Shown one piece after another: positions 1 through 64,000 of a DNA stretch of 64,000 nucleotides. Source of the stretch: Chrysomallon squamiferum. Taxonomy: Eukaryota; Animalia; Mollusca. The position numbers were made by a program, and so were the translations under genes. Location: contig CM022674.1 in the NCBI GenBank assembly GCA_012295275.1, forward strand, positions 14,446,001-14,510,000, given 5' to 3'. The notes under the pieces are model-generated. The model searched no databases, was not told the DNA's origin, and saw only the letters and a list, made by a program, of their open reading frames with translations. Numbering within the stretch: the first letter of the stretch is position 1; each line of letters opens with the position of its first letter.

Positions 1-191
1 TGCTGGAAATGATAAGGTGTGGTTGTGCTACGGATGTACCCTGTTCGACTGCAATGTGTGGATGCTATAAAGCTCACTTGCCATGTACAATGTTTTGTGG
101 ATGTCACGGAGAAGCACACTGCCGGAATGAGCATCCCCGACGGGTTGATGACTGTGACAATGTTGTTGAAAGTGACTTGTTTGAGGACTGA
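1..191 (+). CDS. C-terminal fragment of a transposon-encoded protein with a Cys8/CXC zinc finger
   Basis: Frame is open from the window edge (LEMIRCGC...) to TGA at 189-191, with CxC-x4-C-x4-CxC-x6-C-x3-CxC spacing. Confidence 0.6.
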   Translation, partial: LEMIRCGCATDVPCSTAMCGCYKAHLPCTMFCGCHGEAHCRNEHPRRVDDCDNVVESDLFED

Positions 192-629
192 GTCAAATCA
201 GTAATGGCAACATGCATCAGCATAAGTAAAGGGGATGTTCTGTAACGACTCGGATATGCACTGAAGTTGATTTTTGCATATTTTGCAGAAAATATTGGTG
301 TGATCAATACTGTAATGGTTTAATCTGATTCTTTACCCCTAAAAACATGTGTATAGACCCAAAATTATTTTGATACCATGTGTAGTTACTGAGATATTGA
401 CGAAAACGAGATTTTCAGTAATGGCAGCCTTAATATGCCTATTCAGAACAAAATATTGGTATGATCTTGACTGAAATGGCGGCCTTAATTTGCATATTGT
501 GCGGATTGCCCAAGGATGACAGAGTGGCATCATTCAGATTCTTAAAGAGCACATCTCGGAGGTATAGAAACAGCAACAAAACTTTGTACGGACCGCAATG
601 CACGCTTATCAGTCCCTGCCACCGGACTA
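1..629 (+). mobile_element. 3' end of a probable Academ-type DNA transposon (Cys-rich C-terminus plus right terminus ending CCACCGGACTA)
   Basis: The reading frame ending at 191 encodes CGCATDVPCSTAMCGCYKAHLPCTMFCGCHGEAHCRN, an 8-Cys CXC-like zinc finger typical of the C-terminus of Academ transposase/XPG proteins. The segment is more GC-rich than the flank and ends in CTA (627-629), matching Academ 5'-TAG...CTA-3' termini. The left end lies outside the window, so TIR and TSD cannot be verified. Confidence 0.6.
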
Positions 630-1130
630 TTACGTGTTTTTGCCTCATTTCAAAAGGAGTCTAGTTACGGACATAGAAGTGTTTTAAATTAATACCTTTT
701 TATCATGCTGCATCTTATAACTGTTTTGTTTCTTATATGTTCAGTATGGACTGAAAATTGTTATTTGTTCAATGTAAATAATATTTTAACCTTTCAAGAA
801 CACCGCACACAAGAACCATCCAGATTTTTTCTACTGCACCTATATACACTCACTATTCAACATTATAATTATGTTATAATTATATCAAAGACGGAATGAA
901 GGGAATTAAAAACTTTTAATTTAAAAAAAGAAATAATGCTTACACCGAAGAGCTGAAACAAAATAAAGACCTAAGATTTTATCTTATTTGCTTGCCGATA
1001 AAGGCGAATTAGGAAAATAATCACTACAAGTCCACATTTTGCTGAGTAATTGTCGTGCAGAATCCCTGTTCAGTAATAACACGAATACTTCCGAATAAAT
1101 TGACAACTAAACATCGGTTAGTTCCGTATA

Positions 1131-1168
1131 TTTTGGCGCGAAATCCGGTGTCATCATAAGGCGCCAAA
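1131..1168 (+). promoter_or_regulatory. E2F-binding sites in the PCLAF promoter
   Basis: TTTTGGCGCGAAA (1131-1143, overlapping two-way E2F site) and GGCGCCAAA (1160-1168) lie 30-65 nt upstream of the ATG. PCLAF is an established E2F target in mammals. Confidence 0.7.
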
Positions 1169-1196
1169 TGTGTAGAGAGTTTATCAGTAGCAGAAG

Positions 1197-4107
1197 ATGG
1201 TTCGTACGAAAGCAGATGGGTGCGCGGCAGCTAGGAAAGGTAAACTAAAATGAATAAATTCATTTAGTATTTAGATTAAGATTTAATGAAATACTTGAGG
1301 AAAATGTGTCCGAACGAAGGGAGTGATGTTTGCCGTAACTGTCTTGCGGATGGATCATGATACTGATAGTGATAATGATATGATGATTAGATATGCATTG
1401 ATAAGGATCAAGATGATGAAAGATGGTTAGTAGGAAGACGCTGTCAGTTGACGATTGTTTGAAATATTAAATTAATTAAAATATTTTTAAAAATTTTCTT
1501 TTTAATTCCAGTGATATTTTAATGTAAGGACTTGTTTGTTTAGGCGTTTTGTTTAAATGTTTGATTACACATTAACTTGAACAATAACAATTTAACATAC
1601 ATCTACGATTGTTCAGTCTGAAATTAATATTGATGATACATGAAGTTATGGTAATTTTACTTTTTTTATTTTTTATTTTTTTTTTGTAATTAGGACTCAG
1701 TCTACAATTTTGTAGTAATGTACTTGTAACACTACTTCAAATAGGGAAAGTACAGTTCAGTGGTAGTTCTGATTTATACTTCAGATGTTATTAATAACAT
1801 TTACAAGCTTAAAAATTTTAGAAATAATTATTTTAAGTCACTAGATGATTAAATATATCATGTTGCATTCATTTATTAAACCTTTTTTTAATTTTTTTTT
1901 AATTTTTTTTTTTTCCCCAATAATCATATAATGGTATACAAATCACTGCCTTCATAAAAATACATTCCAGCAGAAGGTGCCCTCATAACATGAGCATCCT
2001 GCACTCACATCTTAGCTAGAACTTTGTCAGTTACCCATAATCCTCAATTTTCAGTGTAATAAAATTTAGTTTTACAAGTAATGAAAATAAGTGTATGATA
2101 GTGTGATTTTCTTATACCTAGTATTTATTGTTAACTTATTGTGTATGATTTATTAACTAGTTTATCAAATAAATTTCAGTTCAGTTTACTGGTATCAGTA
2201 AATGTTAATTATCAGGTGTGGGTTGTTTAAACACTGAACACAAATGCATTCATGTTTTAAAGAAATGAAAAGTTTTATTTTATTTTTATTACAGTTGTTG
2301 CTCAAGTTTTAATAAAATGAAAAGTTTTATTTTTTGTTAAAGTTGCTACTCAAGTTTTAATAAAATGAAAAGTATTATTTTATTTTTGTTAAAGTTGCTA
2401 CTCAAGTTTTAATAAAATGAAAAGTTTTATTTTATTTTTGTTAAAGTTGCTACTCATTTTAATAAAATGAAAAGTTTTATTTTATTTTTGTTAAAGTTGC
2501 TACTCAAGTTTTAATAAAATGAAAAGTTTTATTTTATTTTTGTTAAAGTTGTTACTCAAGTTTTAATAAAATGAAAAGATTTATTTTATTTTTGTTAAAG
2601 TTGCTACTCAAGTTTTAATAAAATGAAAAGATTTAATTATTTTTGTTAAAGTTGCTACTCAAGTTTTAATAAAATGAAAAGATTTAATTATTTTTGTTAA
2701 AGTTGCTACTCAAGTTTTAATAAAATGAAAAGTTTTTGTTTATTTTTGTTAAAGTTGTTGCTGCTCGAGCTCCAAGGAAAAGTTTAGGAAGTTCAAACTC
2801 AGTCTCAGGTAGCAGCAGTTCAGGGGAATCCCCTTCAGGTGCGTCTTAATCACTGTTCAGTTACATCATCAGACATCTTTAGTTTCAAAATCAGAATAAA
2901 AAGACAGTCTACTAATTACACATTTCATTGTAAACAGCCAGAATAATCAGCATTGTAGTTACTAATAGCTCATCCTTTTCTCATTTACATTTATCAAATA
3001 CTGTATATATATTGTTTGATGATTATAACTTTAAATTATACTTTTAATTTAAAAAAGTAATAATAATTTTTGGTTATACCTGTAAGAAACATTTTTCAGG
3101 AAGAAATACTTAACACTTAAAGAAAAAATACTACTATTATTAGTTACTAATACTATATAAAATAGGACACTTTGATCTTCAGATCTCATCAACAGTATGT
3201 GAGATAAATTTAAAAGAAAGCAAAGGAATAATGTTTTAAATTCATAAATATTATTATTATAACACTGAAGTAAATAATTTTTTTAGGAAAAGGTAAATTT
3301 GCGGGTGGGAACCCAGTCTGCCCGAGACCGACGCCTGAATGGCAGAAAGGAATCGGGGGATTTTTGGTGAAAACGAATCGAGACAAAGAAAACATTTCAA
3401 CAGAGGAAGCTGACCCAGGGTCATCCAGTGATATCCAGTGCATGGAGCAGATGTCAGGGTGAGGTTGTCATGGTGACAAGTTTATTACCAATAAATACCA
3501 TTCCTTTTTAAAATCTGATAAACAGTGTCAGTTAATATATATTTGCTCTTAAAGGTAGATATAGAGATTTTTGTTAAGTTAATATTTTTCTGCTCTGTTC
3601 TTAGATATTTCAGATCAGGAATAATAAATTCAGTATCTAACAGCTTGCTGGTGGTAATTGTTTTACTTAAAGACCAAAATGATTATTTTATCTACTGCCA
3701 GAAAACATTAATAACATGTTAAATTTTTATTTTAAAAGGTATTCAAAATGTTGAATTAAAACTGATAAAACAGTCATTTTATCTTTTATTTTTTTGCTGA
3801 ATTAATTCAAAGTTATTATTCTTCTCTATCATTTGCACCAGTCAAACAGTTCTATACTGAAATATTTACAAAGCAATTTCAATAAGAAACACAAAGAATA
3901 TTTAAGTATTAATGTTATCAGGATTTTCATATTTGGTTTGAAAAAAATTCAGTGTGATCATCTATAAGCTGGTTTTTTTTTTTTTTTTTTTTTATATATA
4001 TCTGTTATGTTCATCTGTTTTTTAAATATCAGTAATTGAAATTTAACTTTTATTTTACATTTATTTATCTTTTTTTTAGGGCATCAGTGTCAAGTAAAGA
4101 AGATTGA
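1197..4107 (+). CDS. PCLAF: PCNA-associated factor PAF15/KIAA0101, about 108 aa, 4 coding exons
   Basis: Exons 1197-1239, 2755-2838, 3287-3458, 4080-4107, all GT-AG and phase-consistent. Translation MVRTKADGCAAARKVVAARAPRKSLG...KFAGGNPVCPRPTPEWQKGIGGFL...DKEN contains the H3-tail-like N-terminus, PIP box QKGIGGFL and a KEN box. Confidence 0.95.
2262..2762 (+). repeat. About 52-bp minisatellite, ~10 copies, containing the PCLAF exon 2 splice acceptor
   Basis: Unit AATAAAATGAAAAGTTTTATTTTATTTTTGTTAAAG|TTGCTACTCAAGTTTT. The last copy runs directly into exon 2 at 2755. Confidence 0.9.
3464..3477. promoter_or_regulatory. RFX X-box-like palindrome GTTGTCATGGTGAC
   Basis: Close match to GTTNCCATGGNAAC. 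It sits in PCLAF intron 3, about 1.8 kb beyond the 3' end of the ciliary gene CPLANE2. Function untested. Confidence 0.35.
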
Positions 4108-5271
4108 TTGTTTTATTTTGACATCTGCCAGATTTGTTCTGTGTAATCTAAACAACCAGCTGTTTCTAGGGTGGATCTTGTTTGTTCTGCTCTAGAATAC
4201 TACCAAACACTGCCGTCATGTACATAACATTTTATGTTACTTCTGTGTGTGTGTGTGTGTGTGTGTGTGAAATGTTGGAGCTTATATATTTGTGTGTTTG
4301 TGTTTCAAGTATTTACTGTTTAGTTTAACTGGGCATTGATTATATTGGGTGAATGCTACCATTTTTTTTTTTTTTCATAATTTCAATTTTTTAATTTAAG
4401 TGATTTCCACTTTCTTCATCTGAAATGTGTAATTTATTGGTAGTCACAAAAATATAAAATAAATTTTCTTTTTATTTCTATCAGAACTCAATGTTTAATA
4501 TATATTAGCAATGAAAATGTGTGAATTTTTGTGTTCTGTACAACTGTCATTATTTTATTTGAAGTTTTCTTTATGGTGCTGTATTTAAATTAAGATGTAA
4601 CAATGTTGTTGGTTCTCTCACTTCATTCCAGATAATTTAAACTTTCAGTAAAGTTAAAAAAATAAACTTGACTCTTGTCTTTGGAACTGAGTGAATGGAC
4701 TTGATGTTAAGAATTTTGTGAGTAGTTTCAACAATCTTTTTTGTTATTTCATTGTATTTACACTCCCATTTCTTTAGTGCCTTTGTGTATATAATAAAGT
4801 TTTTAATGTTATTACATTCAATTGTTTTTGTTTTTTCAGAAAGAAAAATATTTTCTGTGTTTTTCCCATCATGTATTCAGGAAAAGAATTATTAAATATT
4901 TTGACAGTAACAAATATTTGTCATATTTTTGAAAGCAAAAAAAACATGTTTCTTTATAATGTGTTAAATTTTATTCAAATTTTCTATTATATACCTTTAA
5001 CATATCAATATGTTACAAAACTGCAGTTAATTATTATCACCACTTTTCAGGAAAAGTTTTTTTTTTTTTTTTTTTTTTAAATCAATATTCATGTTCACCA
5101 GCTGAAAAGACGATAAAAGCTATTTAATGACTTCTGTTTATTCCCAAATTAAGAGAAATGGTAAAAATCTTTTTTTTAAATTTAAATTTTGTAAGCAATT
5201 TATGTTCCTGTTACAATGAAACAAAAAGAAGAAACCTGACTTAATTAATATTAAAATAGCTTCCACGTACA

Positions 5272-7291
5272 TCAGTAAAAAGCTATTTTAGTTTCAGTGT
5301 TTTCCTGTGAAGCTGTTTTTACATCTTTTTGCCACAGATGTTCACAGATTATGTTTAGTAATGGAATAATCTCTGACAGTTCGTTTCGTGTTTCTGTCGG
5401 GTGATAATCAGAAACATTTCTGATCTTGAGGATGGGGATTTTCCAGTCACTTTCAAAGTTTCTGATGTCTCGCTGAGTGATTTCACTGTGAGCATGCTGG
5501 TCAAATCTTTGTTATTGTAAAGGAATCATCAGACAAACTCAAGATTGTTTTGTGTACAATGAAAATCAAAAATACTGAAGTGATTGTGTCTTTATTTTCA
5601 AAATTACTTTATAAGAAAATTATTATTTTGATTAATAAATTGATGAAATGAATTAACTGTTTAAAGAAACTCTAGATATAATTATAAATTACATTTTTAT
5701 CTCATTACAGGTCAGTTTCTCATAAACACATAATGTAGTGGAATAAATGTGTGTGGATGGTCATACATAAATGAATACTGGTATTTCTTATTAACAGAAA
5801 CTCGCACAAGTAGTAAATATAAAAATGTAATTTTTCAAGGATACTTTGTACCAATGACAAGCTTGCAGCTTCCATCACCTGGGTTTGTCAGGCGAGTCAG
5901 AGTTTGTGGAATTTCTTCAAAACTGCTTTTATCAATGAACGAGAACAAAAACAAAATGGCATCCACCTTGTCCATGCAAGCCTATGAATAAAATATCAGT
6001 GTATTTCTTAACTATGTCTTTCTGTTTTTTCTCTGAAAACCTGACCTTTTTCTTGTTCCAACATAGTACTTCGTGAATCGATTAACAATGACATTATATT
6101 TTATTCTGTGAAAAGGTCTAACTATATATAAAAGATTCTTTGCTGCTTATTGTTAAGAATAATTCACAGACTAATAAAAACACATGTCTTTAAATTCTAG
6201 TAAAAAATGTGCCCCATGAAGTAAACATTAGTAATAAAATGCAATAAGATAAGTAAATTTGAAAAGACTGAGCTTTTCTTTACAACACCAACATTTTAAA
6301 GTTTTGGTCTGTTTCATGACACACTTTGGTAAAAATATCTTAATTTGGTTGGTATTTGTTTTTTGTGAGTGAAAAATTATTTTTTTTACCTTCTCAATGT
6401 GATCAAATTTGCGAAGTGCATTTTCTCCTGCGTCCCACAGTTGAATCTCAAAGAGAACAGTTTTGTTCAAATTAGTAATTTTACCAGGCCAAAACAATGT
6501 TGTGGTCTGAATTCCTTTAAAAAAAAAAAAAATGGTTTTTATTATGTCAACATTATTTCAAAGAACATGTATTCCTAATTACATGGGACATTTTAGATAT
6601 ACCTCACAAATATGGAAAGGAAATAGGAACTATAATTAGAAAACATTTTCATATTTTATAAAAGCAATTAAAAAATAATAATAATAATAATAAAAACTCC
6701 AGTATAATATAACAGCTAAAATTGAAGATAATGTTTTGGTAAAATAAATAAATAAATAAATAAATAACAATAATAATAATAATAATAATAACACCAAAAA
6801 ACAAACATTACATTACCATAACAGAAAAATGAAAGAAATCTTTGATTTTGTACAAACTTATAAAAAGAAATAAATAAATAAAAGTTTGGATTATTATGTG
6901 GCATATTTACCTGGGGTTTCACAGTGCATTGCTGGAATTTCATTTGCTGAAAGTTTTGCCACTGTACTCGTTTTTCCAACTCCACTTTTTCCCACAACAA
7001 AAACTTTGTATTTGACATTTTCTGGAGTCAAACTGGGTGGAAAACTGGGCCTTTCAAGTAGACCTGTGTTGTGAAAATCGTCATTTTAAACTTATATGTA
7101 TTTATCTCTGTTTTATTAAGTGCTCTATATTTTATAGCTCATTAATGGCTTTAGAATTAATAAAGTCAGTATCTAATTTGTGTTGCTTGACTGAAAGGTT
7201 CTCTGTCAGAGATAAATATGTATTTTTGTGAGTGTTTGTGTGTGGTAATAATTCAAGAAAATAAGATAAGAGTTAACTAATGTGAAAGATA

Positions 7292-7352
<61 letters not shown>

Positions 7353-7655
7353 GTGTCTTTCTCATACATAAACATAAATTAAGTAAGCATGTCTCTTCTT
7401 TATTATGACAACAGTAATGATAATATGAAGTAAGGATAGCAGTATTTGTCTAATAAAGGGAGATCATTAAATGAAAACTGTCGCTAGGGCTGCCATCATT
7501 TCAAAAATATTGTCGTATTAAGAGTAATTATTTAATTATTGTTCACCAAATGTTCTCCTTTTCTGGCCATCGCGATGAAGAAGATAACTGAGAATTTCAC
7601 GTCCTTCGTCAGTTCGAAACCAGTCAAAATTGAGAAGAGAACCTGGAGACAACAT
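5272..7655 (-). CDS. CPLANE2: Ciliogenesis and planar polarity effector 2 (RSG1, REM2/Rab-like small GTPase), about 252 aa, 5 exons
   Basis: Exons 7655-7547, 7063-6911, 6514-6390, 5981-5845, 5506-5272. Translation MLSPGSLLNFDWFRTDEGREILS...RTFGLLERP...YKVFVVGKSGVGKT...ETPGIQTTTLFWP...WDAGENALRKFDH...FLFSFIDKSSFEE...VIGTKFDQ...ICEHLWQKD matches RSG1 motifs. Confidence 0.93.
5507..5844 (-). other. U12-type (minor spliceosome) GT-AG intron in CPLANE2
   Basis: The 5' splice site is GTATCCTTG (consensus RTATCCTT). Branch site TTCCTTTAC (5525-5517) lies ~10 nt before an AAG acceptor with no polypyrimidine tract. Confidence 0.88.
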
Positions 7656-10119
7656 TACCGAGACTATCGGCCATTCGGGAAATGTCGTTTATTTTCGTGA
7701 TTTTGGCGAAAAGAACCGATTCGGACTAAAACTTTGTATAACAAAACTTTGGCATCAAATAACTCAATTCTGTGTCTAACCAAGAACAGGCAATGGGTTT
7801 TTAATAAAATCAAGAGATATCGGAGAAAATCAGTTTATTCCTCTCTTGGCGATATACAAACCTTTGAGATATTTATATTTCTTAACGTTTTTTAAAATTG
7901 TCGCCTGCTTATGAAATAACAAAAAGTAAACAACACGACAGTGTAAATGTATTTACAATTTTTAAATAATATTTTATATCATAACAATTATAGTAAATAG
8001 GTTTTTAACACTTCGGCACATTTTATTATTTTAAGATATCTGGTTAATTCGTTTTTCTTTTGAGTTTTTGCATTAATTATTTTTATTGAACAGTAGCGGG
8101 AGATCGTTTTTGTTTTATTGCAGGAACAATAATTTTTTATCTTTGATAATCAGTTACAGAGACGTCATTTTGGAGAAATGAACACAAAATCTTTTAAAGT
8201 ACTTTGAGGTCGGTTGAGTTAGCGTAATAATTACAAATTTACCAGTAATATGTGTTACATAATATAAAAACTATTTCTAAATTCATAAAACTGTATGCAC
8301 ATAAAGACACACTTTTAACGTTATTATTATTGTTGTTGTTGTTTAATGTATATTTGAACATTCTCAGTGCCAATGTAACATTAAGGATTTCTTTAAATCA
8401 GATCTTCTTACAAACAGACACATCTATCTCTGATAATAATATATAAATAACACACCAGCAATGAAAAGATATATTTATTTGCTAAATAAACATTATCTAC
8501 AATAATTGGAAAAAATCTACTCTGAGATCTGATATAATGAGACAACAATTTAATAACAAATGATAAGTTAACGATAATTTGATACACAAGTTCATTTATA
8601 TGTATATATTTCAGATTTTCTACAGTCAGACATCAACAGTAACAATCTTTTACACCCAGAATCACAAAATGTGTAAACCCAAAATATAATATTTAAAAGC
8701 CTTTAACATCAAAATTACTTAATAAATAACTGTATATACCTTTATTTTTAAGAAATTAATTGCTACACTAAAAGGAATTTTGGTTTTATAATACACTTAA
8801 TGCGAGACATAAATATTATTTTAATTTATCAAACTGAGTAATAAAGCTAAAAAATATGTTTTCTAATCCTCTCCAGTATGATTTGAAATATAAAATAGAC
8901 ACAAATACAAATGTGTATATTTTATTATTTATGATATAATAAAGTAAAAAGCTAAAAAATATAAGGCCACAGGAAAAAATTCTATAAACACGAATAATCA
9001 GTTTCAAATTGGAACAAATCTTATTTTTATAATGACAGATATATTTCATCTATTTTTAATTTTTAGATATTTTAGGGGAAAAAAAAAAAATATATATATG
9101 TATATATATATGTGTTCTATTTTGTACTTAATTTCTGAACTTAAAAAAGGGGAAAAAGTCCTCTACAATTCTCTTGAAAGAAAAAACTTATTACCATAAC
9201 AATAAAACAAAATAAAAGCAAAAATATAACAATTTATAATTTCATTATGAGTGATCAAAACCATATTTACTTTACGAGAATGTAAAATAAATTTTTCTAT
9301 TTCCAAGAATGTCATTTGAAATAATTAAGAAGCTAAATAAGTCTGAAGTTAAATAATTATATTGCTTGTTTCATTAATAAGTTGAAAATACAATGACATC
9401 AACTGTATCTAAAATGAAATAATACTTGATCACAGAACCAGACTGTTTACAAAGAAAGAACTAGCCAGTGCATAATAAATATGTAACAGGGTGTAAAAAT
9501 ATACTTGAACATAATTATTTATAAATTAAAATGTTCAGTAAATAATAAAATTCAAATAATTAAATGACTCTAAAACTAAATTTTATTTTTTGTTATAAAA
9601 CTTGATTAAAAAACCTGCCATATTTTAAATAAATATAGTTTAATAATGACTAATTATATATTTTAGTTCTCAACATTTTCAGATGATAAAATATAAAGTA
9701 TTACTTTTATTACAATAAATTATAAAATATAATCTAAATTCGTTTATATCACAGACACAGTAATCTATTTAATACAGGAATGTTAAAGATTTACAAATTC
9801 ATATATATATAGATTTTAAATTCCTATCTAAATGTAAATTTCATAGTACACACAACTAGTCAAACAATTTTGATCATTTGTATCTGTCAGTAACTTTGTC
9901 TTCTGTCAGAATTAACAGAGAAGGGAAATAACTCTAATCAAATGTAATTGCAGAAAAGAAACTAAAGAGGTCCACACTTGAAGAACAGTGCTGTAATGAT
10001 GACGTAGAAACAGCTGTCAGTCTGATGAGATGAGAATAGTCCTGTAGGTGAGTAAAGTCTGTAACTATTTCTGTAGGTGGGAAGGCTTGAAGGCAGGTCT
10101 GAAGGCAGTAATGGCAGCT

Positions 10120-37303
<27,184 letters not shown>

Positions 37304-37649
37304 TTTGCCGACAAAACACTAGCACTTCTTCTTAACGATCACTTTTTATCCAAATTCGCAGCTGCTCCGAATATTTTCAGTATGATAAAGATTATTATCC
37401 GATCGTTAATGGGGATGATACTCCATTATTTTGTTTGTAAATACGTCTGTTAAAACAATATAATATATTAATTTGATTGAAATTGTCCCTCCATCAAAAA
37501 ACTGGAACAAACACGCATGTCTCGAATCACCATCACGACAGAGAAACAACAGCTTGGAGACTGTAAACATTGTTGTCGGCTGTTTTCGTAATGTCGTGTT
37601 CGGTAAACCTCGTTTCGAAATTCACGACATCGGCTAGATTCGTCAAGTG
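37304..37649. promoter_or_regulatory. Bidirectional promoter region shared by FHAD1 (-) and PARK7 (+)
   Basis: The divergent start codons are only 346 nt apart. The region is CpG-richer than flanking introns and has a forkhead-type GTAAACA at 37563. Confidence 0.75.
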
Positions 37650-40562
37650 ATGCACTTCCTTTGCAGAAGAGCTAAAGTTTTCTTACTTTTCAGAAATATT
37701 GTACGGATTAACAGTTTTTGCACGACAACCAAAATGCCATCAGCTCTTGTCCTGCTTGCAGAAGGTGCAGAAGAAATGGAAGCAGTTATTACAGTGGATG
37801 TCTTACGACGTGGCGGAGTAAATCATTATTAATTTTCGACTTTTGGCTTTAGAACGATTGTAAATGACAATGATAGCAATAACTTTTTACCGGTTCTTCA
37901 AAATTATGCCTTTCTATTGCTAAATCCAGAAGCGTCGATCAGTTATATTATTAGTATTTTTCTAATTTTAGTAATATGTTTGTTATTTCAAAGAAAATGT
38001 AAATTAGACAGGACTTTATAGTTATATTGGGTTTTACAAATTGTTTCATACTTGTATTATTTTAATAAGACATTAATTAATTTTTGAAAAAGGAAAGCAA
38101 CCATTTAATAATTCTTAAAATATAAAATTGATCTTTAGACAAGCTTCAGTTACTAAATTCATGTAAATGGTTCACCTCTTTTTGAATAAGCAGTTTTATC
38201 TAATTTCAGTTAACATTTACAAACTTCATATTCATACTCTAAAGCAGTAATATAAAACATATAAATCGCCACCACAGTTCACTAACTAAATGGCAGGTGA
38301 GATGTTAGGGTGAAATCCAACTGTTACAGTATCAAAATGAAGAGGGATTATTTGATGCTACCAAGCCCAGACCCTAATCATAACACCAGTTCTGTCCCTA
38401 AGTTCAGCTTCATAACCACACACTACTCTAACCCAGTCCCTAATCTTAAAACTCATCCTAACTCTTAAGTCTCTAACATAACACTCACCTGACTCTAACC
38501 TTCATCCTAAAATTGTAACATTAATTCAAACGCTAATTTCATAATGTACTTGATCCTGATCCTGCCCCTGTAACTCTAATCCTGATCCTGCCCCCATAAC
38601 TCTAATCCTAATCCTATCTAGAGTTCTTTAATCCTGACACTAACCTCCACCCTAAACCCTGTCCAAATCCTTACAACAACCTTAACTCTTAACATGCTGG
38701 AACAGTTGGAGATGTGTGTGTGTATTTTGTAGATAGATGTCACTGTGGCTGGCTTATCTGGACCAGATCCTGTTGTTTGTGGTAAAAATGTTCGGATTGT
38801 TCCTGACAAGAGTTTAAACGATGCTCAAAAATCAGGTCCTTATGATGCCGTAGTTTGTCCTGGTGGAAACCTGGGATCAAAAAATCTCTGTGAGGTATGA
38901 TGTGTGTGTAATGTTTGTAATGTGTTTGTAATGTTTGTGTGTAATTCTCCAGATTGAGGTGACAGTGGCCGGGGTGGCAGGACCTGAGCCTGTTCTCTGT
39001 AGTCGAGATGTGCGCATCGTCCCAGACAAAAGTTTAGACGATGCCGTCAAAGCTGGTGCCTATGATGCTGTTGTCTGTCCAGGAGGACTGAAGGGTGCTC
39101 ATAATCTGAGTGAGGTATGAGAGAGTCATTCACTGTTGTAGTGTCAAGATTGGGATAAATGTTAGCAAAAAATGAATTTTTAATTATAATGTAAGTAAAC
39201 TTGTTGCTCAGAACAATTATTTTGTTGTTTTATTTGATATAAAATGTATTTTTTGCTTTGTGGTTTTGTTTGGAGATAGGTATTTTTTTGTTATCATTGT
39301 TTTGTTGCATTTTTTTCCTTGTTTCACTGGAATTTTATGAATTTTAAAAAGTTTTTTGGAGTGTATGAGGATTTATATTGGCTTTTTTCTTTTGGTCCTT
39401 TGGGATCCTTTTTAAATATATATATTAAAGAAATGTTCTAATGTCTTATTTTATTTCCAAATGTATATTTTAAAATGTGATAATAGATATATTAGGCTAT
39501 TAATGACCAGTATTGTGATAAACACTACCAGTCTTATGATAACAGTTTTTATTTTTATAATAGTCAGCTGCTGTTGGAAATCTTCTTAAGGAGCAGGAGG
39601 CAAATGGCCGCATTGTTGCTGCAATCTGTGCTGGTAATTTCAAACTAATTTCTTATTCTTCTGCACCTCACTAAAGTAAAATATTATATATAATGCACAC
39701 TTTTATCTGTTAATAATATTATATAATTCAAGTTTTCATCTATTAATAATATTATTATATAATCCACACTTTTATCTGTTAATAATAATATTTATTAAAA
39801 TACCAGGAAAAATGTAATATTTTTAAATCATTGACTTCAGGACCAACAGCATTTCTTGCTCATGGAATTGGTAAAGGAAAAAAAATAACATCGTATCCTT
39901 CAGTTGGAGATAAACTGAAAGGTAAATATTTTTTAACAGCAGAAACTATAAATGTCATATTACATATTAATCTGTTTTGCATTGATCAAAAATATTTTAA
40001 AATTTTTAATTTCTTATTTTAAAATGTTGTGTTTTTTAGAATTACATAGAACTCTGTATTATTATATTTTAAAAGAAAATGTCTTACTCAGTTTTTGTTT
40101 ATTGATATTTTCATTTTTAATTACATCAGCATTCTTTTAAAATAAAAAAATGAAAGAAATTCTTTTACTTTTTAAAATATTGATGTAAAATTCCGAATTT
40201 ATCTTTATTTATTATTTATGTATTCATTTTATGTTGTTTTTATTTTTTTTTTAATTAATTTATGGAATTTTAGAAATATTTATTTGAGAGTTTGTATTAA
40301 TCTTTATTTTTTAAATTATATGTTTATTTTGCATTACTCTTGATTTTCATTTATTTGTTTGTTTCTCTTATATTTCATTGATATTTTAATAATTATTATA
40401 GGAACATACAAATATTCTGAGGATCGTGTTGTCATGGATGGTAAGATGATAACAAGTCGCGGTCCAGGTACAGCGTTTGAATTTGCTCTGAAAATCGTTG
40501 AAGCGATTCAGGGCAAAGAGAAAGCAAACTCTCTGGTGAAACCAATGTTGATCAAACTCTAA
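37650..40562 (+). CDS. PARK7: Protein deglycase/glyoxalase DJ-1 (185 aa from ATG 37734; 213 aa from upstream ATG 37650) with duplicated exon 2
   Basis: Exons 37650/37734-37817, 38733-38894 (2a) or 38953-39114 (2b), 39564-39633, 39841-39921, 40402-40562. Motifs [30 protein letters not shown], catalytic AAICAGPT and [14 protein letters not shown]. Confidence 0.96.
38733..38894 (+). CDS. PARK7: PARK7 exon 2a ([54 protein letters not shown])
   Basis: TTTTGTAG acceptor, GAG|GTATGA donor, 162 nt, phase 0-0, open frame. Confidence 0.9.
38953..39114 (+). CDS. PARK7: PARK7 exon 2b ([54 protein letters not shown])
   Basis: TTCTCCAG acceptor, GAG|GTATGA donor, 162 nt, phase 0-0, open frame. Confidence 0.9.
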
Positions 40563-43500
40563 CTACATCAACATTTTCAACTCTTCCATGGAAAATGTTA
40601 AAGATTTTTTCTTGCTTATAACAAGTAGACCCGAAATGATGAAGAAAGAGATGGAAATTTTGAACTTACTTCTGCAAAGTCTAAGGACACAGCCTATGTG
40701 TTTAGATTGTTTAAAGCCTGATTTAGTGATTATGTCAGTTATTTCAAATTGTGTCTTAAAAGAGATTAGTTTTGACAAGTTTGAGGAAGTAATCAAATGA
40801 CAACTGAGATATTTTCTTTAATCTGCTCTCAACATTTTTGTTTCTCTTTTCGAACGTGACATTTGACAGAAATAAATTCAGTTTTGACTTCCCAGTGCTA
40901 AAGATGATAACACCTGATTTTAATTAAATTATTTTTGTGTTTGTCTGTTTTGAGTTCTTCATACAAAACACTCTGTGTAATTTGTTTTGTTATTGTTGTT
41001 TGTTTTTCTTTTCTTTTAATTTTGTGATGTAATGACATCAGAGTTATGTTGCTATTAAGCAGTGTTAAATAAATAAAATCATTTTGTTTGAACATTGTCA
41101 CCACTTTAAAGTGAATAAAATGATTTCTTGTTCAGCTGTGTTTATTAATTACAAAACAAAACTAAGTGGCATGAACCATTTCCAGTTCTAACAAGTGCTC
41201 TAGTTTCAGAAATATATGACTTTGAAGTCTTTGGCAAATGTTTTTTTTTAAATATTTGTTGTCAGTAAGTTGTGACACATTTCCTTGGGATTACCAACAG
41301 CCATTAATATTAAAATTTTAGTTAACATTTTTTAAAATATTTTTTTAATTTGATTTTTTTATTTTATTTACTTACTTACTTCTTTTATATATTTATTTAT
41401 TGTTATATTGTTTTTTGGAGGAGGCATATTTTAATTTTTTGTTGTCATTCTGATACACTATTAAGTGGAAGGAAAGCCAAAGAGAAAAATGTGATAAAGA
41501 GTTTGATAAAATGGCTCTGTGAATTTGGTTTCATGAACTGTCTATTCTGTATCAATCAGCTTTATTTTATAACTAAAACATTGGATGAGTTTGGTTATTT
41601 CATTATTTCTTGCTGCATTAAAAAATACTCATAGGAACAAATAGTAAAATTTCAGTTTTTTAAAAAAAAAAAAAAAAAACCCTAACAAGAATCTTCCCAA
41701 CAATGTGCTGTATATACTTTGAGGTCAAAGGTTAAATAATTTGTCACAGTTGTTACTATAGGGTCACAGCTTCAGTGCACAGCTTTTCAACAACAATAAA
41801 CCAAAGCTATGTTACTGTTCCTAATACTGAGAAGGTGCACATTAAATACATTTTTCTGCTAATAACTAATCTATGAAGGCAATTTTCCTCTCTGGTGTTG
41901 CATAATAAAAGTATTATTTAAAAATAATATTTTAACATTCTAATAAAAATGAGATATCTGACAAATGCTGAGTCATGGAATACTTTAAATATTAAATAAA
42001 AAGAACAAAGCCATCTGTATGATATATAATTTATCTGTAATAAATATACATACTTCTCAAAATAATATTCAACATTGACATTATTATGCAAATTATGTAT
42101 TATATAAAACAGAAGAAAATAAATGAATATTCATAAAGGAAATCATTAATGCTTGATCATACAGCGACAATAAATTTTATAAAAAGTCATGATTTAATTA
42201 CTTCTAAGTCAACAGCACAGGCAGAGTTAACTTTGATTATGTGACATTCTACTGTAAACCACTCCTACATTTTTTCACATTCTAAACAAATGGGCCTACA
42301 GATATGCATGATGAATACTGAACTATGTTTTCTTAATTTAAAAATGTTTTTACCAATTTGTCTGATTTTAAATGCAAATGAGCAAGAGAAAAATAATATA
42401 TAAAAAAAATATGTAGCATAGTTTAAGAAACAAATCTGCCATTTATGAGTTTTGAAATATCTTCTGAACAGCATCACTGTTTATAAAAAAAGTTTTAAAT
42501 AAAAAAAAAAATATATATATACATTAACTTTTGACAATTATTCATATAAATAATTGAGGTATTTTATTGTATTCTGAACTGGTGAGTAAAAATTATTGAA
42601 CTGGAGAAACAAAAATAAAACAAAATCTGTACAAATAAAATAAATTAACAGTGTTCACACAGAACTCGGAGTAATGTCACTTTTGATTCTTTCTTTCTAC
42701 TCATTGATGTGCGTACAACTGTAGTACAGATGTGATACACTTCATGTACATATCTTGGTTACTGCGGAGTGATTCATGTCCTAATTTCTAATCAGACTCA
42801 TTTCATCTTGAAAATCCTACACACTGATTACCCAAACTTTTTCTTAAACTGTTGCTCTGTTTCGTGTACATAATTTAAAATGTTTGATTCAAACAACCAT
42901 CACTGAGAGTTGAGCTTAAATGGATTTTTCTGTGTTTCTGAATAAAATAATATGCGAGATGGTAACAAAAAAATAACTACATATTATACTGAACAAAAAA
43001 AGTTAGGGGTCAAGCAATATTTTAAAATGCTAAGTAATAATATTTGTCTGGTGAAATGAATTTGTGATATTAAAAACTTCATTATTTTGTAGAATGGACG
43101 TAAAGTTCAGTGTGATGTCAGTCAGTGAGTACATTTAAACATCAAATTAATAATAACTACATATTTCATGACCCATGTATTTTTTCTTCAGTATAAACAA
43201 ATGAACACCACAACAAAAATGATAAGTAAACAAATACATCACCAACAAAAAAGCACCAAAAGAAAAAACATGATCCAAAGTTAAAAGCATTTTTGAGACA
43301 AATGAAAAAACAAAAGGTAGAAAGTTCAAAGACAGTTTATCAAGCTGTGTGAATAAATTGTACTCTATCTTTGCTAATAATAAAGTATGGCAAGTAGGCA
43401 AACAGTTTCACCATCATCTTTTTTCTTCTTTTTTTTTCAATGTTTACTAATAATAAAGTATAACAAAAGCACAAGTAGGCAAAGAGACAATATTTTACCA

Positions 43501-44575
43501 AAAATATGCCATTAATAAAACAAGTAGACAAATATTTTCACTATTATTATTTAGCAATATTTTCACTATCATTTTTATTTTCACTATCATTTTTAGCAAT
43601 ATACTCACTATCATTTTTAGCAATATTTACTAATCATGAAGTATGACAGTAATAAAACAATGAGGTAAAGGAGGCAAACATTTTCATTTTTATAATGTCA
43701 TTTCAAACAGAAATTTAAAAAAAGTTTCAACTTTAAGATTGATAACCCTAATGACTATCCAAGCAACCTAGTTCAAGTCGATATACAACATGACATCAGG
43801 ATAAAAAAACAAAGTGAATCTCCTTGCATCAACATCAGTGTGTTATAATTATTTCTGTCAAACTTTATCATTATTAAATTTTGGTTTCAAGTAACAAACA
43901 CTGAAAAACAATCTGTTCACACCAGTAACAAGAAAAATAACACAAAGTAAAGCACTGTTTAGAAAATGTCTACATATTACATGTCAACAGAAAATACAGT
44001 TTTGTACTAATTAACAAACAGACATAAAAACAAAAAATATTTGGCTGTTTTTCCCTACAGTTAGAATTTTATCCAAATTATTGCTTATTTAACAAGACTG
44101 TAACAAAATAACAAAAAAAAAAAAAAACAAAGAAAAAAATGAAGTGTAATTTAACCTAGAAACCTACCTATTCAGTGTAAATTATAAATTAATTTTTAAT
44201 ATTTTAAGGGAATTTTAATCTGTAGTTAACAGATATATTTCAATTTAATATTACATTACTTGATAATTTAATATATTTTAAAAATAATTTAAGAGTTTTT
44301 AAAATTGTAAATAGTTTTCAATGATTTAAAATCTTTAAATTTTATTTTTATAATTATCATAGATTCAACTGCATTACAAAACATATCATCTGTGTAAAAA
44401 CATTTACAAAAACAGTAACAGAAACAATCACAGTAAATTAGTTAATACTGAAAAACAAAAAACTTTTGATTAAAACAAATATTTAATATACAATACTTCA
44501 CAACAAACAATAAAAAGTTAACAATATAATAAAATAAAATACACAAATAATTAACAATAATTTTCTATTATTTTT

Positions 44576-44625
<50 letters not shown>

Positions 44626-46587
44626 AAATCATCAAAAAGGTTTTGTGAATACTTGATGCTAGTTTTAAATTTGTTTACTTCATATTTCCAAAAATACTGA
44701 TATTTTAAAACCAATTAGTTCAGTTGAAAACAGAAAGATCTTACAAAATATGTCATTTTCAAATTCTACTATAAATTTTCTTTCTTTATAAAAACTCTTT
44801 TAAATACTTGAAATCATTGTTATTCTTCAAGAAAATTATTTGTCTGCATCCAAAAATCAAATAAAAGTAAAAAAAACTTTAACCAGTCTCAAACGTCTGT
44901 AAAAATTAGCAACTTTTAAACATGAAATTTTGAGTTTAATCAGTGTCAAATTTTAACTTTCAGTTTTGTATTTTAAATTCAATTTTCAGTTTCAGATTTT
45001 TAAATGCAATATTTTTATTTTAAATATCTAACAAAACGTTGTATCAACCAAAGTAGAGTTTAACAATCACAGGTTTGTTTTTATCACTATTCTGCAAAAC
45101 TTAAAATACTGATGTACTGGCAGTTATAAATGAAATACATCAAATAAATACTGATTATAATAAGTCTCTTTTAAAAAGTTATATTTCACATCTCAGAAAA
45201 TAATTAAGAATGACTAGAAGAATGAACTAAGCATTGTTTTGTAATTCTACTGTTATTCTGTTAATAAACAAAGATATATATATACACACACACATATATA
45301 AATCTCATCTCCTTTGATGATTTGGTTATGTTCTTGTTATATTAATTTATATTTACCTTTATGTGAATTGTATTTATTATAAGGGAATATAAATGCCAAA
45401 ACATGAAGAAAATCGATAAAAGTTTAAGTTTGAACTAACATAATATCCACACATTAGTACTGATAAAAGAGTAAAAAACTATTTGGCAGGTACCAGCTAG
45501 TGATATCAACATAAACAGAATATCAACGTTGGTAAATCTGACACAATATATATATATATATGTAGACATATTTATATATATAATTTATTAATGTACTGAA
45601 AAACTATTTACCCAGTTTTGCCAATAAAATATACTCTGTATTATGTTAGTATTTACTCATTTTTGTAACGCTGAAGAAAAATATATATAAAAACTATGTA
45701 TTTGTTAATTTTTAATAGATTGGGTATTACTGGAAGAAACATATACACCAACTTAATTATTGATATAAATTTTGGTATGGAGATACATATGTATAATTTG
45801 TTATGTCTATAAAATAAAACCTGTTAATAAGATCATAAAATAATATCTGATAAAATACCATGAATTTTAGCAGGGTATATATATATATAATGTTATTATT
45901 TTAGTGCTACTACTTATGACTTTGATTAAATAATAAAGTTACTGTTTATATAAACTAAGTACATTCTAAGAAAAGTGAAATAAAGCAGGATATTTGTTAC
46001 TAAATTCTGTGCATGTGTTAAATTACAGTGAGAGTGTTTGTATCTCAGTATAAAAATACAGTTTATAATGAAGTTCATTTGAATCTGAATTCTGATAAAC
46101 ATGTCTAAGAAAACTGAGTATTTGTGTGTTTAAAATACATAGAATCACTATTTGAATTCTGGTATATCTTGTAATGATACTGAAAGTACATGTATTCGTT
46201 TGTATATATGTATGTGTGCATGCATGCTTACAACAGTTTTTATATATATAAATATATATATGTGTGCATGTTTCTGTGTGTCTCAACATTTACATACTGA
46301 CCTATACTGATGTATTATTAAAACAATAATATTTCTAAAAAGTTAATTTAATATACTACATGATTATGTACATTTATATTTTGGATATTTCATAAATAAC
46401 TGATTGGAAGAATTTTTAAATCTCTATACTCTAGGTAAAAACGTTGCCTTTCATGATTCGTTCTGATTAACTAACGCCACTTCGTATAATATTTCAAAGA
46501 TTTCTACTATTCACTCAAAAAATAAATAAAACACAAATGAAAACAATACTTAGACACAAAGTCATAGTGATACAAAGTCTGTGTTGT

Positions 46588-49184
46588 CTACAGACTACCG
46601 GCAGCGTTTTCGTTATGTAGAATGTAGACGTTGTAAAAATTGTTGAGTTGTTCTAAAAAGATGAAAGTTAGCACAGTGTGGGGTCCCAGGCGGGCGTAGT
46701 AGGGTGTGAAACCTTTCCACAGACTGAAAAAACCCTCCTTTCTGATTGTTTTAGAAAGTACATCCTGAAAAAACACAAACATGATGTTACTTATTCACGA
46801 AAAGAGCATGTGTGTACAGTAATTAAATTTTCAGATTAATTTAAACGTCTATTTTATATATTAATTTAAAAACCATTACATTTAATGGTTAGTAATGTCT
46901 ACTTGTGTCAGTAAGAATAAATGTTCTGATAAAATTTATTAAACATTTAAATTATTATTTTGTTGTTTTGGGTATTGCATTATCATTCATAACAAAGTAT
47001 GACAACAACAGCATTGTCTACAAAACCTCTGCCACTGCTAGCTGTTCATGTCAACCACTAAGTAACCCAGCAAAAACTCTGTACATCTGCCACTGCTAGC
47101 TGTTCATGTCAACCACTAAGTAACCCAGCAAAAACTCTGTACATCTGCCACTGCTAGCTGTTCATGTCAACCACTAAGTAACCCAGCAAAAACTCTGCTT
47201 AACATTATTTCAAATTTTCAAGGTTACTGCACAAACTTTCACTGATCTCTGATGTCACTTGTAAAACACAGACAATTTATTCTGATTTATCTTTCTTCTT
47301 TTGTCGTTATAATGTGCAAACTTTTAATCTAACCATGGTGTCACTCAGTAAATGAAAAGCACAAAATGTTTGTTTGAACTTACAAAAAAAAAAAAACTTA
47401 GCAGAGCTATTTGGTGGTATTTCAAAGATAAGATGAAGAAATGAATTCGTGAATTAAGTGTGTTTGAAATCACCATTCTGTTATCTGGCAGAGTCACTAA
47501 TCCAGCGTGAATCATGTGGGATTAGTGACCACTCTGTTATCTGGCAGAGTCACTAATCCAGTGTGAATCATGTGGGATTAGTGACCACTCTGTTATCTGG
47601 CAGAGTCACTAATCCAGTGTGAATCATGTGGGATTAGTGATGGTTGACAGGTATTTGTTCTGACTGCATGCATCAGTGCACTCATTGTGTGAAAATGTAA
47701 CTTAGAAATATGCAAATGTTACCAGTGAACATCAAGGTATCAGTTTTTGTTTCATAAATAAAACACAACAAAAAGAAAATAATATTAAACTAAACTTACA
47801 AAAGCTCCAGTGTATTCTGGTTTTCCATCTATCATCCTCATGTTCTGAATTCTGTAAAATTCAGTGTAAATTGATAAACACTTGTATTAACTAAAACTTC
47901 ATCAAACACTAACATTAAAACATAATTCATAATGAATCCAATAATTCAGATAATAAGCTAGTGAATTTTTTTTAATTCTGCATTCAGTCAAAATTTAGCC
48001 ATGTTAGGTTAGTAACAGGCAGTGATGATGAAATGTGATGTTTTCCAGAGGTCACTTGAATTTGGCTACTATCTGAATACAATAAAACTTCAATTGTAAA
48101 AGACAGTAACAAAAACAACAACAACAAAAACAAGTTAGAAAAAGAGGAAAACACAATTAAAAAAACAAACAAAAAACCCCAGAAAAACAAACTGGAAAAA
48201 AAATAAATGTGAAAGGGAAGTAATTCCAAAGACCTGTACTGGGGATATGAAAAACACATTATTTTTATGTAAGTAACAAAAAGTAAGATAAAAACAAACA
48301 AGTAGAAATGTGTTACCGTGTCTTAGCAATGTCCACTGGCATGGAAGCAGCTGTTGTGATCAAACCACTGATCATACTGGCACAGAAATGTAGAAACAAA
48401 CCATCATGAAAATATCCTGAATAAATAAATAAAACACGTAATATATCTATATAACATTTTTAAAATACTGGCACAGAAATGTAGAAACAGCCCATCATGA
48501 AAATATCCTGAATAAATAAATAAAACATGTAATACATCTATATAACATTTTTAAAATACTGGCACAGAAATGTAGAAACAGCCCATCATGAAAATATCCT
48601 GAATAAATAAATAAATAAAACACGTAATATATCTGTATAACATTTTTAAAACGTAACTGGTTTACCTGTTAAATTAATTTATTAATATTAACCTGTTAAA
48701 ACAGTTATTAATTTACTTGTTAAAATAATTATTACACATGTTAAAATAATTAATTAATGTACCTGGTAACATAATTAATTAATTCACCTGTTCCTACAAG
48801 CAGCTGTTTTGCCTGTGAATATGAAGCCAGCTGTGCTGCATTGACAACCATAGCTCTACCTACAGTAGGTACACAACCCTGAAAAAACATTTTATAACTT
48901 TTATTTTATTATTCTAACATGCACGCACACACATACAGATGCAATATACATACACAATACACAAAACAAACAACAGACACACACACACCAGACATACACA
49001 CACACAAACACAGACATACACACACACAAACACACACACAAACACAGACATACACACACACACCAGACATACACACACACAAACACAGACATACACACAC
49101 ACACCAGACATACACACACACAAACACAGACATACACACAAACACAGACATACACACACACAAACACAGACATACACAAACACA

Positions 49185-49219
<35 letters not shown>

Positions 49220-50561
49220 CTACCTTACTCTCCACCTGAGTTTTAAATAAACACTTAAAGTTCACAAACAGATCTTACCCTCCATAACGTAAGTACCCCC
49301 TCCTCCTTAATAATCCGAGACAACGCATTGAAAACATTCTTGTACCCTCGTCTCTCATTTACAGGTAATCTGAAAATTAATATTCAAATCTACTCAACTG
49401 TCATTGAAATTCATTTATTTATTTATTACACAGAAAAACAAAAGTACTGCACAGATTCTGTTAGTGACTGATAAAAAAATAAAATTTAAGACTGGAAATA
49501 TTAAAAAAATAAAAAATAAAGAAATAACCATTAAAATTAAACTGCATTCAGATCACTACATTAATGTTCAGTACATGATACATGTTTATGTAATATTTAC
49601 TATATGTAAATTTTTATGTATATATCACAGAGAACAGCTGCAGAATTTTTAGTCTTTCCAAGTACATCATTAATACAAATTTATACCTGAATCATTAATA
49701 TTCATTACCTGGCAATTAAAGGTAATTATAATATGTATTACCGCCCATCTGCTGTCATTCTGATGAGTGACACCTCTGCAGGTGTTCCAACAAAGGCTCC
49801 AATGGCTCCAGCTGTTATTCCTATTCCTGCTTTCATCATGAAGTTAGGGGGCCTGTCATCCCTAAATACCAGTCATTACACAATTGTTAATTACAGTAAA
49901 CCAAGTCAATAATTCTAATAATATTACAGTTGTTTGAATTTTCTACGTTTTATCTTTTTCAAATTTTATTTGTAAGTAAAAGAAGTATTTGGAATGGCAA
50001 AAGTAAATTGATTTTTCTTGTCAGATTCTAGTAAAATACAAAATTACAAAACAAGTGTAAAATCTGCAATTTTCTTTCTCCTCACAATTTTTAATAACAT
50101 TAACAAGTTTCCTTAGTTGTTGTTGACTTATGATGGAAATATAACAAAATGTCTTAAATATATCAAATCAAAGCTATTAATAATATATCATCATATTGCT
50201 ATATATTAACTGAAACAATAAACAAAAATTATTTTATTTATCATAACTGTCTTATTTTCCATCATTCAAAAGAAACAGCTAAACTGATTTAAGCATTTTT
50301 TTTTACACAAATAAAATAAGCTAATAAATAAATAAATAAATAAAAATAAGTTAACATAATAAATAAATAAATAAACAAATACATAAATAAATGAATGAAG
50401 CTAATTTTAATTTAACTTTCTTTTAAAGGAAAACATAAATGATAAAGTTTGGTTTCTTGTGACGTACTTAGAAAACATTTCAAACAGAGTGGTGTAGATG
50501 CCCAACCGAGTAGTTGTGTAAGTAGCTTGTCTTAGAAGTCCAGCTGACAGTCTGAAACAAA

Positions 50562-50596
<35 letters not shown>

Positions 50597-51435
50597 ACAA
50601 TCAAAGAAACAAATCAAATAAATAAATAAAACAAAACAAATAAGTAATAAAAATTAAATAATAATTACAGTAGCAGTAATAATTCTATTATTCAGGAAAA
50701 TATTTTAGGTGGTAATAATAAATAAAATATAAATAAAATTATTATGGTAATAACAAAACAAAATATATTTAAACAACAAAAATAACAACAAATGAATAAA
50801 AATAAATAATAATCTGCATAAAATTATACTTTTGATTATATAAAATAAGTAAATATTCAAATAAGATTTTTGTTAAAATTACAAAATAAATAAATTTAAA
50901 GTCAGAATTCTAATACAAAAATAGTAATGACAGAAAACTGATAAAACAAAAATAGTAATAACAGAAAACTGATAAAACACAAATAGTAATAACAGAAAAA
51001 TGATAAAACACAAACCCTGTGTACATTCCTCGAAGGCCTTCATTTTTCAAAATACTTCTAATAGCGTGAAAACTAGTTTTGTGTTCCTTTGACCTGCCTC
51101 CCTCACCTTAGAAAACAAATAATAATAAAATAATTATTAAAATCTAGAGAAACAGTTCAGTACAGTTATTTGCTACATTTTATAGTAGTAATTATTTATA
51201 TATCATAATTGTTTAAAAATAAAATCCATTATCACCAGTTTAGGTTGAACATTTTTTATATGACTAAGACAAATTTAATCCATCTGTAAAGAATATAGTT
51301 TTGAGATAAACTTTTTAAATACAGTTTTGAGATAAACTTTTTATTTATTTGTTTATTTATAATAAATAAATAAATAATAAATAATTAATGATGATGAAGA
51401 AGATGATAATAACAATAACAACAACAATAATAGTA

Positions 51436-51486
<51 letters not shown>

Positions 51487-52258
51487 TTTACATATAACAG
51501 CAACTGAAACAAAGTTACAATATTATTCTACTTTTATTTTGCTAAAAAAAAAAAAAAAAAAATAGAAGAAAATTAGAAAAACTGTTTTTTCCCATCATTT
51601 CAGTGTGTAATTTCAGTTATTTATCAGTAATTCATATATATATTTTTTTTATTACTTACCACTCAGCTGCATTCTGTTCTTGACCAGGTCAAGAGGCTGG
51701 ACAAATACAGTGGCAGCCATTCTGTAAACAAAATATTTGTAATGTAGATCATGAAAAAAGCAAAATTCCAGTGTTTTTTTCATCTATTATTTTATAATAA
51801 AATATTAACAGAAATGGAAAAAGGAGGAAAAATTGCAAAAAGAAAAAGAAAATATAAAAATTTACATTTTTTAAAACACTAGGAAAAAAACAAGGTTCAT
51901 ATTTGTTTTGTATTTTTAACAAAGCATAAATATATATACATGTAAACATCATTTTGTTATAATTGCTGAATATAAATGGAATTATTAAAAAAATAAATAA
52001 TAATATATTATATTTGATGAATATAAATGAAATTATACAATAAAAGTAAATAATATTATGCAACTCTTTCTGTTTCTTGTTGGTGAAGAAAATCTGACAT
52101 ATTTGTTTAACAAATGACAGAGTAAACAAGAAGAAGTTTGGACAAAGTAAAGTCTCTGATAAGTGTTTGTCTAGCAATCATGTTGTAAAGAGGTCACTCC
52201 TTAGTTCAAACAGTATTTACTTGTTAAACTAAACAGCAAATAATGTGGCAAAATAAAC

Positions 52259-52354
<96 letters not shown>

Positions 52355-52604
52355 TCCCATCTTATTTAAAAGCTAGAGAGATATTCCCTGGAACATGCAC
52401 ATGTTATTATACATTTGTCATATTTTTTCTTTCAAACCTATTTGTATTGTTTGACTTACTTCTCTTCTTCTTTTTTACTCATTTAATTCTCATTTTCATG
52501 TTTTGTTTTTTCTCAGTGTATCTCATTTTATTATGTAGCTGTCATCTCCCTTTTTAATGCTGTCTCCACTTTCTATGACCTTTTTTCTTTCTTTTCTCTT
52601 TTTT

Positions 52605-52643
<39 letters not shown>

Positions 52644-52942
52644 ACATAGACCCAAAAACCCATGTATGTCAGTTGATTTAGTTCTAAGCATATTTTTATT
52701 TTATATATATATACATAGTTTGTCTTATCTTAAGATTTTTAGATAAACAGATTGACATACACTGAAATAAATAAATATATAACTGACAGAAGTAATATTA
52801 CACCCATTACCTTGACCTAAATGTTTATCTTTTCATGTCACATTTAATCACATTAACCAAAATCCAGACTTTTAATTTTTTTTAAATAAAATAAATAAAA
52901 GGCATAAAGAATGGAAGGAAAAGGAAACAGAATTAATTTGCA

Positions 52943-52996
<54 letters not shown>

Positions 52997-52999
52997 GAC

Positions 53000-53076
<77 letters not shown>

Positions 53077-53390
53077 ATTCATGTACTAGTTTTTATCGTA
53101 TTTTGAAGCACAGACGTTCGGATGATGTAAAGCTATATTTATAAATGCTAGATTAACAAAAAATAGCTGTCTTACTGAATTCAATCATTTATTCCCACTC
53201 AAGACATTGTAAGTTTATAAAGGCGATTGGTTCTAATGGTAATTAATGCGGTATCGAACGCTAATCAGCACGGTTGGACTGGGACGTTTGAGTAAAATGT
53301 ATACAATGCAACTTACCCAGCGCCACCTCCGAACAGAAATTTTATCCCTTTCGGGATGGTCGCTTGTTTCTCTTCTTTCGGTTGGGACAT
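46588..53390 (-). CDS. SLC25A11: Mitochondrial 2-oxoglutarate/malate carrier, about 313 aa, 10 exons
   Basis: Exons 53390-53317, 51721-51660, 51106-51016, 50551-50468, 49861-49742, 49369-49279, 48878-48788, 48416-48317, 47851-47800, 46764-46588, all phase-consistent. Motifs [96 protein letters not shown] and [23 protein letters not shown]. Confidence 0.96.
47028..47197. repeat. About 59-bp tandem repeat, ~3 copies
   Basis: Unit TCTGCCACTGCTAGCTGTTCATGTCAACCACTAAGTAACCCAGCAAAAACTCTGTACA. Confidence 0.88.
47472..47640. repeat. 56-bp tandem repeat, 3 copies, each with an 11-bp perfect inverted repeat
   Basis: GTCACTAATCC-N15-GGATTAGTGAC at 47493, 47549 and 47605 (third copy 10 bp), plus CTCTG...CAGAG in the linker. 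Confidence 0.9.
48375..48650 (-). repeat. About 91-bp triplication of the SLC25A11 exon 8 acceptor plus the first ~42 coding nt
   Basis: TTTATTCAG|GATATTTTCATGATGG..TGTTTCTACATTTCTGTGCCAGTAT occurs with exon starts at 48598, 48507 and 48416. Only the last continues into the exon. Confidence 0.92.
50915..51013. repeat. About 30-bp repeat, 3 copies, starting at an SLC25A11 donor
   Basis: Unit AAATAGTAATAACAGAAAACTGATAAAACA(C/A), directly adjacent to the donor at 51015. Confidence 0.8.
52262..52350. repeat. (GA)n microsatellite
   Basis: Pure GA run. Similar CA/GA/CT/TAA tracts occur at 7296-7350, 52945-53073, 55486-55561, 56354-56428 and elsewhere. Confidence 0.95.
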
Positions 53391-53618
53391 CTTTATCACC
53401 AGTGCTCGGAATGACCTTTACTCCGTCCCAGCCTTGACCTTTATTCAAGGACGTATGTCTCGATAACCAGAAATCCTTTGATATCCGATTTCAAAAGCGA
53501 TACGGATGGCTGGCAGGAGATATAAATAAATAAATGGTTTAAAAGGAAAACAAATGAAAATTATTTTACGTATAATGTGTAATAAATAAATTTCTATACT
53601 ATTAAAATTTCGTTAATA

Positions 53619-53650
<32 letters not shown>

Positions 53651-54688
53651 GATGATGATGATGATGATAATCTAATAACAAAAAACAATAGTACAGTTAA
53701 ATGAAAAGTTATTTTAATCAGTATCTGTATCATCATGATGATTTATATGTTTATTTATTATTTTGTACTAACATTATATATATATATTAAATCTAGCATG
53801 CTGATCTTACAGTACAACGTATGCCTGAAATGAAATTAATCGAGAGATAATTAGCAAATTTATATTATTAGCTTTTGTTTCTCTCCTATTATTAACTATT
53901 ATTTTTATTTTGTTTTGATTTCTGAATCCGTTTCGCCTTCCTCTGATTGATCATTTCTATAATTTGCATTTGTGTGTTTGAATCGAACGTATATACGGGT
54001 GTATGAATGTATCATACAGTTTAATTCTAAGAGCTTGTGCGTGTTTTCTGTTATTCAGCAAAGTGTTTAGAATACTTCCTTATAAATTAATGTAATTAAA
54101 ACTCCCATTAAATATTTTATTCATTACTATCTGTCAGTACTGTATAACTGGACATTCAAGAATAAATAAAACAATGTAAATAAAATAAAACAATCATAAA
54201 AATAAAAGTAAATAAATAAACTTCTGCTTTATGGTATTCTCCGAAATTTTCCTTTAATATTATTCCCGCTGCTATTAAACTGTTATTAAAATAATACCAT
54301 TGTCTATATATGGATTAAAATGACTAAAGGTAATAAAAGGTAGTGATAACGAAAATAAACTTACCAGACAGAATGACGGATGAATGGACAGAGTTGGTGA
54401 TATATATATATAAGAGGCGGAGTTTGGTCACATAATGATAATCAAGTACAGCTGGCACATCACCTGTTCCTCATGGTACGATAAGATCAAAACTAGACTT
54501 GAACAAGTCATTTTTATCAAAATAACGTAACCATGAGAATATAACTTTCACATCCAGCTAGTTAATACACCACTGTGAATAACAAGGGTTACAGTGTAAG
54601 AACAAAGACATAAATATTCAATTTACTTTCAAATTATTATTTTACTTATTTACGACTGTCAGTGTAGACTAATAAAATGAAGTGTGAG

Positions 54689-54753
<65 letters not shown>

Positions 54754-55483
54754 AATAAATAATCCCAGTATAAACAAACTAGGTGACGACCATTTTACAA
54801 AAAGAAATTACCATTATGATCCCTTGCTTACCCACAGTGCAGTACATACCATATGTTTAATACAAAACTTGTAAAACAGCGCATGAAAGGAAAGTAAAAT
54901 TCTCTAATAACAATTATATAAGTCTAATGTTCACTTATATCCTGTGTAAAAATGTACAAACAGGTAGTTCATAGATCAATCATTGATAAAGTTCAGCAGA
55001 GTTCAGTTACTGTTTCAGTGATGTGGTTTGTAATAAAGTGTTACATTAAGAGTCTAAGTGAATTCAAACGGAAGGACGCATCAGTTTTTCAGTTTTTGCC
55101 GATAGATATTTTCAGCTTCTTTATAACGAAATTTGTTTTATTAAATGTTTGACAATTACCTCTCATTACCTTATGGTACAACTAGTTCTGAAACATTATG
55201 GAGCTGTCTTTCGTGAAATAATCACAGTTTCTTCTTTCTTTCTTCTTCTTCTACTTCTTCTTCTTCTTCTTCTTCTTCTTATTATTATTATTGTTATTAT
55301 TATTACTGATCTCTATTATTATTATTATTATTTTAATAAATTCGTAATAAATAAAGAAAGAAAAGAAAAAAGAAAAGAAAAGAAAAAGAAAAAGAAAAGA
55401 AAAAAGAAAGAATGAATGAATAAATGAATGTTTCTAATATGCAGGAAAATTATCGTATACAACAAACATTCAAAGAGTATTGT

Positions 55484-55563
<80 letters not shown>

Positions 55564-55886
55564 GTAATCTACTTCGACAATCCAGTTTGAAGTGCGCTGC
55601 ATGTGTTAGTTTACTTCCGGTATTGCTACTTAGGCTAAATTTGGCAAAGTATCAGTTTACAAAGTGGCCGTAATTATGAACCAGAATTAACAGAGACAAA
55701 ATAGTTTTAAAATTATTTTCTAAACAGAGGAAATAATTACAACAAGCGAATTAAGATAATTTTATATATAGATACAAATAAATAGATAGTGCATGGTTAT
55801 GTATATATTAACAGTATCAATGAATAGGCCAAACCAAACAGAAATTATGTGTCAGAAACAATAAATAATAATAATAATAATAATAA

Positions 55887-55956
<70 letters not shown>

Positions 55957-56349
55957 TAAAATGAAACAAATAAATAAAATAATAATAATATAATAATAAT
56001 AATAATAATAATGAAAGAAGTAATAATAATAATTAAAATAAAATAAATAAATAGTAATAATATTATTACTATTTATTTATTTATTTATTTATTTAACCAT
56101 TTATGTTCTCAGCAGACATCTACATCACATTATTTTTATTTTTTTTCTTAGTCATTTAATGATGTTTATATATATTAAGATTAGCATCATCTTTTAATTA
56201 ATATTTGAAATCAGCTGGTATATTTTCCCGTTCCAGACTCCGTGGAAGTGTCCTGGCAGTATTGACACGAGAACAATTATATTTCATTTCTAAGTCGTCC
56301 AGTAATTCTGAACTTAGGAATAACTATTTGAAAGAAATTGTTTTTCAAT

Positions 56350-56431
<82 letters not shown>

Positions 56432-56566
56432 CACCATAACAGCTGAATTAGAAATATTGACATGGAGGCTCAAATTAATTGCAGATAGAGCTAACAATAT
56501 CGATTTTGAAACGAAGAATTTTTATTTGTTAATTTAATAACCAGCCTGTTACAGTTTCTTTGTGTC

Positions 56567-56620
<54 letters not shown>

Positions 56621-57147
56621 AGAGAGAGAGAGAGAAAAAAAAGAGAGAGAGAATACATACTATATATGCCTTCATGCATACATACATACCTATAAAAATA
56701 CATAATTTTGATTACGTTTGAAATGCACACGCCATTTATTAAGTTATTCTGTTTTTAATAGTAGTAGTAGTAGTAGCAGCAGTAGTAGTAGTAGTAGTAG
56801 TAGTGGTAGTAGTAGTAGTAGTAGTGATGATGTTGTTATCGTTGTAGCAGCCATCTTCGCAGCATTATTATTTCACAACAACGATTAGATTATCGGTTTT
56901 TGTTTTTCTATTTTTATATCACAGAGACTGCACCATGCAGCAGACGAACAACCACGAGCATGGAAAATGAATTCTCGCTCTGCGAGACATCACGAAAACA
57001 TATATTTATGTTGCAATGGCCTTAATTTAGGAATTGGCACCGGTTTCTTTCTGTCGACAGCAGCAAGTGTGCAGTGAGGGAGCTGCGCGGTCAAGTAGCC
57101 ATTCTGTGGATCCATGGTGGAAGAAGTGAGACTGTGATAACCGGACT

Positions 57148-58268
57148 ATGACGATTCTCGTGTTTATATCTACAATCGCCTGCAGCAGAAAGGTCAGTAG
57201 TTATCTGTGACGTAATCAGTGTCACACTTGTAGGAATGGCGAGCGAAGAACATAATGTAAAATGTTTAACATGAACCTCTGCCCGCGGTAACTTTTATTA
57301 CGTATAACGGAAATAGTCTCGTTTACTGGTTTTACATTATTAGTAGTCTGGCAGGGAGAGTGTTTGAGAAATAGATTAAAAGAAATTTTTAAAATCTTTA
57401 CACGGCCTGGCTTATCAGTTTTTCATAGGATAACATTAGCAGGTAGATAGGTAGAAGGGTATGTATGTAGATATACGTTTATAATTTATATGTCTGTGTG
57501 TATGTATATATATATATTATATCTATATATATATATGTAATATGTATGTATGAATATAATTTGTATGTATGTATGTATGCATGCATGTATGCATATGTAT
57601 ATATGTAATATGTATGAATGAATATGATATGTATGTATCATTGTATGTATGCATGTATGCATGCATGCATGCACGCATGCACGAATGTGTGTGTACTTAT
57701 GTATGAATGTATGTTGGTATGTTTGAATAATATAATACCTATTTTCGTGACGTATTCATTATTCTGTTTTTAACTGAACATTCCTTAAACATTCATATAT
57801 ATAATATATATATACATATATACGTCTGTCTGTCTATTGTAATCGCTATGTATGTGTGTATGTGTGTATAGGTATGTATTCTGCATGTATATGAGTATGT
57901 ATCATTTATATGTACTATGTATACGTAACAAAATAATATAAGATGAATGAATGAACGCAAGAAGAACAATGAATATTTCTCAGAGATATTATTAAAAGCA
58001 TTATATTATTAAGATTACTAATATTAGTTTTTCATGAATCACCCAAATTCATCATCTCTGCTATCCGATTAGTTTACACAGGGGGAAACCGCAGTATCAC
58101 GTGACTTTTCCTTCAGCCAATATCAAATTACTTAACAAGTCAGACACGTGTTAATGTTGCAGGGAAAAGCAGACTGCAAAACATTGAACAGTTTTTTTCT
58201 GTATGAAAGGCTTATAAAAATAACAAGTGGGTCTTACAATAAGAAGTCATTTTTTTCTTCCCTTTCTT

Positions 58269-58344
<76 letters not shown>

Positions 58345-58519
58345 TTATTTTGACTTTCTTTTATTAATAATAATAGATAATCATAGATTCTCTTTTATAA
58401 AATGAAGGTGGTTTACATTCATAATTATTATGGATTTCATTATATCGGTACCCAGCTGACAAACTGTTTCTCGTTCGCCTGATTTTAATCAGTTATCTGG
58501 AATTTATTTGTCGTTGTTG

Positions 58520-58554
<35 letters not shown>

Positions 58555-59765
58555 TTCATTTATTTATTTATATTTACTTCCATCTTCTTTCTCCCCTTAC
58601 ACCAGAATGTATATATTTTAATTTACAACATGCACGTGGATATTACATAAATAGATAAATATATACATGTGTATATGTATGTATTAATCTTATATCACAG
58701 ACGTAATCACTTGTATATAAATAAATATGAGAATGAGAACTAGTTATATACACTTTTACTAATTCATATGAAAATACCTTAAAATTAGCTTATCAACTGA
58801 GCGATATTGATCTTGTGGCCTATCATACGTCATACCAGTATCGTAAACATTCTGAAGATGATTTAACATCGACGTTCTTATTAACTGTTTAACGTACCTG
58901 TTCTGCAGTAAGATTATATAACATATTCTTTATCAAAGTATCGGCATTTTAAATAAACTATTAAAAGATAATTATAAATTTTCATAAAACGAGTCCTGTA
59001 GGTTGTATTCCACCCCTCCGGCCACCGTACTGAAACGTCATGAATGGATGAACAGAATGACAAGACAAATCCCTTCACCCCTTTCATCGTCACGATGGAT
59101 TCGACCACTTATGATCTCAGCGTAACAAACTGCCGGGTCAACATCGCTTCAGAAAGAACAACACAAATATAAAAGGTGTCACGTAGAATTTGTGCGACAT
59201 TCTTATAGAAAATTTATTGAAAATGAGCGGTGATCGAGGAGTTCGAGTTTATGTTGCAAGTGTATCATCCAGCAAATCGGTAAGAAAATTAATTTAATTT
59301 GTTCAAAGCGACTGGTCTCCGACACGATGCATTTTAATTCTGCTCTGTTTTCGCACGACAGTAATTCGCCAGCATGAAGACAATTTCATGAATGACAGAA
59401 AGACAACAGAGCTAACACAGTTAATTCACATGCCAGAAATTATGTGAAAACCATTGTTTTTCACTGTTTAAACATTTCGATTTTATTCTGCATATTTATG
59501 TAGGTCATAGACGTTAAAGCACACAGACTGCATTTTGTGCACGTCACTTTATACTTTTGTCTCCAAACATCGTGACGGCGCAATCGACTGTTCGAGGGTG
59601 GGGTTGTGTCGCCAGGAATGTGTCAGTGTGCTAGCTATTTGTCGAGCAGACGTCAATGTTACAAAACTTTATTTACATGTTGTAGTTGGGATAGAATCAT
59701 TGCCAAGGGGTTTTCGAATTTTCTTTCATGACCATATGAAGGTGTTATCCGATTAAAATAAAAAA

Positions 59766-59824
<59 letters not shown>

Positions 59825-62800
59825 AATAAATAATATCAGCACTTTTTTTTATTAATTAATTAATTAATTTTATTATTTTTAAAGTTTGTTCGGGTATAAT
59901 CCAACATCCCCCCCTTTTCTCTTGAACATCCCTGAAGCTATCATGCCAAGAGCAAACATTACTGAGGACAGATTTTTCTGCTTACGTTAGTCGGATCATT
60001 GATAAAGCATGACTTTTATTACATTTTTCTATTTGCTAACATATAGCGTACGTTTTCCATTGTTCTCTGTGTGGATGTGTCGCGATTTTAAATCTCCCGA
60101 TCTCTGTATACGGATGTTATTTCAGTGACTCAATCTTTCCTTGTCAAACAAGTTGTACATATTCATACTGCGTTTTGCAGAGACATTCCAATGTCATTTG
60201 AATTAAAATACTTTAGACCACAATAAATCACGAAGTCATTTTAATTTTTTTTTTTCATCTTTGTAAAATAATATGTTAGGTATACGTTTTCTCGCACTTT
60301 TTATGTTATTGTTGTTGCTGCTGCCGCTGCTATTATTTATTTATTTATTTACTTCTTTTTGTTTCTTTTTTTTTTTTTTTTTTTTTTTTTTTTGATAAGA
60401 AACATCGTGTGTGTTTTATATAATATTCTGTGTGTGTGCGTGTTTTAAAAATTAAACTTGGGCTATAGTTTGCCTTCAGGACATGAGATAAGCCGTGATC
60501 GACACACTTGAATGAGTTGCGTTTAAAACAGGTTTTAACCTAAAGTTAACAGAATGTAAAATATAATGAGTCATAAAATATATTTCGTCCTCAGATTATT
60601 TCTCGGTTACAGTTCAGGTTTGTGATAGCTAGCAAGTTTATTTCTCATTTCAGAGTCTGTAACTCATTTTATTTTCCACTTTTTGCTTAATGATAATAAA
60701 ATGACATGGTTTATTTTGTCCTGTCTATGGGAAGGCTGATATAAAAGAAACAACAAAAAAAATATTAGTAGTAGTGGTAATGTTCATGATTATAATACAC
60801 TGAAGCAAAAGAACCAGTGAAAAAACATGATCAGGAAAATGTTACTGTTAATATGTCATGGGTGATATATCGACCATTACTTCCTGGTTGTCTTTCCTAA
60901 TACCGTTCTACTAACACTGTACTTCTTCTGCTAAGTGTCCACAGAAGTTAGACAAAGTGTATCATAGCGTGTCAAGTTTTCAGATAGTTGTCTGTTCATG
61001 AGAATAGACTGAAATATCTCACAATTCATTTTTATAAAGTGTAATCGTAATTTATTGTTGTTGTTGTTGTTATTATTATTATTAACAGAGCAGTGTACAG
61101 TTTATGACTGCACGTGTAATACTGTCAAGACAAATTGTTTAGTTAAAAAATATTCTGTGCTGACTGCACACTTTAAAATTACTTGTTGTTTTATTTCAAT
61201 ATCTACTTGTAGAAATAATTATATATATATAGTTATATATATTAAATAATTAAATTTAATTACCAAGTTGTGATGAATTTTTTTATTTTTTTATTTTTAT
61301 TTTTTTCTGTTATTTATTATTTTTTATTTTTTTTGTCACTAAGCTCTTTCAGTTTTTCTGTCACTCCGATGTGTTTCCGCTGGTTGATCAAAGTCCGTGA
61401 ATGACGCATAACTGAAAAAAATTTCTTGTTGCAGCCGATTGAGTGCATACACACTGTCAGATTCCTCTCATTTTCTGTGTGCTTCGTAACTAGACCGGCA
61501 CACATTTTATTCAGTTGCGATGCAAGCGCATTTCACAAATCACGACACAGTTGTAAAATGTGTCACCTTTTTCACAGTATATTAAATCAGAGCTATTATA
61601 ATTAACAAGAGAATTTACAAAATAAAATGTTCCTTTTAGTATAATATTGTGTATATGAAAAGGTGCGCGCGCATGTGTGTGCATATTTGAGAGCGAGATG
61701 GTGTGTATGATGGTAAATTAAAATGTTTTGAGTGCATTCTTAAATAAAACTCATTTTTCTTTCGTTTCGGATGTATAACGAAAAACCTGATTGTTGAAAG
61801 CACACGGGACTTATCTTCACTGCGTGACAAAAAACACGTATGAAGATTGCTGTTTAATCATACTGTGAGGAAAATTAAATTTGTGAAATATTTTAGTTTC
61901 CTGAATTCTGCAAATAATAGACGACAAATAATTCACGACAAATAATAAGCGACAAATAATAGACGACAAATAATTCACGACAAATAATAGACGACAAATA
62001 ATTCACGACAAATAATTCACGACAAATAATACACGACAAATAATTCACGACAAGTAATTCACGACTTGACGCATAATGAGACAGCCACATTACTTTAATA
62101 TGAAATTTATCTCTTTTTTTTTTTTATATATATTTAAATTAATAAAATAAATAGTAATTATTTGCATATTAATGTAAATAGTTATCTAATTATTTACACT
62201 GACATATTTCAGTCAGAAGAACGCTTCCGCTAAAATAGTCGGAGAAAAACGTAATTGAAACGTTTTACTGAATTACAACAGATACTAGAAATTCATAAAT
62301 TAATTACGTTTTTTTGAGTAAAAAATTAGATTAAACACTAACGTCGTGTTGAGCTGTTTGTTACTAATAAGCTTGAATTTATTTTTGTTTATTCTACAGA
62401 ATAATTTTATTACACTAAACTACTTTGAACGCGTTTACTGTTCGCGAGCATTATATATAAATTAAAAACTTTTATTGTAGCATTTAAACATAATAAAAAT
62501 GAAAATCGATTATTTTTATTACATCTTTTTGATAATGATGTCGTTAAAGTTTATTATAATCAATATTTGGGGATGGACTGGTTTACAAATTTCTATATCT
62601 AAAACCAAACTTTATATTTTTATCTAACGATTCTTAGAGGCAGTAAACATGTATGTGCATAAGCTCACGTACACATATGTAGATACTGTAGGCAGTGAGA
62701 TTCACATAATTATTACTTAAATAAAATCAGATAGATACAGCTGAACAACACACAGGTGTACACCTCTGCCAGAGATAATAATTAAAAAACTTATAAAAAT

Positions 62801-63062
62801 AATAAATAATAATAATAATAATAATTAAAAATATAAATAAAATAATGTTATGATGTTGCAGCTGCAGAGTCAGAACATGAAGATAGAGAATGTTTTGAAG
62901 GCTAACGACATCCAGTTTGAGTTGATAGACATCTGCACTGACACAGCACTCAGAGAGCAGATGAGGGAGAAGATGGGAGACCCCACAGCCATACCCCCCC
63001 AGATCTTCAACGGAGACAACTACTGTGGAGTGAGTTGTTTACTAATAACAGCAATAGTAGTA

Positions 63063-63110
<48 letters not shown>

Positions 63111-63464
63111 GCAATAATAATAATAATAATAACAATAATAATAGCAATAATAATAATAATAGTAGTAATAGTAATAATAACTGTAATGATCATAACAAAA
63201 ATAATTTAATAATAATAATACTAATAATAATATTAATAATAATAATTAAAATAATAAAACACAATGACAATTGTAAAAATTGAAAGAAAAAATTAGTAAT
63301 AATTGTTATACAAACAACTTAGAATCCATTTTTTTATATTAAATTTTTTATTTTTTTACATTATGTTTTTCATTTTCAAGTTTACTCTTTGTTTTCAGAA
63401 TTTTGATTCCTTTATTGAAGCAGTTGATGATGGAGTCCTTAAAGAATTTCTCAAACTAAAGTGA
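57148..63464 (+). CDS. SH3BGRL3: SH3 domain-binding glutamic acid-rich-like protein (SH3BGRL3-like, thioredoxin/glutaredoxin fold), isoform A, 92 aa
   Basis: Exons 57148-57192 (MTILVFISTIACSRK|gtcagt), 62862-63029 (LQSQNMKIENVLKANDIQFELIDI...LREQMREKMGDPTAIPPQIFNGDNYCG) and 63399-63464 (NFDSFIEAVDDGVLKEFLKLK*). Family assignment is clear; exact orthology within the SH3BGR family is less certain. Confidence 0.78.
59168..59174 (+). promoter_or_regulatory. TATA box for SH3BGRL isoform B
   Basis: TATAAAA 55 nt upstream of ATG 59223. Confidence 0.55.
59223..63464 (+). CDS. SH3BGRL3: SH3BGRL3-like isoform B, 96 aa, alternative first exon
   Basis: First exon 59223-59279 (MSGDRGVRVYVASVSSSKS|gtaaga), phase 0, resembling the SH3BGRL3 N-terminus MSGLRVYSTSVTGS. 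It joins the same exons 62862-63029 and 63399-63464. Confidence 0.85.
61912..62065. repeat. 14-bp tandem repeat ACGACAAATAAT(TC/AG), ~11 copies
   Basis: CpG-containing array inside SH3BGRL intron 1, possibly the interior of a non-autonomous transposon. Confidence 0.85.
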
Positions 63465-63475
63465 TTTAGTGTTAC

Positions 63476-63501
63476 GTAAGTTTAAAGTTTTGTTATTATT
63501 A

Positions 63502-63557
<56 letters not shown>

Positions 63558-63769
63558 GTCATTATCATTGTTATCAATAATAATGTGATTATAATTATTT
63601 TTTTAATTTATTTTTTATTTTATTTTATTTTATTTTATTTTATTTTTTTTTTATTTTTTTATTTTTTTTATATATTTATTTATTTATTTTTTTGTTTTGT
63701 GTTCTTATTACCTTATAATATGCAGGGTTATATAATGTAGTAAATACTATTTTGCTGTTTTGTTTTCAG
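63476..63769 (+). other. 3'-UTR intron of the SH3BGRL gene
   Basis: GTAAGT donor 11 nt after the stop and TTTTGTTTTCAG acceptor ending at 63769. Confidence 0.7.
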
Positions 63770-63857
63770 TGTTTTGTCGTGGATGTTGATGTGTGTGTGA
63801 ACAGACTTTGATGCAAACCTGAAGTCAGCATTCGTCTCTCTGTGACGTTTACACCAA

Positions 63858-64000
63858 TATTTTTAAACAATTACAATACATATAAACATGTTTTTAAACA
63901 ATTGCAATACATATAAACATGTTTTTAAACAATTACAATACATATAAACATGTTTTTAAACAATTACAATACATATAAACATATTTTTAAACAATTTCAA
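63858..64000. repeat. 31-bp tandem repeat, ~4.5 copies, running off the window
   Basis: Unit TTTTTAAACAATTACAATACATATAAACATG. Confidence 0.9.

Follow-up and report, generated by a model that had tools for sequence, protein, structure and literature searches.

Two tandem, singly spliced copies of exon 2 in the DJ-1/PARK7 gene of Chrysomallon squamiferum are likely to be mutually exclusive

The DJ-1/PARK7 gene of Chrysomallon squamiferum carries two tandem copies of exon 2 that are spliced into transcripts singly, and the two are probably kept mutually exclusive by the 38-58-nt spacer between them, which would be too short for both of its splice sites to be used at once. PARK7 is a Parkinson's-linked detoxifying enzyme, and the function of DJ-1 is debated, with glyoxalase, cPGA hydrolase, redox sensor and chaperone roles all under discussion. 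A splice switch of this type would let one gene yield two versions of the enzyme.

Structure of the locus and its two exon-2 copies

The gene lies on the forward strand of the window, the 64,000-nucleotide stretch of contig CM022674.1 that was analysed. Its membership of DJ-1/PARK7 (PF01965) is indicated by a Pfam profile match and by identity at 115 of 131 residues outside exon 2 to a named PARK7 homologue, that of the peltospirid gastropod Gigantopelta aegis (XP_041377670.1, P0003), which is the closest named protein. Coding exon 1 (37734-37817, 28 aa) encodes the equivalents of E15, E18 and R28, and its donor is used in 4/4 RNA runs. It is followed by alternative exon 2a (38733-38894, 54 aa), which has G47-K48 replacing S-R and carries N76, S79 and C83; a 58-nt spacer (38895-38952) consisting of the 2a donor, imperfect UG-rich repeats and the 2b acceptor; and alternative exon 2b (38953-39114, 54 aa), which keeps C46-S47-R48 and is present in every RNA run. 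Constitutive exon 3 (39564-39633) carries the equivalent of catalytic C106 together with A107, constitutive exon 4 (39841-39921) is present in RNA contigs, and the last coding exon (40402-40562) includes the stop codon, with the 3' UTR reaching to about 41100. The 2a and 2b forms each comprise a 185-aa frame with a single terminal stop, and the remaining introns of the gene are 207-1135 nt long.

An upstream in-frame ATG would open a 28-aa N-terminal extension (37650-37733, forward strand), which is an open frame with a tblastn match to residues 1-29 of the G. aegis protein. The extension is rich in Arg/Lys and contains no acidic residues, and it may be a mitochondrial targeting peptide, in which case an alternative start would give a mitochondrial form. 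RNA contigs from the four RNA runs begin at 37655-37702, 3' of the ATG at 37650, and many invertebrate DJ-1 homologues are 204-219 aa long.

The first-pass annotation had described two 162-nt phase 0-0 exons separated by a 58-nt repeat spacer, and this two-copy observation is confirmed: lengths, phase and open frames all agree, the acceptors are AG, the donors of 2a and 2b are identical (GTATGA), and the spacer is TG/TGTAAT-rich. Both exons exceed the curated cut-off of Pfam DJ-1_PfpI (PF01965), and in a homologue alignment the segment maps to primate residues 31-84, in keeping with the proposed correspondence to human DJ-1 residues ~31-84. The copies are identical at 112/162 nt, and the 50 differences fall 15, 4 and 31 times at codon positions 1, 2 and 3. 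Identical codons number 17 of 54; a further 20 show only synonymous differences, as had been claimed in calling such differences numerous, and 17 change the amino acid. The amino-acid changes had also been described as clustered, but the 17 changes show no more clustering than random placement would give (permutation P = 0.64 and 0.63). Exons 2a and 2b are neighbouring homologues that agree in length and phase and have canonical splice sites, the arrangement by which tandem-duplicated mutually exclusive exons are recognized.

Five public runs cover the locus: four RNA runs from one study (X1 to X4) and X5, a run of unrecorded kind from another study. All run data consist of assembled contigs and not of raw reads; such contigs can attest that a form is present but lose rare ones. 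Because its cover is even across introns, X5 behaves as DNA, and it carries exons 2a and 2b on one contig, which rules out an assembly artefact. A broader reading, in which the pair reflects an assembly duplication, two alleles, or constitutively joined exons that yield a repeated protein segment, is extremely unlikely. No point in its support was found, the differences between the copies lie mostly at third positions, the DNA-like run is independent, a 2a-2b join occurs in no RNA contig, and 0/311 homologous proteins contain two copies of the segment.

X5 differs from the window at 30 listed substitutions, of which none lies in 2a, two lie in 2b and two in exon 3, all four of these being synonymous; 26 are spread across the two long flanking introns, 1364 nt in all. 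In X5 the spacer is shortened to 38 nt by a deletion of 20 nt after 38900 that leaves donor and acceptor intact (one contig), and the 20-nt unit would be too short and too imperfect to have been collapsed by 31-letter assembly. Directly upstream of 2a (~38360-38700) lies a degenerate C/T/A-rich repeat tract with many YTRAY branch-like motifs, which has a 26-nt deletion in the X1 contig.

Three other features of the window were observed around DJ-1. An FHA-domain exon (36701-36946, reverse strand) belongs to an opposite-strand gene that faces DJ-1 head-to-head at a distance of about 1 kb or less, and for this reason the two genes possibly have a promoter in common. Several exons of a mitochondrial carrier gene (46591-51783, reverse strand) lie downstream in a tail-to-tail arrangement, and an open frame at 62841-63206 (forward strand) matches SH3BGR/glutaredoxin-like profiles.

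Either-or use in RNA and the short spacer

The path from exon 1 through 2b to exon 3 (37817>38953 and 39114>39564) is present in 4/4 RNA runs, with sides of up to 160/71 letters, and the path through 2a (37817>38733 and 38894>39564) is present in 1/4 (X3), where it is carried by a single 215-nt contig with 0 mismatches and GT..AG ends. The X3 2b contig is also 215 nt long and shares its exon-1 and exon-3 nodes with the 2a contig; their depths are 17 for 2a and 28.8 for 2b, depth being a poor measure of isoform amount. The 2a contig extends 28 and 27 letters past its joints, below the 31-letter bar for bridging, and such short flanks would be expected where a word graph of 31 letters splits into a two-path bubble: 2a and 2b begin with the same 2 letters and end with the same 5, which makes 30 letters per side. 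Cover of 2a is missing in X2 and X4, which was not counted as proof of absence.

A 2a>2b join (38894>38953) is found in 0/4 RNA runs, as is a join that skips both copies (37817>39564); both counts come from assembled contigs, in which a rare double-inclusion transcript could be missed. Given that contigs drop rare forms, the result describes the main pattern and not strict exclusion. Within that scope, the mutually exclusive use proposed at the outset is supported: all four single-exon joins exist, both single-exon isoforms occur within one RNA run, and the joined form occurs in none of the four. The two outcomes that had been named as contradicting the proposal were that only one copy is ever included while the other evolves neutrally in related species, whereas 2a and 2b are each spliced in X3, and that the copies are constitutively joined via the 58-nt intron, whereas every RNA run lacks this form.

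X1 contributes an unspliced RNA contig (37788-38894) that comprises exon 1, intron 1 and 2a, ends exactly at the 2a donor and has a depth of 7, and 2a is present in X1 solely on this contig. In the same run the intron 3' of 2b is without cover at 93% likeness. The contig, a single one, may be a hint that splicing to the 2a acceptor is slow or held back, and it is possibly a retained-intron intermediate on the 2a path. Low-depth pieces within intron 1 are present in X2 and X4 too.

The pair could have arisen by an ancient tandem duplication of about 200 nt, spanning acceptor, exon and donor, that left almost no intron between the copies, and because of this any branch point that 2b could use would be no more than 37 nt away from the 2a donor. 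Four adenosines of the 58-nt spacer are candidate branch points, at distances of 17, 26, 37 and 50 nt from that donor, and the one at 50 nt is only 8 nt short of the intron end; the 38-nt spacer has candidates at 17 and 30 nt. All of these branch points are motif guesses (GTAAT, weak consensus). In human extracts, a donor-to-branch distance of ~50 nt is reported to be required, with 35 nt abolishing assembly (PMC6692369), and branch sites are described as lying mostly 19-35 nt from the acceptor (PMC5378181). Flies are reported to have minima of about 35 + 15 nt, with introns of 60-70 nt being the commonest and rapidly spliced (PMC5762160). The usable candidates, at 37 nt or less, are below the human limit; by the fly limit the 58-nt form is borderline, its candidate at 37/21 nt just satisfying the minima, and the 38-nt haplotype fails even this spacing, although the limit in molluscs may differ. 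The 38-nt haplotype favours steric exclusion as the likely mechanism. A literature search for a minimum intron size in molluscs returned none. Frame-based decay cannot enforce the choice, as inclusion of both 2a and 2b stays in frame; retention of the spacer would bring an immediate stop, its second codon being an in-frame stop.

An unlikely alternative is that splicing regulators or pairing within the RNA, and not the size of the intron, keep the copies exclusive, with the short spacer being incidental. This is consistent with the ability of a 58-nt intron to meet the fly spacing rules (PMC5762160), with the report that steric interference accounts for only 57/629 human mutually exclusive exon clusters (PMC5740500), and with the UG-rich tracts found 5' of both copies, CELF proteins being reported to control such pairs in C. 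elegans (PMC3585155). The 38-nt haplotype, however, breaks even the fly spacing, and the predicted fold of 38650-39200 does not surpass that of shuffled sequences (z = 0.15; local pairing range only). No UGCAUG (RBFOX) site is present between exons 1 and 3.

The choice between 2a and 2b would vary by tissue or condition, and as a lead it may be set by UG-binding (CELF-type) proteins, given that among the acceptors of this gene only those of 2a and 2b are UG-rich: the last 40 intron bases contain 9 and 8 TG, respectively, compared with 1, 2 and 1 for exons 3-5. The genome is rich in TG microsatellites, and so these tracts may carry no meaning. In C. elegans unc-32, mutually exclusive exons likewise sit beside UG-rich intron stretches (PMC3585155); the regulator there is UNC-75 (CELF), whereas regulator binding at the DJ-1 exons is a guess.

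Selection, age and comparison with homologues

The first-pass annotation had called for dN/dS to be computed between the copies, and the comparison points to purifying selection. The pS is 0.67 and the pN 0.19, giving a pN/pS of 0.28 (bootstrap 0.15-0.45; Fisher P 3e-8), and the corrected dN/dS is about 0.13, with dS near saturation; a pairwise dN/dS leaves the date of selection undefined. At the 20 columns conserved in >=90% of 122 homologues, 2b keeps 20/20 and 2a keeps 18/20, a figure of 18 that was reached by neutral drift in 8/5000 simulations at 0.3 substitutions per site and in 0/5000 at both 0.5 and 0.8. Both copies are under coding constraint, and the dN/dS and conserved columns together indicate that the duplication is old and that both copies have been maintained.

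A tree was built of the 54-aa segment from 2a, 2b and 30 hand-picked molluscan or mollusc-like rows from the 122 homologues. Exon 2a pairs with the G. aegis exon with a support of 88/92, which was not starred, and tree tests rejected no placement of 2a, 2b and the G. aegis exon (p-AU 0.33-0.39). This weakly suggests that the duplication is older than the split from Gigantopelta. The G. aegis protein shares N76, S79, K80 and C83 with 2a, and it also has a 28-aa N-terminal extension, but unlike 2a it keeps S47-R48; one protein is on record for this species. A single-sequence fold of this protein (pLDDT 38) was unusable.

The DJ-1 exon pair is expressed, selected and probably mutually exclusive; tandem-duplicated exons of this kind are well known. 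The searched literature, mostly open-access, yielded no homologous mutually exclusive exon pair in DJ-1, including in the accessible parts of PMC4573652 and PMC12070547. The human PARK7 transcripts described in the former comprise variants encoding the same protein, a form that skips an exon and one with an inner start, with no homologous exon pair among them, and PARK7 is absent from the main text of a survey of human mutually exclusive exons, whose supplements could list it (PMC5740500). The closest parallels are alpha-tropomyosin and OGDH 4a/4b, each described as a homologous exon pair with one exon per transcript, as here, and a branch point less than about 50 nt from the upstream donor (PMC6692369, PMC7969005). 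Among enzymes the precedent that comes closest is OGDH, likewise a metabolic enzyme made as two isoforms; its branch point is near the donor and far from the acceptor, whereas in DJ-1 the whole spacer is 38-58 nt, and the OGDH isoforms are reported to differ functionally (PMC7969005), whereas those of DJ-1 are known here from sequence and RNA contigs.

A tandem second copy of the segment was found in 0/27 metagenome loci, in which coverage of mollusc genomes is thin. Among these loci the 162-nt exon is matched, with GT immediately following, only in L001 and L002, and in a vertebrate-like locus (L013) the segment is divided between two exons, in contrast to the single exon here. No second case of a swapped exon-2 segment between identical flanks turned up among 153 full-length sequences, which give 188 pairs with flanks differing by <12%; the negatives from loci and proteins are weak, as database isoforms are limited to annotated ones and cluster members were examined for 24 proteins. 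Two proteins flagged with two matched stretches (P0188 and P0190) contain no repeated segment.

Other molluscs (mytilid-like, Elysia crispata, Babylonia, Mercenaria) have separate paralogous genes and not exon pairs. The mytilid-like, Mercenaria and Babylonia pairs were considered as exon swaps and rejected, as they differ throughout and are paralogues. Two whole DJ-1 paralogues are apparent in several molluscs (the P0012 and P0019 clusters; P0022/P0032; P0048/P0080; P0018/P0157), and one E. crispata copy has C-C-K in place of C-S-R. On the strength of these paralogues and of the E. crispata copy, the origin of a second, divergent DJ-1 may not have been a single event. A low-GC eukaryotic contig (L009, 31-1652) carries two whole DJ-1 domains in tandem.

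The two DJ-1 proteins

Eight residues, E15, E18, R28, G74, G75, C106, A107 and P158, are listed as essential for cPGA hydrolysis (PMC12135873, Table 1). All are identical in both isoforms (8/8), and they are the same in human DJ-1/PARK7 and its metazoan orthologues, which belong to the same family (PF01965). The 2a and 2b proteins would both be expected to be active C106 hydrolases. The positions at which 2a departs from the family lie elsewhere: S47 is present in 121/122 homologues and R48 in 121/122, and in a wider, partly redundant set C-S-R is found in 288/311 and C-G-K in 0/311. Residues 47-56 of human DJ-1 form a dimer-contact strand (PMC11508141), and in human DJ-1 both R48A and N76W are reported to leave cPGA hydrolysis unimpaired (PMC12135873). 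What sets the 2a protein apart would chiefly be its surface charge and the dimer-interface strand at S47-R48, the computed pI being 8.6 with 2a and 7.7 with 2b. S47 and R48 may have a role in phosphate binding, for which a literature search gave no confirmation, and the point is not relied on here.

The first-pass annotation had proposed that the locus makes two biochemically distinct enzymes and that 2a gained an extra Cys, and neither proposal is supported. C83 is common in molluscs, occurring in 21/122 homologues that include Gigantopelta, Haliotis rufescens, Lottia, Patella and Mytilus; with the essential residues shared, R48A and N76W harmless in the human protein and C83 found elsewhere, distinct catalysis is unsupported. 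Any difference between the isoforms more likely concerns the strand at the dimer interface or some property other than catalysis, and a dimer or surface difference is plausible from the residues exchanged.

It is quite unlikely that 2a is a relaxing redundant copy that is sometimes spliced while drifting, with both proteins doing the same job. Such drift would be compatible with the loss from 2a of both nearly invariant residues, with its long tip branch (0.26, compared with 0.014 for the G. aegis exon), with its spliced use in only 1/4 runs, X1 having it on the unspliced contig alone, and with the neutrality of R48A and N76W for human cPGA hydrolysis (PMC12135873). However, the purifying signal between the copies is strong despite near-saturated synonymous sites, 2a is without polymorphism relative to X5 (P about 0.05 at the intron rate), and the X3 depths of 2a and 2b, poor measure though depth is, are of the same order.

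Beyond the reading of 2a and 2b as singly spliced, probably exclusive alternatives, a more specific proposal can be entertained only tentatively and is more doubtful than not: that in peltospirid-like snails a conserved, tissue-regulated switch produces a second DJ-1 in which the C106 hydrolase is kept and the dimer-interface S47-R48 pair is removed. If this is true, 2a would be a natural separation-of-function isoform exposing the non-catalytic role behind S47-R48 conservation, and the 2a and 2b isoforms could form mixed dimers. With its 58- and 38-nt spacer haplotypes the locus offers a natural test, in a mollusc, of whether exons exclude each other sterically, and a segment that is swapped by splicing while the catalytic residues stay constant offers a natural paired test of the purpose of the S47-R48 motif.
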